Shown here: positions 1 to 64,000 of the stretch, in pieces | Layout: every line of letters starts with the position of its first letter | Position numbering within the stretch: the first letter of the stretch is position 1 | DNA from: an uncultured virus (IMG/VR IMGVR_UViG_3300014160_000002) | Taxonomy: Duplodnaviria; Heunggongvirae; Uroviricota; Caudoviricetes | Reading direction: 5' to 3' (one strand) | Length of the DNA: 64,000 bases | Virus record (IMG/VR): IMGVR_UViG_3300014160_000002 | Location: 1-64,000 of that record | Translations under genes and position numbers: made by a program | Notes under the pieces: generated by a model | What the model saw: only the letters and a program-made list of their open reading frames with translations | The model's database searches: none | Told to the model about the DNA's origin: nothing

Positions 1-1
1 A

Positions 2-787
2 CCCGGTTGCTTGTGGTCCCGTATAGCCCGTGAAGCCTGTGTACCCCGTGCTCTCAGGTCCAGTATAGCCGGTATACCCAGTTGGCCCAATCGGTCCTGT
101 ATACCCTGAATATCCGGTAAAATTGCCCGGACCGGTGGGTCCCTGCTGACCGGTGTACCCGGTCATTCCGGTGTAACCCGTGTCCCCGCTATAACCTGTA
201 AACCCTGTGTATCCAGTGAAGTTCCCCGGTCCCGTGGGTCCAATTGAACCAACAGGCCCGGTGTACCCAGTAAAACCCGTGAAGTTTCCGGGGCCAGTGG
301 GGCCGCTGTCCCCCGTATAGCCCGTGAAACCGGTAAAATTGCCCGGTCCAGTAGGTCCGGTCGTTCCTGTATATCCTGTTATGCCGGGTCCAGTAGGTCC
401 GGTCGGCCCAGAATCACCCGTGTAGCCGGTCGGACCCGAATATCCGGTAAAATTGCCCGGACCGGTGTAACCCGTGAAACCGCTGGGGCCGCTGTAGCCG
501 GTATACCCTGTAAAGTTTCCCGGTCCTGTGGCACCGAGCGGGCCGGTGGGTCCGGTCGTGCCGGTCACACTTTGGGCAATAAGACCCCACCACGTGGAGC
601 CGACGAAGGGGGTGTTACCCCGGTTGTTGTTCTGGAGAGAAATCCACGAGGAACCGTTGTAAGTGAGGGCGTTGCCAAACTGATAGGTGATGGTATTATT
701 CCACGGCTTCACATACGTGACGAGGATGCCGTCGATAGTGAAAACGGAGTTGGGGCTGACCGGGTCTATGACTCTGATAGCTGGCAT
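2..787 (-). CDS. Collagen-like (Gly-X-Thr repeat) protein, probably a virion fibre; 3' end runs off the window
   Basis: Not in the ORF track. ATG at 787-785 overlaps the TAA of the upstream ORF. Reads [13 protein letters not shown]...[35 protein letters not shown]... with G-X-T triplets open to the window edge. Confidence 0.85.
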
Positions 788-1350
788 TATCTCAGTCGGG
801 GAGGCCAGTGAATCCGCTTGCTCTTCTTTTCAGCAAGCGAGGGGTAGTCGTTCTCCGCCTCCCAGTCCCTTGTAAGATTTGTCGGGTTTTTCACATTCTG
901 GTGCTGCTCGAACGGCTCTGCCGTGTCGTCAATGTTCTTCTGGTTCTCCCGATTGGCAATCGCCTCTGAACCGTTGAAAATCTCTCCCTGCGTCTGCCCC
1001 GAGACATCGTACCCGTATGCCTTCTTGCTGCGCTGGAGGGCCGCTACGACGTTCTGGAGCTTCCAGACGGCGTGTAGCTGGCTATCCGCCGCTGCGCCCC
1101 AATCTCCCGACTTGGCGAAGGCATTAGCGGTCTCCATATCCCAGCGAGCAAAGCGGATATCTCTGGTCAGCCGACTCTTGGGGGGAATCTTTGCCGATAC
1201 GGTATTGATGGCGGAGCCAAGATGCTGACGGGCTTCGAGATAAGCGGCACGGTCGTTTCTTGTGTCACCCGAGAGAAGGGAGTAGAGGGATTCCAGATAA
1301 CCGGGTTCAGTCAGGACAGCCGTCTTCGGACACAACAGCGGGTTGCGCAT
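787..1350 (-). CDS. Hypothetical protein (187 aa)
   Basis: ORF with upstream GAGGG and candidate late promoter; coupled to the next gene (TAATG). Confidence 0.7.
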
Positions 1351-1393
1351 AGTTTTCCCTCTAAATAGAATCTGAAAAGACGGAACTTACTGG

Positions 1394-1750
1394 TTAGGCT
1401 TGGGGTGGGGGAGTAGCGGAGGAGGCAACATCTACAAGTGTCTGAAAGATTGGGTCTTTCGACAGTGGCTCGGGAGCCGGGGTGGAGGGCGGTTCAGGAG
1501 GGGGAGCGGGGGGAGCTTTCACGATGGGGTTACCCTCAAGGTCGGTCACCGTGGCGGTGATGTCAATGACCTGTGGGCGTTGAAGCAAGCGGAGGACGAC
1601 CCCATTACGTTGCAGGTCTTGATACTCACGTATCCCGGAGCCGGGCGGAATGGTCTGCACCTCGGCGAGAGAAACGAAAATTTCATACTCTCCCCCGGCG
1701 AGGTGGGTTCCATATTTCTTGATGATAGCAGCGACCGTGGCGGGGTTCAT
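1394..1750 (-). CDS. Hypothetical protein with Pro-rich C-terminus
   Basis: 118 aa ORF; ATGA overlap with the upstream phosphoesterase. Confidence 0.65.
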   Translation of the reverse strand: MNPATVAAIIKKYGTHLAGGEYEIFVSLAEVQTIPPGSGIREYQDLQRNGVVLRLLQRPQVIDITATVTDLEGNPIVKAPPAPPPEPPSTPAPEPLSKDPIFQTLVDVASSATPPPQA

Positions 1751-2493
1751 CTCTCGAACACCACTGGAGGGTAGGGACCCATCTGCTTGCGCTCGTGGGG
1801 GTAGCCATAAGGGTTACAAACCACGGGCGTTTCTACGAACATGGTTCGATTGGGAAGGTGGGTATGTCCGTAGACCCACAGGGCGGGCTGGGCGATGCCA
1901 ATGACGGGGTCCATGTTACAGACGAAAAACCGGTTGAGGGCGTCTCCTTGGAATACAGGAGCGACGGCGGTGTAGGAGGGGACATGGTGCGTGAGGACGA
2001 CGGTGTCTCTCTTGATATGATTTTTTGCGGCTTCCACAAAATAGGAGTTGCTGGCGTATACCCATTTTTTGAACCCCTTGATGACGAGAAAATCAGACAG
2101 ACCGTCTTCGTACATGAGGTTGCGGGAACTGTAGGGAAACCACATCGTACCGCCAAAGAAGTGCTGACCGTCGATGGTCACAGAGGTGTCCCGGAGCCAG
2201 TGGAAGTTGGAAGGCAGAGCGGCTTCAATGAGTGCCTCCACCGTCTCCTTGTCTCCATGGTAGTACTCGTGGTTACCGGTCACATAAAGCACATGCCGGG
2301 CCTTGCTGCCGAGGAATTCAAAGATGTCCCGGATGGTGGTCTTGCTTTTAGGAAAGGGCTTGGAGCAGGGGACTACGATGTCGCCGGGGAGGAGTAGGAA
2401 ATCAAGGTCCGGCTCGAACGTCAGCTTCTCAAGCATTTTGAGAGGGAAGGCGTGGAACTCGGTGTGCAGGTCGGACATCAATTGAAATTTCAT
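1747..2493 (-). CDS. Calcineurin-like metallophosphoesterase
   Basis: Motifs SDLH, PGD, GNHE, THH and GHTH in canonical order. Confidence 0.92.
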   Translation of the reverse strand: MKFQLMSDLHTEFHAFPLKMLEKLTFEPDLDFLLLPGDIVVPCSKPFPKSKTTIRDIFEFLGSKARHVLYVTGNHEYYHGDKETVEALIEAALPSNFHWLRDTSVTIDGQHFFGGTMWFPYSSRNLMYEDGLSDFLVIKGFKKWVYASNSYFVEAAKNHIKRDTVVLTHHVPSYTAVAPVFQGDALNRFFVCNMDPVIGIAQPALWVYGHTHLPNRTMFVETPVVCNPYGYPHERKQMGPYPPVVFER

Positions 2494-2685
2494 CGTCTGC
2501 CTTATAATACTGAAAAACGTAGGTGTTTATTGCTTGCAACCTATACCAGTCTCCCGTGTGGGCGGCTATTTTACGTTCCTCCAAAATGGTGGACCACGGG
2601 GTATCTTCAAGGAGATTAAAGTTTTCTTGCGTCATGAAAGGCAGGAGACAGTCGGGGATTGTATCCACATATTGCATTGGATAGT

Positions 2686-2762
2686 TGGAGCGGGCGATGG
2701 GATTTGAACCCACGACATCCAGCTTGGGAAGCTGGCGTTCTACCGGACTGAACTACACCCGC
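2686..2762 (-). tRNA. tRNA-Gly(CCC)
   Basis: Cloverleaf GCGGGTG...CCAGC-TTCCCAA-GCTGG...GGTTCAAATCC...CTCCA. Confidence 0.95.
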
Positions 2763-2799
2763 ATATATAAGGGTTCGGTAGCCTGTCTATACAAACAGG

Positions 2800-3435
2800 C
2801 TACTGTTTTGCCGCCTTCCGTTGGGCGGAAGTGAACGACGCCTTGAGACCACGCCGGACGGCGCTGGTGTTGGCGCTTACGGCGAGGTACACTTCCTGAG
2901 TGGAAGCGGAGTTGTTGTTGTAGGTCATGGAGGTATCGGCGGAGATGTTGAACCCCTTGGCGGTCAGAACGGCGTCCTGATTGGCTCCCAAGAAGATGAA
3001 GGTCCAGTTGTACTTCTCTGTCTGGTGCTTCACCATGTTCGCCACATTTTCCTTCGTGAATTCCTTGCTGGCGTTCTCATGACCATCCGTGAGGATGACG
3101 ATGATGACTTTCTCCGGGCGCTCCTCTTCCGGCATCTTTTCCAGCCGCTCACCAACCTCGATAATCGTCCACCCCATGGCGTCATGCAGGGGGGTGTTCT
3201 CCCGTGGGGAGAAGGTGTCCTTGGTCAGATTTGGAACGTCCGCCAAAGGTGCGTCGATGACGATTTCGTGGGGGTCAATGGAGTCAAACTGGACCAACAG
3301 GAGATGGGCTTCGCCGGGCTGCTGCTTCTGCCCATTGATGAACTCGTTGAAGCCGTCGATGGTCGCATCCTTGACGATGCTCATGGAACCGGAACGGTCT
3401 AAAACTACGGCGATAAATGCGGAATCGGATTTCAT
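2800..3435 (-). CDS. von Willebrand factor A domain protein
   Basis: MIDAS motif VLDRSGSM, TPLHDA, ILTDGHENAS, FLGAN. Confidence 0.92.
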   Translation of the reverse strand: MKSDSAFIAVVLDRSGSMSIVKDATIDGFNEFINGQKQQPGEAHLLLVQFDSIDPHEIVIDAPLADVPNLTKDTFSPRENTPLHDAMGWTIIEVGERLEKMPEEERPEKVIIVILTDGHENASKEFTKENVANMVKHQTEKYNWTFIFLGANQDAVLTAKGFNISADTSMTYNNNSASTQEVYLAVSANTSAVRRGLKASFTSAQRKAAKQ

Positions 3436-3454
3436 ATGCCTCCTTGAATTTGGA

Positions 3455-3645
3455 CGGGGACCAACAAGTCAGCGTCGTGGGTCCTAATCAATAATCGCAA
3501 CAACAGCGACCACAAACGACCAATCACAACTACCAACTAAAGTAAGGTTCGACCCGATAGGGTAGCCTTGTTCACCATCCTACAATCTTTATCGTCGGCG
3601 GAATTGGAAGTGAGCCGACTATCCGCACTCTTCTTGCGGCCCCCG
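3455..3645 (-). ncRNA. Candidate structured ncRNA (~190 nt) with a GU-rich quasi-repeat tract
   Basis: Intergenic; 5' GGGGGCCGCAAG pairs with 3' CTTGTTGGTCCCC; internal GTCGGC/GCCGAC stem. Confidence 0.5.
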
Positions 3646-3649
3646 GTAA

Positions 3650-3835
3650 CTAATACTGCTGGAGAACCTCATAGAGCTTGTTGCAGAGGTTCTCCAGCTT
3701 GCCTCGATTGGAATGAGAAGGGGCGGGAACCTGTGGTCGGGTTGCGTCCAAGATAAACTGCAAGCACGAATGGCAACCCGCTGCCTCTTCCCTATCGAGA
3801 GTGATGGTAACCGACTTCCTGAGTTTGACGGTCAA
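3650..3835 (-). CDS. Small hypothetical protein (CxxC)
   Basis: GGAGG Shine-Dalgarno before a TTG start; 61 aa. Confidence 0.55.
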   Translation of the reverse strand: MTVKLRKSVTITLDREEAAGCHSCLQFILDATRPQVPAPSHSNRGKLENLCNKLYEVLQQY

Positions 3836-3846
3836 CGTAGCCTCCG

Positions 3847-4188
3847 TTAACGTCGCTTTTTCGGAACACTGCTGACGCCCACGGCGGGGGTAAGCTCGCC
3901 GAGGACATCCTCATCCATCTCGTAACCAATGACCGGAGTCTCTGCGTTGGTCGCCTTGATGGCGGCGTCCAGCTTGCGCAGTTCACGGGACAGGTGGGAA
4001 ATCAGGCTGTCCAGAGCCACGACATCGTAAAGCGGATTGACTGTCTCTGGGGTGTCACCCTTGAGGCCACGATAACTGGTCCGGCTGGCAGAATTCTCGT
4101 TGCGCAGACTGATGAGTTCCTGATGCCGCTCTTGCAGGGTCTTCTTCCAAGTCAATGCCTCATTGATGGTGATTTGCTTTGTTGCCAT
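3847..4188 (-). CDS. DIP1984-like helical/coiled-coil protein
   Basis: AAAGGAG SD before ATG at 4188; ITINEALTWKKTL...LRKLDAAIKATNAET resembles the DIP1984 family pattern (recognised by eye). Confidence 0.6.
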   Translation of the reverse strand: MATKQITINEALTWKKTLQERHQELISLRNENSASRTSYRGLKGDTPETVNPLYDVVALDSLISHLSRELRKLDAAIKATNAETPVIGYEMDEDVLGELTPAVGVSSVPKKRR

Positions 4189-4204
4189 TGGTTCTCCTTT
4201 TGAG

Positions 4205-4359
4205 TTGGTGCGTGACTCACGTTCTAACGCCACGGCGTAGTGAGCGCAAACAGAGGGAGTTGCCGCCCGCTCCAGTGGCTCGGTAAAAGAGTTACTAGCT
4301 CGGCTCCCATTGCTGAGTAAATCCGTGGTCAAGCAGCGCTGATTCGCATCACGCACCAA
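4205..4359 (-). ncRNA. Candidate rod-shaped ncRNA (~155 nt, possibly 6S-like)
   Basis: Perfect 11-bp terminal stem TTGGTGCGTGA/TCACGCACCAA; inner CCACGG/CCGTGG and GGGAG/CTCCC pairs; TATTAT box at 4363-4368 immediately upstream. Confidence 0.5.
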
Positions 4360-4376
4360 GCTATAATACTGAAAAT

Positions 4377-4681
4377 TTTGTGGACCTATAAGCGGAGTTC
4401 TGTGCCTCTTGCGAGGTGACAACCATTCGTCTAGGGCGGCCATTACTGGACGCCTCAAGCTCTCAACCCGAGGGTTATAGCGAACCGAGCAGGTTCATCC
4501 CCTCCTATTCGAGATTGCTCCCCGTGAAGATTGCCCGTTTCACCCGGACTTAACCGGCTCGTCTCTGTTGCTCTAATTGTCGCAGTATTGCTACTGCGCC
4601 GGGGCGTTACCCCGCACGGTGCTCTGTGTAGCTCCGACTTTCCTCTCCCCCTTGCGGGGCAGTAGTTGTCCAGTCCACAAA
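4377..4681 (-). ncRNA. rnpB: RNase P RNA (bacterial type)
   Basis: GAGGAAAGTCGGAGC near the 5' end, ACAGAACTCCGCTTA near the 3' end (P4 with compensatory changes), GGGTGAAACGGGCAATC, GGAGCAA, and P1 TTTGTGGAC/GTCCACAAA. Confidence 0.93.
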
Positions 4682-4778
4682 CTTTTTCCAAACTTAGGGT
4701 TATTGGGAGCGAAGATTCCCTTGGAGCCATCCGGGTCAAGGGCCTTCAAGGTCAGATAATAACTCATGCTCCCAATGC

Positions 4779-4925
4779 TCACGCCGTCACCTTACACCCA
4801 CAAGGTTCATAATCCTGTTGCCAGCCGGGCGGTATACTCTTCATCCACCCCTTGACCTTGACCCTTACGGTACATGGCTTTTTGTGCTTACGGTGTTTGC
4901 ATTTAGAACATTTGGCGGAGGCCAT
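4779..4925 (-). CDS. Small Cys/His-rich protein (48 aa)
   Basis: MASAKCSKCKHRKHKKPC...EPCGCKVTA; below the ORF-track cut-off; starts 2 nt after the upstream stop. Confidence 0.5.
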   Translation of the reverse strand: MASAKCSKCKHRKHKKPCTVRVKVKGWMKSIPPGWQQDYEPCGCKVTA

Positions 4926-4927
4926 AC

Positions 4928-5140
4928 TTACCCACCCAACGGTTCAGCCCCTAAAGACATTGCAAGGGCTGTAATTTTATTAACCGTCAACGTCGCCAAG
5001 TCCAAAGTTTTACCCATCATCTCAATTTGGGCTTGAGTCCACGTGGATGCATCAACGGCGTCGTTATTCCAAGAGATTTGGAGTTTACCCCTTGCTGAAA
5101 CTAATTGCTTACGAACCTCTAAGATTCCTTCTAACGTCAT
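4928..5140 (-). CDS. Hypothetical protein
   Basis: ORF downstream of a TGGTATTAT promoter-like box (about 5175-5183). Confidence 0.55.
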   Translation of the reverse strand: MTLEGILEVRKQLVSARGKLQISWNNDAVDASTWTQAQIEMMGKTLDLATLTVNKITALAMSLGAEPLGG

Positions 5141-5202
5141 TTGAAACCCCCAAGACAAAAGTACCCACACTATATAATACCACCGAGAGTCAAAAATGAT
5201 GG

Positions 5203-5871
5203 TTATTTAATTTCTCTTGCTTTTTCATAGACCGCTCGAATGCTCGCAAAGCGTTCTCTGGTAGACAGGGTATGCGGGTGGTAGGTGATGATATCGTTTT
5301 CCGGGAGGGGCATCCTCCCCTCCGTCATACTATAACGGTCGTCATGCTCCGTGGGGCAGACGCTATTGAACGATAATGTTGCCCATACCCACCAGTCCTC
5401 GACATTGTAACAACGGGTGTCCCTTGAACAAGGCGCTGAGGCGAGGAACTCCAACGCCCTCCTGCTAAGCCAGTACCCGGAGCCTCCATAGGGCTGGTTG
5501 TTTCCCCCCACTCCCCGTTGTCCTATATGGTCATGCCCCTCGAATCCCGAGCGGAGCAGACGGGGAACGCAGGCATAGGTGTCAACATCACATTTGAAAG
5601 CGTGGTCATAGCCGTGGGCTACCACCCACTGGTATGCAGCTTGGACCTTGGACGAGAGGTCCGCATACGTGTCGGAAACATCTAATGAGACCTCATCGTC
5701 ATCTGCATTCTCTAGTCTAGGATTACCTAGAAAAAAGCGATAATCAACTGGGCACCCCATCAACCATGTTTCCCTGAGTTGCTGCTGCCAATGACGATGG
5801 GCATGGCAACTCATGATGGATATCAGCGGTTGCAACTGCTCACCCCCACCCTTAAGTGGTTTCCATACCAA
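5203..5871 (-). CDS. Glycosyltransferase, GT-A fold (galactosyltransferase/Fringe GT31-like)
   Basis: LRETW, FFLG, DTYADLSSKV, FKCDVDTY (DxD), GGSGYWLSRRAL, EDWWV. Confidence 0.85.
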   Translation of the reverse strand: MVWKPLKGGGEQLQPLISIMSCHAHRHWQQQLRETWLMGCPVDYRFFLGNPRLENADDDEVSLDVSDTYADLSSKVQAAYQWVVAHGYDHAFKCDVDTYACVPRLLRSGFEGHDHIGQRGVGGNNQPYGGSGYWLSRRALEFLASAPCSRDTRCYNVEDWWVWATLSFNSVCPTEHDDRYSMTEGRMPLPENDIITYHPHTLSTRERFASIRAVYEKAREIK

Positions 5872-5874
5872 ACC

Positions 5875-6297
5875 CTATGCGCTTCCTACGGCAAACACAT
5901 TCAAGTAGGCACGATAAATCTCGTAAGCGGCACTGTTACCACTCGTACATCTTACACGAAGGTCATAAACGTCTCCTTCGTTCATGATGTCAAGACCCCC
6001 TACGGAAATGGGGAACCCTGTGGGGTCAGAGTTCTCAGCAATCAGATAATTCATCAAACTGCCATTTTTGAATACGGCCAATTGAAAATCCCCACTTCCA
6101 GTAACCGCCGTTACAAAAACAGCAATCATTACGGGAACCGCAAAAGACACGGTTGAAGTAAGGGAACCCGTCGTGGTGTTCCCAGTCATTCCTGAGTTTT
6201 GAACGACGGTCCACGAAGCCTGCTCAAACTGATACCACGTATCTTCCGTGTCCAAGGAAAGAGTCTGATACCCTGTAGCTGTCTCACCGTATGTCAT
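5875..6297 (-). CDS. Hypothetical beta-rich protein, possibly virion-associated
   Basis: AAGGGGG SD; Thr/Ser/Gly-rich; candidate late promoter upstream. Confidence 0.6.
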   Translation of the reverse strand: MTYGETATGYQTLSLDTEDTWYQFEQASWTVVQNSGMTGNTTTGSLTSTVSFAVPVMIAVFVTAVTGSGDFQLAVFKNGSLMNYLIAENSDPTGFPISVGGLDIMNEGDVYDLRVRCTSGNSAAYEIYRAYLNVFAVGSA

Positions 6298-6387
6298 AAA
6301 ATTCCCCCTTAAAATAAATTCTTCTTCCTATAACCACTTTGAAAGTCTAAACTTTCAATCTCTTTGGACAGGAGGCATATCAGACCT

Positions 6388-6837
6388 ATGTCCAAAAGAT
6401 TAACCTACGCTTATACGGCAGGACTCATTGACGGCGAGGGGACCATATCTCTCGTTTACAAGTACAAAAGCAATCCCTACCGCTGGCCGACCATAACCGT
6501 GCCAAGCTGCACAAAGGAACTCACCGACTTCCTGAAAAATCAATTTGGCGGGTGTATCTCCAACAAGAGGCCGGACAAGGTGGGACATACACCCTCAAAG
6601 ACATGGCGACTCGCCGGGGACAAATCCTTAGCACTTCTTAATCTACTCCTTCCTTACCTTAAGGAACCCGATAAGATAAGGCGGGCAAAGTTGCTGATTG
6701 ATAAATACAAGAGGTTGACGCCAAGGAATGGAAGGTACACTACGGAACAACGTATCAAAAAGTTGGAATTCGAGCATCAGTTCTTGGAGGGAGGAAAGAC
6801 GAGCCGACAGACCACCCGTATACGCTGGGCAAGTTAG
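6388..6837 (+). CDS. Free-standing LAGLIDADG homing endonuclease
   Basis: AYTAGLIDGEGTI motif, FGG, LLPYLK; on the opposite strand to its neighbours. Confidence 0.9.
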   Translation: MSKRLTYAYTAGLIDGEGTISLVYKYKSNPYRWPTITVPSCTKELTDFLKNQFGGCISNKRPDKVGHTPSKTWRLAGDKSLALLNLLLPYLKEPDKIRRAKLLIDKYKRLTPRNGRYTTEQRIKKLEFEHQFLEGGKTSRQTTRIRWAS

Positions 6838-6838
6838 T

Positions 6839-7192
6839 TGGTGGAGGCGACGGGGAGTTGAACCCCGTGTCCGAAAAGTGTCACAACAAGAAGACTACAC
6901 GCTTATCCTGCTTCGTACTGCTCTTTGCCATGACTCTGCTGAAACAGGCATATCAGAACCACGGTGCAAGCCTTCATCTCGCCGGATATCGGCTACATCC
7001 CCGGTCGCAGCCTCTCTATCGGCGCTTGGCCTCTACCCGACAGGCTAAAGCAGAGCAAGCGTGCCTAATCTAGCGATTAAGCAAATGCATATTGCGCTGT
7101 GGCAATTGCGTTGTTAACCCTTGTTACGGGCAGGGTAACCTCCCGGCGTGCCTTCCTGTAATGAGCGCTCCCGTCGAAACCAGAACGCCCCC
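6839..7192 (-). ncRNA. ssrA: tmRNA
   Basis: 5' GGGGGCGTTCTGGTTTCGACGG; 3' GGACACGGGGTTCAACTCCCCGTCGCCTCCACCA; G3:U alanine identity pair; internal tag ORF ATAQYAFA* at 7103-7077. Confidence 0.95.
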
Positions 7193-7237
7193 ACACTTAC
7201 ATAATACCACCAACTACGAGCTTTCGTTGGTTTTTAC

Positions 7238-7332
7238 TTGGTCCCGGTGTTGGGAGTCAAACCCAATCCATGCCCTAATCTGGGGCTTATGCAGTTTATA
7301 AGACTGCTCGTTCGGTCGCAAACTTCACCGGG
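7238..7332 (-). tRNA. Non-canonical tRNA with UAU anticodon (nominally Ile) and long variable arm
   Basis: Acceptor CCCGGTG/CACCGGG-ACCA, anticodon arm GCAGT-CTTATAA-ACTGC, T arm TTGGG-TTTGACT-CCCAA. Confidence 0.8.
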
Positions 7333-7336
7333 GAAT

Positions 7337-7413
7337 TGGCACCGTGGACGGGACTTGAACCCGCTAATGACCGGCTTGAAGGGCCGGTGACTCGGCGCTT
7401 TGTCTTCCACGGT
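7337..7413 (-). tRNA. tRNA-Glu(TTC), atypical (C33)
   Basis: CCGGC-CCTTCAA-GCCGG; acceptor ACCGTGG/CCACGGT-GCCA. Confidence 0.75.
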
Positions 7414-7417
7414 ATCT

Positions 7418-7492
7418 TGGTAGCCCTGCCGGGACTCTAACCCGGTTCCGCTGGTTGAAAGCCAGCCATCCTAAACCATAGACGACAAGGCC
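7418..7492 (-). tRNA. tRNA-Glu(TTC)
   Basis: GCTGG-CTTTCAA-CCAGC; CCA end. Confidence 0.9.
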
Positions 7493-7644
7493 AGAAATTT
7501 GAGGCTGCGAAATATCCACGTTTGGGAGTACAAGGACCGGTAGCAGCCTCGGTTTATCGGTACCCACTACGTGGCTCAGTTTAGACCGCCGTCCTGATAC
7601 GACCACGATTGAAACCTGCGGTCAAGGTGTATCGTGGCCTCGCT

Positions 7645-7719
7645 TGGAGCACCCGGAGAGAATCGAACTCCCGCATAAAGGGTTTGCAGCCCTCTCCCTT
7701 CCCACTTGGGTACGAGTGC
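7645..7719 (-). tRNA. tRNA-Cys(GCA)
   Basis: GAGGG-CTGCAAA-CCCTT; U73; CCA end. Confidence 0.92.
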
Positions 7720-7802
7720 AAATTTGGCTCGCCTACCACTCTCTCAGTGGCTTTGAACCGTGCGGGCAGCTTTCACCGCCGCAGGCTATCTGGCTCGCAA
7801 TG

Positions 7803-7877
7803 TGGAGCACCTGAACGGAATCGAACCGTTGCATAGCTGTTTTGCAGACAGCCGCCTTTCCACTTGGCGACAGGTGC
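7803..7877 (-). tRNA. tRNA-Cys(GCA)
   Basis: GCTGT-CTGCAAA-ACAGC; U73; CCA end. Confidence 0.93.
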
Positions 7878-7878
7878 G

Positions 7879-8112
7879 TTATTCTTCTTCCTCAGCCGAC
7901 TCCTTACTTAGGTCCACCGGCTGGCGAATCTTGGCAATCTTTCTTTCGGTGGATACGGAGAGTCTCACGTACTCCACTCGTGCCCAATGGACGGTGTGAA
8001 CCGCCATCCACCCGACCACCACCCATTTAGAAAAGATGGTGAAAATCCTGTCGGGGTTGATGCTTATAAACCAAAGCACCACGCACATAAACCAATGCCA
8101 CAAAGAAATCAT
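7879..8112 (-). CDS. Small membrane protein inside the tRNA array
   Basis: GGGAGG SD; two hydrophobic segments; acidic tail. Confidence 0.6.
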   Translation of the reverse strand: MISLWHWFMCVVLWFISINPDRIFTIFSKWVVVGWMAVHTVHWARVEYVRLSVSTERKIAKIRQPVDLSKESAEEEE

Positions 8113-8163
8113 CTAGCCTCCCGTCATGCAGTGTGTTCCCCCAAAGCATGGCGGGGGTGAAAC

Positions 8164-8240
8164 TGGTAGCCCCGGTGGGATTCAAACCCACGGTCTCCGC
8201 CTTGAGAGGGCGGCGTCCTTGGTCGCTAGACGACGAGGCC
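8164..8240 (-). tRNA. tRNA-Glu(CTC)
   Basis: CCGCC-CTCTCAA-GGCGG; CCA end. Confidence 0.92.
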
Positions 8241-8311
8241 ATGTCTTAGCAGGGCACGACTGGCTACGATGAGTTTATGTCAGCGGGAAGCCTGATTCTG
8301 TGCCCTAAGTT

Positions 8312-8387
8312 TGGTGGACGGGAAGGGAGTTGAACCCTCAGTCTCTCGGGTGCGAGCCGAGCGCTTTCCCAGTTAAGCTACCTGCCC
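8312..8387 (-). tRNA. tRNA-Ala(CGC)
   Basis: CTCGG-CTCGCAC-CCGAG; G3:U70. Confidence 0.92.
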
Positions 8388-8523
8388 AAATGCAATCGTG
8401 GAGGGAATCGAACCCTCTCTCCTGTTGCAGCCTGCAAGCCGCTACAGTTCTTCCCCCCGTTACTTCCAAAGCCAGACAGCCTTCGGTCTTGCAGGACCTA
8501 TTGCCATCTCGGGGGCTGAAACT

Positions 8524-8599
8524 TGGTGCGCCGAGCAGGACTCGAACCTGCGACCTCTTCCGTGTCAGGGAAGCGCTCTAACCACTGAGCTACCAGCGC
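8524..8599 (-). tRNA. tRNA-Val(GAC)
   Basis: CTTCC-CTGACAC-GGAAG; CCA end. Confidence 0.95.
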
Positions 8600-8701
8600 A
8601 AACGCATGGATTTCCCTACGGTCGCCTAGACCCCGTCTGTTTATGTACTGCTTTGCGGGGCACTGCTACTGGTTAGCTCGCTACTAGGGCCATGCGTAAA
8701 A

Positions 8702-8779
8702 TGGCGGTCCATACGGGATTTGAACCCGTGGTCTTCTCCGTGACAGGGAGACGAGGACTCCAGACTCCTCCAATAGACC
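8702..8779 (-). tRNA. tRNA-Asp(GTC)
   Basis: TCTCC-CTGTCAC-GGAGA; G73; CCA end. Confidence 0.92.
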
Positions 8780-8785
8780 GAAACT

Positions 8786-8863
8786 TGGCGGTGAGTACGG
8801 GATTTGAACCCGTGTTTCTACCGTGACAGGGTAGTGTCTTAGGCCGGGCTAGACCAACCCACC
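8786..8863 (-). tRNA. tRNA-Asp(GTC)
   Basis: CTACC-CTGTCAC-GGTAG; G73; CCA end. Confidence 0.92.
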
Positions 8864-8955
8864 GTAATCGGACCCTATTAACCCGCTCATGGGCGGAGGC
8901 TTTCGCCGGGGCGGCACATAGCACAAATACTATCCCGTTCGTATGCCGCTAAACT

Positions 8956-9030
8956 TGGTGGACCTAAAGGGAATCGGACCCTTGACCTCTCGGCTGCCGA
9001 CCGAGCGCTCTCCCGCTGAGCTACAGGCCC
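8956..9030 (-). tRNA. tRNA-Ala(GGC)
   Basis: CTCGG-TCGGCAG-CCGAG (C33); G3:U70. Confidence 0.88.
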
Positions 9031-9192
9031 ACAAAAATTCGGGACAACCGGCTGGTTAGGCTAGTCATCCGCAGGTTCTACTGCTCGGGGTCCCTTTTCA
9101 GGGGAACCACCACAGTCCCCCTTACTGAGGGACCCTGCTGGTAGAACCTCGCCACTCGTCAGCTTCGACAGCCCTTAGAGTGACTACAATCT

Positions 9193-9266
9193 TGGAGCGG
9201 GTGACGGGACTCGAACCCGTCTCTACAGCTTGGAAGGCTGCGGCACAACCTCTATACCACACCCGC
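9193..9266 (-). tRNA. tRNA-Gly(TCC)
   Basis: GCAGC-CTTCCAA-GCTGT; U73; CCA end. Confidence 0.92.
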
Positions 9267-9357
9267 AAATCTTGTGAGGACATTGACGCAGCCCCCTGTT
9301 TACGTTGACCGGCGTGTCAGAGCCGGTGTCCTGCCGCTGGACCTCAGCGGACTTACT

Positions 9358-9431
9358 TGGTGGAGCTACGGGGATTTGAACCCCGATTCCTTGCGTGCAA
9401 GGCAAGTGTCCTGCCGTTAGACGATAGTCCC
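9358..9431 (-). tRNA. tRNA-Ala(TGC)
   Basis: CTTGC-CTTGCAC-GCAAG; G3:U70. Confidence 0.9.
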
Positions 9432-9436
9432 AAACT

Positions 9437-9511
9437 TGGAGCGGGCGGTGGGGTTCGGACCCACGACCTCTTCCTTGGCAAGGAAGCATTCTACCACTGA
9501 ACTACGCCCGC
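9437..9511 (-). tRNA. tRNA-Gly(GCC)
   Basis: CTTCC-TTGCCAA-GGAAG; U73; CCA end. Confidence 0.92.
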
Positions 9512-9583
9512 AAACCGCCAAGTAGGTTCTTAACCAATATGCATCGGGTCTTGGACCGTTCCTGCATTACCCTTGGCGAAATA

Positions 9584-9662
9584 TGGTGCGCCGTGAAGGA
9601 ATTGGACCTTCGACCTCTCGCTTGTGGAGCGAGCGCTCTAAACCGGGCTGAGCTAACAGCGC
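9584..9662 (-). tRNA. tRNA-Val(CAC)
   Basis: CTCGC-TCCACAA-GCGAG (C33); CCA end. Confidence 0.88.
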
Positions 9663-9670
9663 ATCGAACT

Positions 9671-9745
9671 TGGTACCCACTGAGAGAATCGAACTCCCGA
9701 CATCCTCCTTGTAAGAGAGGCGGTCTTCCACTGGCCTAAGCGGGC
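9671..9745 (-). tRNA. tRNA-Val(TAC)
   Basis: CCTCT-CTTACAA-GGAGG; CCA end. Confidence 0.92.
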
Positions 9746-9757
9746 AAATCTTGTACT

Positions 9758-9789
9758 AAAAACAAAAAAGGCGGCTTTTCAGCCGCCTT
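9758..9789 (-). terminator. Intrinsic terminator (attenuator) just upstream of tRNA array 1
   Basis: AAGGCGGCT-GAAA-AGCCGCCTT followed by TTTTGTTTTT. Confidence 0.9.
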
Positions 9790-9811
9790 CGGGGGTCCTT
9801 GCTTGGATTTT

Positions 9812-9913
9812 CTATCCAAGCCCTCCCGAAGGCGAGGTATCGCCTCCCTCACACACTGCGGCGACCGCTTCTATCAAGTCAACCGGGTTTGTGATGGCCG
9901 TTTTCATGTTCAT
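9812..9913 (-). CDS. Putative attenuator leader peptide 1 (MNMKTAITNPVDLIEAVAAVCEGGDTSPSGGLG)
   Basis: 33-codon ORF between promoter and terminator; codons 11-25 match the anticodons of the downstream tRNA array. Confidence 0.75.
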   Translation of the reverse strand: MNMKTAITNPVDLIEAVAAVCEGGDTSPSGGLG

Positions 9914-9917
9914 CTCG

Positions 9918-9954
9918 CTTCTATATAATACTGTCGGTAGTTCAAAAACTTCAA
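9918..9954 (-). promoter_or_regulatory. Promoter of tRNA array 1
   Basis: TTGAAG-N18-TATTAT; ACTACCGACAGTATTATATAGAAG nearly duplicates the sequence at 62202-62225. Confidence 0.7.
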
Positions 9955-9965
9955 AAATTTGCGAT

Positions 9966-10124
9966 AGACTTGACGGCGGCTCACTTGCGGGCGTGCAACC
10001 AAAGCTGCCTTGGTCTCCCGGTTGGCTCCGGTCTCACATTCTTATCTGCGAGTCTCCCCTACCAAGTTCCCTTGGCTTCATCCGGGGTATCTTCGGCCCC
10101 GACTACGGAGCCTCCGTCAAGTCT
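9966..10124 (-). ncRNA. Candidate multi-branch ncRNA (~160 nt) with its own extended -10 promoter
   Basis: Terminal stem AGACTTGACGG(A)GGCTC/GAGCC(G)CCGTCAAGTCT enclosing five hairpins; TGGTATAAT at about 10134-10142. Confidence 0.65.
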
Positions 10125-10148
10125 CTCACTTACATTATACCACGAAAT

Positions 10149-10460
10149 TCAGGATTTTGAGGAAAAAAGTTTTCCTTCCTTCGCCCGGATGACATGCTCT
10201 CGGAGGTCATTCACCCTGTAGACCCCATACATCCACAAAACACCTTGAATAAACCCTATCCACCGATTGACCTTAGCCTCATCATAATGCTCGGCTTTAG
10301 TGCCGTTGGCGTAGTTGAACATCTCCTCCACCATCCACGCAGCGTGACGGGCCTGCTCGATACCGGGGTGAGGGCTTTTCGGCTCACCCTCAAGCCGTTG
10401 GGGCAATATCCACAATCGTTGGAACTCGCTCCGGTAGAACTCTAACAATTGGTATTCCAC
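10149..10460 (-). CDS. Hypothetical phage protein
   Basis: 103 aa with KVNRWIGFIQGVL, a pattern typical of small phage proteins. Confidence 0.65.
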   Translation of the reverse strand: MEYQLLEFYRSEFQRLWILPQRLEGEPKSPHPGIEQARHAAWMVEEMFNYANGTKAEHYDEAKVNRWIGFIQGVLWMYGVYRVNDLREHVIRAKEGKLFSSKS

Positions 10461-10914
10461 CCTGTGCCTCCGCTCGTATGAGCATCAAAATCTTACCTAA
10501 GTAGTTGTATTTCTGTTTCTTAGCACACTTGGCACAAAGGCAAATGCCCCAAAAATTATCGTGCCAATAATTGGTTTCCTCCAACACCATATAGCCGGTT
10601 CCCACCAGCTTGAGAAGGAGGAAAGTGTTCCTAAACTTCTGCCGGACGAGTTCCTCCATGATGTTAATGTTTACACTGTACCAAAGCGGCCACAGATGCC
10701 CAGCTTTGGTCAGTTTTTTGGCGAGCTTCTTTGCTTCGCCGGGGGTCATCCCGACAGCCCGGAACTGCTCCCGGATAGTGGGGTCAAGGAACTTGGCGGC
10801 TTGATAGGCGTGCTCTACCGAGGCGTACTCCAGCCCGTACAGATACACCGGGCAGGGGTAGTAGAAATTGGAACAGAAATCGAGAACCCCGGAGAACGCT
10901 ATATCACGCCACAT
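10390..10914 (-). CDS. NADAR (YbiA-like) family protein
   Basis: SNFY, SVEHAYQAAKF, MEELVRQKF, WHDNFWG, NYLGKILM. Confidence 0.9.
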   Translation of the reverse strand: MWRDIAFSGVLDFCSNFYYPCPVYLYGLEYASVEHAYQAAKFLDPTIREQFRAVGMTPGEAKKLAKKLTKAGHLWPLWYSVNINIMEELVRQKFRNTFLLLKLVGTGYMVLEETNYWHDNFWGICLCAKCAKKQKYNYLGKILMLIRAEAQGGIPIVRVLPERVPTIVDIAPTA

Positions 10915-11458
10915 CCTTGCCCTCCTCGTTCAGTATCAGATAAGGCTTGCGCACATGGGCGCTGAAATACGTCGCCGCCATGAGCGCTTTTTCCAGCCGG
11001 GGCTTGGCGGAATCATCAGGGGTGACACTGAGCGCCCCGAGAGCATAAGGGCTTCCGCAGCCGATTGCCTCAAAGCCATCTACCCGCTCGAATACTTGAA
11101 AGTCTCCCTCAAAGCGGAAGATATGCCCCTTGAAGGCCACGAGGAATATCCCGGTGCTGCTATGCTCATCCTGTTGTGCCATGAAGCCGCCCACATTGAA
11201 CGTCCGGCGCACCGCCTCAATAAACTCGGTTGCCATGAACTTTATCAGTGGGACCTTGGGGTCCTTATAGACAGGGGGTTCCAGCTTGTATTGAAGAAGC
11301 TGTGTCATACGCATCGACCCCACTGCTCCAATCAAGTAGGGTCCATTAAAGAATGCCTTCCTGTTGGTGAGAGTCACCATATCCTCACCATCAGAGGCCG
11401 CAGAATCAGCGCCCATCCAAACCTTTCCGTTCTCAACCACGGCTGCTACACAAGACAT
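10904..11458 (-). CDS. Ntn-hydrolase / proteasome beta-HslV-like protease subunit
   Basis: N-terminal M-S-C-V, MGADS, conserved Lys, AIGCGSPYALGAL. Confidence 0.75.
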   Translation of the reverse strand: MSCVAAVVENGKVWMGADSAASDGEDMVTLTNRKAFFNGPYLIGAVGSMRMTQLLQYKLEPPVYKDPKVPLIKFMATEFIEAVRRTFNVGGFMAQQDEHSSTGIFLVAFKGHIFRFEGDFQVFERVDGFEAIGCGSPYALGALSVTPDDSAKPRLEKALMAATYFSAHVRKPYLILNEEGKDVA

Positions 11459-11925
11459 TGCTTCTCCTTTGGGACGCCGACGAAGGCGACTTGCCGAGCT
11501 ATTTTACTCGGAGGCCACTCTAGGTTAATACCAGATAATCGGAGAGTCTGAGTGACATTCACCCCCTCCGCCTCGGGACAGAAATCAGCGACATAATCCT
11601 CATGCTCCACGAGAAACGCCGTAACCTTGGCAGCGAGTTTCTTGCGTGCCCCGGTCTGCCAGTACAGGCAACACCGAAGTTGCCGTTCCGACCACTGCGG
11701 ATGACGCAACTTCATCCTTCGCATATGGTTTGCTAAGTCGAATTCATTGATTATAGCGTAAACGGGTTGGGAGGTATCTATCTTATCAACAAACCGAATG
11801 CACTCCGGGGGGCACCCTACTTTATGTCCGTAACATGGACAGCCCTTTGGATGACCGGGGTACGGGAGCAGACAAAGCTTCCCTGAGTCAGGATATAGTG
11901 CGATTTGACGCAATTCCACGACCAT
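11446..11925 (-). CDS. Cys-rich metal-binding protein (DUF2284-like)
   Basis: GCPCYGHKVGCPP and PEAEGVNV motifs. Confidence 0.65.
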   Translation of the reverse strand: MVVELRQIALYPDSGKLCLLPYPGHPKGCPCYGHKVGCPPECIRFVDKIDTSQPVYAIINEFDLANHMRRMKLRHPQWSERQLRCCLYWQTGARKKLAAKVTAFLVEHEDYVADFCPEAEGVNVTQTLRLSGINLEWPPSKIARQVAFVGVPKEKQCLV

Positions 11926-11933
11926 AAGCTCAC

Positions 11934-12203
11934 CTAAGAGTAATACTTCGCATAACCCCGATTCAGAACCCGCAAATTGCGGTGCCTCTGCTGATTGCTT
12001 TTGAGAAAAGAAATCAAGTTGGTCTTAACACTGCGGATGTTGTGAATGGGGAAAGGTCCTGCTTTGATGTGATGCAGAAGAAGTATGGCAGTGCCATCCT
12101 GTCCAACTTTTTGAATGTCCGCCACAGCTTCATCCTTAGAGCGGGGGCAGCATGGCCCCGGATACCGGCAGTTACACTCCGCCTGTCGCATAAAATCCTC
12201 CAC
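11934..12203 (-). CDS. Hypothetical protein
   Basis: 89 aa ORF just downstream of TGGTATACT. Confidence 0.5.
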   Translation of the reverse strand: MEDFMRQAECNCRYPGPCCPRSKDEAVADIQKVGQDGTAILLLHHIKAGPFPIHNIRSVKTNLISFLKSNQQRHRNLRVLNRGYAKYYS

Positions 12204-12302
12204 TCTCAGTATACCACGTGCGGGATGGACGCCGAAGGAATTTTTAGCTTCCGGCAGCGTCCATCGGGGGGCGGGGTACGATAGGGGACTCTACTACGGG
12301 GC

Positions 12303-12593
12303 TTAGCCGAGGGTGATTTTACGGATATTATCGGCAGCGTTCCCCGCTATTTTGGCATCAAGACTTGTGGCAAGGGTGACTTTAGGAAGCTCCACCTCTA
12401 CCATGGCGATTTGACTCGCCGCAATGAGCACAAACTTGTTCTCCTTTTCCAACTTCTTGAGGAGACCCACACTGGCATACTGCACAATCGCCTGCATGGC
12501 GAGAGCCTCAGCATGTTCAGATGGGACGGGTAACTCCTGCACCTCCGTAGTACCATCCACGAAAGTCAGAACGAACTTAAGAATTGTTTCCAT
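12303..12593 (-). CDS. Hypothetical protein
   Basis: AAAGGA SD; 96 aa. Confidence 0.65.
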   Translation of the reverse strand: METILKFVLTFVDGTTEVQELPVPSEHAEALAMQAIVQYASVGLLKKLEKENKFVLIAASQIAMVEVELPKVTLATSLDAKIAGNAADNIRKITLG

Positions 12594-12616
12594 GTGTATC
12601 CTTTCAATAACTAATA

Positions 12617-14521
12617 CTACAAGTCACACGAGCCGTTGGAACAGGCGACTTCCTTCATCGCCGTGGTGTGGTCGTCTTTCTCAAACTCAGGAAGCTTCGA
12701 CCAGTCAATTTCCGGCATCTTGAGATTTGCCGCCCGGTACTCCACTTCGGATATCTCCGTGTAGGGAGCCTGCTTGTAGATGTGATTAGTGAACGGCAGG
12801 AAGGCTATCCCGCCGATTTGGTCAAAGTGCTTGTAGACCCATGTAGCCACTTCCAGCCATTCATGGTCCCGGACATAGATGGTCGTACTGGGGTTATGTT
12901 CGGTCCAGTGCTGACGGTAAGTGAGGTAGAGTTCAAGCTGTTCGATAGCGGTCAGCTTGTTCCGAGTGATGGACCCCTCGGGGGAGGCCAAGGGGAAGAA
13001 GAATACATCCACATCGTTGGGCTTCGTGACATCCGGCTCATTGGGAACTCCACAAGCCTTGAGGAATGCTCCGATGGGATTCTTACGGTCTTCCCGGATA
13101 GCCCGCATGAGGTATTCGCTAAACCTCGTGTGAATGCCCGGCGAGCAGTTGACAAGCTGGCTCACAGTGCCGGACGGCTTGACGCAGGTGACGGCGACAC
13201 TGGGGGTGATGCCCAACCTTTCCGCCCATTCCACGTTGGTAGCAACGGCATGTAGACGAAGGTGGTCAAGAAGAACGGTAAGCTCCTTGCCGTTGGTGGA
13301 AAGCAGTGGATTGTCCATAATACCCGAGAGTGAAACGCCCAATAGGCGCTCCTCCTCGGCGTTTTTCTGCCAGTCCTTACGCAGGTACCTAAATTCCGTT
13401 AGCGTCGATTGTAGGGTGCCTAGAATCGCCGCAAGGCGTATTTTACGTTCAAGGCTGGCGGCGTCGTCGGATGGACGGCAGACAACTTCGGTGAGGTTGC
13501 ACAACCCCTTCGACCGGAGGATGATTTCGCCGCAAGGGTTGATTCCAAACTCAATACCCTCCCACTTACGGCGACCTACGGACTTGGCTTTCTTGACGGC
13601 AGCATCCCGGTTGTAGATGCCCCGTTCCCCGGACCGGCTCTCACAGAGTGACAACCACTCCCGGATGAAGGTGACCATCTCTGGTTTTTCGGTGTAAACG
13701 GCGGAGTTGTTGGCTAAGGCCCGTTGAGGATTTTCAATCCACCACTGACCGTTCTTAGCGTTGCGCATCCGGTCATCGGATAGGTTGGAGAGGGATATCA
13801 TTGCCGACCGGCGCACACCACCTGAAACCACGATGTCGGCTACCATACACATGAGGTCATGACATTCGAGGGACGTGAGCTTGCGTCCGGCTGCATTCTT
13901 GAAAAGTTGGACAGTGAATTTGAAGAGACGGTCTAGCGGCCCCGGCCCGGATGCTCTGCCGCCGAAAGTCTTAAGCGGCATACCAGCCGGGCGGACAGAG
14001 GAGAGGTCCCATTGTGGAATTGAACCACCGTAGAGCAAGGCGATGAGTTGGCGGAAACCAGAAGCCCAGCCAATTTTTGAATCACGAATCTTGATGATGG
14101 TATCAACGGGGTAGAAGTTCTCGGCAACGGTAGGAAGTTGGTTTACATATTGGCGCTCTACGGAGAAACCTAAGCCTGCACCGCACATACTGATATACAT
14201 GGCTTCGTCAAATGCACGGGGGTCATCAATGGCAAGATAAGAGCAGTTATAGGCGGCGACTTCGTCTTTTTCAAGTGCCTTCCCAGCGGTCACCATGGCT
14301 CGCATAGAGGGCATTACTTCCAGATTAAGAATAGCGTTTTCCAACTCTTTTGAAGTCTCTTCTCGAATATCAGTGGGGATTCTTTTGGATATAAATTCGA
14401 TGTATCTGTGGACGGTTTCTGACCAGTCTTCCCGGCGACCCTTTTCGGGAATCCAACGGGCGTAGCGGGATTTGAAAATGTAATTCTGAAACGGCGTAAC
14501 GGCACCACTCTTCAAAGTCAT
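12617..14521 (-). CDS. nrdJ: Adenosylcobalamin-dependent (class II) ribonucleotide reductase
   Basis: YNCSY, GGVRRSA, GINPCGEI, TCVKPSGTVSQL, C-terminal ACSNGSCDL; no beta subunit adjacent. Confidence 0.92.
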   Translation of the reverse strand: MTLKSGAVTPFQNYIFKSRYARWIPEKGRREDWSETVHRYIEFISKRIPTDIREETSKELENAILNLEVMPSMRAMVTAGKALEKDEVAAYNCSYLAIDDPRAFDEAMYISMCGAGLGFSVERQYVNQLPTVAENFYPVDTIIKIRDSKIGWASGFRQLIALLYGGSIPQWDLSSVRPAGMPLKTFGGRASGPGPLDRLFKFTVQLFKNAAGRKLTSLECHDLMCMVADIVVSGGVRRSAMISLSNLSDDRMRNAKNGQWWIENPQRALANNSAVYTEKPEMVTFIREWLSLCESRSGERGIYNRDAAVKKAKSVGRRKWEGIEFGINPCGEIILRSKGLCNLTEVVCRPSDDAASLERKIRLAAILGTLQSTLTEFRYLRKDWQKNAEEERLLGVSLSGIMDNPLLSTNGKELTVLLDHLRLHAVATNVEWAERLGITPSVAVTCVKPSGTVSQLVNCSPGIHTRFSEYLMRAIREDRKNPIGAFLKACGVPNEPDVTKPNDVDVFFFPLASPEGSITRNKLTAIEQLELYLTYRQHWTEHNPSTTIYVRDHEWLEVATWVYKHFDQIGGIAFLPFTNHIYKQAPYTEISEVEYRAANLKMPEIDWSKLPEFEKDDHTTAMKEVACSNGSCDL

Positions 14522-14772
14522 AGGACTCTCCTGTAGTTTAGCCTGCGGTCCTTCTGTCGGGATTTGGAACGTCTGCGGTCATACTTGCGGCTGTTTATGG
14601 GTCCGGTAGTGAAATTGCAAAATTACTTGCAAACTTCTCCGGGCACAAAAAAATCACAACACCAATGGGGATTTCGAGGAGTGGGGAAAATTGAAGTCAA
14701 TAGTGGGTTTGAAGTAGTCATGAAAAATATTTTTTGGGTTCCGGTCACAAGCCCCGGAATAGAATAATACTG

Positions 14773-15243
14773 CTATTTCCAGCAATCACAAAACTCTCTA
14801 TCGGTAGCAAGACTGTTGGGGTCTCGCCTATCTTTCCAGCCTATACCCAAGCACTTTTTGCAGTGCTTATCCGGCTGAGGAACATGCGGGGTATCCCACG
14901 GATGGTCTTTGGGGTTGTAGTCGGGTGGTGTATCTTCCACCATCCGCCGCCCGTTCCGGCGTACAAACCTAACTGTAAGAACTTGCTCTTTGTACCACTG
15001 GTCACACCCCTTGAAGTTGGGGTTAAACAAGCAGTGGATAGCCCGCCGAATCTCTCTCTGCGGAATGGGTTCATCATCATCCTCATTCCAATCCCCAACC
15101 CAAATTTTCCATTTAGCGGAGGGAGAGAATTTCTGCGTCGGAGAGGAAACAGGGGAATTCACCGGAGAGGAGACAGGAGGAGCAGGTTTCTCTTCCCCCA
15201 AAACTTTGAACGTGTTGCTAAGGTCAAACGGTTGCTGCGCCAT
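14773..15243 (-). CDS. Hypothetical protein with C-terminal CxxCxG...CxC zinc motif
   Basis: AGGAG SD; HCKKCLGIGW...FCDCWK. Confidence 0.65.
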   Translation of the reverse strand: MAQQPFDLSNTFKVLGEEKPAPPVSSPVNSPVSSPTQKFSPSAKWKIWVGDWNEDDDEPIPQREIRRAIHCLFNPNFKGCDQWYKEQVLTVRFVRRNGRRMVEDTPPDYNPKDHPWDTPHVPQPDKHCKKCLGIGWKDRRDPNSLATDREFCDCWK

Positions 15244-15250
15244 GTATCTC

Positions 15251-15871
15251 CTATTTCCAGTTTTCTTCTTCCACGGGGGAAGCCGGAACAGCAGATGTTT
15301 CCGGTTCTTGCTTTGGTTCTGGTTCTACCCGCCGAGCCGACTTCCCTTCGGTTCGGTTCGGTTCGGTTATATTAGATTCGGTTGTCCCGAGCGGAAGTGA
15401 GTAAGTCACGTCTTTTCTATAGTTTCGGAGTTTCAAGTTGTACCCGCTCACTGCCAGTTTAGTGCAGGTACAGTACCAGTTCGCTGCCAGACAACTGCCC
15501 GGACACTGCCGGACCAGTGCCAGCTTACTGCCAGTTCGCTGCCCTTTCACTGCCACATGGTCCTTAACCTTATGACCCCATTTGGGGTTCCACAAGATTC
15601 CGTTGCAGTCGTTGCACCTGAAAAGGTGGGCATACTTGTACAACCACTGGGTGAGCGTCCGGTACCTAACCCCGATGAGTTGCGCTAGCTCCCAAGCATC
15701 AGTTGGGAAGGTGCCCAAATACCACTGTTTGAGGAGCAGGCGAAAGTAGATAAGCTCCGCCTCTTTCTGACGGTCTTTCCGCATCTTTTGAACGTGTAAA
15801 TCCCCCTCCCAATCCGCCCAATTGATGGGCATAATGGGGGGCACTGAGTCTTCGATGGAGTACTTAGCCAA
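15251..15871 (-). CDS. Putative phage replication initiator (YdaU/DUF1376-like N-terminus)
   Basis: GGAGG SD before TTG; MPINWADW...IYFRLLLKQW...ELAQLIG HTH-like region; next to the helicase; contains an 11-bp repeat array. Confidence 0.6.
   Translation of the reverse strand: MAKYSIEDSVPPIMPINWADWEGDLHVQKMRKDRQKEAELIYFRLLLKQWYLGTFPTDAWELAQLIGVRYRTLTQWLYKYAHLFRCNDCNGILWNPKWGHKVKDHVAVKGQRTGSKLALVRQCPGSCLAANWYCTCTKLAVSGYNLKLRNYRKDVTYSLPLGTTESNITEPNRTEGKSARRVEPEPKQEPETSAVPASPVEEENWK
15347..15366. repeat. (TTCGG)4 tandem repeat
   Basis: Read directly from the sequence. Confidence 0.85.
15449..15558. repeat. Ten-unit 11-bp periodic repeat (core CTGCC), candidate iteron origin
   Basis: Cores at 15451, 15462, 15473, 15484, 15495, 15506, 15517, 15528, 15539 and 15550. 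Confidence 0.8.
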
Positions 15872-15915
15872 ACAACCTCCTATCAATAACTTGAGTATAT
15901 GTTACCTTGATATAT

Positions 15916-17511
15916 CTAAAGTGTATCAGCCATCTCGGAATCAATGTTTCTTACCTCCTGAATCACCTGCTTCAACTCCGTGGTCAGGGGGCGTTGTTCT
16001 GAGGCGGCAGCACCCTTACGGACGAATGCACCTGTCCAAGGAGATATTACCGCAATTTGCGCCAAAGGTTGTGCTCCGACACGCTTTTTTACGCATCCAA
16101 TTTCAATTTCGTTGCGTTCCGGTGCCTTCATTTCGATGTCCGACCATACCGTGAGGATGACATCCATGTCATCTTTCAGTTCGGAAAAAGTGCGGATAGC
16201 ATCCAGTGTGTAGTGCCCGATTCCCTCTTTGAAGTCCCCCTTCATAGCTTCCTTGTAGGACTCCTTGGTAATTTGCACGGGACTCATGACGATGATGCCC
16301 CGGCTCTCGTCAAACTGGCGGGTGAACTTCTGGATGCGGTGAATGAGTTCCTTCATCCCTTGGTCTTTCCACCGGGGGTCACCGGGAATCTCCAGCCGGG
16401 TGATGTAGTCCAAAAGCAGGAAGTCATAGTGGTTCTTACTGTGATAGAGCTTGAGCCAGTCTTCAATGGAATCCCAGTCACGATTGGGGAACTCTTTGAC
16501 TTCGAGCTTGCCCGGCAGGTTCCTTCCATTTTCGATGTCGAAGCAGATGTCCTGCATGTGCCGGATGTGTTCCGAAGTGACGTTCCGGTTTTCCCACTCT
16601 TTGGTGGGAGGGAGGACAAGCTCACCATAGTCCGGGTGAGAGGAATGCAAGTAAGTCATCACGTCCCAAATTCGCTTGGACGTGTGCTCAGTGGAAACAT
16701 ATAGACCGTTGAATCCTTGGCGTAACCAGTTGTAGACTATGTAGTTGGCAAGTGTGGTTTTGCCATCATTTGCCTGCCCGACGATGCCGATGAAGCGGTT
16801 GTCTGTCTGCTTGCCAATGACCACGCACTTGTCAACGTTGTCCAGACCAAGCAGCATCCGACCGTTTTCATTCTGCTCGTTCATCAGGTTGGCAAAACCC
16901 TCCCGGACTACCTGCATGTTCTGGTGCAGGAATCCATCTACAGGCGGTGTATCGTCGGTGTAGTCTTCCAACCACTTCATGCGCAGCCAACGCATGGCAG
17001 GAGCGGGACCCCGCTCTTCTTTCTTTTCCCCCTTCTCAAACCACTTGAAGGAGTCCATACCGTTGGCAATTTTGGAGTATTGGTTAGCAGCGACAGAGTG
17101 CCAAGCTCCTCGGACCTTGGAGAAGGCATTCTCCAGAACCATGAGGGATTCCAGCCCCCGGACAGATTCCGTGGGGGGATTCCATGTGGTCAAGGTATCA
17201 AGCTGTTGCAGGGTTTCCGTGGTTTCATCTTTTTCACCATCCTCACCCCCACGAGAGAACTCCTTGATGTGGTCGGGGTTGGTGACGATGTACCCCTTAA
17301 CGTCCTGCGGACCCACGGGCAGGCGTTTGAAGCGGGTGATGTATTTCCATATAGCCTTCATGGTTCTGCTGGTAACCACTTCATCGCTATCTGGCATGTA
17401 GTCGATGGTGAAGGAGTACTTGATGGTCCACATCAATTTCTTCTTGTTTTGTAGGACAAATGGGTACAAATCCTGCGTGCAAAGACGCCGGGCAAGCTCA
17501 GTAAGATACAT
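15916..17511 (-). CDS. dnaB: DnaB-like (SF4) replicative helicase
   Basis: Walker A GQANDGKT, YVSTE, Walker B LLLDYI, SPVQ, DDMDVIL, KKR. Confidence 0.85.
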   Translation of the reverse strand: MYLTELARRLCTQDLYPFVLQNKKKLMWTIKYSFTIDYMPDSDEVVTSRTMKAIWKYITRFKRLPVGPQDVKGYIVTNPDHIKEFSRGGEDGEKDETTETLQQLDTLTTWNPPTESVRGLESLMVLENAFSKVRGAWHSVAANQYSKIANGMDSFKWFEKGEKKEERGPAPAMRWLRMKWLEDYTDDTPPVDGFLHQNMQVVREGFANLMNEQNENGRMLLGLDNVDKCVVIGKQTDNRFIGIVGQANDGKTTLANYIVYNWLRQGFNGLYVSTEHTSKRIWDVMTYLHSSHPDYGELVLPPTKEWENRNVTSEHIRHMQDICFDIENGRNLPGKLEVKEFPNRDWDSIEDWLKLYHSKNHYDFLLLDYITRLEIPGDPRWKDQGMKELIHRIQKFTRQFDESRGIIVMSPVQITKESYKEAMKGDFKEGIGHYTLDAIRTFSELKDDMDVILTVWSDIEMKAPERNEIEIGCVKKRVGAQPLAQIAVISPWTGAFVRKGAAASEQRPLTTELKQVIQEVRNIDSEMADTL

Positions 17512-17612
17512 GGAAACCCTTCTCGGTGGTGTGACTGCTGATTTTCATTGCGTATATTCTAAATACCATTTCGATAGTGATTCTACGAAAGATGGCTTCA
17601 TAGGCCGTTCAT

Positions 17613-18113
17613 ATGGGCAAGCAAACCGACACCCCGGACCTCGTGAACGTGGAACTACTGCACTACAAGTTTCAGTTCAAAAAACTCACATGGAGGGAAG
17701 AAATGGCTATCCATGTTGACAAGGACAAAGACCCCCTCCGGGATATACTGTCCTACGCCTTGGTGCAAGTGTCGGGTTTACTCCCCGTTTCCATAGAAGA
17801 ATCCAAAAAGGTGATAGCGGCCATTCCAGAGCCTATCATGACCCGAGTTTGGAAGGTCTACAGAGGGTTGTTACCACCCGCCAAGAAGTTTTCCACCATA
17901 GACTTATATCAGGCCCCCAAACCCTCCGCTTTTATGGGTAAGGTGATGGAGGACGACAACAAGGAAGAGAGCACCCATGATAAGATGGTCCGAGAGATGG
18001 AGGCCCGCTTTGGTAAGGCAGAGGTAGCTGATGAAGCGGAGTTGAGTCGGAGACTGCTGGAACAGGCCCGTAAAGAAAGACGGATATTTGAAAAGGCTAC
18101 ACCCGATGGCTAA
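17613..18113 (+). CDS. Hypothetical protein (tail module)
   Basis: 166 aa; first gene of the plus-strand block. Confidence 0.7.
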   Translation: MGKQTDTPDLVNVELLHYKFQFKKLTWREEMAIHVDKDKDPLRDILSYALVQVSGLLPVSIEESKKVIAAIPEPIMTRVWKVYRGLLPPAKKFSTIDLYQAPKPSAFMGKVMEDDNKEESTHDKMVREMEARFGKAEVADEAELSRRLLEQARKERRIFEKATPDG

Positions 18114-19254
18114 AGAAGACATATCGGCTGCGGTTTTGGGAACCTCTCCCGCTGGTAGGTGGTTGGGCGGTGGTAGGGATACAGGCGGGGGTAAGACTAC
18201 CTTGGGGGTGGAGCTTGCTAAGAAGTTGGGTGAGGGTATCATCAACCGGGCACCCACTCAATATGTGCAAGAGGTACGGGATAAAATCACGGAAGCCTGC
18301 GGGGAGCTTATCAGTGTGGGAGCAAGGATACGTCCCCTGATGATTGACGGCAAGCAGTGCGGGTGGGTCCGGGGATTTCACGATACGGAGAAGAACCTCC
18401 TCAAGCGATGGGTGCCTGACCAGCTTGAGTTCGTGTCCCAATGCCTCCTTCTCAGCACCACTCTCACCGAGGAGGAGCTAGATTCCCTGTCCTCGATAGA
18501 GATACACCGGCTGGTAAAGCTCGTTACAGCGATGAGCGACCGGGACGCTTCCCTGTTTCCCTATTTGTCGGCATTCTCCACTACGAGAACTTCCGAGATG
18601 CTTTGGCATGGGCACGATAATGCCTTATTCTCTGATAATCGTTCCATACTTATGCCGAATGGGAGGACGATGCGGATTATGTCGCCGTCCAATCACACCC
18701 GGCTTTGGTCAACACTGTGCGTTTACAGGGAGCAGGCTAAAAAGCGTTTGGATGAGTCTTGGAACGCTGTCATGATTATGCGCCCATGGACGGGAAAGTC
18801 TGCGGATGGGCTAGTAGGAGAGCTTAAGGAGGCCACAAAGCGAATGCGGGTGGATGCTTTGGAGCCATGGGAGGTAGTTGTGGAAACACCGGCTGATAAA
18901 GTTCTTGATGATGGGTGGGCACACCTTGAAAACATGGAAACGAAAGAAGGCATGATTAAGGAACTCCATGGGATGCTATCCAACGACCGGCACGAGCAGT
19001 TGATGACGAGGTTTGAACATCAGCAAATGGAAGCCGCCGAGCGCCGAAAGCGGGAGATAGAGGGCCTGATTTCCAAGCGGGGAGGAATTGGGATAACCAG
19101 TGAGACCATCAGGATTGAGACAGAGGAACAGGTCATCAAACGGGAGAGAGACCTTATGATGGGTAGGGTGACCCCGGCCCCCGCCAACAGGGAGAAGTCC
19201 GACCCCTCTCCCATGGATGTTCGAGAGCGGATAAGGAAGTATCAGGAAAGCTGA
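18106..19254 (+). CDS. Hypothetical protein, possible tail assembly chaperone
   Basis: Long ORF upstream of the tape measure gene. Confidence 0.65.
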   Translation: MAKEDISAAVLGTSPAGRWLGGGRDTGGGKTTLGVELAKKLGEGIINRAPTQYVQEVRDKITEACGELISVGARIRPLMIDGKQCGWVRGFHDTEKNLLKRWVPDQLEFVSQCLLLSTTLTEEELDSLSSIEIHRLVKLVTAMSDRDASLFPYLSAFSTTRTSEMLWHGHDNALFSDNRSILMPNGRTMRIMSPSNHTRLWSTLCVYREQAKKRLDESWNAVMIMRPWTGKSADGLVGELKEATKRMRVDALEPWEVVVETPADKVLDDGWAHLENMETKEGMIKELHGMLSNDRHEQLMTRFEHQQMEAAERRKREIEGLISKRGGIGITSETIRIETEEQVIKRERDLMMGRVTPAPANREKSDPSPMDVRERIRKYQES

Positions 19255-20039
19255 GCCAATCCCCGAGCGACCATCAATGCTCTCCTGAAATCATCCAGCC
19301 AGAAGGGGTTGTTCCCAAATTTGTAGGAGGCTTCGGCTCGCTTGACTGCGTTTGCCAGCAGTCCCACCCGTTTCTGATTCAGGGATTGATAGGCATCGTC
19401 CGCCGCCTCAAACTTCCTTTCGACCAACCCCTGTCGCATATTTTCGGATATATTGTCAACCTCCAACTTTGTCACATACGCCTCTTCCATCAGGGTCTTG
19501 GCATGGTGTTTGATACCGGCTGCACAGAGGCAATTGCCGAGCACCATCGCTGCCACAGAGGATGAATAGGTATACTCCGGGGGATGACCGGGGAATAAGG
19601 TGTGACCCGTCAATAGGAAGGCTGCAACCAATGCCCACCATAGAACCGACAGGAGGCAGGGGGTGAATTTGTAGGTGTGCCGGATTGCCGTCAAGAGGGA
19701 AACCACTGCCATCATCAAGGCCCCTATGCCCAACATACATTCCGGGCCGACCATGGCTCCGAAGATGGTACAGAACATCAGGGTTGAGGTCCGGGGGGAA
19801 ATCATAATCAGAGGGATGGAGCAGATTGCCATCTGCCAACCCGCAGCAAGCACAGGACTTATTGGTTGTCCGGTGATGAACAGATAGACGGGGACCGTCA
19901 AGAGGACCAAGAAGAAGAATATGAACATGAGGCTTGCTTCTATAGCATTGATTACAAGCCTGATGGGTGTCAGTAAGGCATGTAGAGTGCGGGAATCCGC
20001 CTGTTGAAGTTCAATGGCCGTTTGCATATACCCCTCCAC
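19242..20039 (-). CDS. Multi-pass membrane protein
   Basis: Several hydrophobic segments; GGTATACT promoter-like box upstream. Confidence 0.7.
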   Translation of the reverse strand: MEGYMQTAIELQQADSRTLHALLTPIRLVINAIEASLMFIFFFLVLLTVPVYLFITGQPISPVLAAGWQMAICSIPLIMISPRTSTLMFCTIFGAMVGPECMLGIGALMMAVVSLLTAIRHTYKFTPCLLSVLWWALVAAFLLTGHTLFPGHPPEYTYSSSVAAMVLGNCLCAAGIKHHAKTLMEEAYVTKLEVDNISENMRQGLVERKFEAADDAYQSLNQKRVGLLANAVKRAEASYKFGNNPFWLDDFRRALMVARGLAQLS

Positions 20040-20136
20040 TTCTAGTATACCTCAAACTCACGCCGTTTGGGGAGATTTTTTAATGACTGGTGATTTTTAC
20101 ATATTCGACTTTTCTCCTAACTATCAGGGAGGAACT

Positions 20137-20739
20137 ATGGAAGATACAGTGAAGTCAGCCGGACCCACCCCCAAGACCCTCGAAGACGTAATAGCGGGCC
20201 TCCGGGGATTCGGGATTGAAGAGAATATGGAGATTGTCACGTTTCGGTCTCCCAAAGGAGAAGAAGTGCATCTCCGCCTCGTCAACCTCCCGGTTGATGC
20301 CGAGGTAAAGGCTATCATCGCCTGCGAAGAACTTAAGGGGTACGCTTGGGTGCAGAACCTTCGAGTGGAGATATTGTCCCGCTCCATCTGCTGGATTGAT
20401 GGACATGACCTGCTGACCCTGACCCCCGAGCAACGCATCGTCAAGGACCCCACGGACGGAAAACAGAAGGACATTCAGGTGGTGTTGCGGAACATCATCC
20501 GGGATAGTTGGGGACGGGAGATTACCTCCACCCTGTGGAAGATTCTGATGGTGCATTCTGACAAGATTGAGAAGCGGCTGCAAGGAGAGTTTCCCGACTC
20601 CATGATTATGACCGATGTGGAGCGCCGGTTCACTGAGTCGGTAATGCGGGAAATCGAGGCATCCAACAACGTGGTAATCGCCGACACCATTGAAAAGGTC
20701 TTTTCGGATAACGAACCGCAAGAAGAGAAAAAGGCGTAA
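20137..20739 (+). CDS. Putative tail assembly chaperone
   Basis: GGAGG SD; immediately precedes the tape measure gene. Confidence 0.6.
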   Translation: MEDTVKSAGPTPKTLEDVIAGLRGFGIEENMEIVTFRSPKGEEVHLRLVNLPVDAEVKAIIACEELKGYAWVQNLRVEILSRSICWIDGHDLLTLTPEQRIVKDPTDGKQKDIQVVLRNIIRDSWGREITSTLWKILMVHSDKIEKRLQGEFPDSMIMTDVERRFTESVMREIEASNNVVIADTIEKVFSDNEPQEEKKA

Positions 20740-20743
20740 TTGA

Positions 20744-23700
20744 ATGGCTACACCGCCCAACCTAGACCATCTCGTTGATACCCTCAACAAAGTGGATACC
20801 ATCCTGTCCGCTACCATGACTATGATGGCGGAGAAGGGTAAGAATTTGGAAACGGTGTTTGACACCATCGGTGAACGAGTCAAAGCGATGGAGGATGACG
20901 CAAAGAAGTTTGCTGATGGGGTAGAGGGAATCAAGGAGCGGGTCCGGGCGGTTAACGAACTTTTCAAGGATATCAGCAAAAACATGAAGACCTTTAGGAC
21001 CGCTGAGGATGCCGAAAAGCATCTGAGCCGGGTCAAGAAGATGGCGGAAGATATCCTCGCCAGCAATAAGGCCACGGTTTTCGAGCAGATATATTTCACC
21101 CGAGTGGTTAAAGAGGCTACAGACGCCCTCAAGAAACTCAATCAACTGGAGAGGTCCCAAAGGGATGACCTCCAGAAGAACGCCGAGCTTGTAGAGAGAA
21201 TGGCAAGGGGGATGGAGGGCGTATACAACTGGGCGGAGAAGGCGGGCAAGAGCGTCAAGGGCTTTACCGTGGGTCCAGTCTTGAAGTCCGTCATGGACAT
21301 CAACCGGATGCTGGGGCGTTCCGGTAGAGTGGAACAGTTTACCCGGATGGCTCAAGACGCCTATGATACCAAGCAAATTCTTAAGGAGCGGCAGGGCATA
21401 AACAAAGAGGAGTTTATGCAGAGGAAAGCCGCCCTCATCAAGCAGTTTCAAACCACAGGACAGACACAATTTCTTACCCCCGAGGGAGACTTGGATGTCA
21501 AGGCCCTCAGTAAGTCTCGTATCGGTCGGAAGCAAGCAGCCAGCGCTCTATCAGGCCCCAATGCCGGGGTGCTTGACCGGGCCTTACTCAACACTGGGCT
21601 TAAACTGGGGGGATTGGACCTCGGTGAAGAAGGTATGCTCGCTAAGGGAGGTGGTTCTCTCTTGGAGGCCGGGGGTGCAACGGCTGTAGAGGGTGCCGCT
21701 ACCGGGATGGAGGCGTTTGCAGGTCCAATAGGGGTCGCTGTCGCCGCCGCTGATATGGTCCGGGGCGTATTCGATGGGGTAATCAAACAGAATCAGGAGA
21801 TTGAAAAGAAGTTCGGCAGGAGCGGAATCTTCCTCAATAAGGGGGTATCTCCCCTACAAGCTTTTGCTAATATTAAGAAGAACATGTCAGCCTTTGGAGT
21901 CAACACCCTTGGCATCACCAGCGAGCGTCAGTTTGGGATTGCTCAAGCCATGGCGGAAAGCGGCGTCAACGTGGGGCAGATGGCGACCGCAGGAGGACTC
22001 AAGGGGACGGGGGCGGGCCGAGTATCGGATATAGTGTTCAAGCAAGCCCGAGGACTCGGGATGGAAGACACGGAATCCGTCAAACTCAGCATGAAGCTTT
22101 TGCAGCAAATGCATGTCACGCTGGCAAGCACCCAGTCGTTTTTCCAGACTATCGGCAGGGACACCGTGGCCTCCGGTATTGGTATGGAAAAGTACGTCCA
22201 GATAATTGACGAGATTACGGGAAAATTCGACAACATGGCGAAGTCCTTGGAAGACACAACCACGCTCCTGCGTAGACTGGGAGAGGAGGGCACCAACTCT
22301 GCGGAGATGATGAAGGATGCGACCGACTTCCTTGTTGGCGGGCAGAAGTCGCTTGAGCAGAAAGCCTTCCTGTATACGAGGATGCAGCAACAAGGTGGTA
22401 TGGGGGCCTTGACCGGCTCATTGGCATTCTCAGCGAGGTCAGCCGGGAGGGATGTGAAGCAACAGCTTCTTGATGCGATGGAGGAGGTTCTCCCCGCTGC
22501 TGATGACCCCGAGGTGAAGGCAAGTCGGCAGGGATTTGTAGACAGGCTGAACTCTCTTAACTTCTCCAGCGCCGAAGGTGTGGAAGCTGCCGTACAAGCA
22601 TTTGGTGCTTTGAGGAAGACCCGAGCGGCAGGACTCAGCAGTAGCAAAATTGGTATGCTGGAAGCAAGGGCTTTGGGGGCGATAACCCTAGCACAGGCTT
22701 CAAGGGGTAATGCCGTAAACTTCGCTGCCATGAGTGAATTCGTGGAGCCGGGTTCGCCACAAGCCTTGGCACTTCAAATGGCAGCCTTGGGTTCGGGAGC
22801 ACAGTACGCCGGATTGGGAGGAAAGAAGGGGGATGCCTTGGGTGACCTTATTGCTCACCCGGAGAAGTTGGCAAAGGGTGTCTCTGCGGCGGTCTTGCAT
22901 ATGGGCGGCGGTACCATCGGGTTGACTGACCAGAAGAAGATGTTTCAAGGAATCACCGCCATGGGAGAAGCCTCCGATAGTTTGGTTAACCAACTTTTTG
23001 AAGGACTCCATCTCACTGACCAGCAGAAACATGAACGTCAAGGTGAGCTTAATCATCTCTATGACACGGTATCGGATGTAGCCGAGCAAGCGGGGCTTAT
23101 GAAGACCGTTAAGGGAGAGACCCCCGAAGATAGGAGACAGCGACTCCAGAAAGAGGTTTTATCCGACAGAACGAAACAGAATGATTTGGCTACGGCTTTC
23201 AGGGAAACCAGTGGCAAGCACTTGGACATCCTCACCGGAACGCTGGACAAGAGCAGCGTTGAGAACCTCTCCTTGTTGAACGACAACAAAGAGACCATGG
23301 ATGAGATGGTCAAGCGCACCGAGGGTGTGGTAGCCAACACCAGAACTACCAACGATTACCTGTCTGGCATAACCGATGCCTTGAAACTCAAGGGGGCGGG
23401 ACTCCTTGGTACATTGGTGGATGAGTTTGAAAAGGTTAACGCCGGTATTCTCAATAAGATAAAAGGACCCACCGATATCAATGCTCCGCTCTCTGGCTCC
23501 GACTGGACAAAGTTTGGGGATTTGATGCTGGGGACCCACGGCAGAGGAAGAGCCGGTGGACCGGGTGGGGATATTGAGAAACTGATGGCGGCTCGTGAAG
23601 CCTTGAAGCGGAAGATAGCCGGGCAGGAAGCGGGTCTCGTTACAGATTTTACAGCAGAGGGGTATCAATCCTCTCATGATGCCTTGGATGAATCCAAGAA

Positions 23701-24130
23701 ACAGTTGGCGGAGCTAAACACCACCATTAGTGAAGGAACTGATGCTTGGAATGATGCTTCTGCCGCTGTCCAGAAGTATGGTCAAACGGGAGCCGTTCCC
23801 ACCTCAGTTGCCAATAGAACGATGGGCAAATTGGCGGCGGTTGGAGACTTGGCGGGCAGTGACGCCATCAACAGTCTCCTTCGGGATAAGAGCCTCACCA
23901 CTCCGCCTAAAGCCCCCACCGTGGAATCAGGAGCCGTAGCGACCAGCCCCGCTGCTGAGGAGACCGGAGAGAAGGCCGATGAGGGCAAGGGGGCAAAGAC
24001 AGAGACCCCCGTGGGAGGTGGGGATGAGTATAATAGCTACTATGGCCTGAACTATCAAAGCGTTCCCACTTCAAATAGTATGACTTATGGCAATGAGGGC
24101 GTCCCCGCTAGCTTGCCGGGTGGGAGGTAA
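20744..24130 (+). CDS. Tail tape measure protein
   Basis: 1128 aa, helical, Ala/Gly/Lys/Met-rich; lies before the transglycosylase and baseplate genes. Confidence 0.75.
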   Translation: MATPPNLDHLVDTLNKVDTILSATMTMMAEKGKNLETVFDTIGERVKAMEDDAKKFADGVEGIKERVRAVNELFKDISKNMKTFRTAEDAEKHLSRVKKMAEDILASNKATVFEQIYFTRVVKEATDALKKLNQLERSQRDDLQKNAELVERMARGMEGVYNWAEKAGKSVKGFTVGPVLKSVMDINRMLGRSGRVEQFTRMAQDAYDTKQILKERQGINKEEFMQRKAALIKQFQTTGQTQFLTPEGDLDVKALSKSRIGRKQAASALSGPNAGVLDRALLNTGLKLGGLDLGEEGMLAKGGGSLLEAGGATAVEGAATGMEAFAGPIGVAVAAADMVRGVFDGVIKQNQEIEKKFGRSGIFLNKGVSPLQAFANIKKNMSAFGVNTLGITSERQFGIAQAMAESGVNVGQMATAGGLKGTGAGRVSDIVFKQARGLGMEDTESVKLSMKLLQQMHVTLASTQSFFQTIGRDTVASGIGMEKYVQIIDEITGKFDNMAKSLEDTTTLLRRLGEEGTNSAEMMKDATDFLVGGQKSLEQKAFLYTRMQQQGGMGALTGSLAFSARSAGRDVKQQLLDAMEEVLPAADDPEVKASRQGFVDRLNSLNFSSAEGVEAAVQAFGALRKTRAAGLSSSKIGMLEARALGAITLAQASRGNAVNFAAMSEFVEPGSPQALALQMAALGSGAQYAGLGGKKGDALGDLIAHPEKLAKGVSAAVLHMGGGTIGLTDQKKMFQGITAMGEASDSLVNQLFEGLHLTDQQKHERQGELNHLYDTVSDVAEQAGLMKTVKGETPEDRRQRLQKEVLSDRTKQNDLATAFRETSGKHLDILTGTLDKSSVENLSLLNDNKETMDEMVKRTEGVVANTRTTNDYLSGITDALKLKGAGLLGTLVDEFEKVNAGILNKIKGPTDINAPLSGSDWTKFGDLMLGTHGRGRAGGPGGDIEKLMAAREALKRKIAGQEAGLVTDFTAEGYQSSHDALDESKKQLAELNTTISEGTDAWNDASAAVQKYGQTGAVPTSVANRTMGKLAAVGDLAGSDAINSLLRDKSLTTPPKAPTVESGAVATSPAAEETGEKADEGKGAKTETPVGGGDEYNSYYGLNYQSVPTSNSMTYGNEGVPASLPGGR

Positions 24131-24132
24131 TC

Positions 24133-25692
24133 ATGCCAGCAAATGCCACGCTTGTTGATACGAACGGGTATTTGAGTGCGGGTAATCCCCAGAAGGTTCC
24201 CCCCCAGACTCTCCAGAACATTGTCTATACCGCTGTAGACTCTTATAACAAAGCTAATGGCACCAACATTCCTCCTGCGGTCATGCTGTCAATAGTTCAG
24301 AGTGAGTCCAGTGGGGTTCAGAATGCCGTCAACCCCAACGACAAGGATTATGGAGCCAACACTGATTATGGTCTTGCTCAAGTTAATCCCACGCAAAACC
24401 CCAATTTACTGGTAGATGGTAAACACCTTGACCCCAACCAACTGCTTGATAACCCCGACTATAACATCAAGGCCGCTTGTGCGATTTTGAACAACAACAT
24501 AAAAGCAGCCAATGGAAACGTGGCTCTCGGACTTGTTGGATACGCCAGAGGACCTACGGTAATGGCGCAGGCAGCGAGGGGAGATTACACCAATGTTCCA
24601 CAGGGGACCAAGAATGAGATAGCTAAAATTCCTCCCGGTACGCCGGGATATGGCACTGACACTTCCAATGCCGCCTCTACTACTTCCGATGGGGGAAACC
24701 AGACTCCTCTCAACCACCTTGTCTCTCCGTACAACCCTGTCAATTTACAGTCTCCAAGCGTAGACTACACGGCTCTATTCCCGGATGCCATCATCAACAC
24801 CAACCTCAACAACCTTCCGTGGTATAAAGATACTGGACTTATCACCGGTAACCCCAAGGTCAGGAACTCTATCACCCCCGTGATATTCGAGGTGATGTTG
24901 CACGACCGGCAGGATGTGTTTCTTCCCACCTCCCCTGCGGGGGCAACATCTTCACAGAACTATGCTCCATTGCAGGTCCAGCTTAACGCTTCCATGAAGA
25001 CCTTCACGGTAAGTTCCAAGCACGTCACCGTTCCCAAGCGGACCCGGACCGGCTGGCACATCACTATGTGGGGAATGCAAGCGGATGTGATTGAGGGAAA
25101 CTGCACGACCGGTGTCTTCATGAATCAGTTTGGACTCACCGACTTTTTCAGCACAGCGTACCCCAGCCCTGACATCTTGCAGGTCCTTTTATCCGGTCTC
25201 AATCTTACCAATCTCGGAGGAACACTGCTGGAGTCCGCCATATCTCCTACAGGCACCCTGCCAAGCTCCTCAGTTAACAATCTCGTCGCTACCAAGACGG
25301 GGAGCCAGAATACTCAGGATGCCTTCCGTGTAGCCGCACAAGACGCCTTTGTGGAGTTTTTGTATCTGTTCAAGATGAACGGAATAAGGTGGTTCTACAA
25401 CAAGATTAACGAGACGGCTACGGGCACTTCCGGCAAGCTGGGGTCCCGAGACCAAGTGGATATTGATGCATGGTCCCCCGAACTGGGGATAACTGCTACC
25501 CAGCAGAATGGGCGTCTCAATGACGTGATGAGCCGAGGCTCCGTGCTTATGAAGTTTAAGGGAACCACGTACATGGGATACTTTAAGACCCTTAGTTGGC
25601 AGCAAGATGCAGCAAACCCGTTTCAATGGACTTTCAATTTCGTCTTTCAGGTGGAGAAAACTTTAGGGTTCGTTTTCAACCCCAGTGCATAA
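24133..25692 (+). CDS. Tail-associated SLT-family lytic transglycosylase with a structural C-terminal domain
   Basis: IVQSESSG, YGLAQVN, NIKAACAIL, ALGLVGYARG. Confidence 0.82.
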   Translation: MPANATLVDTNGYLSAGNPQKVPPQTLQNIVYTAVDSYNKANGTNIPPAVMLSIVQSESSGVQNAVNPNDKDYGANTDYGLAQVNPTQNPNLLVDGKHLDPNQLLDNPDYNIKAACAILNNNIKAANGNVALGLVGYARGPTVMAQAARGDYTNVPQGTKNEIAKIPPGTPGYGTDTSNAASTTSDGGNQTPLNHLVSPYNPVNLQSPSVDYTALFPDAIINTNLNNLPWYKDTGLITGNPKVRNSITPVIFEVMLHDRQDVFLPTSPAGATSSQNYAPLQVQLNASMKTFTVSSKHVTVPKRTRTGWHITMWGMQADVIEGNCTTGVFMNQFGLTDFFSTAYPSPDILQVLLSGLNLTNLGGTLLESAISPTGTLPSSSVNNLVATKTGSQNTQDAFRVAAQDAFVEFLYLFKMNGIRWFYNKINETATGTSGKLGSRDQVDIDAWSPELGITATQQNGRLNDVMSRGSVLMKFKGTTYMGYFKTLSWQQDAANPFQWTFNFVFQVEKTLGFVFNPSA

Positions 25693-25693
25693 T

Positions 25694-26878
25694 ATGGCAG
25701 ACCCAGCAGCAGTAACGACGCCCGCAGTCACACCTCCCGGAACGGCGATAACCACACCCACGGGCGGTTCTATCCCACAGTCTGCCCAAACCAACATCAA
25801 TGATATGAGCGACATATACGCCGCTCGTCCGGCATCCTCGGGGATTCCGTCCCAACTTCTTCCTATTCGGGCGGAGAAGCGTTACATCACCAACAATCCC
25901 ACTCAGAGTATCAAGACCACGGCGGCTAATGCAACTTCGAGTTCCACCAAAGGGGGTAGCAGGCCGGTGGTCCCCGCTACCAAGGACTTTTACACCACCG
26001 CTGCCAAAAGCACGTTTGTAGACTATGTGGTGGTGAGGATTCCTCACCGAGGGTTGGATACCAACGGGCATTTCAGTCCTCAACTGACCGCCGAGTACCG
26101 GTTCCTCATTAACCCCCAGACGGCGACAGTCTCTCGTAATGCCGAAGATGCCCAGACCTTTGCCCGTGGAGGATGGCAGTTCGGTGTGTGGGGAGAAAGC
26201 CTTACGACTATTGCCATGAACGGTCACACCCCCGGTCAGTACTGGACCTACGGCCTGACCGATGGCTTTGCCTATTTCACAGAGTCTTGGCGCAACCTTC
26301 AACAGCTTAACCTGTTCGTGGAGAACAATGGGTATTGGTTTGAGGGAGAGGAATACAACGAGGGTCCTCTCGCCCCCGGCTACACCCGTAGGCGCATCAA
26401 GAAGCACCAAGATGTGCAACTCATCGTGGGAAACTTCATCTGGCTCGGGATGTTTCAGGATTTCAGTTACACCCTTGATGCCGAGCACCCCTACCGGGCG
26501 GTATTCAACTTCACCTTTTTGGCGTGGAAGGAACGGTTCAGGAACACCTCTCCTTACAATGTGGGACTACCTCCTAATAATGTCGAACGAGGGCACTCTT
26601 ATGGAGCGTACTCCAATATCGTTACAGAGCAAAAGCCCAAGGCCCCGGCTGGCACCGCCAATGGGACATCGTTGACATCCGCCCCCGTGACCCAATCTAC
26701 ATCAGCTAGTCCGTCAATCAATCCCAATACACCGGGGAACGCTACTGCCCCCGCTACGAATTCGTTTAAGTTTCTCAATCTTAGTGACACTTCGCTGTTT
26801 CCCGCTAACTCCTATTCCCCAAACTTGGCGAATGGGCTTATACGCAGTTCAGTTTTTAACACGACGGGGAGCGCATAG
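25694..26878 (+). CDS. Tail/baseplate structural protein (tube-initiator-like)
   Basis: FLINPQ...WGE...GMFQDFSYTLDAEHPY; similar pattern in the C-terminus of the previous gene. Confidence 0.6.
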   Translation: MADPAAVTTPAVTPPGTAITTPTGGSIPQSAQTNINDMSDIYAARPASSGIPSQLLPIRAEKRYITNNPTQSIKTTAANATSSSTKGGSRPVVPATKDFYTTAAKSTFVDYVVVRIPHRGLDTNGHFSPQLTAEYRFLINPQTATVSRNAEDAQTFARGGWQFGVWGESLTTIAMNGHTPGQYWTYGLTDGFAYFTESWRNLQQLNLFVENNGYWFEGEEYNEGPLAPGYTRRRIKKHQDVQLIVGNFIWLGMFQDFSYTLDAEHPYRAVFNFTFLAWKERFRNTSPYNVGLPPNNVERGHSYGAYSNIVTEQKPKAPAGTANGTSLTSAPVTQSTSASPSINPNTPGNATAPATNSFKFLNLSDTSLFPANSYSPNLANGLIRSSVFNTTGSA

Positions 26879-26886
26879 GAGGAAAA

Positions 26887-29844
26887 ATGGCAGACGCAAA
26901 TTTACCTAGAATCGTCACACCTCCTATCACCGTGAAATCCGGGCCACTGCCACAGGCTTCTCTGGAGTCAGTGGAGCCGTCTTCCAGCCCCGTAAACATC
27001 CAAGAACTTCCACTTACCCAGCGGTCCCAGAGTGACATCGCCTCGCTTACACCCGCTACAAGAACGAATCAAATCAGGAACATTCTCCAGACAGCGGCAG
27101 AGAGGGACATCGTAAAGACCGCACCCGACATCGTGGTGTATATCGAGGGGCGTCCCTACCTCATCAACTACTTTATCAATTCTCAGGATGCTAAGAATCA
27201 GTCGGACGGAAATTACACCATAGTGAACTTCAACGACTTCATAGACTCCTTCGCCGTCTCTTATGACGTTGACAACCTTATCCCCTCCGGTTCCATTTCC
27301 ATGTTCGTTCCCAACAATTTTAAGCGGCTGTTCCAAGCTCCAGCGGGAGGGGAGAACATCCTTGAAACCATGATGGAGGTGCAGGTCTTCGCCAAGGGGT
27401 ATTTCCCTTCACCTCGGGGCAACACACTCTACTACCGGGTATTCAAGGGGATGATTTCTAACATTGTCTACAACGACATGGGAACACACTTGGCAATCTC
27501 CATCAGCATAGCGGGAACCATGCGCTTCCTTGAGCTTATGCAGATTGACCTCGCCCCGGCAATCACCAGCAACTCGCCGCAGAACTACCTCACCGCCTTC
27601 CAGAACAGCATGGCGGGAATGGACCCCTATAAGCAGCTTGCTGACGTTTTCATGCGGTCCGTCACCCCCGCAGGGTTCCAGTTGAACTCCATTCAGCAGG
27701 CCACGCTTAAGACCGGGCAGGCCAACACCTCCGACTGGGCGAAGGTTGTACACGATGACTACATCCTCCGCTGGCAGGCACGGCTGGTGAATATCGTCCG
27801 GGATGTCCGTATCCTCGGATACGACATGAAGCATTCTCCTATCACCACCACGCAAGACCCCTATCTCCTCCCCAATGTTCTTTCCATACAGGAGGCTGAT
27901 GCCAAGGGAAACTTGGACCCCGACCTTATCCGGCAGCGTGGCGACCGCATGACCAAGGAAGCACCCGGAAAGACCCGCTCCGACCCCAATATGTTCATCA
28001 ACATTATGCGGCGGTATCTTCCCGATATGCAGATAGGCTCCATCAAACTCTTGGATGGGAAGATAACCTCCCGTATAGACAGAATTCGTGTCCTGCTCAA
28101 CCTGATTCTCTTTGAGGGATTTCAGGACATGGATGGTGCCATTGTTTTCAAGCCGCCGTTCTACAACTTGGATGTCACGAATGTTGGTAATCTTAACCCC
28201 AACACGCCCGCTCCCAACGCCTCGTATTACTTTACTGATACCACTAACCCCTTTGTGGTTTATTTGAGTGAGATAGAGTCGGAGACAGAGACCGAAGACG
28301 AGCATGGCATCAAGGCTACCCGTGTGGCATTCCGGGGAGACTGGCTGACTAATTTCCATTTCAACTCGGAGACTGGGGCTACGTTGATGCCCACGGTGGA
28401 CCATATCGACATCGCCAAGCTCATTAAGTTTGGGCTTCGAGAGGAACCTGCCCGGCAGATACCCTTCGTGCAATCCAACGACACGAAGACACTTTATGCT
28501 TATGCGACCTCGGAACTCAACCGGGCTAATCGAAGCTACCGGACTTACTCCATCACCATCCCCCTGCGCCCGGAATTACATCTGGGCTTCCCCATGTACT
28601 TCCCGCATAAGGACATGTATGGGTATATCAAATCAATCAGCATTAACTATCAACAGTCTTCTGCCGCTACGATGTCGGTTACACTAGATACCATCCGCAA
28701 GCGTCCCATGATTCCCTCGGTTCGGACGGTGGGAAACAAACATCTGACTTCCTATACCAGCCAACCCAACCTCGTGTTCCAGTGGACTACTCCGCCAGCA
28801 TCAACCGTTGGTGCTGTCAATCCTCCCAACTGGGCCTCCCAAAACGCTGTTCAGCCTTCCACGGGATTGGGTGCGGGGGGGAACAACTCCAACAGTTCAC
28901 AAGTGGCGCTTAATGGGAATACTGTCACGGGTCGTCAGCCGCAAGACACCCCGTTTTCGAGCGATGAGTGGGCCTACATCAAACACCAAAAGGAGACCAT
29001 CGGAAATCTGTGGTCCACCCGGTTTGACACTCTGAACAAGTGTTTCAGAATTCAGAACGATAGTGCTTCCTCCAGTGATGTTTCGGAGTACAATAAGATA
29101 GCCGCCGCTAATGGTGGGATGATTCCGATGACCGCCAACAAGCCCTATTTTGACGCCAAATACTGGCTTCCCAAAGGCATCAACTCCGCTTATTACCACA
29201 AGATTCTCAACACTCAGCCCTACACCGATGAGAAGGGGTATGAACTCGTATCTCCTTTCCCATGGGGAAGATGGGCAACACTCACCGATGCATTTAACCA
29301 GAGCCGGTTAGGGATACTTACTAATTACGCCGCTTCTTCCTTTGGGATTGCTAGCGCCAACACCACCGTCAACACCTTCTTGTTTGCGGGCATGGTCTCT
29401 CCTGATGACCCAAGTATCGCCGGACAGATGCTCGCCAGTTTCCCCACTCCTACGCCTAACAGTTTTACTCCCGAGGAGAATGCGGCCATTGCTAACGGTG
29501 CTGAGACCGCTTCGCAGGCGGCACAGAACAAGATAGTGAACTCTCTCTTTGACACGGTTACACAGGATGCCGTCATTGAATTGGTGACACCGCAGCCTAA
29601 CTACCCCGGCACCGACAGCAGCCTTACTCAAAACCTCCAGCCGGACCTCCAGCAGGCGCAGACGGCGTTGACAGGTGACCTTGCAACCATCCAGAACGAG
29701 GTATCCGTGTTCATCACGGGCGGAGTGGGTACCTCCAACACCCAGAACATAAAGCAGTTGAGTGGAACTACGGTCAATCCTAAGACCCCAACACCTTCTT
29801 TGCCTCCTTTTCTTAAAAAAGCTTTGAACGGAGGTAATAGTTAG
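26887..29844 (+). CDS. Putative baseplate hub protein
   Basis: 985 aa; VFKGMIS, DGAIVFKPPFY, LRPELHLGFP, YIKSISINY; gene order. Confidence 0.6.
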   Translation: MADANLPRIVTPPITVKSGPLPQASLESVEPSSSPVNIQELPLTQRSQSDIASLTPATRTNQIRNILQTAAERDIVKTAPDIVVYIEGRPYLINYFINSQDAKNQSDGNYTIVNFNDFIDSFAVSYDVDNLIPSGSISMFVPNNFKRLFQAPAGGENILETMMEVQVFAKGYFPSPRGNTLYYRVFKGMISNIVYNDMGTHLAISISIAGTMRFLELMQIDLAPAITSNSPQNYLTAFQNSMAGMDPYKQLADVFMRSVTPAGFQLNSIQQATLKTGQANTSDWAKVVHDDYILRWQARLVNIVRDVRILGYDMKHSPITTTQDPYLLPNVLSIQEADAKGNLDPDLIRQRGDRMTKEAPGKTRSDPNMFINIMRRYLPDMQIGSIKLLDGKITSRIDRIRVLLNLILFEGFQDMDGAIVFKPPFYNLDVTNVGNLNPNTPAPNASYYFTDTTNPFVVYLSEIESETETEDEHGIKATRVAFRGDWLTNFHFNSETGATLMPTVDHIDIAKLIKFGLREEPARQIPFVQSNDTKTLYAYATSELNRANRSYRTYSITIPLRPELHLGFPMYFPHKDMYGYIKSISINYQQSSAATMSVTLDTIRKRPMIPSVRTVGNKHLTSYTSQPNLVFQWTTPPASTVGAVNPPNWASQNAVQPSTGLGAGGNNSNSSQVALNGNTVTGRQPQDTPFSSDEWAYIKHQKETIGNLWSTRFDTLNKCFRIQNDSASSSDVSEYNKIAAANGGMIPMTANKPYFDAKYWLPKGINSAYYHKILNTQPYTDEKGYELVSPFPWGRWATLTDAFNQSRLGILTNYAASSFGIASANTTVNTFLFAGMVSPDDPSIAGQMLASFPTPTPNSFTPEENAAIANGAETASQAAQNKIVNSLFDTVTQDAVIELVTPQPNYPGTDSSLTQNLQPDLQQAQTALTGDLATIQNEVSVFITGGVGTSNTQNIKQLSGTTVNPKTPTPSLPPFLKKALNGGNS

Positions 29845-29845
29845 T

Positions 29846-32212
29846 ATGCCAGTTCCCTCGCTCCAACAGCATATGTACAAGGACATGCCCTCTGCTCCAA
29901 CCAAGATGTCGGAGCAGTTTCAGGTGTTCCTTGCGACGGTACAGACCGTGGACTATGAACGGCAGATGTGTACCATCATGGACATGCGGACCCGGCAGGT
30001 ATATTCCGAAGTTGCCGTCATCCCCTGTACTTATAGTTCTTACGAGTCTACCGATGTATCTATGCCCGAGAAGGGGTCAACTTGCATTGCCGTGCCCTTG
30101 TTCTACATGGGTGGTCATACCCAAATGGCAATCCTCACGTGGGCTATGTCCCATATCGCCCGTGCGCAGGATGCCATCGCCATGCGGGAATTAGAAGGCG
30201 TAGCGGGAATGAATGAGCGGCGGCGGGGAAACTACCGCACGGCGTACCCCGGTCAGCGGACGGCCTCCTTCTCGCAGGGATATACGGAGCGAACCAACCC
30301 CGGCTGGGACAAGGCAACCGGTGGATTCGACCGGGAGAACGTCAACTCATATAGCCGGACGTGGAGTACCGTCACCTCCCGTCATGTGCGTTATTCCGAT
30401 GCCGGTCTGAGCTTCGAGGGACCTGCCGTGCGCCCGGCTGCCAGCAACATTCCCAATCCCACCATCCTGCCGGATGGTACTCGGGATTATTCTCTCTTCC
30501 TCCAGCCGGAAGTTCCGCTTTCCTCCCGTTATCTCAGCGGTCAGCAGGATGTCACACCGTTTACGGAGAACACCACCCGTGTGCAGGAGTTCGCCCTTGA
30601 CTATCCGCTGCCCCCCGAGGTGTTGCAGACAGACCTACTGGATAACGTCCTCGGTACCACGGCTAATCCATGGATACGCACCACGGTCAAGACACAAGGG
30701 AAGTTCCAAGTTGACAATGAGACCTACTTTGCTAATCAGGATTTCGACCACCCCACTGACCCTAATAGCAAGGGATTGGTCGGTCCCACTCTGAATGAAG
30801 GCCCTACACCCGCCCGCAAGGGATTTATCGTAGAGCACAGTGAAGGGACGCTGGTGGGATATAACCTATTTGACGACAGCACCTATGGTCAGGTGCTCAA
30901 GCCGGTCCTTTCGGAACTCACTACCAATGCCGCCCCTAACGGAGGCGGGAGGTTCGGAGCGAATTTTGAGAGTGGATATAACCCCGTGGTGGACAGTACC
31001 GACCACATTGAAGCCCGTGTCGCCGCCAGTTGTTATTCCACCCGGTTCCCCACCGAGTACAACACCACCCGTTGGGATGTGAGCAAGGAAGGGATGCTCA
31101 TCTTCGAGGTGGGAAGCTCTCTACCCAAGGAGAATAACCAATTTCAACCTCTCAATGGCTATGAGTATCCTCACGGGGCCGGACGGAGCGTTGAGGGGCA
31201 CCTTGTAGGCTCATTAAAGCTAGTCGTAGGAAAAAACCGTGATGAAGAGGACGCCATTGACCTCCAAGCTCTCGGACAATCTATCCTACGACTCGGATGT
31301 GACGATACCACGCTCCCCAACTCCGGGAGAAGCGTGCAGACGCAGATACGAGGTAGTCAGGACGCCGTACAGAATCGGACCCTCCAGTATTGGGATGCCG
31401 CCCACCGTAAATTGCAGGGCATCGGCGACTGCGGTACGCTGACTAACAAGCTGGCGGCGGAAGCCATCAGTCTGCGCATGGCTACAGACGGAGCGGCGGT
31501 AGTCCGGCTGGGGGCACGCCGGGACAACGACGGAGTAAAGCGGAAGCACATCATCAACGGGTACTCAGATGGACCCGGAAAGCAGTTTGACCCCACGGTT
31601 GTTAACTCGCACAGCCCCGGACGGCCTATGTATACGCCCAGCGGAGATGCGACTTTCCAATTCCATGATTTGACCACCGCAGGAGCGCCGACCGGCAACA
31701 ACGGTATGCCCATGGTGCCCTACAACTCTTGGCTGGGTAACCCCGTTCCCAATGGAATGGATGCTCATGGACAGTCCTTGGACCTCCACGCTGTCCGGGA
31801 TGTCCTCCTCCGCATTGGTGCCAACAAGAACTCCGGGCAGTCTCTCCTTTTGGATTTGGATGGCGGAGTCGTCATAACAACTGGAGCGGATAAGCAAGGC
31901 AGGTCACTTACCGGGGCCTTGGCAGGCGGGGTGGAACTCACCATTGGTCAAAGCTCCGCTAAGAAGGGACTCAGGCTGGAAATCAACGGTGACGTGGATA
32001 TGATGGTTTACGGTAACATGCACCAACACGTAACCGGTACTTACACGTTGGAGTGCGCCCAGTTCCGGGGCGTGACAATGACTGAGCATGTTCAGACTGC
32101 TCAAAGAATTATTGAGGCGGCACTAGCCCGCCACACGACCGAGGCTCCTGATATTGTGCATAATCAGGGAAGCTACATCTCGGGAGTCAACGATACGGTG
32201 TCAACAGGATAA
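29846..32212 (+). CDS. Putative baseplate central spike (gp5/gpV-like)
   Basis: OB-fold-like N-terminus (ATVQTVDYE...MPEKGS) and beta-helix-like C-terminus (INGDVDMMVYGNMHQHVTGTY). Confidence 0.6.
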   Translation: MPVPSLQQHMYKDMPSAPTKMSEQFQVFLATVQTVDYERQMCTIMDMRTRQVYSEVAVIPCTYSSYESTDVSMPEKGSTCIAVPLFYMGGHTQMAILTWAMSHIARAQDAIAMRELEGVAGMNERRRGNYRTAYPGQRTASFSQGYTERTNPGWDKATGGFDRENVNSYSRTWSTVTSRHVRYSDAGLSFEGPAVRPAASNIPNPTILPDGTRDYSLFLQPEVPLSSRYLSGQQDVTPFTENTTRVQEFALDYPLPPEVLQTDLLDNVLGTTANPWIRTTVKTQGKFQVDNETYFANQDFDHPTDPNSKGLVGPTLNEGPTPARKGFIVEHSEGTLVGYNLFDDSTYGQVLKPVLSELTTNAAPNGGGRFGANFESGYNPVVDSTDHIEARVAASCYSTRFPTEYNTTRWDVSKEGMLIFEVGSSLPKENNQFQPLNGYEYPHGAGRSVEGHLVGSLKLVVGKNRDEEDAIDLQALGQSILRLGCDDTTLPNSGRSVQTQIRGSQDAVQNRTLQYWDAAHRKLQGIGDCGTLTNKLAAEAISLRMATDGAAVVRLGARRDNDGVKRKHIINGYSDGPGKQFDPTVVNSHSPGRPMYTPSGDATFQFHDLTTAGAPTGNNGMPMVPYNSWLGNPVPNGMDAHGQSLDLHAVRDVLLRIGANKNSGQSLLLDLDGGVVITTGADKQGRSLTGALAGGVELTIGQSSAKKGLRLEINGDVDMMVYGNMHQHVTGTYTLECAQFRGVTMTEHVQTAQRIIEAALARHTTEAPDIVHNQGSYISGVNDTVSTG

Positions 32213-35200
32213 TGGGAGCACCTTTCACATCAGCGCTGCAACAAGCCCAAACGTGGCCCATCAAGGCCCAAGGGGCGGTACAAAGGTTCAAACCCTTCGG
32301 TGACCCGAAGATTGAGAACTTCTACCATAAGTCTCTTGAAGATGGGCGGCAATTGGAGAAGTCTGTCACCGATGCCAACAACTGGATGATGGAAAAACGG
32401 GATATCATCCAAAAGCACATTCAACAGGCATTCAACCAAGTTAAGTTGGCGACGGATGGTAAGCTGGACAACCCACCTCGGGCGATAAAATATGGCTATG
32501 ACATCATCACTTTCATGCAGCAAGTCAATCAGTTTCAGAGTGAGATTATTGGCCTCGTCAGTGCGGCTACCAAGAACATCGGTATCCTTAGTAGCATGGA
32601 GCAGAACATCCTCCAGATGGTACAGGCAAACCTCAACGCCATAGCCTCCATGCTTCACGATATTTGCAACTGGGCATTACCAGACCTACCCGCCATCCCC
32701 AACCTGTTCTCCGATACCATTTGGAAGTGGAACGGGTTTAAGTTCTTTCCCCTAGCGAGCTTTATTCCGCACCCGAACTTCGATACCAACTTTGCTTTTG
32801 GGCAATGCCAATTGCACGTTCCAAATGTCAACATCCTGCGGAATTTCCCCACCACTAATCAAACCTACAACGGGGTTACATTTGGTACACCACTCTTTGT
32901 TCCACCTCTTGGTGGTGTCATACCGAACACGGGAGTCAATCTTTCTGACCCAGTGTTCATCCAGCAGATGAAGAACACAACCACGGTTCCCGTCTACACG
33001 CCGGACCAGAGCTACCCCAATTACTTCAACCCTCAATCATCAATGCAGGGTAGTTTGCCCAACCCGGCGACGGTCATCAGCAACTATCAGATGCCCCCGG
33101 CGACCTATGCGGCAAACATTGTCAGCACCGTGCCCGCCCTAGCGGGTGATGTTATCGAGCCGACCGACCCGGATTACAGCAACCCCAACCTTCCCGTGCG
33201 GCAAGCGACCCTTCGTCAGGACCTCACTCGTTATGTGACTTTGGGGAATGTGGTGGACAGCAACTTTGACCCCAATCTTACCAGCGCATGGGTATTCTAT
33301 CTTAGCAGTACTCGGAGTGGGCGTGCCGGTCAGTGGTTGACCAACTTCGAGGCGGCGTATCAAACCTTTGTTCAGCCGTCCGTGGATTACCTTGCCGCCA
33401 ATCCCATTCCATGGAATCAAGTATTGCCCGGAGATGTGCTCAATTCCGGCCCGGCAACCTTGCCTCTCATCGTTTCGTTGATGCCCGCAGGCTCGCCCCC
33501 GGTACTCACGGAGACACAGGGTAACACCCTTTGGAGATTGTCTTATGTCGAAGCCGCCGTGCTCGGATATGTTAGAAACACTACGTGGGATGGGTATGCG
33601 GATAATAACTACGTTGGGAGTTTCACCCAAACGGATTTGGATTATCAGTCCATCCCCACATCCAGTGCTGCTGGAACCACCACAATTTTACTGGGAGAAG
33701 GGGAAGCTGACTACCCTGTTTCCTGTACATTCCCTACTTCAATCGGTAAAAATCTCCTGTCTGTCATTTCGTTAGCGGATACTCGTATCCAGCTTGACAC
33801 GAAATACCAGAGTGTCCACCCGCAGTATCGCTACACCTACGACCAGTTCGCTATTGCCAAGCAGGTGGACCGCTTCACGCAGTTCTGGCGGGACTTCAAT
33901 GCCAACCTCCAGACACTCCTCGTGCAGGACCCCTACATCATCGGATTTGTGTGTGCCTACGTTGCCAGCTTAGACTCTGCTATTGACCCACTGGGTAACC
34001 CAACTGATTACAACACCGTGCTGACCGACGCCAGCACCCGCAGCCGGACATGGTCTCCGGGTTTCCCGCTTCTCCCCATTCCGACCGCCCCTATCGTTAC
34101 CTACTCTCAGAGTGCTTTGCAAGACCCCAATCAGACCGGCTGGTACGGCACAACGTTGGACCCGGTTGCCTATCTGTCCCGGCCTGACATACAGGGGCAG
34201 ACCATCCCCGTACAGATGGCGATGCTCTCTTGCAATCAGTCCGCCGCCAGCCTCATGGCATATAAGGCAAACATTCAGCAGGCATTCTCCGATGCCATTA
34301 CCACGGTGCAACAGCAGATTCAGGGAGCACAGAACTTTGGATTTCAGGTGGAGTCAAACGCTGCTTACACGCTCGTCCCCACAGGAGTCTATGGGGCTGA
34401 GGTGGTGTTTGACCAAGTGGACTTCGACCTGACGGGGTACGTCTCCCTCAGCCCACCCGTTTATACCATCACAGCGCCGGGTGCTTACGCCGTCACGGGG
34501 CAGCTTAATTGGGAGGCGGGGGACGCCGGGATTAGAACAGTCACCGTTTACGTCCAATATGCCTCTGGGTCTCCTCCGACGCCGGTTGCCATTATTACCG
34601 AGTCTTCACCCCTCAATCAAACGGGTCCATTCATCCTGCCGTTCAGCGGGACCTTCAATTTTAACGTGGGGGATATCTTGACGGTGGTTGCTACCCACGG
34701 ATTGTCCACTCCCCAGCAGGTGGGACCGGGCAGCCTGTTCAGTGCTGTCATCTATCAGAACACACCGGACAATACCCCGGTTGCCCCGCCCTCGCCCACC
34801 TCGGGAGGAACTCAGACATTGACGGCGGATGCCGATATGGCAATGCTGACGGCGGTCTACGTGGACGGCTCGGGAGGAGTCGTACCGGTTGACCCCACGG
34901 GTGTGACGCCGGGGCCGTCTCTGTCCCCGCCGTTCTTCTACGATGTGTACCCGTATATCGACGGTGTAACTTTAGCTGATGTCACCACCGGTAACACGGT
35001 GACTATCGCTGTGGGCTATGGTTCGGCATTCCAAATCCCCGGTGCAAACTTCATTCCCGGAGGACTTCTATACGCTGGACCCGGAGGCGTGCTATCTCAA
35101 GATTTTAATGATGTTATACTATCTGACTGCAAGTGGATAATCGTTGCCGGACGGGCGCTGGACAGTCAGACTTTCCTTTATGAACCTCATATCCCCACAA

Positions 35201-35247
35201 GGACAATCTTCGCCGACCCCCCGGCTAGCCCCCCGTTTTCATTTTAG
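32212..35247 (+). CDS. Virion structural protein
   Basis: 1011 aa, translationally coupled; beta-rich C-terminus. Confidence 0.7.
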   Translation: MGAPFTSALQQAQTWPIKAQGAVQRFKPFGDPKIENFYHKSLEDGRQLEKSVTDANNWMMEKRDIIQKHIQQAFNQVKLATDGKLDNPPRAIKYGYDIITFMQQVNQFQSEIIGLVSAATKNIGILSSMEQNILQMVQANLNAIASMLHDICNWALPDLPAIPNLFSDTIWKWNGFKFFPLASFIPHPNFDTNFAFGQCQLHVPNVNILRNFPTTNQTYNGVTFGTPLFVPPLGGVIPNTGVNLSDPVFIQQMKNTTTVPVYTPDQSYPNYFNPQSSMQGSLPNPATVISNYQMPPATYAANIVSTVPALAGDVIEPTDPDYSNPNLPVRQATLRQDLTRYVTLGNVVDSNFDPNLTSAWVFYLSSTRSGRAGQWLTNFEAAYQTFVQPSVDYLAANPIPWNQVLPGDVLNSGPATLPLIVSLMPAGSPPVLTETQGNTLWRLSYVEAAVLGYVRNTTWDGYADNNYVGSFTQTDLDYQSIPTSSAAGTTTILLGEGEADYPVSCTFPTSIGKNLLSVISLADTRIQLDTKYQSVHPQYRYTYDQFAIAKQVDRFTQFWRDFNANLQTLLVQDPYIIGFVCAYVASLDSAIDPLGNPTDYNTVLTDASTRSRTWSPGFPLLPIPTAPIVTYSQSALQDPNQTGWYGTTLDPVAYLSRPDIQGQTIPVQMAMLSCNQSAASLMAYKANIQQAFSDAITTVQQQIQGAQNFGFQVESNAAYTLVPTGVYGAEVVFDQVDFDLTGYVSLSPPVYTITAPGAYAVTGQLNWEAGDAGIRTVTVYVQYASGSPPTPVAIITESSPLNQTGPFILPFSGTFNFNVGDILTVVATHGLSTPQQVGPGSLFSAVIYQNTPDNTPVAPPSPTSGGTQTLTADADMAMLTAVYVDGSGGVVPVDPTGVTPGPSLSPPFFYDVYPYIDGVTLADVTTGNTVTIAVGYGSAFQIPGANFIPGGLLYAGPGGVLSQDFNDVILSDCKWIIVAGRALDSQTFLYEPHIPTRTIFADPPASPPFSF

Positions 35248-35392
35248 ACAAATAGCCTGATTGTTTTAACTTTTTGCCCGAGATGCAGTATTGTCCAACT
35301 ATGGAATGTAAAACTGTATGCACTCTAGTCAGCCCGTCTGGACGGAAAGGAGAGTAAGAAAAGGCGGAATTTCGTAGTAAAAAGGAGGAAAT

Positions 35393-36127
35393 TTGAGCAG
35401 AATCACTCTATTTCTACTCGTCCTCTTGACGCTTTCGGGCATTGCCTTGCCAGCTATGCCACAGTCTGCCGAGATAAAATGGGATTCACTCGGACAGGCG
35501 TCTTCCTATGGGAAAGAACGTCAAGGGAAACTTACTTCCAGTGGGGAAGTGTTTGATTATCACAAACTTACCGCAGCACACCGTACCCTGCCTTTCGGGA
35601 GCATCGTGCTCGTAACCAACCTGCGCAACAACAAACAGGTGAAGGTGAGGATTAACGACCGTGGACCGGGGATACCCAAGCGCATCATTGATGTCTCCAC
35701 GGCGGCTGCGAACCGGCTCGGCTTTGACGGATTGACAGATGCCAAAATCGAGGTCCTCTATTACGGAGAGGTTACACCGGATTACTTTTACCTCGCTTTG
35801 AATTGTAGGGCGGGGCAGCCGGATTGGAAACCGTGTGCGTCTCGCTTAACAAGACCACCCGGAGACAGTATTAAACCACAGGAGAGATTTCATGAGAATC
35901 CTAGTCTTGCAGGACGACCTGCACAAGTACCTAGCGTTCGTGGTGGAGTCCTACGCTCGGCGGGGAATCGACCCGGAGGAAGGACAGTCGCTCTTCTATC
36001 TTCACAAAGCCATCGGAGCCGCCCGGTTGATACCCGACGACCAAGTAGCCAAAGTGGGCGTCAACGACTCGGGGAACGCCACGTTGTCAGTAGAATCGAA
36101 GAACGGGGAGACGGTAGAGGGGGGTAA
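35393..36127 (+). CDS. rlpA: RlpA-like DPBB lytic transglycosylase with signal peptide
   Basis: GQASSYG, TSSGE, LTAAHRTLPFGS, VRINDRGP, RIIDVS. Confidence 0.88.
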   Translation: MSRITLFLLVLLTLSGIALPAMPQSAEIKWDSLGQASSYGKERQGKLTSSGEVFDYHKLTAAHRTLPFGSIVLVTNLRNNKQVKVRINDRGPGIPKRIIDVSTAAANRLGFDGLTDAKIEVLYYGEVTPDYFYLALNCRAGQPDWKPCASRLTRPPGDSIKPQERFHENPSLAGRPAQVPSVRGGVLRSAGNRPGGRTVALLSSQSHRSRPVDTRRPSSQSGRQRLGERHVVSRIEERGDGRGG

Positions 36128-36158
36128 ACCCCCCGTAGGTGTTACGGAGGTTGACTAA
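35892..36158 (+). CDS. Hypothetical protein
   Basis: AGGAG SD; coupled to the next ORF; overlaps the RlpA tail in another frame. Confidence 0.6.
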   Translation: MRILVLQDDLHKYLAFVVESYARRGIDPEEGQSLFYLHKAIGAARLIPDDQVAKVGVNDSGNATLSVESKNGETVEGGKPPVGVTEVD

Positions 36159-36481
36159 TGGGATGCAGTGACCGTTGGGATGACCCTTCGCCGGAAGAAC
36201 TGGCGAAGGAGAAAAAGGAAGAAGAGTTCCAAGAATTGGTTGGCGCTCTTCATGGCAGAATCCTAAAGAAGAACTGCGCCACTTTCAGTGCTGAGGAGTT
36301 ACGGCGGCTTATCAACATGCCCTCGTGCCCCTTTGCCTACTCCGTTCCCAAGTACACGGAGGTTGACCGGGCTTTCCTGCTACGCATGGAAAAACGGCAC
36401 GTGGGGGTCATGAGCATGGACCATGAGGCATGGATGCGTGACCAAAAGAAAAAGGACAGAGGGTGTCCGGGGATAGGCTAA
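36158..36481 (+). CDS. Hypothetical protein
   Basis: GGAGG SD; TAATG coupling. Confidence 0.6.
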   Translation: MGCSDRWDDPSPEELAKEKKEEEFQELVGALHGRILKKNCATFSAEELRRLINMPSCPFAYSVPKYTEVDRAFLLRMEKRHVGVMSMDHEAWMRDQKKKDRGCPGIG

Positions 36482-36717
36482 TGGGTGAATTCAAAGACCG
36501 ATTCGGTTTGGGATGGATGAAACCTCAGCACAGACCCACGGTAGAGAAGTGTGTGAAATATCACCTTCCCAGTGGGGATTTGATTATCGCCTCGGAGGCG
36601 TGCGGCGGCGTGGTAGAAACCAACATGCGCACGGGCAAAAACACCTACGTTGCAGCCACTCTCGGAGATTACATCGTTAGGCTGACTGGGGTGATTGAGG
36701 TGTGTCCGGTGTCTTGA
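36481..36717 (+). CDS. Hypothetical protein
   Basis: TAATG coupling. Confidence 0.5.
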   Translation: MGEFKDRFGLGWMKPQHRPTVEKCVKYHLPSGDLIIASEACGGVVETNMRTGKNTYVAATLGDYIVRLTGVIEVCPVS

Positions 36718-37132
36718 ACTCCGCCTCCTCCGCTAACCGCCGCCGTAGCAAACCGGCCACTACTTGACTGTTGACGTGGTCCCACTTCTCGAACTCGGCA
36801 GCGGCATGAGCGAAGTCTCCCGTGTTGACTAACTTTAGCAGGGTTGACACCCGGAGATTTCCCACGCCGCAGTTGAAGGCAAAATCCACCAAGGCATCAT
36901 ACTCACCCTGCGTCAGGGGAATTTTCACCAAGGCTTGTACACCCGTCTCGGCTACCGCCATATCAGTACGGAGCCAGATTTCTGCCTGTTCCTGCGTGCA
37001 GGTCATCCCCGGCCCCACGAGGTGGGTATGACCGTATCCTATGGTCCACACACCGCCTGTGTCTTGGTAAGAGGTGAGCCTGCATCCTTCAAACCCCTCT
37101 GTAAGCTGTATTCCCTTTTTAGAGTATTGCAT
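36677..37132 (-). CDS. Lysozyme / endolysin (GH24)
   Basis: FEGCRLTSYQDTGGVWTIGYGHT, DALVDFAFNCG, GLLRRRLAE. Confidence 0.95.
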   Translation of the reverse strand: MQYSKKGIQLTEGFEGCRLTSYQDTGGVWTIGYGHTHLVGPGMTCTQEQAEIWLRTDMAVAETGVQALVKIPLTQGEYDALVDFAFNCGVGNLRVSTLLKLVNTGDFAHAAAEFEKWDHVNSQVVAGLLRRRLAEEAEFKTPDTPQSPQSA

Positions 37133-37148
37133 TTTTCCTCCTCAATTC

Positions 37149-37703
37149 CTACACGGCTATGTCTAAATACGCCGTATCTTGAGTAAAATCTATGTGTACC
37201 ACCATATGGCTGGCGGAACCCATGGGGGGCGAAAGCCCAATATCCTCTGCCCCTGCATCCGGCACATACGTCACCGAGATGATTCCATTGGCATAAGCCA
37301 GCTTGGAGGGGGTGTACCCTATCAAAGACGAGGGAAAGTTGGGGTTATTTAGTGCGAAGTTGTTGGTAAGAAGTAAGTTATCCCCCAGAAGAAACGTCAT
37401 CCACAGCGCCAGAGCCGGGCTGCTCTCATCAAGAATTGTCAGGTTGGCTCTCCCGAGAAGGACCAGACCGTAGGCCGGGAAGGCCCCAGCCACTCCCCGG
37501 TAGGGGCCTGAACCCTCAGAGTACCAAGAAGCAACAGTGGGAGGCGATAAATCCTCTACGCCGTTCGTATAATGGGAGCCGTTGAAGGCAAAGCCATTGT
37601 GCCCGTTCTGCTCGGGAAAGTAAAAAGAGTCGCTGTTCGACTGCTGGATGAGGGCAGTGGCGACGATGGGTTGAGAAATGTAACCGTATGGGACGACAGC
37701 CAT
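37149..37703 (-). CDS. Probable virion protein
   Basis: ATG at 37703 (MAVVPYG...) with candidate late promoter upstream. Confidence 0.65.
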   Translation of the reverse strand: MAVVPYGYISQPIVATALIQQSNSDSFYFPEQNGHNGFAFNGSHYTNGVEDLSPPTVASWYSEGSGPYRGVAGAFPAYGLVLLGRANLTILDESSPALALWMTFLLGDNLLLTNNFALNNPNFPSSLIGYTPSKLAYANGIISVTYVPDAGAEDIGLSPPMGSASHMVVHIDFTQDTAYLDIAV

Positions 37704-37755
37704 TTGAAATCCTTTGACTTTGCTCCTACTAATTAGATGGAAAGTCTCGGCGTAG

Positions 37756-40700
37756 GTGCCTATGTTTGAATATCCTTCGGTGGTTTCCAGAACGTTAGAC
37801 CCGACCGGCAAAAGTCTTTTGACCGTCGTCGGATTGCATGACCATGAGATTTCGGACGCCGATGTCAACCTGATACAGGACCTTCAAAGGTTGCAGCGCC
37901 AACAGCTTGTAAAGGACAGTCCCGTTACCTCTGGATTCCTCACATGGAGTCCCATGGTTTTCAATACCACGGTTGCCAACACCTTCACTGTTCCGCAAGC
38001 GGATGTTCTCTTCAACGGAGAGGTGGTCACCATGACCGGCTCCCTGTCCGCCAATCAGGCCCTTAACCAAGTGGTCCTGCCTGCCCCCCTCTTTTGGACT
38101 ACCTACACGGCGGATGAACCGGCGAGAATCTACGTCGTTTTTCTGGAGCTTTGGTATCAATCACTTGACCCCACGACCGGAGTTGGATACTATGTTGACC
38201 CGACCACGAATCTGAATTATTTCTACCCCTACGGTTGCGTGACACCCAACGCCGCTTTCCTCGAATCCATCCCGGATGACTCAGTGGACGTATTCAACAA
38301 CGGACTCTACACGACCCAGCGTGCCCAGATACAGTGGCGGCTTAATGTCCAGCGAGTCGGACTTTCCTATGACTTTACCCGTTTCCGTTACGGCATTGAC
38401 CCCTCGGGTGCCGGAACCAATCAGGCTGTTTATGCACAAGCCAGCTTGGCCTCCCCCGTCACCGGCAATACTACCTTCCAATTTCAGAATCTTGGAACCG
38501 TGACGGGAGACACTGGCATTTGGCGGGCAGGAGATGGAGACCCCACCAACCTGTTGGGCACCATGGACGGCTACAGCTACGCTATGCCGGTTGCCGTGGT
38601 CTTCCAACGCAACTCTGGTCCCTTCTCCTTGGGAAGCAACATCTTCGGGTGTGCCAATGCCCTCAACGCCAACTCCGGTCTCATCGTTTATGGTCTCTCG
38701 GGACGGTATGATTCTCGTCTGGCAGACCAGATATTCGCCGACGATACTGTGGATACACGCCAGTCGGTAAGCCAAGATAGCTGGGACTACGAAAAGCTCA
38801 TCGGTGAGGGATTCGTGGACCTCATCAGCGGTAACCTGCGGAGCACTATCGGCAGAGGACAATCGCCCGGCATGAGCGTCTCCGCTCTCGGGTCCACGCT
38901 TGACTACTACGTCTCCATGGCCCCCAGTGTAATCATCGGTAGCAATACCGTGGGAGCTTGGGATGGTTTCTCCAACGGATTTAGCAGTGACGCTCGGACC
39001 TTCTATGTAACCAAGCAAATCAGCATAAACGGTACTGCCAGCACCCCCGCTAATCCGAATGGCACCTCGGGGACCATCGGTAAGTCCGTGGGTACACCGG
39101 GAGCGGCATGGGCGCAGAATGATGCCTTCACTGTCAGCCTCCCGGCAAACACCGTGGCAACCATCACCTCAGCCTTTGTGCAGGGATTTAACCTTGTGGG
39201 AGGAATCAAGAATTCCATCAACCTTCTTTCCGGGCAGATTCTCATCACCGGCCTGAACTCAAAGACCATCATCGTATCATTCCCGAACAACCTTTACGGG
39301 ACACCCTTCGACCCCGGAGCGAACAACCTTTACGTTACCCTCGGCATCAGTTACCCGGCTGGCGGAGCGGCAAACCTTATCCAGACTCCCTTCGCTGTGG
39401 ACGGCGGTATCCTGTATGACTATACCAGTGGCACGACTCTTCCCGTCTACGGCGTGTCGGAGTACTCCATTCAGACACAGCAAATCTCTTCGGAGGCTTA
39501 TCAGGTTTGGACATTCAACCCCGAGTATTCTAACGTAGCCTTCGGGACCCGCATCTATGTGCAGGTCGCCGGTTCCTCGGGAACTCAGCAGACCGTGGCG
39601 GGTAGCCCCGTTACAACTTTCATTGTCCCCAATCAGAATCTCAATGGGGCTGTCAATGGGTTGTACGTCGTGTCGGCGTTTGACCTCGCCTCGGGCCTAT
39701 CTTATGCCATCACCTCTCGTACCATAAGCGGCACCAACTGCATTGTCACCATTCAGGGGGCTGTATCCCTCACCAGTACCGTGGTCATGTCCTTCATGGC
39801 GCAGAATACGGCGCAGGTGGCATTCAATGCCCCGGTGAAGGGCATTACGGAAATCGAGGAGACCGTCCTTTTCGGTAATCTTCCCCCCGCTCTTTCCACT
39901 CTCAGGATGGACCCGAGGGTGGTTGTAGAATCCATCTCTTACAGCAATGTCACGAATGTCAGCACAGTGGTTCTCGCCGCCAAGGGATGTACCATTAAGG
40001 GAATCTCTGGGGATGATGTTATCAAGATGGTATGGGCGGTGGGACAATCCAACAACCTTAACGCTGTGCCCATCTCCACGGCAGATTTCAACAACGGTCT
40101 GGTCATCATCACCATACCGGGAGTTAACCTTGACCCGAACAATGGAGGAGCCTACTCTTTCTTTGTCGGCTCCATCCTTCCCGCTTTCGACCCCAACTCC
40201 ACCTTCACGGTGGAAGAGCGGTATGTTCCCTATCAGGGGGAGGGGGTTTTGACTCGTCAGTACGAAATCCTCTACACCATTGATAACGCCCTCATCACTA
40301 CCAACGGTGCCGGGGCGGCTCCGCAGGTCGGACTCTCGGATGTGTACCCGTATAACCGGGAGTTACCCGTTGCCATTCCGCTACCGAGGTTGGTCAGTTG
40401 GCCGGATTCCGGTCTCGCCAATATTCCGTTGGCAACCTTCTTCGATAGCAACTATGTGGCAATGCGGCAGAATAACGTGGAGACTACCTTCGAGGCCCCG
40501 CTGCATACTAACGATTTCATCCTGCCCATGAACAAGGATATCAGGAAGGTCGTTACCCTCCTACAAGGTGGGACAGGCGGCAGAGGGTTTGGGCAGTCTA
40601 ATCCCCATGTCGGGTTTGCCATTGCCCCGCCAACTCCGAAGACGGTACTTGGTCAGAACTTGCAGGCGACCGTTGCTCCCATCGTTCTGTATGTGAACAA

Positions 40701-41577
40701 TGTAAGCGGCAACGACTCCAATGATGGTCTGGACCCGACTACGCCGAAGCTCACCATCACAGCGGCAGTAAACAGCCTGCCTCCGGTCCTCCGTCACCCC
40801 TGTTCCATTCAACTCATCACCACGGGTATAGCGTATAACATAACTAGCCTCGCTTCCACTTTGCAGGTAATCGCTCTTGGTGATGGAACACTTCGCACCG
40901 CCAAGTGGTACGCTCTTGCTAATCTCGCCTTCTCCATTCAGGAAGAGGGACGTATCGTCATCACTAGCACGGCGAGTGCTACCAGTCCTATTGTCATCGA
41001 CGCCACAGGATTCAGTGGGTTCGGCGATGGGCCGACTTCGGCGTTCTTCGTAGACAACAGCCGGGTGTTGTTCAACAACATCCAGTTCCAAGGATTTGTC
41101 AATCCCGCTGTTTACGGTATTGACTCCGATATAGAGTTTGTGTCCTGTGTGTTTATCAACAATGCACAGGCGGGTGGGTTCGAGCAGGGATGCGGCGTTA
41201 TTATGACTGGAGGTTCGGTCAGCTTGCCGACTTCCGGCACCGGCTTTGTCTTGTCCCAGTCGGAGCTTACTGTATCCGGTGTGGCCCTTGCCGTAGCGGT
41301 CGGGGCTACCCCCGGAGCTTTCTTCATCGCAGAGCGGTCCTCCTGCACCAACCTATCTATGCACGGAACCGGAGCCGGTCAGGAGACAAACATTGCTCCC
41401 AGTACGGTTGTGGCTTACGCTCAGCTTAACTCCACCATCGTGGCGGACAGCACTTTCCAGACCGCAGGTGCAGCTAATCTGACGGCAAATTCGATATTGT
41501 CTCGTTCTGTGACTATCGACCCGTTCAATGGAGGAATTACCACGGACTCTACTTCGTCAGTGGTTACCCAGATATAG
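37756..41577 (+). CDS. Large virion structural protein with C-terminal beta-helix
   Basis: 1273 aa; LYVNNVSGNDSNDGL...PKLTITAAV precedes a parallel beta-helix-like region. Confidence 0.75.
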   Translation: MPMFEYPSVVSRTLDPTGKSLLTVVGLHDHEISDADVNLIQDLQRLQRQQLVKDSPVTSGFLTWSPMVFNTTVANTFTVPQADVLFNGEVVTMTGSLSANQALNQVVLPAPLFWTTYTADEPARIYVVFLELWYQSLDPTTGVGYYVDPTTNLNYFYPYGCVTPNAAFLESIPDDSVDVFNNGLYTTQRAQIQWRLNVQRVGLSYDFTRFRYGIDPSGAGTNQAVYAQASLASPVTGNTTFQFQNLGTVTGDTGIWRAGDGDPTNLLGTMDGYSYAMPVAVVFQRNSGPFSLGSNIFGCANALNANSGLIVYGLSGRYDSRLADQIFADDTVDTRQSVSQDSWDYEKLIGEGFVDLISGNLRSTIGRGQSPGMSVSALGSTLDYYVSMAPSVIIGSNTVGAWDGFSNGFSSDARTFYVTKQISINGTASTPANPNGTSGTIGKSVGTPGAAWAQNDAFTVSLPANTVATITSAFVQGFNLVGGIKNSINLLSGQILITGLNSKTIIVSFPNNLYGTPFDPGANNLYVTLGISYPAGGAANLIQTPFAVDGGILYDYTSGTTLPVYGVSEYSIQTQQISSEAYQVWTFNPEYSNVAFGTRIYVQVAGSSGTQQTVAGSPVTTFIVPNQNLNGAVNGLYVVSAFDLASGLSYAITSRTISGTNCIVTIQGAVSLTSTVVMSFMAQNTAQVAFNAPVKGITEIEETVLFGNLPPALSTLRMDPRVVVESISYSNVTNVSTVVLAAKGCTIKGISGDDVIKMVWAVGQSNNLNAVPISTADFNNGLVIITIPGVNLDPNNGGAYSFFVGSILPAFDPNSTFTVEERYVPYQGEGVLTRQYEILYTIDNALITTNGAGAAPQVGLSDVYPYNRELPVAIPLPRLVSWPDSGLANIPLATFFDSNYVAMRQNNVETTFEAPLHTNDFILPMNKDIRKVVTLLQGGTGGRGFGQSNPHVGFAIAPPTPKTVLGQNLQATVAPIVLYVNNVSGNDSNDGLDPTTPKLTITAAVNSLPPVLRHPCSIQLITTGIAYNITSLASTLQVIALGDGTLRTAKWYALANLAFSIQEEGRIVITSTASATSPIVIDATGFSGFGDGPTSAFFVDNSRVLFNNIQFQGFVNPAVYGIDSDIEFVSCVFINNAQAGGFEQGCGVIMTGGSVSLPTSGTGFVLSQSELTVSGVALAVAVGATPGAFFIAERSSCTNLSMHGTGAGQETNIAPSTVVAYAQLNSTIVADSTFQTAGAANLTANSILSRSVTIDPFNGGITTDSTSSVVTQI

Positions 41578-41586
41578 GATAAACCC

Positions 41587-44500
41587 ATGAGTCTACCACT
41601 TCTTCCAGTATCGCCGACCGTCGCCAACATTGACCAGAACCTTTTGCTGACGGTAAACTGGACTCCGCCCAAGGTCAATGGCGGATACACGCTCTACTCC
41701 GGGTGGAACATCTACCTTGCTACCCCGCCGAATGCTTCTCCGACTTCCGTCTTCACCACCGGTTTGAGTTTTGGGGGAACGGTAAGCAGTCCGTCCTTTG
41801 AAGAGACCTTGCAGGTGGGCGATTATGCCATGAGTATGGTTGCAGTATCCTCCGACCTTACTCAATATCAGGACAGCCCCTTCTGGGATGTGTATCACAC
41901 CTTCCCACCCGCCTTGACCAGCAGTCTCGTGGCTTTTGACAACAGCACCCTCCTCCTCGGGCAGACCTTAACCATTACTCTCAGCAGCCTTTATGACGGC
42001 TCGAATTCAAGCTCATGGCAGGTTTTCTATCAAGATGGCAGCAGTTCCGGTCCTCTCCCCTTGAGCAACCGGGTAGTCACCAAGATTTTCACTACACCGG
42101 GCACCCAGACCATCGTTGTGCAAGTGCTTAACGATTTCAGCCTCAACTCCCCACCGGTCAAACTTACCCGGTCCTTCGCTTTTAGCGTCTACGTGATGAA
42201 CCAGCAGTACAGCGCTGCCCCGGAAACCTCCATCACTGGTACCCTCGGTGTCGCCGGGGAACAGGGATTTGAGATTGTCAACAACACCTCCGTGCTGACC
42301 GCACCTCAGCCTTTTGAGGTCATTGTCCGCAGCCTCGTCCGGGACATGATAACGAACGAACTCAAGCTTCTCGTTGCTACAAGCCGTTACAGCAATGCCA
42401 GCAGCCTCCTTGGCACCATGGCGCTGGACGTGTTCCCATTCTCAGGACGCCCGCAAGCACAGGAGCTTTTGGAGCCGTTGACAGAGGTTGTTCCCAGCAC
42501 AGGCACACTGTCTCCTGTCAGCATCCAAACTGCCTCCCTACCCAGCAACTCTTATGTTGGTATCCCCATGCTGGATTTCAAGATGGCGGCAGCGGGTGGT
42601 AATGCCCCTTATAGTTGGTTTGCGGACGGGCTTCCTCCCGGCCTCAAGATGAGTATCGACGGAACCATAAGTGGTACTCCCACACAACTAGGCAACTTCA
42701 CCGTCAACATCTCCGTGATGGATAGCACCACACCGGCATTTATCGCCGAGGGGACATTCACTTTCACTATCCCCACTAATCTTACCATCACTACAACGTC
42801 CATTGCTAATGCGACGGTTCTTACTCCTTACACCCAGCAAATGGTGAACACCGGGGGATTGCTGCCATTTACATGGTCCATTCAGGGAGGAGCGTTGCCG
42901 GTTGGTCTCACCATCAACCCCGCAACCGGATTGATTTCCGGCGTTCCTTGCACCTACAGTCTCACAGACTTTAGCAACCTGTTCTCCGTTACGATACAGG
43001 TTCAGGATGCTGTGGGAGCGCTGGCCTCCAGTACTTTTACGCTAACACTATCTCGTGCGGCCCTTACGGTTGGGAATCCCGACCAATCCGTTATCTACGC
43101 CGGGCAGAGTTTCAGGATTGATGTCCCGGTGTTTGGAGGAGTCCCACCCTACACTCTCAACTCTCCCTCCGATGACCTTAGCTTGGCTTCTTTCAGCCTC
43201 ATCGACGGAGTAGTGGAAGCGCAGATAACCGTCCCCAACAACAAGCTGGGAGTACACTACCTGACTATCCCCGTGACGGACAGTGCTACCCCCTCACCCG
43301 CTACCGTTGTTGCCAAAGTTTACTACACGGCTCAGACCGAAGTCAGCAACATTCTCGATACCGCAGCGGCATTCGACCACATCTGGGGATATGCGGAAAC
43401 CAACCCCCTGACAGAGGCGATATCCGGCACCTTCCAAGGTTTCGTTCTCAATCAGAATAACAACTTCCCCGTTCCCGGTGGTGACTTTGTCAACCCCAAT
43501 GGGTTGGCTGTAACAGTCTGCCCAATCACCTCCGTCAGTCCTCAGTCTCCTCCGGTCGCCGGTCCACTTATCGAAGTCTCTGGCCCGCCTACGAGCTATG
43601 GCAACACCGAAGCAGATGTCCCCATCATTCTTACCAACGGGGTAAATACGGTAGCAACCATTATCCGTACTTTCTCACTCCTCTCCCACAATGACATTGC
43701 CTCCTTGGGAGACATCGGAGTGGTGACCAACTTTGCCCGTCCTTACATCATCGGGGATGCCGTGGGCCTTAATCCTCAACGTCCATACTTCAATTCCCCA
43801 CTACTTCCTGCTGGTAGTCCGCCCGAGTCTACCTTCACTGTCAGGCTCAAGTTGGGTTCCGCTTTGCCGACAGGTTTGTCTTTGGACCAGATTACGGGCC
43901 TAGTCTACGGAAACCTGCTCGCCACATACGCCCCGGCAACCGTGTTTGAGTACATTGATGCCTCCTCCAACGTTCATGGCACCATCACCGTCAACTGGAA
44001 TACGGTCCCCAAGGGCAACTCGTTGACTTCTCATCTCGGAACGGGTAAACTCACAACCTCGTACACGGGGACCATTGTTACCTCCGGTTCGGCTCCCTTG
44101 GTATCTGCCACGGTGTATCGTGGTCATCTCCCGGCTGGCTTAAGTTTTGCTGTTGCCGGTAACACCGCTACTTTGAGTGGGACTCCCACCGAAGCTGGGT
44201 ATTTTGATTTGTGGATTCAGCTTACCGACACATCGGGGTCTTCTTCCTATCTCTATCAGCGGCTCGCCATTCAATACATCACCCCGCTCACAATCCTGAC
44301 GAGCACTTTGCAGCCCATCGTAGAGACCGTTGCCTACTCTCAGACACTTATTGGATACGGGGGAGTTCCTCCTTACACGTGGTCCAGCGATATATTGACC
44401 AGTGCCGCTCCCTTGTCTCCTTACATCACTCTCAATGCTTCTACGGGAGTGCTTTCCGGGACCGTTCCCAACACATTCCCCGAGCCATACAGCGCCAACG

Positions 44501-47325
44501 TCACTTTTACGCTCACTGATAGCAACAGTATTGTGACTCACAGGGTGATTACTCTCACAGTCAACAGTGCCCTGACTATCACCACCACATCCATTGCTCC
44601 CATCACCGCCGCAACCCCGTACACATTCCAGTTACAGGCGATAGGTGGGATTGCTCCTTACACGTGGCAGCCAGCCGCTCCACTCCCGACCGGCATTACC
44701 TTCAACAGTTCTGGCGTACTTTCTGGGACCACTACGGATATTGCCTACGGAAGTCAGTCCGTAACTTTTACGGTCCAAGACTCCGTTGCCAACTCCACCA
44801 ATAATACACTCACTGTTACGGTGGGCGTGCTTTCTGGTATGACCATTGACTCCAGCGGGGTAGTGCCCATCAACCGGGGAGTAAACTATCTTGGTACCCT
44901 CGCAGTTCAAGGCAGCTTCACCACCCTCGTATCATGGACAGTGATTGCTGACCCCAACAATCTCTTTGTGGGAGAGGGTGGACCTCTCACCCTTACACCC
45001 AGTTCCTCTGATAGTGGAACAACCGCTCGTATCACCGGCCTTTATACCGGTGCGCCATTTGCTTCTGACTCCGTTACTTTCCAAGCGGTAGACCTCGGGG
45101 GACACTTGGCAACCGCCGTAGTCAATATGTCTGCTATCACCAATATCGCCATCACCTCCACCTCACCCCTGCCACAGGGGCTTATCAACATTGCTTACAG
45201 TCAGCAGCTAACTGCTACCGGAGGAGGCTCGCCCACAGGTGGTGCGCCCGTGTACACGTGGTCGTCTACGGGTCTTCCGGGAGGTTTCAGCTTGAGTGCT
45301 GGGGGCCTCCTAACCGGTACTTCTCCTTCGGCAATTAACACGACATTCAACGCCACAGTCTCCGATGGAATGTCACCGGCAGACTCCGTTACCGCTCCCT
45401 TGCAGTTGGTCATTTCCGCCAGCACACTCGCTATCACCAACTCTTCTCCTCTACCGGGAGCTACAGCCGGGGTCACTTACTCCAACACCTTCAATGCTTC
45501 GGGAGGTTCCGCTCCGTATAACTCTTGGACTGTTGTCGCCGGGGCCTTGCCTAGCGGCCTGACTCTCAACTCCTCCACGGGAATACTTTCTGGAAAAACC
45601 ACGGCACCGGGAACCTACACGTTCACCGTTCAGGTTACGGACAACGCTGGTTCTACTACCCAAAAGCAGTTCAGTCTCACCGTGGCTGTCGGTCTCACCC
45701 TTAAGACCGGTATCGACTACGTTAATGGTCTATCACTCGGCTCTCTTGGTTATGTGGCAAACGGCAACGTTGACACCATCAATCCCCGTACAAACAAGTC
45801 GTTCTACGTTGTGGCCCTTGGGGTCATTGCGACACAGACCAGTCAGCTTAGTGCCACTCCTCCCGCAGGATACACTTATGTGGTGGAGTCGGTAAGTGGC
45901 GGAGTGGCATTTATCCGCCTGAGTGGACCGTTCTCTTCGGGAAGTGGCAGCTTCCCCATCACTGTAACCGATGTGGGAGGGGTTAACGCCTCCGCTACAT
46001 TTACCTATACGGTCTACACCAATGGGGCACTTCGTACCACTGTAACCAGCGGCAGCATTCCGTCTTACGGCGTACCGCTCTTGCAGGGGGTTAGCGCCAC
46101 ACTGCCCATCTACAACAACCCCAGCAGCCCGGAGTTTGACTTCCAAGCATACAACAGTCAAACCCCCGATGCCGCTACCGCCGCCACGACAGACTTTACT
46201 CTGTCCGGGGATAACAACAACTATCAGGGACTCATCAGTTTTGGGTACACCAATCCGAATTTCCAACTCTCTTACAATGGAGGAACTCCGGTATCCGGTT
46301 CGGCGGGAAACTCCATGACGCTATCCGACCAAGACATTGCTTGGTATCAGGGCAGCAACAAATCCTTCGACCTGTTTGCTGTGGGAGGCTCCGGTGGAGG
46401 CAAGCAGTTGGGACTTAATTTCCTCTACTTCTGTAAGCCCACAGTGTCCTCTGTCAGCCCGATTTCGGTCACCATTCCACCTTTGAATTACACCACCAAC
46501 ACGGGTGGTCCTTTCCTGCCTCACTCGGAAGTGGAACAGACTAATGTTTCCGGCGACGTGGGGTGGATAACTTATGGAAATCTCGGCTCTGGTGGGCAAG
46601 ACACCATCACCCTCTACAGTTCTAATAACAGCAATGCCCACATCGCCAAGAACCTGCTCCTGACCAATCTTGGGTTCAATATTCCGAGCAACGCTACCGT
46701 CACTAATGTGGATGTCAGCGTTTACCTCACTCAATCAGCCGGAACGAGCGGGGCTTACACCACCATAAACCTTTTGGGGTGGGCGGCTTCTACCATCAAT
46801 CAGACCCAAGAAGGTGCGAATGTTGTTCACGATTTCAGCTTCTACAGCCCCGCAGGGCTTACCCCGGCAATCGTCAATAGTGCAGGTTTCGGAGCCATTC
46901 TATACCTATCCTGCACGCAACAGCCGGGAACCGGTGCAGTTCTGCAACTTCAAAGTGTTAATATCTCGGTTACCTATACGGTCCCGAACTATAACAACTT
47001 TGTGGTGACCCTCAGTCAGCCCATCTCTCCGCAGCAACAGGGGGGAAGTGGGGTAGCCTCCTCAATAGGGGTTTCAAGCTGTTCGTTCACCAACGGTGTC
47101 TCGGTTATTGCCGTCAATCCAAACTATGGTACGGGGGCACTCGCCGGTTGGCTCACAGGGTGGACGATTCAGGCCCAATTCCCGAGTGGAACGGGGACTA
47201 TCTCCACGGTGCTGAGTATGACGGTCAACGGCAACTCCACCATTCTAAATGGGACCAGTATCGTTAGCCAGCCCGTCACTTACATCAGTGGCAATGTGGC
47301 TACGATAACCGGAACCTACAGTTAG
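41587..47325 (+). CDS. Large virion protein with tandem Ig-like (He_PIG-type) domains
   Basis: Repeated GG.PYTW...LP.GL.L...G.ISGTP...F.VTD units over 1912 aa. Confidence 0.85.
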   Translation: MSLPLLPVSPTVANIDQNLLLTVNWTPPKVNGGYTLYSGWNIYLATPPNASPTSVFTTGLSFGGTVSSPSFEETLQVGDYAMSMVAVSSDLTQYQDSPFWDVYHTFPPALTSSLVAFDNSTLLLGQTLTITLSSLYDGSNSSSWQVFYQDGSSSGPLPLSNRVVTKIFTTPGTQTIVVQVLNDFSLNSPPVKLTRSFAFSVYVMNQQYSAAPETSITGTLGVAGEQGFEIVNNTSVLTAPQPFEVIVRSLVRDMITNELKLLVATSRYSNASSLLGTMALDVFPFSGRPQAQELLEPLTEVVPSTGTLSPVSIQTASLPSNSYVGIPMLDFKMAAAGGNAPYSWFADGLPPGLKMSIDGTISGTPTQLGNFTVNISVMDSTTPAFIAEGTFTFTIPTNLTITTTSIANATVLTPYTQQMVNTGGLLPFTWSIQGGALPVGLTINPATGLISGVPCTYSLTDFSNLFSVTIQVQDAVGALASSTFTLTLSRAALTVGNPDQSVIYAGQSFRIDVPVFGGVPPYTLNSPSDDLSLASFSLIDGVVEAQITVPNNKLGVHYLTIPVTDSATPSPATVVAKVYYTAQTEVSNILDTAAAFDHIWGYAETNPLTEAISGTFQGFVLNQNNNFPVPGGDFVNPNGLAVTVCPITSVSPQSPPVAGPLIEVSGPPTSYGNTEADVPIILTNGVNTVATIIRTFSLLSHNDIASLGDIGVVTNFARPYIIGDAVGLNPQRPYFNSPLLPAGSPPESTFTVRLKLGSALPTGLSLDQITGLVYGNLLATYAPATVFEYIDASSNVHGTITVNWNTVPKGNSLTSHLGTGKLTTSYTGTIVTSGSAPLVSATVYRGHLPAGLSFAVAGNTATLSGTPTEAGYFDLWIQLTDTSGSSSYLYQRLAIQYITPLTILTSTLQPIVETVAYSQTLIGYGGVPPYTWSSDILTSAAPLSPYITLNASTGVLSGTVPNTFPEPYSANVTFTLTDSNSIVTHRVITLTVNSALTITTTSIAPITAATPYTFQLQAIGGIAPYTWQPAAPLPTGITFNSSGVLSGTTTDIAYGSQSVTFTVQDSVANSTNNTLTVTVGVLSGMTIDSSGVVPINRGVNYLGTLAVQGSFTTLVSWTVIADPNNLFVGEGGPLTLTPSSSDSGTTARITGLYTGAPFASDSVTFQAVDLGGHLATAVVNMSAITNIAITSTSPLPQGLINIAYSQQLTATGGGSPTGGAPVYTWSSTGLPGGFSLSAGGLLTGTSPSAINTTFNATVSDGMSPADSVTAPLQLVISASTLAITNSSPLPGATAGVTYSNTFNASGGSAPYNSWTVVAGALPSGLTLNSSTGILSGKTTAPGTYTFTVQVTDNAGSTTQKQFSLTVAVGLTLKTGIDYVNGLSLGSLGYVANGNVDTINPRTNKSFYVVALGVIATQTSQLSATPPAGYTYVVESVSGGVAFIRLSGPFSSGSGSFPITVTDVGGVNASATFTYTVYTNGALRTTVTSGSIPSYGVPLLQGVSATLPIYNNPSSPEFDFQAYNSQTPDAATAATTDFTLSGDNNNYQGLISFGYTNPNFQLSYNGGTPVSGSAGNSMTLSDQDIAWYQGSNKSFDLFAVGGSGGGKQLGLNFLYFCKPTVSSVSPISVTIPPLNYTTNTGGPFLPHSEVEQTNVSGDVGWITYGNLGSGGQDTITLYSSNNSNAHIAKNLLLTNLGFNIPSNATVTNVDVSVYLTQSAGTSGAYTTINLLGWAASTINQTQEGANVVHDFSFYSPAGLTPAIVNSAGFGAILYLSCTQQPGTGAVLQLQSVNISVTYTVPNYNNFVVTLSQPISPQQQGGSGVASSIGVSSCSFTNGVSVIAVNPNYGTGALAGWLTGWTIQAQFPSGTGTISTVLSMTVNGNSTILNGTSIVSQPVTYISGNVATITGTYS

Positions 47326-47333
47326 GGGAGGAT

Positions 47334-48074
47334 ATGGCAGCCGTAGCACCTGTTAAATACTCATACGCCGGACCACCCTTTCATTGGCTGGGGAACTTCG
47401 CTCTCTCCCAGTGGCAGTCCTTTCAAAAGTGGGTCAACAACCGCACGGGGGATGTGGCGGCAATTTCTACCTTCCATCGTATCCGGGCGGAGCAACTTCG
47501 CAAAACGGCGGGGGTGCTTGAGCAGTACTACTCCACCGTCTACCCCGAGGACCCAGCCTCTCACGACCAAAGTCTTGCCCCTACGTTTAAGAAGCCCATC
47601 TGGCAGCCGGGGCAGTATGGGCACTTTAACTATTCGGTAGCCAATGACCATCTTCCCATGGTCATGGTCAGCCGGATAAAGAAGGGGGTGCAGCCCGCTC
47701 TCGAAAGGGAGTCCGACGCCGTCTACTACATGAACCAAGTCCGCTGTCTCATTGAGAAGAATGAAGACGCCGCCCAGTTCTCCAACGACTTCTTGCAGGA
47801 CCCACCTGCGGATAGCAGTGGAAGCAATCCAAGAACTCTAACGGAGCTTCTCACCAAGATTAACACCTATTTCAACAAACCAGAGTATCAGACCACTCTA
47901 ATAGACGACGTGAATGCCGGTAACATGTACAAAGGACAGCCTTACGGTCGAACCAGTCAGGCTGATGATATGACCCAGTGGGAGTTGGAACAGGCGAATC
48001 ACGGGCAGCCTGACGACCCCATCAACATCGTGGATACCGAGAGTATTGACCCCACGACGACTACGGTGACTTAA
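47334..48074 (+). CDS. Hypothetical protein (baseplate module)
   Basis: GGAGG SD; coupled to the next gene. Confidence 0.7.
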   Translation: MAAVAPVKYSYAGPPFHWLGNFALSQWQSFQKWVNNRTGDVAAISTFHRIRAEQLRKTAGVLEQYYSTVYPEDPASHDQSLAPTFKKPIWQPGQYGHFNYSVANDHLPMVMVSRIKKGVQPALERESDAVYYMNQVRCLIEKNEDAAQFSNDFLQDPPADSSGSNPRTLTELLTKINTYFNKPEYQTTLIDDVNAGNMYKGQPYGRTSQADDMTQWELEQANHGQPDDPINIVDTESIDPTTTTVT

Positions 48075-48853
48075 TGAGCTATGATTACAATACCGGTCTC
48101 CAAGCGTGCCCACACACCATTTACGGGGAGAGGTATGTAATTGATACTACAGATTTTAGGACGCTTCATTATGCCGCCGACCCGGCGCTCAATATGCGTG
48201 CTCCTATCAACGGACAAGCAGTCGTGCAGATTTTCATCAGCGGGGAAGTGGTTCAGCCCAATGACCCAACCTACGGATACTCCATCCTGTCGGACCCCAA
48301 CCGGCTGGTGGGCACAACCGCCAACTTTTACAAGATTGTCTTCAACAAGCCAGTGCGGTTTTTCATCCCGCTCATCGAAGTCAACTACATCACCTTGCAG
48401 GCGTTCTGTCTACGGTGCTCCGCCACGGGGCAACTCAATGACCTTGTGATTTCTTCCTCCGGGGCCATGCAAAAGGTGTGGGATACCAACAAGTTGACCC
48501 AGAAGGTTTTGAAGTTCGTCCTCACCTCCGTCTGTCCCTTTTATCCCCAGTTCACCTGTGCTATTCGCAGTTACATCGGGCAGAAGTTCGGGGTGACTAT
48601 TACGGAAGAGGATGTATCCTCACAGATAATGGATGCTTTGCAGAGCATCAAGCAAGTACAGTCCGCCCAGCGCACCGTGCAGACTTTGAGTTTGCTGGAA
48701 ATGCTTAAGGACATAGGGAATATCACCATAACCATGCCGGACCCGACCAGCATCGTGGCCCAGTGCAGCGTGACTTCTTATGGAACTCCGGTGACCCCTT
48801 CATCGGTAACCTTCTCTATAACGTCTAACAGAAACTTAGTGGGGACTCAATGA
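48074..48853 (+). CDS. Baseplate wedge subunit (gp25-like C-terminus)
   Basis: KLTQKVLKFVLT...FYPQF...IGQK; precedes the J-like gene. Confidence 0.6.
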   Translation: MSYDYNTGLQACPHTIYGERYVIDTTDFRTLHYAADPALNMRAPINGQAVVQIFISGEVVQPNDPTYGYSILSDPNRLVGTTANFYKIVFNKPVRFFIPLIEVNYITLQAFCLRCSATGQLNDLVISSSGAMQKVWDTNKLTQKVLKFVLTSVCPFYPQFTCAIRSYIGQKFGVTITEEDVSSQIMDALQSIKQVQSAQRTVQTLSLLEMLKDIGNITITMPDPTSIVAQCSVTSYGTPVTPSSVTFSITSNRNLVGTQ

Positions 48854-51800
48854 TACCGCCCAGCTTAGGAAACCCGCTCACGTTCATCGCCCCGGTCATC
48901 ATGACCGGCAGCCCGCCCGTGCAGATTACTGCCATGTCGGTGGATAGCAGCATTCTGTCCTTTGTCGTCCAAGGGGAGATATCTTACATCCGCCTTGAGG
49001 TGTCCCTCTCCAACGAAGCACTGGTGGTATCAACCGCCTCCATTTCTGGGGGCATCGCTAACTTTTCGGGAAACGCTACCATCAATCTTGCGGGTGGGGA
49101 TGTTCCCATTCAGTTTATAGCCCGCAACTACGACCCCAGTCAAATAGGTTGGCAGGCAACCACCACCCGTGCCGTGGGGTATGTTTTTGTTGACGACAAC
49201 GGACAAGTTCAAAAAGCCATAGCTTCCACCGGTTCCACGGGTAGCAACGAACCAACTGTATTCACGACTGCGGGCGCAAACGATGATTTGTCTGCTATCG
49301 TAACGGGCATCGCCATTGCTAATAATCTCCTCACGGTTACTTCAAACCATAACTTCTCCGTGGGGATGACGGTATCTTTCAACAACCTCCAGCAGGCAAC
49401 ATTCCTTAACGGCATATCCGTAATTGTAGCCTCGGTGACTCCCACCAGCTTTACCGCCATTTATGCTTATACGGGAAGCTATACCCAGTCCTCGCCGGAA
49501 TCCGGTACCTCCGGGGTGGTCACACCTGATGGCAACGTGACGTGGCTCAATGTGGGGCCGTACACCATCTCCCCCACTGTCCAGTTTACCATCATTCCAT
49601 TTCAGAGCGGGCTGGCCCCGGTCATCGGTCCTCCCTCGGGAGTAACCGCCTACAAATCGCAAGCAAGCTGTCGCATAGAGTTTCTCCAGCCGCCCTATGC
49701 AGGGGCTATCGGCACCAAGGTGATGCTCTCCACAGACCCCGCTGGTGTTAATCCACCGTTCGTGCAGTATGGAGATGTCATCCCCCTGACTCAAATCAGC
49801 CGGGTAGCCACTCAGGTCACCACCACCAATCAGACCACCAACTATAACCCCGAGTCGGGTCAAGAGATAATCACTACCACCAACTCTGTCACCACCTACA
49901 CCTACAACTACGTGGATATTCCTCCTGCTGATGTCAATAACGTCACGCAGTTTTACGCCATGCTTTCCACAGTGGTGCAGGATACCACAGACAATGTGGT
50001 CTTTGAAAGTCAGCAGAGCGGCCCCGTGACTTGCGGATTCGTTAACCTGTCTCTCGCCAGCCCCACGGATTTCCTCGCTCTCCAGCGCCAACAGGACATC
50101 GCTTCCCGGCTTATCACCCAAATGATTAAGCTGTACCCCAGCCTTGACCTTACTCCTCGGTCGGAGATGCGGGACCTGCTCATCGACCCAGTTTCCATCG
50201 AACTCAGCAATATGAGCGTCCGGGAGTGGTTCTCTCGGTGCTCGCAATCCATCTCGGCAATAAGCCAGATAGATAATGCCAGTGGAAGTGGAGTCAGTGA
50301 CCCCTTTGACTCTTCGCCCACCAAGCAACAGATTGCCCGTGCTTATGGGTTGACTGCGGATGATACCCAGACTTTCATTGACCAGCAATTCGACCACTTG
50401 GCCCAGTCAGTGGGATTGACTCGGGGTGGGGCTACAAGCTCCGTAGTAACATTGACGTTTTACACCTATACTCAACCCACGACTACCAGCACTTTCCCCA
50501 CGGGGATAATCTGCGCCACAACGGGAGATGCCTCCACACCCTCCATCACTTTCCAGACCACGGGTTCAGCATCTATAACCCCGTCTAGTGCGGCGTCCTT
50601 CTACAACCCGGTTTACGGATGGTGGGCGGTCAATGTTCCGGCCTCCTGCCAGACCACCGGCTCCAGCACCAACGTAGGGGCGGGCACCATCAATTCCATA
50701 AGCTCCAATGCCCCGGCAGGGTGGTCAGTCACTAACCTTGCGGCGGCGGTGTTCGGAGTCGATGACGAAATCAACTCCCACTTTGCTGCTCGCATTGTCA
50801 ACCGGCAGTTCACCGGAGTGGACTCAGGAACTCGCAATGGGTATTACACCACGGCGGCAAGCACGCCGGGCATCGTGGCGGTAGAAGTAGTAGCAGCCGG
50901 GGACCTTGAGATGGTTCGTGATTGGGATAACATCCGGCAGAAGCATGTGTATGGATGCGTGGATGTTTATTGCCAAGGTACCTCTTCCTCCGAGGAGGAC
51001 GACATTGTAGCGTTCGACTACGAGAACACTGGTGCTCCGGGAGTATACAGCACCTATCTCCCTCTCACACTTGTGTCGGCTACGAACAACCTGCTTAAGT
51101 TCCAAGTTGTTAACTCCAATTTCCAAGCCCTCAACTGGCCTTTGTACCAAGGGGTGGAGCTTATCGTTCAGGGGCTTTCCAACTCCTTCTTCCTTGATAT
51201 CAGTGAAGCACAGTTCGACACCAACGGCGGTCACATCATCCTCAATCCCAGCGCCAATGCTTACTATATCTCCGGGAGTGGAGCAACACAGGTCAGAATT
51301 CCCTACCCCACGCTCGCCGCTCCAATAAGCAACCTCGCCGCCGTGCAGGGTGTGGGATTCAACGGTACCTATCTGTTGAACGCCCGGCTCCAATCCCCGC
51401 TAACAGACACCCCCACTAATCAGCCTGTGACCAACGTTAACTCAGTCATCGGGCAGACGGACTTTACCGGTACCATTCCCGAGGCGCTTCTTGACCTCGT
51501 ACACACCTCTGACTTCCTGCTTAACGGTGGGTCTAATCAGGCGGGGGACATGGTTCAAGTGGTGTCCACTGCCACTACGCCGGTCACTGTGACCCTGACT
51601 GCCAGCACAACTACACCCGTAACCATCGGTACCGCCATGGACATCACCGTTGACCCCAGTGGTGTTTTGGGGGATGTCCTCTCAGTCCGTTCTTCGGACC
51701 TGTCTACCCTGTATGTCAACGGGTCTGATTACACCTTGGTGCCAGAGCCGTCTCCTTACGGCACCCCCGCAGGGCCTTATGTCGGCTGCTACGCTACCTA

Positions 51801-53316
51801 CGGCCTTAAAACACTCACCGTGTCCAAGACCATTACAGGTATCTCCATCTCCAACAACATCCTCACCGTAAACTGCATCAACAGCTTTGGAGCAGGAGCG
51901 CCTCTCACACTCGCCGGGCTTACATCCGCTTCTTTCCTCAACGGTCAGAATGTGACCGTGGCGAGTTCCAACGGAACACAGTTCACCACTGTTTACAACC
52001 ACAACGATTATGCCTTTGCTTCCGATACAGGAACGGCTACAGGAAGCTCCATCCAGAACAACCAGCAAGTCGTGGTGGGTTTCAATCAGTTTATCCTGCA
52101 CGAGAACCTCAGCTTCGCTTCCATGGAGCCTCAGACCCTTAATGGCAGCGTTGCAAACTCCCTTGATAACAACGGGTTTGTGTATAATACGTGGCTTCCC
52201 GAGAGTTATGGCCGGTTTGATTTGACGTTGAATGGGGCAGCATACAATACGGATGGGACCATCAACCTCACCAACTCCACCGGACTGGTGGGAGCGGGAG
52301 TTCCTCATGACAGCCGCTATATCGAAGTCCTCTATCAGACCAGCGTCAGCCTGCCCGCCTACGAGGTCATGATTGAGAACGTGGACTTTGTTCTTAACGT
52401 GGACACGACATCCGGCGCAGTGACCATTGCCCGCAATCTCGGCACCAATGCGACCAGCCGTATCCCAGACGGTGGGCAGGTGTTGGTGTCTTACTTCTAC
52501 ACCGAAGCATTCACCACGGCGACCGAGTATCCTTCGTTCGTTCCCATCTTGGTTAACCAGATAAACATCACCAAGGCAGCGGGTGCGAGCGTCCTTGTCA
52601 AGGCCATGGTTGCCAATCCTATCGACATCACTTTGACGGTGACTCTCAATAGTGGCATCTCGCCGGATACGGTAGACTCCGCTGTGCGCACCGCCATTGA
52701 CCAAGCGTTGGACAGCGCTACGGGAACTCTGTATCAGTCCAGCATCGTTTCATTGGTGCAGGCGATAAGTGGCGTCAAGTCGGTGGGAATCCCCCTCATC
52801 AAGTGCGCCAAGTCAGATGGTTCTTACGATATCGGCTTTGTCATTCCCACGGGCACGCTGTGGACTCCTCTGACGAATGACCCGGCCTTTAGCGGACAAG
52901 CGGTGCCCGCCCACAGCTTCATCACCACCGTTCCCATTCTACCGGATAGCACGGTGCCCAGTGGCGGACCCGCCGAAGCATTTGTGGGATTGCTCTACGA
53001 GGGTCAGGCTTACGCCCGTACCTCTTCAATAAGCAACTTCCTGTCTACCGCTGCCACGCCCTTGGTTTCGTCACAGAACGGTTCTTTCTACATCATCGGT
53101 ACCAACGACCCCGGCCTTGCTGTGCAATACCAAAGTGCCTATGCTCAAAAGGTCATCATCACCATCCCTGCGGATACCACTTCCCCTTCTTTGAAGTCTT
53201 ACTTTGTCACCTTCCAAGTCTTTGGGGAAAGCTCGGCTAAGGATGTAAATCTATCCAGCACTGAGTATTTCACAGCAGGGCGTGTGACCATCAACTATGT
53301 CACGACGGGGAGCTAA
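48850..53316 (+). CDS. Baseplate J-like (gp6) wedge protein
   Basis: RDLLIDP, DHLAQSVGLTR, GSSTNVGAGTI, FGVDDEINSHFAAR, GCVDVY. Confidence 0.8.
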   Translation: MIPPSLGNPLTFIAPVIMTGSPPVQITAMSVDSSILSFVVQGEISYIRLEVSLSNEALVVSTASISGGIANFSGNATINLAGGDVPIQFIARNYDPSQIGWQATTTRAVGYVFVDDNGQVQKAIASTGSTGSNEPTVFTTAGANDDLSAIVTGIAIANNLLTVTSNHNFSVGMTVSFNNLQQATFLNGISVIVASVTPTSFTAIYAYTGSYTQSSPESGTSGVVTPDGNVTWLNVGPYTISPTVQFTIIPFQSGLAPVIGPPSGVTAYKSQASCRIEFLQPPYAGAIGTKVMLSTDPAGVNPPFVQYGDVIPLTQISRVATQVTTTNQTTNYNPESGQEIITTTNSVTTYTYNYVDIPPADVNNVTQFYAMLSTVVQDTTDNVVFESQQSGPVTCGFVNLSLASPTDFLALQRQQDIASRLITQMIKLYPSLDLTPRSEMRDLLIDPVSIELSNMSVREWFSRCSQSISAISQIDNASGSGVSDPFDSSPTKQQIARAYGLTADDTQTFIDQQFDHLAQSVGLTRGGATSSVVTLTFYTYTQPTTTSTFPTGIICATTGDASTPSITFQTTGSASITPSSAASFYNPVYGWWAVNVPASCQTTGSSTNVGAGTINSISSNAPAGWSVTNLAAAVFGVDDEINSHFAARIVNRQFTGVDSGTRNGYYTTAASTPGIVAVEVVAAGDLEMVRDWDNIRQKHVYGCVDVYCQGTSSSEEDDIVAFDYENTGAPGVYSTYLPLTLVSATNNLLKFQVVNSNFQALNWPLYQGVELIVQGLSNSFFLDISEAQFDTNGGHIILNPSANAYYISGSGATQVRIPYPTLAAPISNLAAVQGVGFNGTYLLNARLQSPLTDTPTNQPVTNVNSVIGQTDFTGTIPEALLDLVHTSDFLLNGGSNQAGDMVQVVSTATTPVTVTLTASTTTPVTIGTAMDITVDPSGVLGDVLSVRSSDLSTLYVNGSDYTLVPEPSPYGTPAGPYVGCYATYGLKTLTVSKTITGISISNNILTVNCINSFGAGAPLTLAGLTSASFLNGQNVTVASSNGTQFTTVYNHNDYAFASDTGTATGSSIQNNQQVVVGFNQFILHENLSFASMEPQTLNGSVANSLDNNGFVYNTWLPESYGRFDLTLNGAAYNTDGTINLTNSTGLVGAGVPHDSRYIEVLYQTSVSLPAYEVMIENVDFVLNVDTTSGAVTIARNLGTNATSRIPDGGQVLVSYFYTEAFTTATEYPSFVPILVNQINITKAAGASVLVKAMVANPIDITLTVTLNSGISPDTVDSAVRTAIDQALDSATGTLYQSSIVSLVQAISGVKSVGIPLIKCAKSDGSYDIGFVIPTGTLWTPLTNDPAFSGQAVPAHSFITTVPILPDSTVPSGGPAEAFVGLLYEGQAYARTSSISNFLSTAATPLVSSQNGSFYIIGTNDPGLAVQYQSAYAQKVIITIPADTTSPSLKSYFVTFQVFGESSAKDVNLSSTEYFTAGRVTINYVTTGS

Positions 53317-54797
53317 TGGCGACCAATAACAATCCCGACCTTCTCTACCTGCTACCGAGGGAATCACTCCTCCTGTTCGAGGATGCCCGTCTGCTCGGCC
53401 TGTTGCAGGCTACCGCCAATTACTATCTTCCGAGGAATGACCAGCCGCAGTGGGGATATCTCCTTCGAGTGATAGCGCAGGAGCTTGCCAAGCTCGAATA
53501 CGATTATCAGTATGACATTCAGGGGATTCAACCACAGTACCTCACTCCTCCCGATATCAAGCGCCGGGATGCCGCCTCCCTTCAAATCAAGAGTGCCTAC
53601 CCCTACCCGAATCAGTTTGACAAGGGAGATTTCACCGGATTCGGGGCGTTAGACAACCCCGTGGGCTACCGGGATATGCTCGTTGACCTCATCAATGCTT
53701 ACGGCATGGGGGCGACCGCCGCAGCTATCGCCGCCGTCATTTACGCCTACACGGGCAAGACCGTGCAAGTGGTGGAGCTTTACAAGCTCATCGGGCAGGG
53801 GGTTTATGACCAGTCCGACCGTAACGCCATTCAGGTATCGGTGAACGTGGGGGGAAACAATCCTCTGAACAATGTTCTCAGCCTCACCCAGTTGCAGGAG
53901 ATTGTACAGAATCTATATGGGGCTATCGACCTAGCCAAGCCCGCTCATGCGGGTTTGGAGTTCACCACAGTATTCACCGAAGCGGAGAACGTCAGTCTCA
54001 ACATCAATGATATCCTGCGCATTATCATCCTCCAAGTGGAAAATCCTCCGCTCAGCCCCATGCTGTGGGTAGCACCCCTGTTCGACCCCAAGCACCCCAA
54101 GACCACCTTGGCGGCATACGGCAGACATCTGACCCCAACACTTTCCCAAGCGGATTGGGAGGCACTCTACTATGTCCCCACTTCCCCGCCAACCCTACTC
54201 CCGGCTGAGTGGAACAGTGGAATGACCTATGCTCGGGGGGCCTTGGTGCAGTACTCCACCTCCAGTCCTCCCGTTCCCAGCTACCAGATGTATCGGGCAC
54301 TTAAGCGCAACACCAATCAACCGCCGACCATTGGTGCGAGTAATGCTTATTGGAAGCTGTTGCCTTCGCCTGCGGTGTGGCAGGCATACTACAGAAACAC
54401 CTTTGGCATGTACACGGTGGGTATCGCCCCATGGACAGCACTGACCACCTATTACACCGGTCAGTTCATCATCGACCCAAACGGTAATCTCCAGATTGCT
54501 ATAGTAGGGGGAGTTAGTGGAATGACCGCCCCGGCCTTCTCTACCACGCAAGGGGGAACGGTAACTGATGGTACGACCAGCCCGCCGACCGCCGTGACGT
54601 GGGAGTGCCTCGGGACCAACTATCTTGTGGATCCCAGTCAGTGGATTCAAATCGGTTGGGTTGCTGGCGGCGTATTCACCCCCACGGGAGAGGTTGCCAA
54701 TTGGAATGTCAATAACCCCATGGGCCTGCTTGCCCCGAGGGAGAACACGGTGTGGGAGGTGAAGAGCGATACGCTCAACATCTTCAACGAGGATTAG
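53316..54797 (+). CDS. Baseplate wedge / tail protein (gpI/gp7-like)
   Basis: YRDMLVDL...GAT, IDLAKPAH; follows the J-like gene. Confidence 0.6.
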   Translation: MATNNNPDLLYLLPRESLLLFEDARLLGLLQATANYYLPRNDQPQWGYLLRVIAQELAKLEYDYQYDIQGIQPQYLTPPDIKRRDAASLQIKSAYPYPNQFDKGDFTGFGALDNPVGYRDMLVDLINAYGMGATAAAIAAVIYAYTGKTVQVVELYKLIGQGVYDQSDRNAIQVSVNVGGNNPLNNVLSLTQLQEIVQNLYGAIDLAKPAHAGLEFTTVFTEAENVSLNINDILRIIILQVENPPLSPMLWVAPLFDPKHPKTTLAAYGRHLTPTLSQADWEALYYVPTSPPTLLPAEWNSGMTYARGALVQYSTSSPPVPSYQMYRALKRNTNQPPTIGASNAYWKLLPSPAVWQAYYRNTFGMYTVGIAPWTALTTYYTGQFIIDPNGNLQIAIVGGVSGMTAPAFSTTQGGTVTDGTTSPPTAVTWECLGTNYLVDPSQWIQIGWVAGGVFTPTGEVANWNVNNPMGLLAPRENTVWEVKSDTLNIFNED

Positions 54798-54835
54798 TAA
54801 AACAACTTTCTACCCCTTAATCAGGGAGGAAGTTT

Positions 54836-55768
54836 ATGTTCATTTATCTTATCGTTAATCACGAGACCGGCAAATACTATGTCGGTCAGCACAAAGGAAG
54901 CAATCTTAAGAAGTATCTTCAACAGAAGTTTCACCATGCTCAGAGGGGAATTTCCGAACGGTCCCATCTTTACAATTCAATGCGAGCGCACCCAGACCCC
55001 AAGGTCTGGTCTATTCATGCTCTCCGGTCGGATATCCAGACCCGAGAAGAACTTGATGAGACCGAGCGGGACTTCATCAAATTTCTTAGGGCAACTGACC
55101 CTGAATATGGCTACAACATCTGCCGGGGAGGGGAAGGGTTTACCGGACCGCATTCTGCCGAAACCCGTAGGAAAATATCCAAAGCTGGCAGAAAATGGGC
55201 ATTGGACCCGGCTAATGAAGAAGCTAAAAAGCTTCGTATAATGCGGTTACATGAAGCAAGAAAGAAGCATAAACGCCCCTCTGAGAATAAAGTTTGCCCG
55301 GTATGTCATACTCCATTCTCTGTTCCATTTGGTTGGAAAAATAGGATATATTGCTCACGATTTTGTTCTCTTCAACGATTAAGAACCACTGAATTTGAAC
55401 AAGAACGATTGAACAGTCTTCGACAATCCCTTAAACTACCCAAGTCTCGTATTAATATGTCTACGGCTCAAGCTGTTAGACGAAAAGCGGAAAGAGAACG
55501 GGGAGTGAAACCCACCCCGCATATTTGGACTCAACAGGAACGAATCATACAAGCAGAACGAATGCGGTCCGTTGGTCATAAAAATAAAGGACGTACTTTA
55601 TCGGACTTTCATAAACATACTATTTCTAATGCATTAAAAGGGTTAATGCGTGATGAAAAACGGAAAAACTCTCTCGATAAAGGCAGACACACTCGTTGGC
55701 ATTCCTCACGAGGAGTTGTTAGTAAAGACTGCCGATTTTGTTTGGAGGGACTTTCCAAGCCTAATTAG
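54836..55768 (+). CDS. GIY-YIG homing endonuclease with NUMOD3-like DNA-binding segments
   Basis: MFIYLIVNHETGKYYVGQ, GYNICRGGEG, HSAETRRKIS; AT-richer than its flanks. Confidence 0.9.
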   Translation: MFIYLIVNHETGKYYVGQHKGSNLKKYLQQKFHHAQRGISERSHLYNSMRAHPDPKVWSIHALRSDIQTREELDETERDFIKFLRATDPEYGYNICRGGEGFTGPHSAETRRKISKAGRKWALDPANEEAKKLRIMRLHEARKKHKRPSENKVCPVCHTPFSVPFGWKNRIYCSRFCSLQRLRTTEFEQERLNSLRQSLKLPKSRINMSTAQAVRRKAERERGVKPTPHIWTQQERIIQAERMRSVGHKNKGRTLSDFHKHTISNALKGLMRDEKRKNSLDKGRHTRWHSSRGVVSKDCRFCLEGLSKPN

Positions 55769-58300
55769 ATGAGTGTAAAGACCAAGACAGCCTACATTTC
55801 GCCGACGTTTGCTACGCTGGAGATTTCAGCGATGCACACAGGTTTGTCTCCCACCGCTTCCATTGTCCTCGATTTAGGAATCCCCAAGTTCACCACGTTC
55901 TCCATCAAGTTCCCCATCCCCGAGGAGACCCAAGCTTTTCAACAGGTCGCCAGTGAGGCACTGGGGGTTATGTTGGATGAGATGACCGCCTTCATGATAT
56001 CGGTGGGCTACAAGAAAGAAGTCATCGCCAAGATTTATGCCCTCACGCTAGCCTGCTACAAGGATTTGGTCGCCAATGACCACCCGGAGAATCGGGAGAA
56101 GGACCCCAGTATTGGCTCCGTGCGGGGAGAGTTTCAAATCCCTGCGGACTTCATCAATGAGACCCAGCGGTATGTGGTGACAGCGGGTAAGAAGGTAGAC
56201 CGCAGCCCCCGGCAGCGCCGGGTGGAGATTGTCCCCAAGCGTCCGGTCAACCCCTCCAAGAACGATGTTCTCAAGGCTATCCGGCGCTATCGCTTCCAAA
56301 GCATTAAGAGTCAGCCGTTCCCCTTATACCTCGTGGTCTATGACAACATGGGACAACCCAAGGGTACGCTGACACTGGGGCCGGGCTTCCACAATGAGCT
56401 TTTGAAGATGCAGTACAAAAAGAAAGGGGCTGACCAAGACCCCAACCAAGCCTACAAAGACGCTGTAAGGGCCGGTGGAGGCGTTTGGAAGGGCATCGGA
56501 GAGAACGGTCTTGGCGGGTGGATGGTTTATTTCGATAACGCTGCTACCCGGTCAACCCTCACTTTGGATACCACGGAAGTGACGCCCGAGGCGGTCGCAG
56601 CCAAAATTAAGTTGAATCAGGATGCCACGGATGAACGAAGGAAGAAAATGGCCGGTCAGTGGGGACCTCGTTCCTATGATGGTGATTCTATTCACGATAT
56701 ATTAGACAGGCATCGGCCCGGATATGACGACGTGGGAGACCGGGAGCATTTGGGTTTTGATGAACCCATCCCCGAGGAGCAGTTGCCGTCCCTGTACAAA
56801 GAGATTGAGGCACTGGACCTCAGCCAGCCGGACATGATGCAGAACTACGTGGGCGTGGTAGTGTTTCTCATAGAGCATGGCACGCTGGTCCCCGATACTC
56901 TTCGCCACAAAGCGGCAGAGCTTGCCACGGCACTTCTCACCGGCACCAAAGGCGGCGGGCCGGGCGGAGCCGACGAGCGGGGGTGGAAGCTTTGGAAAGA
57001 CCCAGAGGAGCGCAAGCAGCGGCTTCGGGAGGAGATTGCCCTCTTGAGCAAGGGTTCTCTCGCCAAGGAAGCACGTTTCCTCCGCATTGATGAGATGCAG
57101 GCTTGGGGGACGGGCAAACAGGATGAGTATTATGCTCAACACCCGGAGCTTGGCAGTCCGGGAAAGAAGCTGAATCTCATGGTCACCGAGCCGGACGGAA
57201 CCTCCACTCCGTTAGCTAAAGCGGTGAAGGCGGACTACGGCCCTGACGCCCGGCGCTGTCCTGAGTGTGGCTCCTCCAATGTTCATACGGTCCCGCACGT
57301 GCGAGGCGATGTGACGCATTGTGACGATTGCCAGCACGAGGCCCACACCTCGTGGTTTAAGGGAGCGGCGGTTCACCCGGAGTATGGGGATAACACCGCT
57401 GCCGTAGAAGCCAACCGGCCTTTAGTCGCCAAGACAAACCTCGAACTTGCGGCGAAGGAGGGTATTGAAACTAAGGGGGAAAGCCTTGTTCTTTACCATG
57501 GCACCCGGAGCGCAATCAAGATACGGAATTCCGGGGTATTTCCCATCGGCACGTACTTTGCCACGACGGAAAAGGAAGCATGGCAGTGGGCTTTGTCGGC
57601 TTCCCCGCAGAAGAACCGGGCGGTAGTGCTGAAAGTCTTGGTGCCAGCGGGCACGGTGTTCCCCAGTGGAGGTGGTGTGAGGTATTTCAGCACTAACGAG
57701 CAGATTCCCTACCGTCCCATAGGGGAGCCTAAGACCGCCGACTATTACGACGAGCAGGGTTTCTGGGCCGGTGAGGGCGGCGGAGCCTCGGGGATTCTCC
57801 CGGTCTGCACTACAACGGGTCGTATTTGCTTTGCATGGCGGTCTCCCGAGGTCCAACAGGGTTCCTGCTGGGGAACTATCGGCGGAGCCATCCAGAGGGG
57901 TATGCAGCCCGGTGAGAGCGCCAAAGAGGAACTCTGGGAGGAGACGGGGTACAGCGGAGGCATGACCCTCCATCCCGCCTACGTGTTCCAAAGTGGGACA
58001 TTTCGTTACTTTAACTTCATCGGTGAGACGGCACAGGAATTCGACTTCCAGCCTCAAAGTGATGCCGTATGGGAGACCGAAGGATTAGAGTGGTTTACAC
58101 TCCCGCAGGTCCGGGAGTACATGGCAAAAAGTCCCCATGAGTTTCACAGTGGGGTAATAGCCCTGTTCAAGAATTCGGGGAAGCTTATCGAGCAGATTTG
58201 TGCGAAGGCAGCCCCCAAGAAGGGAAAAGGCGATGGAAAACCAAGCAAGGTTAGAGAGTCCAGCACTGGTAAAGCTCCGGGAGCAGGCGGCACAGCTTAA
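55769..58300 (+). CDS. Multi-domain protein: DUF4259-like, Zn ribbon, ADP-ribosyltransferase-like and C-terminal Nudix hydrolase
   Basis: GQWGPRSYDGD; CPECG...CDDC; LYHGT...GTYFAT...VVLKV; Nudix box GGAIQRGMQPGESAKEELWEETG. Confidence 0.7.
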   Translation: MSVKTKTAYISPTFATLEISAMHTGLSPTASIVLDLGIPKFTTFSIKFPIPEETQAFQQVASEALGVMLDEMTAFMISVGYKKEVIAKIYALTLACYKDLVANDHPENREKDPSIGSVRGEFQIPADFINETQRYVVTAGKKVDRSPRQRRVEIVPKRPVNPSKNDVLKAIRRYRFQSIKSQPFPLYLVVYDNMGQPKGTLTLGPGFHNELLKMQYKKKGADQDPNQAYKDAVRAGGGVWKGIGENGLGGWMVYFDNAATRSTLTLDTTEVTPEAVAAKIKLNQDATDERRKKMAGQWGPRSYDGDSIHDILDRHRPGYDDVGDREHLGFDEPIPEEQLPSLYKEIEALDLSQPDMMQNYVGVVVFLIEHGTLVPDTLRHKAAELATALLTGTKGGGPGGADERGWKLWKDPEERKQRLREEIALLSKGSLAKEARFLRIDEMQAWGTGKQDEYYAQHPELGSPGKKLNLMVTEPDGTSTPLAKAVKADYGPDARRCPECGSSNVHTVPHVRGDVTHCDDCQHEAHTSWFKGAAVHPEYGDNTAAVEANRPLVAKTNLELAAKEGIETKGESLVLYHGTRSAIKIRNSGVFPIGTYFATTEKEAWQWALSASPQKNRAVVLKVLVPAGTVFPSGGGVRYFSTNEQIPYRPIGEPKTADYYDEQGFWAGEGGGASGILPVCTTTGRICFAWRSPEVQQGSCWGTIGGAIQRGMQPGESAKEELWEETGYSGGMTLHPAYVFQSGTFRYFNFIGETAQEFDFQPQSDAVWETEGLEWFTLPQVREYMAKSPHEFHSGVIALFKNSGKLIEQICAKAAPKKGKGDGKPSKVRESSTGKAPGAGGTA

Positions 58301-58970
58301 TGCCGCTGCACGGGGAAAGTGGGGGGAGAAAGTTCCTCCTCCGATAAAGAAGGGGAACATCACCGTCTACCGCCCGGACACCGGAGAGGTCCTTTACTCC
58401 GAGCGCAATATCATCACGTCCATATCCAGTTGGCTCTTTGCCCAGTTCATGGCGTGTGCCTCCCCCTTGAACCTCTCCCCACCACAGACTCAACCGGTCA
58501 GCATCGCTGCTACAGAACCGGCGTGGGGCGTCTGGGGGTTGGCTCTGGGCGCTGGCAGCCCCACGTGGGCACCAACTACTCAACCCGTGGAAACGGCCAC
58601 TCAGGTAGAACTCATTCAACCGCTCGCCCGTGTGCAGTTGAGCCGGGTGAACTTCGTCACTCAGGACAGCAGCGGTAACTGGAACCCGCAGGCGGTGTTG
58701 ACCACCAACGTGGAGTTTCAGACCACGGTGAACAGCACGACCAACAACATCAATCAAGGCATCCGGGAAATGGGCCTCATTGGCGGCGGTATCGCCAACA
58801 TGGGCAGCTATACCATGTTGACTGCTCCATACTTCAACGGCAACCCGTCTTCCTATGCCACGGTGCAGGCCAGTCAGCAAACGGTCATTCTTTTGAATTA
58901 CAAGACTTTGCCGCCACTGCTTCTGCCGCCCGGCATCGACATCATTTTCAGTTGGATATTCCAATTCTAG
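58233..58970 (+). CDS. Tail/baseplate structural protein
   Basis: NIIT, LALGAG, IREMGLIGG, IIFSWIFQF pattern seen in tail-collar-like proteins. Confidence 0.6.
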   Translation: MENQARLESPALVKLREQAAQLNAAARGKWGEKVPPPIKKGNITVYRPDTGEVLYSERNIITSISSWLFAQFMACASPLNLSPPQTQPVSIAATEPAWGVWGLALGAGSPTWAPTTQPVETATQVELIQPLARVQLSRVNFVTQDSSGNWNPQAVLTTNVEFQTTVNSTTNNINQGIREMGLIGGGIANMGSYTMLTAPYFNGNPSSYATVQASQQTVILLNYKTLPPLLLPPGIDIIFSWIFQF

Positions 58971-58977
58971 GAGATTC

Positions 58978-59475
58978 ATGGGGAACATCTTAGCGGTGCA
59001 GTTGGGAGAATGGCAGGAGTTGTCGGATGGCGTAGTTGACACCGGCTATCGTGTCGTTCTCTCTACGCAACGTGTCCAGATGAATGTTCAGACCACCACT
59101 TTTTGGGGACAACAGATTCTCATGGCGACTGGCTCCCCATGGGGGGTGGGAACCGTGGACATTGGCTCCCTTTCGGTCATCGCCCAGTTTAACCTGTTCC
59201 TCAATCAGTTCGTAGGCAAGCGCCGGGGATGGGGACAGTTCGTCAATGTTCCTTACAACCCGTCCTATTACCTCGCCCGCACCTACGTCATCGCCGTCCC
59301 CGAGGCCGAGCCGCCCGAGTCTGCCGGTCCTATGATTCTGCTTGCCAGCGGCTATGACCCCCTCAAGGGTTGGTGGTTGACCTTCAAGGGGAACTTCCGC
59401 CTGCACATCCCCATCTTCCAAGATTTCTGTCCGGTGGAGAACCAGACCCCAGATTATAGCATAAAAGTTAAATAA
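58978..59475 (+). CDS. Hypothetical protein
   Basis: AGGAG SD; 165 aa. Confidence 0.65.
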   Translation: MGNILAVQLGEWQELSDGVVDTGYRVVLSTQRVQMNVQTTTFWGQQILMATGSPWGVGTVDIGSLSVIAQFNLFLNQFVGKRRGWGQFVNVPYNPSYYLARTYVIAVPEAEPPESAGPMILLASGYDPLKGWWLTFKGNFRLHIPIFQDFCPVENQTPDYSIKVK

Positions 59476-59646
59476 ATCGAGTATTGTTCCTCATGGTGAT
59501 AAATTGGGGGAAGACTCTTTCCGGGGCTATGTTCGTCATGTCGATTGCGGCGAGCATCGCCTATTTTTGTGCCAAGGATTACCGCAAGGGCACTTACTGG
59601 TTAGGGTCCTCCATTCTTATCGCCTCTTTGACATTTTAGGGGGAAT

Positions 59647-59970
59647 ATGGCACTCGAATTTTCACCCAATTGGACCGCTACCGGCAAGCACCTGAAATTC
59701 TCTTATCTCGGACCCAGTCCCAGCGGGAAGACGGGAATTTTCGGCGTCTTCTCTTCTCATAACGAGAACTATCTCGGCACCGTGGAGTACTACGCCTCAT
59801 GGCGGCAGTACAACTTTAATCCCGAGACGGGCACCACTTATGCCGCCAGTTGTCTCCGGGACCTTGCTGATTTCTGCGAGCACTGGACCAAGGAGCAAAA
59901 GGAGATGCATGAAGGATTCCCCGCTATTTCGCTTCGAGCGGACCGTGGTGATGACGGCAACGGTGCTTAG
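59647..59970 (+). CDS. Hypothetical phage protein
   Basis: AGGGGG SD; LGTVEYYASWRQYNF...CLRDLADF. Confidence 0.65.
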   Translation: MALEFSPNWTATGKHLKFSYLGPSPSGKTGIFGVFSSHNENYLGTVEYYASWRQYNFNPETGTTYAASCLRDLADFCEHWTKEQKEMHEGFPAISLRADRGDDGNGA

Positions 59971-60112
59971 TTTTTGGTACATCGACGTATCCACTTGGAT
60001 TAACGGCATCACCGAAATGGGTCCGGCATGGTGGGATTTCTGTGGCCTCGCCCTCGTGTTCTGTGGTTGGTGTTTGTACGTGGAAAGAACTTTGGAGAAG
60101 GAGAAACCATGA
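59909..60112 (+). CDS. Small membrane protein
   Basis: AGGAG SD; two hydrophobic segments; ATGA overlap with the next gene. Confidence 0.55.
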   Translation: MKDSPLFRFERTVVMTATVLSFWYIDVSTWINGITEMGPAWWDFCGLALVFCGWCLYVERTLEKEKP

Positions 60113-60714
60113 GAATTTTCCTGATTTGCCCCGTGCGGTACGCAAGCCCCGAGCAGACGGAGATGATAGCAAAGTACGTTGCCTTCCAAGAGAAGGTGGA
60201 GGGCAACACCGTACACTGGCCTGCCCGTGACACACTGCAAACCCAAGATACCCTCAAGATTTGTGAGGACAACCGCTTCGCCATGGAGCATTCCGATGAA
60301 GTCCATATTTGGTATGATTACGAGAGTCAAGGAAGCGTGTTTGACATCGGCATGGCGTTCGTATACAAAAAGCCGGTCCTCATCGTGAACCGGGGGGACG
60401 TTAAGGCTACGGATAGCAAGTCCGTGAACAACCTTCTCCTGTCCCTTGACCGGCAGGCACGGGATTTGAAAAAGCCTGTGGAGACTCCGCCCGAGAGCCG
60501 GATACCGCCTTACCACGTGCGTTATCCCAACGGTCATGGGATGCGGTCAGAAAGTGACATGTACGGGTACAAGGACCCGACGCCCGACGTTACCTTCCCG
60601 GATATTCCCGTCGCTCCCTTTGAGTCGGAGATTGAGGATGAACTGCGGGGGATGCCTGCCGATGAAATGCCCGGACAGGATGCGGCGGCTTTTCCTGTTG
60701 GAAGTGGAGGATAA
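60109..60714 (+). CDS. Nucleoside 2-deoxyribosyltransferase-like protein
   Basis: IFLICPVR, VHWPARD, SDEVHIW, SQGSVFDIGMA, KKPV. Confidence 0.7.
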   Translation: MRIFLICPVRYASPEQTEMIAKYVAFQEKVEGNTVHWPARDTLQTQDTLKICEDNRFAMEHSDEVHIWYDYESQGSVFDIGMAFVYKKPVLIVNRGDVKATDSKSVNNLLLSLDRQARDLKKPVETPPESRIPPYHVRYPNGHGMRSESDMYGYKDPTPDVTFPDIPVAPFESEIEDELRGMPADEMPGQDAAAFPVGSGG

Positions 60715-60715
60715 C

Positions 60716-61165
60716 ATGAAAGTCTGGACACTCCGGGAGCCATGGGCAAGTATGGTGGTTCTCGGAGAGAAGAAGTGGGAAACCCGCAGCCGACCCAACC
60801 GCAAGATTGTGGGGCAAACCGTGGGCATCCATGCCTCGGCGCATCACTTCAAGGATTTTCTTGACTCCGATGGGTGTTTCATAGAGCCATTCTTGACTCG
60901 CTTTGCCATGCACGACGTGGACCCGGATATGCTCCGCCTCGGCTGCATCATCGGCACCGTGGATGTGGAAACTTGCCAGCCGGTGGAGGAGGTCGCCCCG
61001 GCGCTGGATTACGTGCAGTACAGCCTCGGGGACTGGTCTACGGGTAGGTATTGCTTCCGGCTGGCGCATCCTCGAATGATTGAGCCGGTGGAAGCCAAGG
61101 GAGCGCTGTGTTTGTGGGAGTGGGATGCTAAGGACCTTCACTACAATGGATACCCAAACCCTTAG
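60716..61165 (+). CDS. ASCH domain protein
   Basis: TLREPWASMVVLGEKKWETRS, GIHAS, GCIIGTV, KGALCLWEW. Confidence 0.9.
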   Translation: MKVWTLREPWASMVVLGEKKWETRSRPNRKIVGQTVGIHASAHHFKDFLDSDGCFIEPFLTRFAMHDVDPDMLRLGCIIGTVDVETCQPVEEVAPALDYVQYSLGDWSTGRYCFRLAHPRMIEPVEAKGALCLWEWDAKDLHYNGYPNP

Positions 61166-61175
61166 TGAGGAGAAT

Positions 61176-61904
61176 ATGCCCACCTTTAACTTTAAGTCGT
61201 CCTTTTTGAAGAAACCCGCCGCCTTGGCTCGTCGCCCGGATTACATGTCAACCTCTGAACCGAAGGAAGCTACTGGATTGGGGTTTGGTGACCCGCAATC
61301 GGATAAACAGCGGCTCATGGAAGAGGTATCCCGGTACAAGGCACTTTTGGCTAAGACAAAAGACATTCAGGAATCAAAAGATTTAGCATTCAAGCTCTCA
61401 TTGGCTGAGGCAAAGTTGAAATTGCTGAACCAGAAACAGGCCGCTGCTGGGTCCGCCCCGAGGGAGTATCCGGTAAAGAAAGACAAAGAGGGATTCTGGT
61501 ACGTCATGGGCCTGCCCGGCGAGGAGCTTTCCGAGGGAATGAAGGATGCTCCCGTGGTCCCCACCCCCAACACGTGGCTGAACGTCCACAACGAAGTCAA
61601 GGGGCTGGAACTGGCGGAGCAGCTTTATCGAGAGCTTTACGCCACATTTCAGACCAACGACAACCTTCGGGAGGGCGATGTATTCAGCACCCCCGTGGGC
61701 AAGTTTATCTGTCAGGGAGTGGATGTTCTTCCCTATGACGAACCGGCCAAACGCATCATTGGCGAGGTGGATGACAGCTACAAATGTGGCAACTGCGACT
61801 GTGACCAAGGGGAGCACCGGAAGAAGTTCGATGATAACGGCTATCCCTATTACGGCGAATGCACCCAGCACCCGGAGTGTAAGGAATATGTGAAGCGAGG
61901 ATAA
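61176..61904 (+). CDS. Hypothetical protein with C-terminal Cys/His cluster
   Basis: GAGGAG SD; CGNCDC...H...C...C. Confidence 0.65.
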   Translation: MPTFNFKSSFLKKPAALARRPDYMSTSEPKEATGLGFGDPQSDKQRLMEEVSRYKALLAKTKDIQESKDLAFKLSLAEAKLKLLNQKQAAAGSAPREYPVKKDKEGFWYVMGLPGEELSEGMKDAPVVPTPNTWLNVHNEVKGLELAEQLYRELYATFQTNDNLREGDVFSTPVGKFICQGVDVLPYDEPAKRIIGEVDDSYKCGNCDCDQGEHRKKFDDNGYPYYGECTQHPECKEYVKRG

Positions 61905-61951
61905 TCTCCGCTAAATCGTCCATGCGTGGTATACTGTAAGTGGGGGGTACT

Positions 61952-62188
61952 ATGGACGACCTGACGAAAAAGTTGAAGGAAGAGTCTGAGAAACTTGCGG
62001 AAGAATACTTCCGTCACCCTAGCCCCATGGATTATATGGTGGTTAACAGCATTTTGGTGCGGGGATTTATCATGGGATGCAACCATGCCAAGGGAATTTT
62101 TTACCCGAAACCACCCGCTTCCGTGCCGGTTGAGGGGACCTTGGAAAAGGCTTTGTCGGCTTTTTGCGATGCTTGGGAAAAGAAATAA
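61952..62188 (+). CDS. Hypothetical protein
   Basis: TGGTATACT box and GGGGGG SD upstream. Confidence 0.55.
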   Translation: MDDLTKKLKEESEKLAEEYFRHPSPMDYMVVNSILVRGFIMGCNHAKGIFYPKPPASVPVEGTLEKALSAFCDAWEKK

Positions 62189-62189
62189 C

Positions 62190-62225
62190 TGCAAAAAACC
62201 GACTACCGGTGGTATTATATAGAAG
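62190..62225 (+). promoter_or_regulatory. Promoter of tRNA array 2
   Basis: ACTACCGGTGGTATTATATAGAAG, near-copy of the array 1 promoter. Confidence 0.7.
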
Positions 62226-62411
62226 GAGGGAGCTACGGCTCTACTCCTAACCGGGAACCTGCTTGTCCCCGAAAAATGGCTGGTCTTAAAAGGGCCTCCC
62301 GTTAGGTTAGACCCCGAAGCGGACTCGGACAAGGTCCCGGCGAATTACAGCAGATATACCCATCCGGGGTGGACGCTAGGCGACCGCCCCGGACATTCAA
62401 AGAGAAGCGCA

Positions 62412-62486
62412 ATGTTGACTATCACCATGCCGCACACACAAACGCAAACTACGATTAGTTCAGGCGGCGGAGCCTGCTTGGCATAA
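62412..62486 (+). CDS. Putative attenuator leader peptide 2 (MLTITMPHTQTQTTISSGGGACLA)
   Basis: 24-codon Thr/Ile/Gln-rich ORF overlapping the antiterminator arm. Confidence 0.7.
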   Translation: MLTITMPHTQTQTTISSGGGACLA

Positions 62487-62509
62487 CAAAGACCAAGCCG
62501 AGACTCAGC

Positions 62510-62538
62510 AGCCGCCCAAAAGGCGGCTTTCGTGTTTT
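62510..62538 (+). terminator. Intrinsic terminator (attenuator) upstream of tRNA array 2
   Basis: AGCCGCC-CAAAA-GGCGGCT followed by TTCGTGTTTT. Confidence 0.75.
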
Positions 62539-62552
62539 ATGGGGGTTTTTTG

Positions 62553-62915
62553 ATGGCGAAGTTTGAACAGCATTGCACGGACTGTCAAATCATCCTCGGC
62601 AAGAAGTATGAGGATGTCAACCGGTGGGTCGATGGGTTGTTTTGGAAGTTCGGTCCCCGGCACCGCAGGATGCGCCACAACCTGCATGGTGTGAGAGAGG
62701 CGCAGAAGTTGTTCGGCCCGGATGGAGCGAAAGCGGCTATTGTTCACATCGTCCGGGATATGGGAAAGGTTCCGCATGAGCGGGATTACGATAGGGTCCC
62801 CGAGGGAGTGGAAATCTTCCCCGGCTTCTGTGACCCACCGCTTGGATTTGTGCAGCACTTTGCGTTGTTCCGTGCCGCCGCCGAAGCGGAGATAGAGCGA
62901 ATCTTAGGCGGGTAG
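62553..62915 (+). CDS. Hypothetical His-rich phage protein (HRRMRH...H motif)
   Basis: EQHC, WVD, HRRMRHN, HIVRD; stop codon overlaps the 5' end of tRNA-Ile. Confidence 0.7.
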   Translation: MAKFEQHCTDCQIILGKKYEDVNRWVDGLFWKFGPRHRRMRHNLHGVREAQKLFGPDGAKAAIVHIVRDMGKVPHERDYDRVPEGVEIFPGFCDPPLGFVQHFALFRAAAEAEIERILGG

Positions 62916-62981
62916 CTCAGCGATACGAGCAATCGGCTGATAACCGATAGGTCGAGGGTTTGACTCCCTCTCCGCCTACCA
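62906..62981 (+). tRNA. tRNA-Ile(GAT)
   Basis: ATCGG-CTGATAA-CCGAT; A73; CCA end. Confidence 0.92.
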
Positions 62982-63036
62982 TTTTGATACGGTGTACCGC
63001 ATAGATAGGGTTTATGCGGTCAGCCGTATAAGTCAT

Positions 63037-63111
63037 GGCACCGTCGTCCAGCGGCTAGGACCTCCGCCCGATTAGCGGAAGACCCCGGTTCGAGTCCGAG
63101 CGGGGCTACCA
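63037..63111 (+). tRNA. Atypical tRNA with GAT anticodon on a Glu-like body
   Basis: D arm GTCC-AGCGGCTA-GGAC, TCCGC-CCGATTA-GCGGA, T loop TTCGAGT, CCA end. Confidence 0.7.
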
Positions 63112-63314
63112 TTTGAATGCCTGTTGACCGGGAGTTTTCCGGCTCAATGCAGCAGGTCCCGAGTGGGTTCATGATTCGTGCAAAGGCAGGTCATGGATTC
63201 CGGGAACCGGGGAGACCCGAGAAACCTGTTACCTTGTTCCTTGCCGGGCATTCATCAGTTAGCTCATCCACCAAGTGTGGAAAGAGTTGGGACCGTCCTC
63301 GTGATGGTCCTTAT

Positions 63315-63390
63315 GCTACTGTAGCTCAATTGGCGGAGCGCCGGTCTCGTACACCGGAGGTTGCAGGTTCGACGCCTGTCAGTAGCTCCA
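63315..63390 (+). tRNA. tRNA-Thr(CGT)
   Basis: CCGGT-CTCGTAC-ACCGG; CCA end. Confidence 0.93.
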
Positions 63391-63450
63391 AGTTTTAGGT
63401 ATCGTATAATGGACCTTATCTCGGATAACGTCCATTATATTGAACCTTAA

Positions 63451-63526
63451 GCTGCCGTGGCGCAGTTGGTAGCGCACCTGCTTGGTAAGCAGGGGGTCGG
63501 GAGTTCGAGCCTCCCCGGTAGCTCCA
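63451..63526 (+). tRNA. tRNA-Thr(GGT)
   Basis: CCTGC-TTGGTAA-GCAGG; CCA end. Confidence 0.93.
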
Positions 63527-63532
63527 TTTTAA

Positions 63533-63607
63533 GCCGCAGTAGGCCAGTGGTAGACGGCATCCTTGGTAAGGATGAGGACGTGGGTTCGATTCCCACTTGC
63601 GGCTCCA
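63533..63607 (+). tRNA. tRNA-Thr(GGT)
   Basis: CATCC-TTGGTAA-GGATG; CCA end. Confidence 0.9.
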
Positions 63608-63611
63608 GTTT

Positions 63612-63693
63612 GCTACCGTGGCACAGCGGCGACTGCACCTGCCTTGTAAGCAGGCATATCACAACGGGGGTTCGAGTCCCTTCGGTAGCTCCA
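63612..63693 (+). tRNA. tRNA-Thr(TGT) with enlarged variable loop
   Basis: CCTGC-CTTGTAA-GCAGG; CCA end. Confidence 0.88.
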
Positions 63694-63735
63694 GTTTCCA
63701 AACGCACAGTTTTTGATGCGTTTGATGAATATCAT

Positions 63736-63810
63736 TCCAGAGTCGTCTAACGGTCGGACATGCGGCTTTGAACCGCAGAATGAGAGGTTCGATTCCTCCC
63801 TCTGGAACCA
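63736..63810 (+). tRNA. tRNA-Gln(TTG)
   Basis: TGCGG-CTTTGAA-CCGCA; CCA end. Confidence 0.9.
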
Positions 63811-63816
63811 AGTTAT

Positions 63817-63890
63817 TCCGGGGTCGTCTAATGTTAGGATAGGTGGTTTTGACCCATCAGATAGGGGTTAGAGTCCTCTCCCCGGAGCCA
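63817..63890 (+). tRNA. tRNA-Gln(TTG)
   Basis: GGTGG-TTTTGAC-CCATC; CCA end. Confidence 0.85.
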
Positions 63891-63932
63891 AGAAATCTCC
63901 CATCGTGAGTATCTAATGGTGTGGAGGTTCAC

Positions 63933-64000
63933 ATGAACAAGCTCTCAAAGTTTATTGCAGCGTTAGTACTGGTACTTGCGGTCAGTGCCCCGGCTTCGGC
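63933..64000 (+). CDS. Start of a signal-peptide-bearing protein (truncated by the window)
   Basis: GGAGG SD; MNKLSKFIAALVLVLAVSAPAS. Confidence 0.6.
   Translation, partial: MNKLSKFIAALVLVLAVSAPAS

Follow-up and report, generated by a model that had tools for sequence, protein, structure and literature searches.

Positions 9,954 to 9,758 on the minus strand of the stretch of phage DNA analysed here (64,000 nucleotides; the window) hold a short leader ORF that is followed by an intrinsic terminator and then by a block of tRNA genes. We put the probability at roughly 80% that this element is a ribosome-mediated transcription attenuator which gates the tRNA block, and that it is one of four such units in the phage. 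Under this reading, the phage probably makes more tRNA when ribosomes slow on the codons of the leader. A preliminary description of the same DNA had proposed a translated leader that mirrors the codons of the tRNA array and is joined to a terminator/antiterminator switch, and this core is now supported by permutation tests, by homologues and by leader codons that follow the content of the arrays. The in silico basis consists of the ORFs, the codon–anticodon match with its statistics, the confinement of the match to one frame, conservation, a set of alternative pairings and the predicted switch position.

The leader, its terminator and tRNA block C

A complete copy of the window phage (G001, 317 kb) carries four tRNA blocks, A to D, and the unit under discussion belongs to block C. 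Its features, all on the minus strand, are as follows.

10142-10134, minus: distal promoter-like TGGTATAAT, at the upstream end of 9955..10142 and ahead of a 165-nt structured RNA
9954-9925, minus: proximal promoter-like site, TTGAAG (9954-9949), an 18-nt spacer and TATTAT (9930-9925); 9/12 matches
9913-9812, minus: leader ORF C (MNMKTAITNPVDLIEAVAAVCEGGDTSPSGGLG), 33 codons plus TAG; found as an ORF in four variants at eight loci, with in-frame indels
9883-9839, minus: putative sensor run, codons 11-25 of the leader; 15 codons, all different, 14 of them read by the block C array
9845-9830, minus: hairpin 1:2, AGGCGA (9845-9840), loop TACC, TCGCCT (9835-9830)
9834-9825, minus: region 2, the 5' strand of the antiterminator (CGCCTTCGGG), inside leader ORF C
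9820-9802, minus: hairpin that separates regions 2 and 3 (inner hairpin), its apex carrying the stop codon TAG (9814-9812)
9793-9784, minus: region 3 (CCCGAAGGCG), which pairs with region 2 and shares 7 nt with the 5' arm of the terminator
9790-9758, minus: intrinsic terminator C, a 10-bp stem (9790-9767) with a GAAA-type loop and a T-run to 9758
9745-7418, minus: tRNA block C, 14 genes by ARAGORN (Val x3, Gly x2, Ala x3, Asp x2, Glu x2, Cys x2)
7414-7340, minus: tRNA-like stretch (Rfam tRNA-Sec, 28.1 bits, below the 47-bit threshold)
7332-7239, minus: long-arm tRNA of 94 nt with anticodon UAU, called by ARAGORN at lowered stringency only

The main parts named in the preliminary description are all in place: the 33-codon ORF (with an alternative in-frame ATG at 9907), the promoter, in the form of a promoter-like site, and the terminator before the tRNA array, as a hairpin with a T-run. 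The proximal promoter-like site lies 11 nt from the leader ATG, a position that implies a very short 5' UTR, and a 5' UTR this short suggests initiation of the leaderless type. The Shine-Dalgarno-like sequence at leader C is weak in the window. The motif GTATTATRT occurs four times in the window against 0.56 expected, and this -10-like motif is placed 6-20 nt 5' of the leader ATG in most of the related units. The 165-nt structured RNA that precedes the leader (10131-9960, minus strand; folding z -5.5) may be a long 5' UTR resembling those of leaders A, B and D. It has no Rfam family at E values up to 1 and no blastn match in the other loci compared, and a common fold is not evident among the 5' UTRs of leaders A-D.

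The terminator hairpin has a predicted energy of -17.6 kcal/mol and ends 12 nt upstream of the first tRNA (9745). Among the four variants, compensatory changes are seen in 4/10 pairs of its stem and in 4/7 pairs of the inner hairpin. In the stem alignment, 96.7% of the cells are paired, as compared with 32-54% when the partners are slid against each other. The columns of region 3 are invariant across the variants and its flanks are variable. The ten pairs of the 2:3 helix comprise eight that are invariant, one with a one-sided change and one that is lost in two sequences; the helix has no covariation support because its pairing is invariant among the four variants. The mutually exclusive pairings described earlier (1:2, 2:3 and 3:4) are all present, but hairpin 1:2, whose 6/6 pairs are invariant across the four variants, is not dominant in folding. 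The stop codon sits at a hairpin apex in leaders B and D and in that of a related genome, G002, as well.

Fourteen genes of what had been called a 16-tRNA array are firm ARAGORN calls, and the other two are weak. These two atypical genes at the end of the block score 30.1 and 28.1 bits against the Rfam tRNA-Sec model, both under the threshold; in G002 the position of the UAU tRNA is taken by a 93-nt tRNA-Ile(tat). No phage-type promoter motif was found in the interior of block C, and neither a second promoter nor a second attenuator is evident on reading the 287-nt gap within it (8163-7878). Since there is no room for a promoter after the terminator and no promoter motif inside, the block should be reachable only by read-through.

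Leader codons and block anticodons

The striking property of leader C is the content of its codon run. A recount agrees with the earlier observation that 14 of the 15 codons match the array and that all 13 anticodon types of block C are covered. Of the 18,700 windows of 15 codons in the long ORFs of the 75.4-kb record, one has 14 matches and none covers 13 types; of the 93,623 six-frame windows, six have 14 matches, and the leader is the only one that adds full type coverage. When draws were limited to codons that the array can read, 13/13 types were reached in 462 of 200,000. Window scans and restricted draws both give an extreme result, to be read with the run boundaries of the original observation having been set post hoc and with 34.8% of long-ORF codons being readable by block C, GNN codons being common.

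The same property recurs through the whole phage. In G001, every tRNA block is preceded by a leader ORF and a terminator of its own, and that leader uses the codons of the block behind it, as the following counts of post-start codons and anticodon types make clear.

Leader A: own block reads 18/29 codons, best other block 6; types 9/9
Leader B: own block reads 22/28 codons, best other block 4; types 16/16
Leader C: own block reads 19/32 codons, best other block 6; types 13/13
Leader D: own block reads 10/23 codons, best other block 7; types 5/5

Together the four leaders sample 43/43 anticodon types. Long-ORF windows of equal length never reach the observed match for A, B and D, and do so once in 18,700 for C. 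Draws of readable codons gave full type coverage 138 times in 200,000 for leader B, 57,735 times for A and 114,266 times for D; given the readable codons, the coverage in leaders A and D is not unusual.

Unit D also lies within the window, on the plus strand, and is the second such unit there.

62412-62486, plus: leader ORF D (MLTITMPHTQTQTTISSGGGACLA); 10/13 run codons match, 5/5 types
62510-62539, plus: terminator D, AGCCGCC, loop CAAAA, GGCGGCT and an interrupted T-run
62553-62915, plus: ORF between terminator D and block D (DUF6915, 26.4 bits, just below the cut-off of 27)
62906-63890, plus: tRNA block D (Ile-GAT x2, Thr x4, Gln-TTG x2)

A GGCGGC inside leader ORF D is able to pair with the 5' arm of terminator D.

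A wider search for such units went by geometry only, with the codon match left out: a terminator hairpin with a T-run, a tRNA at most 600 nt further on, and an ORF of 12-60 codons that starts with ATG and ends 8-78 nt before the stem. There were 16 such sites, 15 of them with an ORF, which makes 15 units on 7 contigs. The terminator filter chose the wrong hairpin in G002; in Tunturi_5, a cultured phage of Tunturiibacter, the third terminator escaped it and the first was left without an ORF. The Tunturi_5 sites that the filter missed were read by eye and scored by coordinates, and this phage has three such units, with T-runs at about 231306, about 239378 and, by eye, about 251790-251800 of its record. 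For the leaders from the geometry scan, the own block reads a mean share of 0.50 of the codons and the remaining blocks of that genome 0.15. Twelve of the 13 leaders for which an alternative exists match their own block best and one does not, and within-genome shuffles reach the observed sum 17 times in 100,000. Across the scanned leaders 134/139 anticodon types are covered, and the distance from terminator to first tRNA is 9-24 nt in 12 of the 16 sites.

In the homologues the ORF is retained: indels are in frame, there are synonymous changes and, in one of the four distinct C-type leaders, the sensor residues are re-ordered with their composition the same. Of the codons of leader C, 11 are identical between the window and G002, 10 differ synonymously and 9 non-synonymously, alongside in-frame indels; the related leaders in general keep codon content and not residue order. 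Leader codons also follow array content across blocks and phages. In Tunturi_5, the leader of the block with a tRNA-Cys (block 1) has two Cys codons; this Cys and Gly-CCC in G002 are initial candidates for tRNA species gained or lost together with leader codons. The Gln codons go one step further, since leaders of blocks with only the CUG anticodon have no CAA and three CAG codons, as against eight CAA and two CAG in leaders of UUG-only blocks. Glu codons do not follow such a codon-level rule in the leaders, and the Lys, Arg and Leu cases are too few to count, which leaves the evidence for specificity at the codon level, beyond that of the amino acid, suggestive.

A blastn search with 9740-10160 against 50,697 phage records gave no match, and few of the 10 large ORFs compared with PHROGs could be named. 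The helicase has a single, distant tblastn match among cultured phages, and the clade is therefore poorly represented in culture.

The predicted switch and competing readings

In the mechanism we propose, RNA polymerase would start just upstream and then transcribe the short leader ORF. The middle of the ORF would present a run of test codons, about one for each anticodon type of the downstream block, and its 3' third would encode region 2, so placed that the 2:3 antiterminator could sequester the 5' arm of the terminator 9-24 nt before the tRNA. If all the test codons were read fast, the ribosome would keep pace, enter region 2 and the stop codon and melt the antiterminator; the terminator would then form and the tRNA block would stay untranscribed. 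At any slow test codon, be its cognate tRNA scarce, uncharged, cleaved or still unsupplied by the phage, the ribosome would lag, the antiterminator would stay and the polymerase would continue into the block. The outcome would be a demand-driven negative feedback, in which the tRNAs of a block shut off their own transcription through the speed of codon reading. Sensitivity to a single slow codon is assumed here because most test codons occur once. Translation of the leader, its coupling to transcription, read-through after a stall and the nature of the physiological trigger are inferred.

Folding of leaders A-D in the absence of a ribosome leaves the 5' arm of the terminator pre-paired, with probabilities of 0.78-1.00. 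According to this folding, the antiterminator would be the default state even with no ribosome present. Termination would then depend on a fast ribosome, and a leader left untranslated would be read through; read-through appears to be the default of the unit. Hairpin 1:2 acting as an anti-antiterminator, which would force termination without translation, was not seen in folding. For leader A the switch is visible at equilibrium: while the ribosome is at codons 7-14 the terminator has a probability of about 0, which is at least 0.98 once codon 18 has been reached. When leaders B, C and D and the G002 homologue are folded to equilibrium under a ribosome mask, the terminator dominates in most or all ribosome states. 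Because the terminator wins at equilibrium, the switch would have to be kinetic in these cases, with an antiterminator that is made earlier and kinetically trapped; in B, C, D and others it is seen only in folds of a transcript that stops short of the 3' arm, which is a proxy of the kinetics and not a simulation.

Pairing analogous to 2:3 is predicted in 13 of the 15 units. Likewise in 13 of 15, the codon from which a ribosome would begin to release the terminator's 5' arm falls within -3 to +4 codons of the point where the matched run ends; the correlation is partly inherent, since either measure grows with ORF length. Contigs from the RNA libraries of two studies bridge the leader and the terminator into the block, and an RNA contig of run X4 has a break at 9906/9887 with a step in depth from 3.2 to 11.7. 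Both are weak hints: the contigs are assembled, may stem from DNA, say nothing in the parts left uncovered, and do not allow transcript ends, strand or levels to be read.

What would set off the switch during infection can be read in more than one way. Host tRNAs depleted or cut by a defence are a possible trigger, and a simple negative feedback on the supply of tRNA is just as good a fit. A larger claim, which we offer tentatively and think rather unlikely, is a code-wide surveillance of decoding that serves as a counter-defence sensor: four leaders, sampling 43 types, each gating the block that supplies them, with read-through as the default and shut-off only once a ribosome has cleared all the test codons at speed. 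If it were true, the loss of any one tRNA species, to an anticodon nuclease for example, would induce the matching block within seconds, perhaps together with the tmRNA behind block C, and the sorting of tRNAs into codon-family blocks would serve control by the leaders.

An attenuator of this build could also sense something other than tRNA supply, such as translation capacity, amino-acid starvation or a drug-like or peptide arrest, with the codon match as a secondary adaptation. The geometry of the unit leaves room for this, since any slowing of the ribosome would give identical read-through and a starvation shortage of charged tRNA would be indistinguishable from the loss of tRNA. A general sensor, however, would not need a match that is specific to each block within one genome. 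The near-complete coverage of anticodon types, so seldom reached in the restricted draws for leaders C and B, also speaks against it, as do leaders that follow tRNA content across phages (Cys in Tunturi_5), and a peptide-specific arrest is at odds with a residue order that is not conserved. We consider this reading improbable.

Less probable still, by a clear step, is a leader that works as RNA only, in processing, in stability or as a structure binding a protein or a tRNA, with the ORF untranslated. The leader C region is indeed strongly structured (z -5.4), the short 5' UTR with its weak Shine-Dalgarno-like sequence would suit an untranslated RNA, and T-box RNAs are a precedent for leaders that read tRNAs directly. 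The codon match, however, is found in one frame only: 239/468 codons match in the frame of the ORF, as compared with 81/468 and 94/468 (17-20%) in the other two. The in-frame indels and the many synonymous changes point the same way, as do the ATG in every unit and the stop codon, which lies 19-33 nt before the terminator stem in every scanned unit; moreover, 15 adjacent triplets could not bind one tRNA each. The Rfam search of 5500-11000 on both strands at E values up to 1 gave tRNAs, a tmRNA and weak sub-threshold matches only, with no T-box (RF00230), leader or riboswitch family. On the leader strand of 9746-9954 there is no Rfam cis-regulatory family (Thr, His, Leu and Trp leaders and the like), and the sole weak match in that interval is on the opposite strand (RefA9, 27.3 bits against a threshold of 49).

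That the terminator is a mere insulator from upstream transcription, with the codon content of the ORF coincidental or that of an unrelated micro-protein, could draw on the commonness of GNN codons and the post hoc run boundaries, but is scarcely credible in the face of the permutation tests, the 15 scanned units and the three in a cultured phage, the missing promoter room after the terminator and a peptide order that is shuffled while its composition is kept.

Relation to known attenuators and to phage tRNA biology

The attenuator reading has well-studied counterparts in enterobacteria. The thr leader holds Thr and Ile codons, the ilvGMEDA leader Ile, Leu and Val codons, and trpL, hisL, leuL and pheL belong to the same group. 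The phage unit shares with these attenuators of amino-acid operons a short ORF with regulatory codons, a terminator, an antiterminator exclusive of it and, as proposed, a decision that would depend on ribosome position; like the thr and ilvGMEDA leaders, it would sense several amino acids per leader. It differs in that it would control tRNA genes and not enzymes, so that the molecule sensed would be the product itself. Whereas the classical attenuators repeat a codon, the phage leader takes in as many as 16 anticodon types, most of them a single time, and whereas the trp leader terminates when untranslated, the phage unit is predicted to read through without translation. It has no sequence or Rfam relationship to the leaders of the amino-acid operons.

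The pheM leader attenuator, which controls pheST (Phe-tRNA synthetase), likewise acts on a component of the decoding apparatus and responds to the supply of charged tRNA. However, pheM deals with one amino acid and a protein gene in a cell, and the phage unit would deal with many codons and whole tRNA blocks. T-box leaders resemble the proposed unit in choosing between terminator and antiterminator through a codon–anticodon match and in acting on genes for aminoacylation and translation supply. They bind one uncharged tRNA directly, without a ribosome, by means of a specifier codon and the T-box sequence, in contrast to the phage signal, which is seen in one reading frame only.

The presence of tRNA genes in phages has been debated for fifty years, with codon compensation, the replacement of degraded tRNAs and the escape from anticodon nucleases among the reasons put forward. 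To our knowledge, the question of their switching has seldom been raised. A leader testing the codons of the block it precedes would put tRNA supply under a direct feedback that senses the product, and the attenuator reading would explain both the sorting of tRNAs into codon-family blocks and the strong terminator before each block. In a compact natural form, the unit would also sense how fast decoding proceeds for as many as 16 tRNA species simultaneously.

Phage tRNAs have been described as an answer to tRNA-targeting host defences and to the loss of host tRNAs (PMC10264068, PMC11555353, from the portions available), and such loss or defence would give a phage reason to top up particular tRNAs on demand. 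The portions available of these two papers deal with the roles of phage tRNAs and not with the switching of the genes, and in that of PMC10264068 the terms 'attenuat', 'leader peptide', 'terminator' and 'promoter' have 0 occurrences. Our literature search found no description of codon-matched attenuators that gate phage tRNA blocks and no earlier case of attenuation on tRNA genes, and the present one would be the first. The question is directly testable because a cultured pair, Tunturi_5 and its host Tunturiibacter psychrotolerans X4BP1, carries three of the units.

Leader C and its match to the tRNA block

The window covers the first 64 kb of a 75.4 kb viral record, and the region discussed here is identical in G001, a 99%-complete copy of the same phage with a length of 316,945 bp. 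The preliminary description had pointed out a short ORF, a hairpin and a codon match to the downstream tRNA array, together with a set of mutually exclusive pairings. These observations are confirmed, the pairings being present at the positions originally assigned to them, and the elements of the locus are as follows.

Elements of the leader C locus (all on the minus strand)
9954-9949 and 9930-9925: promoter-like site before leader C (TTGAAG, 18-nt spacer, TATTAT), with the phage promoter motif at 9931-9923
9913-9812: leader C ORF, 33 codons
9820-9802: hairpin between regions 2 and 3, with the stop codon at its apex
9790-9758: 10-bp hairpin with a T-run, the first tRNA lying 12 nt farther on
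9745-7418: 14 tRNA genes of block C (ARAGORN)
7414-7340: weak tRNA-like stretch, its only match being Rfam tRNA-Sec at 28 bits, below threshold
7332-7239: long-arm tRNA of 94 nt with the anticodon UAU (ARAGORN at lowered stringency)
7192-6839: tmRNA (Rfam, 124 bits), directly behind block C

The two tRNA-like genes at 7239-7414 (minus) are atypical; the UAU long-arm tRNA has a counterpart in G002, another giant-phage contig with a C-type leader, in the form of a 93-nt tRNA-Ile(tat) (L003 8234-8326). Adjoining the 3′ end of the tmRNA is an ORF at 6364-6837 (plus) with a LIDGEG motif, by eye reminiscent of the LAGLIDADG homing endonucleases; Pfam gave no match for it.

Codons 11-25 of leader C, the putative sensor, are all different; array tRNAs read 14 of these 15, and all 13 anticodon types of the array are sampled. 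The permutation test proposed along with the codon match was run on 15-codon windows across the 75.4-kb record. Only one of 18,700 windows in long ORFs reaches 14 matches to block C and none covers all the types; among 93,623 six-frame windows six reach 14, leader C alone also covering every type. Even when 14 codons were drawn, following phage codon usage, exclusively from the set that the array can read, all 13 types appeared in just 462 of 200,000 draws.

Leaders and tRNA blocks across giant phages

The decisive evidence for the codon match is that the same design is found at every tRNA block. The tRNA genes of G001 fall into four blocks. Ahead of every block come a short ORF and a T-run hairpin, and the ORF is composed of codons served by the block it precedes. 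Besides block C, the blocks are:

Block A: Tyr, Leu (six), Ser (three); leader MKNLSSNSLSSLSYSSSLLSG...
Block B: His, Arg, Asn, Lys, Phe, Met, Pro, Gln-CUG, Trp; leader MRNRKPNPMQWQPKRHF...
Block D: Ile, Thr, Gln-UUG, at window 62906-63890; leader MLTITMPHTQTQTTI... at 62412-62486, terminator at 62510-62539

The distinction extends to single codons: CAG occurs twice in leader B, whose block has Gln-CUG, and CAA twice in leader D, whose block has Gln-UUG. Between the leader D terminator and block D there is also a 120-aa ORF (62553-62915, plus) which overlaps the first tRNA by 10 nt and matches DUF6915 at 26.4 bits, slightly below the cut-off; given this location, the protein gene would share the regulation of the tRNAs.

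A tblastn search with the helicase turned up a single cultured relative (23.8% identity), the Tunturiibacter phage Tunturi_5 (PP885688.1, 308,711 bp), described as having 43 tRNA genes (PMC11924767). These lie in three blocks, each again behind a leader and a T-run hairpin, and every leader matches its own block best (3/3). Leader 3 corresponds to the annotated hypothetical ORF308. Block 1, unusually, has a tRNA-Cys among Leu, Tyr and Ser, and leader 1 contains two Cys codons.

Codons after the start readable by each block, and anticodon types of the own block covered
G001 leader A: own block 18/29; other blocks 5, 6, 0; types 9/9
G001 leader B: own 22/28; others 3, 4, 2; types 16/16
G001 leader C: own 19/32 (18 without crediting AUG to the UAU tRNA); others 4, 6, 4; types 13/13
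G001 leader D: own 10/23; others 4, 3, 7; types 5/5 (43/43 over the four leaders)
Tunturi_5 leader 1: own 14/31; others 4, 11; types 8/9
Tunturi_5 leader 2: own 26/53; others 5, 20; types 13/14
Tunturi_5 leader 3: own 33/48; others 4, 10; types 15/15

A scan by geometry only, leaving no choice of ORFs or run boundaries to the authors, was applied to G001, G002, one further contig and four more distant giant-phage contigs (G003-G007; fetched regions). A site had to combine a hairpin and T-run with a tRNA no more than 600 nt farther on; the ATG ORF sought ahead of it had to be 12-60 codons long and to stop 8-78 nt short of the stem. A qualifying ORF was present at 15 of the 16 sites, with stop-to-stem distances of 19-33 nt; at the remaining site, in G002, the terminator had been misplaced and the leader is evident on direct inspection. 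Examples include MNRISSLSSSSSSFGG... ahead of a Ser-only block, ...ARKQWRNRRHDG... ahead of a Trp/His/Arg/Asn/Gln/Cys/Lys block, and MKQTQTTRTTTTQRITIT... ahead of Ile/Thr/Gln blocks. This comparison in related phages, which the preliminary description had suggested, bears out the match: over the 15 units, codons readable by the own block make up a mean share of 0.50 of the leader, vs. 0.15 for other blocks of the same genome, and the leaders cover 134 of 139 anticodon types. Of the 13 leaders having an alternative, 12 match their own block best, and within-genome shuffling of the leader-block assignment reached the observed sum in 17 of 100,000 trials. The match is restricted to the frame of the ORF (239/468 codons vs. 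81/468 and 94/468 in the other two frames).

The grouping of tRNA genes into blocks by codon family is itself kept across distant giant phages (G001, G004-G007 and Tunturi_5), the conserved groups being the GNN readers with Cys; Ile/Thr/Gln; Tyr/Leu/Ser; His/Arg/Asn/Lys/Trp; and Pro/Met. Inside several blocks ARAGORN reports tRNAs with two-letter "anticodons", that is, irregular anticodon loops (L083 2665-2735; L084 4280-4353; L096; and, in Tunturi_5, L113, record 239476-239552). The Tunturi_5 record also has genes annotated as tRNA nucleotidyltransferase and tRNA splicing ligase (233135-234583 and 243762-244943) between and inside the leader-gated blocks, which fits a neighborhood of tRNA maintenance and repair.

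Variation and folding of the proposed switch

Eight loci, with four distinct variants, came up when the conserved core of leader C was used as a search pattern. The sensor of G003 (GDIEAVGIAEAAVVCEGGD) has the same composition as that of the window (VDLIEAVAAVCEGGD) in a different order. Of the codons of the window's leader, 11 are identical in G002, 10 differ synonymously and 9 non-synonymously, and every indel is in frame; the non-synonymous changes within the sensor yield other codons of the block, and the sole unmatched sensor codon in the window (TTG) is the one that varies among the variants. Such a pattern points to translation of the leader and to selection on its codon content. Among the four variants 96.7% of cells are paired, vs. 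32-54% with the partners slid by 1-3 columns. Compensatory changes are seen in four of seven pairs of the inner hairpin and four of ten of the terminator; the 1:2 hairpin (6/6 pairs invariant) and the 2:3 antiterminator helix (8/10) are conserved without covariation.

For folding, the RNA was hidden up to 12 nt past the ribosome's A-site codon and the remainder folded. At equilibrium leader A resembles a textbook attenuator: a ribosome at codons 7-14 leaves the terminator a probability of about 0, and one placed anywhere from codon 18 to the stop raises it to at least 0.98. In leaders B, C and D, and in G002, the local terminator hairpin prevails at equilibrium in all ribosome states. As a proxy for co-transcriptional order, the transcript was cut just ahead of the emergence of the 3′ arm of the terminator. 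The 5′ arm is then pre-paired upstream (0.8-0.9) with the ribosome in the sensor, and freed once the ribosome has passed a certain codon (0.15-0.2 in B and D, 0.3-0.5 in C). This switch is seen in 13 of 15 units and falls within -3 to +4 codons of where the matched run ends (r = 0.98, a value partly built in since both measures scale with ORF length).

One part of the original sketch has to be revised. Folding without a ribosome favors the antiterminator (0.78-1.00), so the default state of the switch appears to be read-through, which differs from the trp leader; termination would require a ribosome keeping pace. With this revision, and on the comparative and statistical support, we consider the attenuator reading of leader C probable, at roughly 80%. 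Candidate triggers are cleavage of host tRNAs by defense systems, a loss of these tRNAs that the phage itself induces, a mismatch in codon usage, and plain feedback.

Ribosome-mediated attenuation is a classical class of mechanism. New in the proposed attenuator are its target (tRNA genes), its self-referential signal, its pan-codon sensor and a logic predicted to be default-on. The full-text literature, a coverage mostly outside subscription journals, gave no description of leader-peptide or attenuator control of phage tRNA genes. The Tunturi_5 paper (PMC11924767) mentions neither attenuators nor leaders, and a paper on phage tRNAs and tRNA-targeting defenses (PMC10264068) leaves attenuators, leader peptides, terminators and promoters unmentioned.

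Promoters, RNA contigs and the upstream regions

From the end of the terminator to the first tRNA there are 9-24 nt at 12 of the 16 sites, and inside block C neither a phage-type promoter motif nor a sigma-70-like site was found; the block is therefore reachable only through the terminator. The same two facts make it very unlikely that the terminator is a mere insulator. Elsewhere in the window the phage promoter motif lies at:

10142-10134, minus: extended -10 motif TGGTATAAT, ahead of the 165-nt structured RNA that precedes leader C
7209-7199, minus: phage promoter motif before the tmRNA, with the promoter-like TGGTATTAT at 7209-7201
62210-62220 of the window: phage promoter motif, about 190 nt before leader D

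Assembled contigs span the leader and the terminator into block C in two metatranscriptome runs, X3 and X4, each from a different study. The X3 contig (7878-10490) has a depth of 27; in X4 the depth falls from 11.7 (9184-9906) to 3.2 in the neighboring contig (9887-10171), placing a break near the predicted transcription start. At the tmRNA end of the block the depth is 796 (X3) and 236 (X4), vs. 27 and 12-14 over the remaining block, which argues for RNA rather than carried-over DNA. Contigs bridging the terminator are a weak hint of read-through into block C, and they cannot show transcript ends. At window 9788 the RNA contigs jump from the leader C terminator to what is, by eye, the sequence just before the leader A terminator; the two hairpins are nearly identical and so behave as a repeat in assemblies.

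The 165-nt RNA, within 9955-10142 (minus), is multi-branched (z -5.5); it belongs to no Rfam family and has no blastn match in the other loci compared, the contigs with C-type leaders included. The 5′ regions of leaders A, B and D, 125-190 nt long, are structured as well, without evident mutual likeness. That of leader B (L084 about 1475-1550, in G001) contains three short GNRA-capped hairpins in tandem, each followed by ACCA and a short U-run, recalling CCA-ended acceptor-stem minihelices or else weak tandem terminators.

Follow-up and report, generated by a model that had tools for sequence, protein, structure and literature searches.

Organisation of the A2 unit and of its A1 counterpart

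The window (the whole stretch of 64,000 nucleotides that was analysed) is part of a huge phage, of which a near-identical complete relative (G001) measures 317 kb. At 62202-62539 it carries, in that order, a promoter, an ORF of 24 codons and an intrinsic terminator, followed by a DUF6915-like ORF and a tRNA array (A2), and a unit of the same kind stands ahead of a second array (A1) on the other strand (Table 1). The preliminary description of this DNA had proposed to look for more copies ahead of other arrays, and four codon-matched leaders were indeed found in G001, where each of the four tRNA arrays is preceded by a promoter, a leader ORF and a terminator (4/4). Between them, these four arrays account for all the tRNAs of the genome. 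We compared 7 A2-type, 4 A1-type, 2 A3-type and 2 A4-type leader versions, and the reading frame and the stop codon are preserved across all of them.

Table 1. Features of the A2 and A1 units, with positions in the window.
Feature	Position	Strand	Details
A2 promoter	62202..62221	+	ACTACCG box 62202-62208; extended -10: TG 62210-62211, TATTAT 62213-18 / TATATA 62216-21
RNA 5' end, discrete	62236	+	metatranscriptome contigs
Structured 5' untranslated region, ~187 nt	62226..62411	+	precedes leader ORF; RNA contigs cover it
Leader ORF 2, 24 codons + stop	62412..62486	+	MLTITMPHTQTQTTISSGGGACLA; frame intact in the 7 distinct versions of relatives
Test-codon zone (putative), codons 3-15	62418..62456	+	Thr ACT, ACC, ACA, ACG, ACT, ACG; Ile ATC, ATT; Gln CAA x2
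Predicted antiterminator 5' strand GGCGGC	62463..62468	+	leader 2 codons 18-19; predicted partner GCCGCC 62511-62516
Stop-codon hairpin	62476..62498	+	GCTTGG 62476-62481 / CCAAGC 62493-62498; loop holds TAA 62484-62486; nested within predicted antiterminator
A2 intrinsic terminator	62510..62539	+	AGCCGCC-CAAAA-GGCGGCT, then TTTCGTGTTTT; consensus scan match 62510-62528
123-aa ORF, DUF6915-like	62544..62915	+	between terminator and tRNAs; 3' end overlaps first tRNA by 10 nt
tRNA array A2	62906..63890	+	Ile-GAT x2, Thr-CGT, Thr-GGT x2, Thr-TGT, Gln-TTG x2 (ARAGORN)
Leader 1 promoter	9918..9954	-	TTGAAG-18-TATTAT; contains the shared ACTACCG...GAAG word
Leader ORF 1, 33 codons + stop	9812..9913	-	MNMKTAITNPVDLIEAVAAVCEGGDTSPSGGLG; putative test zone codons 11-25 = 9839-9883
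Predicted leader 1 antiterminator	9785..9833	-	GCCTTCGGG 9825-9833 : CCCGAAGGC 9785-9793 (folding); encloses stop-codon hairpin 9801-9821
Leader 1 intrinsic terminator	9762..9790	-	GAAGGCGGC-TGAAAA-GCCGCCTTT + T-run; consensus scan match 9790-9767
tRNA array A1	7418..9745	-	Val TAC/CAC/GAC, Gly GCC/TCC, Ala TGC/GGC/CGC, Asp GTC x2, Glu CTC/TTC, Cys GCA x2 (ARAGORN)

The promoter word ACTACCGNNNGTATTATATAGAAG has exactly two copies in the window, at 9918-9941 (-) and 62202-62225 (+), with matches in 0 of 100 shuffled windows, and it precedes A1- and A2-type arrays at 9/9 viral loci. As the preliminary description had pointed out, the two leaders further have in common the AGAAGCG word, the stop-codon hairpin and a GGCGGC/GCCGCC terminator. 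A sigma-70 consensus scan found no -35 element in the A2 promoter. Metatranscriptome contigs of runs X1 and X2, which come from two studies, start at 62236 immediately after Illumina adapter letters, which gives a weak hint, from contigs and not from reads, that the RNA starts just downstream of the promoter. A contig of a further run (X4) spans 62241 to 62508; neither this end nor the fact that 62093-62235 is uncovered in all 4 runs is evidence when taken alone. The X1 contig extends from 62236 across the terminator to 63723, inside the tRNA array, so that RNA beginning at the promoter can pass the terminator. Depth is flat within each contig, and the contigs therefore give neither levels nor an attenuation ratio.

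A GC-rich hairpin lies in the 5' untranslated region ~15-20 nt upstream of the leader 2 ATG and is preserved in relatives. Rfam searches at E<=10 of 61900-62950 and 9700-10250 returned no known RNA family and no leader family, and at gathering score the whole window gave no leader family of the Thr, His, Leu or Trp type; no Rfam family accounts for the leader, for its 187-nt region or for the structured RNA that precedes leader 1. Two sub-threshold matches were at chance level and were rejected (P9 sRNA, E=5.8; sraL, 21.5 bits, gathering score 39). The Shine-Dalgarno-like words upstream of leaders 1-3 are weak (GAGAAG-type).

The 123-aa ORF that separates the terminator from the first tRNA, a correction to the preliminary description, matches Pfam PF21866 with E=8.5e-6 and 26.3 bits, slightly below the cut-off of 27. 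By its position the ORF falls within the putatively attenuated unit, and the order terminator, DUF6915-like ORF, tRNAs is preserved in all relatives found. An atlas search with this ORF yielded DUF6915 and hypothetical clusters only, and no functional lead. In three of the four G001 arrays there is no ORF behind the terminator.

The search for relatives also returned loci without tRNAs and with unrelated long ORFs, which we discarded as chance matches (L028 and L036, 2/13 loci of one pattern scan; L057-L059, 3/7 loci of another). Queries with the proteins adjoining arrays A3 and A4 gave nothing beyond identical copies, the 3 loci obtained when metagenomes were scanned with a DUF6915 alignment all came from lineages already known here, and blastn of 62190-62930 against GenBank phages gave 0 matches. 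Placing the phage by tblastn with its ribonucleotide reductase proved useless (unrelated small phages only, <60% identity).

Codon match between leaders and tRNA arrays

Leader 2 reads ATG TTG ACT ATC ACC ATG CCG CAC ACA CAA ACG CAA ACT ACG ATT AGT TCA GGC GGC GGA GCC TGC TTG GCA TAA, and inspection of the sequence bore out its codons, the GGCGGC and GCCGCC words and the stop-codon hairpin as originally noted; ARAGORN likewise recovered the downstream Ile, Thr and Gln tRNAs with the same anticodons and counts. All four ACN types are present among its six Thr codons. Codons of the Ile/Thr/Gln(CAA) class make up 10 of the 23 sense codons, where 3.1 would be expected (P=4e-4). They account for 5% when this DNA is read in its two other frames, and the leader samples 5/5 array anticodons. 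Across the 7 versions, the columns 62436-62454 hold Thr, Gln or Ile in 48/49 codons, with Thr and Gln positions swapping, and the 3' structural codons (GGC GGC GGA GCC TGC ...) are invariant at 18/19 positions. These unmatched 3' codons seem to be the invariant RNA strand of a switch.

One prediction of the preliminary description failed: tRNA-Met, -Pro, -His, -Ser and possibly -Leu had been expected beyond 64000 on account of the unmatched leader codons, and there is no further tRNA from 63890 to the contig end at 75409, so that array A2 ends at 63890. Their absence bears only on a further premise, namely that no leader codon may go unmatched, and tRNAs of these isotypes belong to other arrays, each headed by its own leader.

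The match extends to all four G001 leaders, in which codons of the leader's own array number 17/32, 10/23, 18/29 and 22/28 against 10.9, 3.1, 5.6 and 9.2 expected (product of binomials 5e-18; 4x4 chi-square P=2e-13). The true assignment of leaders to arrays is the best of 24 permutations, with 67 codons versus 50 for the runner-up, and the own-class share is.53/.43/.62/.79 in frame versus.05-.33 in the other two frames. With wobble, the leaders sample 13/13, 5/5, 9/9 and 16/16 anticodons of their arrays (43/43), whereas windows drawn from phage genes reached full coverage in 117, 999, 129 and 0 of 20000 draws. The correspondence goes down to single codons, since Gln is written CAA in leader 2, whose array carries tRNA-Gln(UUG), and CAG in leader 4, whose array carries tRNA-Gln(CUG). 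When the 1231 ORFs of 20-40 codons that start with ATG in the six frames of G001 are ranked together, the leaders take places 1, 2, 10 and 279. The last rank is that of leader 1, in which GNN or Cys codons make up the 17/32 and the class-level enrichment is weak (P=0.02-0.035); its full anticodon coverage is that with the null of 117/20000.

In relatives the leaders preserve the codon class while the codon order is shuffled. Two arrays have fewer tRNAs than their leaders have codons for: ARAGORN found no Ile tRNA in the A2-type array of G004, whose leader nonetheless retains Ile codons, and the A3 array of lineage 2 is without Leu-TAA and Ser-TGA, with TTA and TCA still in its leader.

Tunturi_5, a cultured acidobacterial jumbo phage, is distantly related and its tRNAs are partitioned differently. 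Its three leaders contain 14/31, 22/36 and 33/48 own-array codons (P ~4-8e-4 each; 3x3 chi-square P=1e-8) and sample 8/9, 13/14 and 15/15 anticodons (36/38); tRNA-Cys is located in the Leu/Tyr/Ser array, and the leader of that array has two TGC codons. The three leaders thus appear to track the phage's own tRNA partition. Together with the 4/4 arrays of G001 and the retention of codon class in relatives, this sustains the earlier proposal of one attenuator-like device retuned to different tRNA sets. Codon-matched leaders were also found in LR745208.1, where they end 6-50 nt before the first tRNA and are followed by hairpins with no clear T-run; clean T-run terminators were not seen there, and 4/10 tRNA clusters were without a convincing leader.

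Terminator, predicted antiterminator and predicted folding

A stem shared between alternative partners is predicted in all seven leaders of G001 and Tunturi_5: the predicted antiterminator uses a strand of the terminator in 7/7, and its helices are invariant in the relatives found. The A2 terminator stem is 100% paired in the 7 versions, with 2 pairs altered on both sides, and a consensus scan also found a terminator in locus L013. The distal stem of the leader 1 terminator is swapped with full compensation in relatives (GGCGCTC/GAGCGCC, GGCACCTA/TAGGTGCC). The stop-codon hairpin, a layout common to all four G001 leaders, shows a compensatory U-A to C-G change in relatives of A2. As to the antiterminator, the A2 helix is paired in 41/42 cells of the 7 versions, but as it is invariant there is no covariation either way; the 9 pairs of leader 1 are kept in 4/4 versions (8 invariant, 1 changed from U-A to U-G).

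The pairing of GGCGGC with GCCGCC, first suggested from inspection of the letters, comes out as the MFE pairing when the leader 2 transcript is cut off ahead of the terminator 3' arm (P=0.84). Folding of truncated transcripts pairs the terminator 5' arm upstream in the nascent RNA of all four G001 and three Tunturi_5 leaders, with P 0.80-0.99 when no ribosome is present or when one has halted within the test zone. Moving the ribosome to the final third of the ORF lowers the upstream pairing to P 0.2-0.6. For A2 itself, the antiterminator is predicted to stay intact when the ribosome is stalled on the test codons (P 0.72-0.85).

Full-length folding at equilibrium gives a different picture, as the terminator wins in A1, A2 and A4 at any ribosome position (P ~0.85-0.99). 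With a modelled ribosome a clear equilibrium switch is seen in A3 alone, which is why the truncated-transcript analysis was adopted, and because equilibrium favours the terminator, the switch rests on a co-transcriptional (kinetic) argument. Moreover, with a footprint of -12/+14 a ribosome exactly at the stop codon leaves the antiterminator strand of A2-A4 uncovered and P returns to 0.84-0.99, so that blocking in these leaders must be steric.

A putative attenuator of tRNA arrays

The sequence features and their comparison make it probable that, in this huge phage, a ribosome-mediated (leader-peptide) transcription attenuator stands ahead of every tRNA array and feeds decoding capacity back on tRNA transcription. 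A host-type promoter would start an RNA carrying the short leader ORF, the 5' two-thirds of which would act as a 'test strip' where every tRNA species encoded downstream is represented by one codon or more. The 3' third of the ORF and the hairpin with the stop codon in its loop would provide the 5' strand of an antiterminator, a helix in which the intrinsic terminator's 5' arm is sequestered. If the ORF is translated, scarcity of ternary complexes would slow the ribosome on the test codons, the antiterminator would persist and RNA polymerase would continue into the tRNA genes (in A2, into the DUF6915 gene first). Fast decoding would instead let the ribosome unwind the antiterminator strand, so that the terminator forms and the array is silent. 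With the switch working in this direction and with tRNA supply as the signal sensed, which we infer, decoding capacity would restrain tRNA synthesis by negative feedback, separately for each codon group.

The steps after leader translation could be different ones. A codon-matched, translated leader might act on the processing or stability of the precursor RNA, on Rho-dependent polarity or on translation of the next ORF, or it might act with the opposite sign. This would agree with the leaders of LR745208.1 and their hairpins devoid of a clear T-run, with the dominance of the terminator fold at equilibrium in 3/4 leaders, and with the DUF6915 ORF that follows the A2 terminator. We nevertheless hold it to be unlikely, since a GC hairpin and a T-run stand behind 4/4 G001 and 3/3 Tunturi_5 leaders, the 5' arm has a conserved partner inside the ORF, and a next ORF is missing behind the terminator of 3/4 G001 arrays.

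Termination could also respond to another signal. The known leader-peptide attenuators of the trp, his, thr and ilv operons respond to charged-tRNA levels, and stalling cannot separate a missing from an uncharged tRNA, so the phage leaders might be classical amino-acid sensors of tRNA charging (host starvation), with the tRNAs merely as co-regulated cargo. Less credit still is due to this explanation: the match is at the level of isoacceptors and codons (CAA versus CAG, all six Leu and all four Thr codons) and tracks the tRNA partition between phages, Cys included, as many as nine or ten amino acids are sampled together, which makes a poor signal for any one of them, and extra tRNA does not relieve amino-acid starvation. 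That the leader ORFs are functional micropeptides, or chance ORFs between a promoter and a terminator insulating the array, is very improbable, for although their C-terminal parts are conserved (GGGAC..., CEGGDTSPSGG...) and short ORFs are common (1231 in G001, as given above), the codon match has a joint probability of ~5e-18 and is frame-specific, the 3' parts are conserved as nucleotides, third positions included, as expected for RNA pairing, the variable part shuffles the peptide order with codon class retained, and seven leaders in two distant phages match seven different tRNA sets.

Attenuation of the tRNA arrays by their leaders, as proposed here, has its closest parallels in enterobacteria, whose multivalent leaders are rich in Thr and Ile (thr) or in Leu, Val and Ile (ilvGMEDA, ilvBN), besides trpL, hisL, leuL and pheL. 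As in the putative phage device, a short leader is enriched in product-related codons, the terminator 5' arm has an alternative partner, and the ribosome position picks the fold, the terminator being thermodynamically favoured and the choice kinetic. In contrast to these attenuators of biosynthetic enzymes, the phage device would regulate tRNAs; its leaders sample every array anticodon (5-16 species, up to ~ten amino acids) instead of a run of 1-3 amino acids; its stop codon lies in a hairpin nested within the antiterminator; its predicted default without translation is read-through rather than super-attenuation; and it is phage-borne, with no Rfam leader-family match at E<=10. The pheST leader (pheM), an attenuator of phenylalanyl-tRNA synthetase that responds to Phe, is similar in that leader-peptide attenuation acts on a gene of the translation apparatus and decoding capacity feeds back, but it controls a synthetase via a single amino acid, whereas the phage leaders would control the tRNA genes themselves via many codons together. 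T-boxes, too, choose between terminator and antiterminator according to the state of a specific tRNA, and the genes under their control are likewise related to translation. Each T-box recognises a single uncharged tRNA by direct binding, via a specifier codon and the T-box sequence and with no ribosome, unlike the phage device with its many codons within an ORF, and the T-box model had no match in our Rfam searches (window; 61900-62950; 9700-10250). To our knowledge, no tRNA genes, cellular or viral, have been shown to be under leader-peptide attenuation control, and full-text literature searches found no description of such attenuation ahead of tRNA genes.

Why phages carry tRNA genes, and what use they make of them, is an old question, usually answered by static codon usage or, lately, by evasion of tRNA-cleaving defences. 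If our proposal is true, tRNA supply would be measured and corrected in real time, per codon group, with the decoding machinery itself governed by the logic known from the trp operon. A wider reading is a serious though tentative possibility, namely that huge phages split the genetic code among a few tRNA regulons, each with a codon-sampling leader, as a modular 'tRNA on demand' homeostat that detects limiting host tRNAs and switches on the matching array. Such a homeostat could be widespread, including Tunturi_5 and a 485-kb uncultured phage, and the limitation could stem from host shut-off, from a mismatch in codon usage or from host anticodon nucleases acting in defence; it would amount to a general, undescribed layer of control in viral translation takeover and counter-defence. 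The leader elements could double as compact, programmable sensors of specific tRNA availability. The idea is directly testable, as three leaders are carried by a cultured phage-host pair, Tunturi_5 and Tunturiibacter psychrotolerans.

The leader unit ahead of array A2

The record whose bases 1-64000 form the window is 75,409 bp long and an estimated 24% complete; the window proteins (tail, replication, nucleotide metabolism) are typical of a large tailed phage, and its RNA genes comprise 23 tRNA genes, a tmRNA and an RNase P RNA. A codon-matched leader and terminator unit precedes the Ile/Thr/Gln tRNA array A2, as noted in the preliminary description, whose sequence statements were all correct, including the positions of GGCGGC (62463-62468) and GCCGCC (62511-62516). 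The window has exactly two copies of its promoter word (0 matches in 100 shuffles), the other one lying ahead of leader 1, the short ORF in front of array A1. The reading of both units as one device retuned to another tRNA set is supported, except for the further tRNAs predicted past 64000: the array stops at 63890, and ARAGORN detected no tRNA from there to the contig end.

Contigs (not levels) from wetland metatranscriptome runs containing the stretch were placed on 61900-63900. Contigs from two studies start at 62236, right after adapter letters and 6-12 nt downstream of the start predicted by the -10 element, a weak hint that the A2 promoter is in use; 62093-62235 is uncovered in all four runs. 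One contig extends from 62236 across the terminator and the DUF6915 ORF as far as 63723, inside the tRNAs, a weak hint of read-through past the terminator, and another spans 62241-62508 only.

The DUF6915-like ORF overlaps the first tRNA gene of A2 by its last 10 nt, and in relatives always lies between an A2-type attenuator and Ile/Thr/Gln tRNAs. Downstream of array A1, on the same strand, are genes for a phage RNase P RNA and a tmRNA, which may be part of A1's attenuated transcription unit; a tRNA-Gly-CCC gene comes after this stretch. Just upstream of the leader 1 promoter, a second promoter-like word is followed by a structured RNA that had no Rfam match at E<=10. A homing-endonuclease-like ORF is found among the structural genes.

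Features of the leader units and their surroundings (window positions unless another record is named)
Feature	Position	Strand	Details
A2 promoter word	62202-62225	+	ACTACCG-nnn-GTATTATATAGAAG
Second copy of promoter word	9918-9941	-	ahead of leader 1
A2 structured 5' region	between promoter word and leader ORF		~187 nt
A2 leader ORF	62412-62486	+	24 codons
A2 hairpin	62476-62498	+	stop codon inside loop
A2 intrinsic terminator	62510-62539	+	consensus scan
DUF6915-like ORF	62544-62915	+	123 aa; between terminator and first tRNA; Pfam 26.3 bits, cut-off 27
Array A2	62906-63890		Ile-GAT x2, Thr-CGT/GGT/GGT/TGT, Gln-TTG x2
RNase P RNA	4373-4681	-	191 bits
tmRNA	6839-7192	-	124 bits
tRNA-Gly-CCC	2686-2762
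Second promoter-like word and structured RNA	9955-10160	-	TGGTATAATGTAAGTGAG at ~10150; RNA ~160 nt, closed by CTTGACGG...CCGTCAAG
Homing-endonuclease-like ORF	54836-55768	+	PHROG 314
Array A3 (G001)			leader peptide MKNLSSNSLSSLSYSSSLLSGLVLPDGWDG; Tyr-GTA; Leu-TAA/GAG/CAG/TAG/GAG/CAA; Ser-GCT/TGA/GGA
Array A4 (G001)			leader peptide MRNRKPNPMQWQPKRHFSRPSFGGLPFAP; His; Arg x3; Asn; Lys x4; Phe x2; Met x3; Pro x4; Gln-CTG x2; Trp x2; further on Arg-TCT/CCT
Candidate small RNA gene	L013 1555-1886 (G001 ~80054-80385)		promoter word, ~240-nt structured RNA, strong terminator
CxxC/HNH-like ORF	L013 2305-2772	-	between tRNA-Tyr and Leu tRNAs
Irregular tRNA-like genes	L013 3165-3235; L014 4780-4853		anticodon loop '???' (ARAGORN)
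Leader A4 5' UTR hairpins	L014 ~1960-2045 (G001 ~107960-108045)		three, GC, tetraloops, ACCA after each
Leader TA (Tunturi_5)	L086 2157-2255		unannotated; MKTLCLSSYCLSSSLSLS...; Leu x4, Cys, Tyr, Ser x3
Leader TB (Tunturi_5)	L086 10223-10336		unannotated; MQHVSTFRFAVPATAGNPAGQQGTNA...; Gln x2, Gly-GCC, Thr x3, Pro x4, His, Ala x3, Phe
Leader TC (Tunturi_5)	L086 22574-22723 (PP885688.1 251573-251722)		gp308 'hypothetical protein'; MKQILKQLGHDFDIRGKRGVVVDTWDITIRGERKW...; Trp, Asp, Met, Lys, Val, Arg, Glu, Ile, Gly-TCC

Codon match between leaders and arrays

Exact-pattern scans of viral contigs retrieved G001, a genome of 316,945 bp (99% complete) near-identical to the window's phage. All its tRNAs (60 by ARAGORN, 62 matches by the Rfam model) fall within four regions, namely the window's arrays A1 and A2 and two others, A3 and A4. 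A3 and A4, too, each come after a same-type promoter, a short ORF and a GC hairpin followed by a T-run.

Sense codons were allotted to arrays according to which tRNAs decode them, with expectations taken from 60 long ORFs. The leader by array 4x4 table gives a chi-square of 79 (P=2e-13), and the true pairing scores 67, the runner-up of the 24 permutations reaching 50. The own-class share is.43-.79 in frame and.05-.33 when the same DNA is read in either other frame; under standard wobble, each leader samples every anticodon of its array. The match holds at the codon level: Gln is encoded by CAA in leader 2 (array Gln-UUG) and by CAG in leader 4 (array Gln-CUG). A class-bias ranking of all 1231 ATG ORFs of 20-40 codons from the six frames of G001 places the leaders at 1, 2, 10 and 279; leader 1 comes out weak here because GNN codons are common.

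Codon match and predicted antiterminator pairing of the four G001 leaders (random: full anticodon coverage by same-length phage-gene windows per 20,000 draws)
Leader	Own-array codons	Expected	P	Anticodons sampled	Random	Antiterminator (folding)
A1	17/32	10.9	0.02	13/13	117	GCCTTCGGG:CCCGAAGGC
A2	10/23	3.1	4e-4	5/5	999	GGCGGC:GCCGCC
A3	18/29	5.6	6e-7	9/9	129	GCCTCGT:ACGAGGC plus TTGCCCGA:TCGGGTAA
A4	22/28	9.2	1e-6	16/16	0	TCGGTGGG:CCCACCGA

Directly upstream of the A3 promoter lies a further unit, a candidate small RNA gene, and an ORF with CxxC/HNH-like motifs is located within A3. The 5' UTR of leader A4 carries hairpins that resemble tRNA acceptor-end minihelices. Both arrays contain tRNA-like genes with irregular anticodon loops, and similar genes occur in the phages Tunturi_5 and LR745208.1.

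Conservation and other tRNA partitions

Further scans yielded seven distinct leader versions for A2, four for A1 and two each for A3 and A4; five scan loci (L028, L036, L057-59) were chance hits and were left out. Wherever enough DNA lies downstream of an A2-type version, the DUF6915 ORF comes next, along with Thr and Gln(UUG) tRNAs and, in all but G004, Ile tRNAs. In seven codon columns of the A2 alignment (62436-62454), 48 of 49 codons are Thr, Gln or Ile, with Thr and Gln exchanging positions and synonymous codons varying, and across codons 18-23, which make up the switch's RNA strand, 18/19 positions are invariant, third positions included. The 5' part is therefore under selection for codon class and the 3' part for RNA sequence. 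Pairing reaches 97.8% in the stop-codon hairpin and terminator, with three pairs changed on both sides (slid controls 19-54%), and in the A1 family distal terminator stems are swapped wholesale, with compensation. The antiterminator helices are paired in 41/42 cells (A2) and 36/36 cells (A1), and since they hardly vary, covariation speaks neither for nor against them.

Between the two closest lineages (L004/L027 versus window 9671-9745) the leaders are nearly identical, whereas the tRNA genes that follow show strong sequence differences and a partly changed order. Conservation is therefore higher in the leader than in its cargo.

Tunturiibacter phage Tunturi_5 (PP885688.1, 308,711 bp; baseplate wedge protein 45.7% identical by tblastn), cultured on the acidobacterium Tunturiibacter psychrotolerans, has its tRNAs in three arrays composed unlike those of the window phage; ahead of each lie a short ORF and a hairpin followed by a T-run. 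Own-array codons make up 14/31 (TA), 22/36 (TB) and 33/48 (TC) of these leaders (P 4-8e-4 each; 3x3 chi-square P=1e-8), which cover 8/9, 13/14 and 15/15 anticodons. tRNA-Cys lies in the Leu/Tyr/Ser array of Tunturi_5, where leader TA has two Cys codons, and in the GNN array of the window phage, in which leader 1 includes TGT and no Cys codon occurs in leader 3. Tunturi_5 is an independent replicate with a different tRNA partition, and the device can be tested in this cultured phage-host pair. The paper describing the phage counts 43 tRNA genes, and a text search of it gave no occurrence of 'leader' or 'attenuat'.

In the more distant, uncultured 485-kb phage LR745208.1, tRNAs form ten small clusters (141.8-201 kb; loci L088-L091), six of them behind a TTGACA/TATACT promoter and a short ORF with matching codons (e.g., MNQHLHHHCY ahead of Tyr/Cys/His). 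Five of these ORFs start with 'MN', and for five of the six the own cluster is the best-scoring column; at the other four clusters no convincing leader was found. The clusters have hairpins, with no clean T-run terminators seen, and the mechanism there may therefore differ.

The proposed attenuation switch

Each transcript was folded as cut just before the 3' arm of the terminator, the moment of choice. In all four G001 and all three Tunturi_5 leaders, the terminator 5' arm is predicted to pair with a strand in the last third of the ORF, and the resulting antiterminator helices enclose the stop-codon hairpin. The pairing probability is 0.80-0.99 without a ribosome and stays so with a modelled footprint (P-12 to P+14) on codons 1-23 (A1), 1-15 (A2), 1-16 (A3) or 1-19 (A4), which are the zones of matched codons; it drops to 0.2-0.6 with the footprint on the last third. 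Slow decoding of the matched codons would therefore leave the antiterminator in place and lead to read-through, while upon fast decoding the ribosome would unwind it and let the terminator form. In this folding model, the unmatched 3' codons would constitute the RNA switch.

At full-length equilibrium the terminator fold prevails in A1, A2 and A4 at every ribosome position, as it does in classical attenuators, and the argument for the switch is therefore kinetic. A ribosome exactly on the stop codon leaves the antiterminator strand uncovered in the footprint model, so that we infer a steric block. Leaders 1-3 have weak ribosome-binding words.

The phage device has the sequence-testable features of leader-peptide attenuators, the antiterminator being supported by folding only, and the tRNA arrays are quite probably controlled by this type of attenuation. 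Rfam searches of the window and leader regions assigned the leaders to no leader family nor to the T-box, and full-text searches of openly accessible papers turned up none that describes tRNA genes or arrays as being under leader-peptide control. The device would work like the multivalent attenuators of the thr and ilv amino-acid operons. Unlike these, it is phage-borne, targets tRNA genes, samples all anticodons of its array, places the stop codon within a nested hairpin and has read-through as its predicted default.
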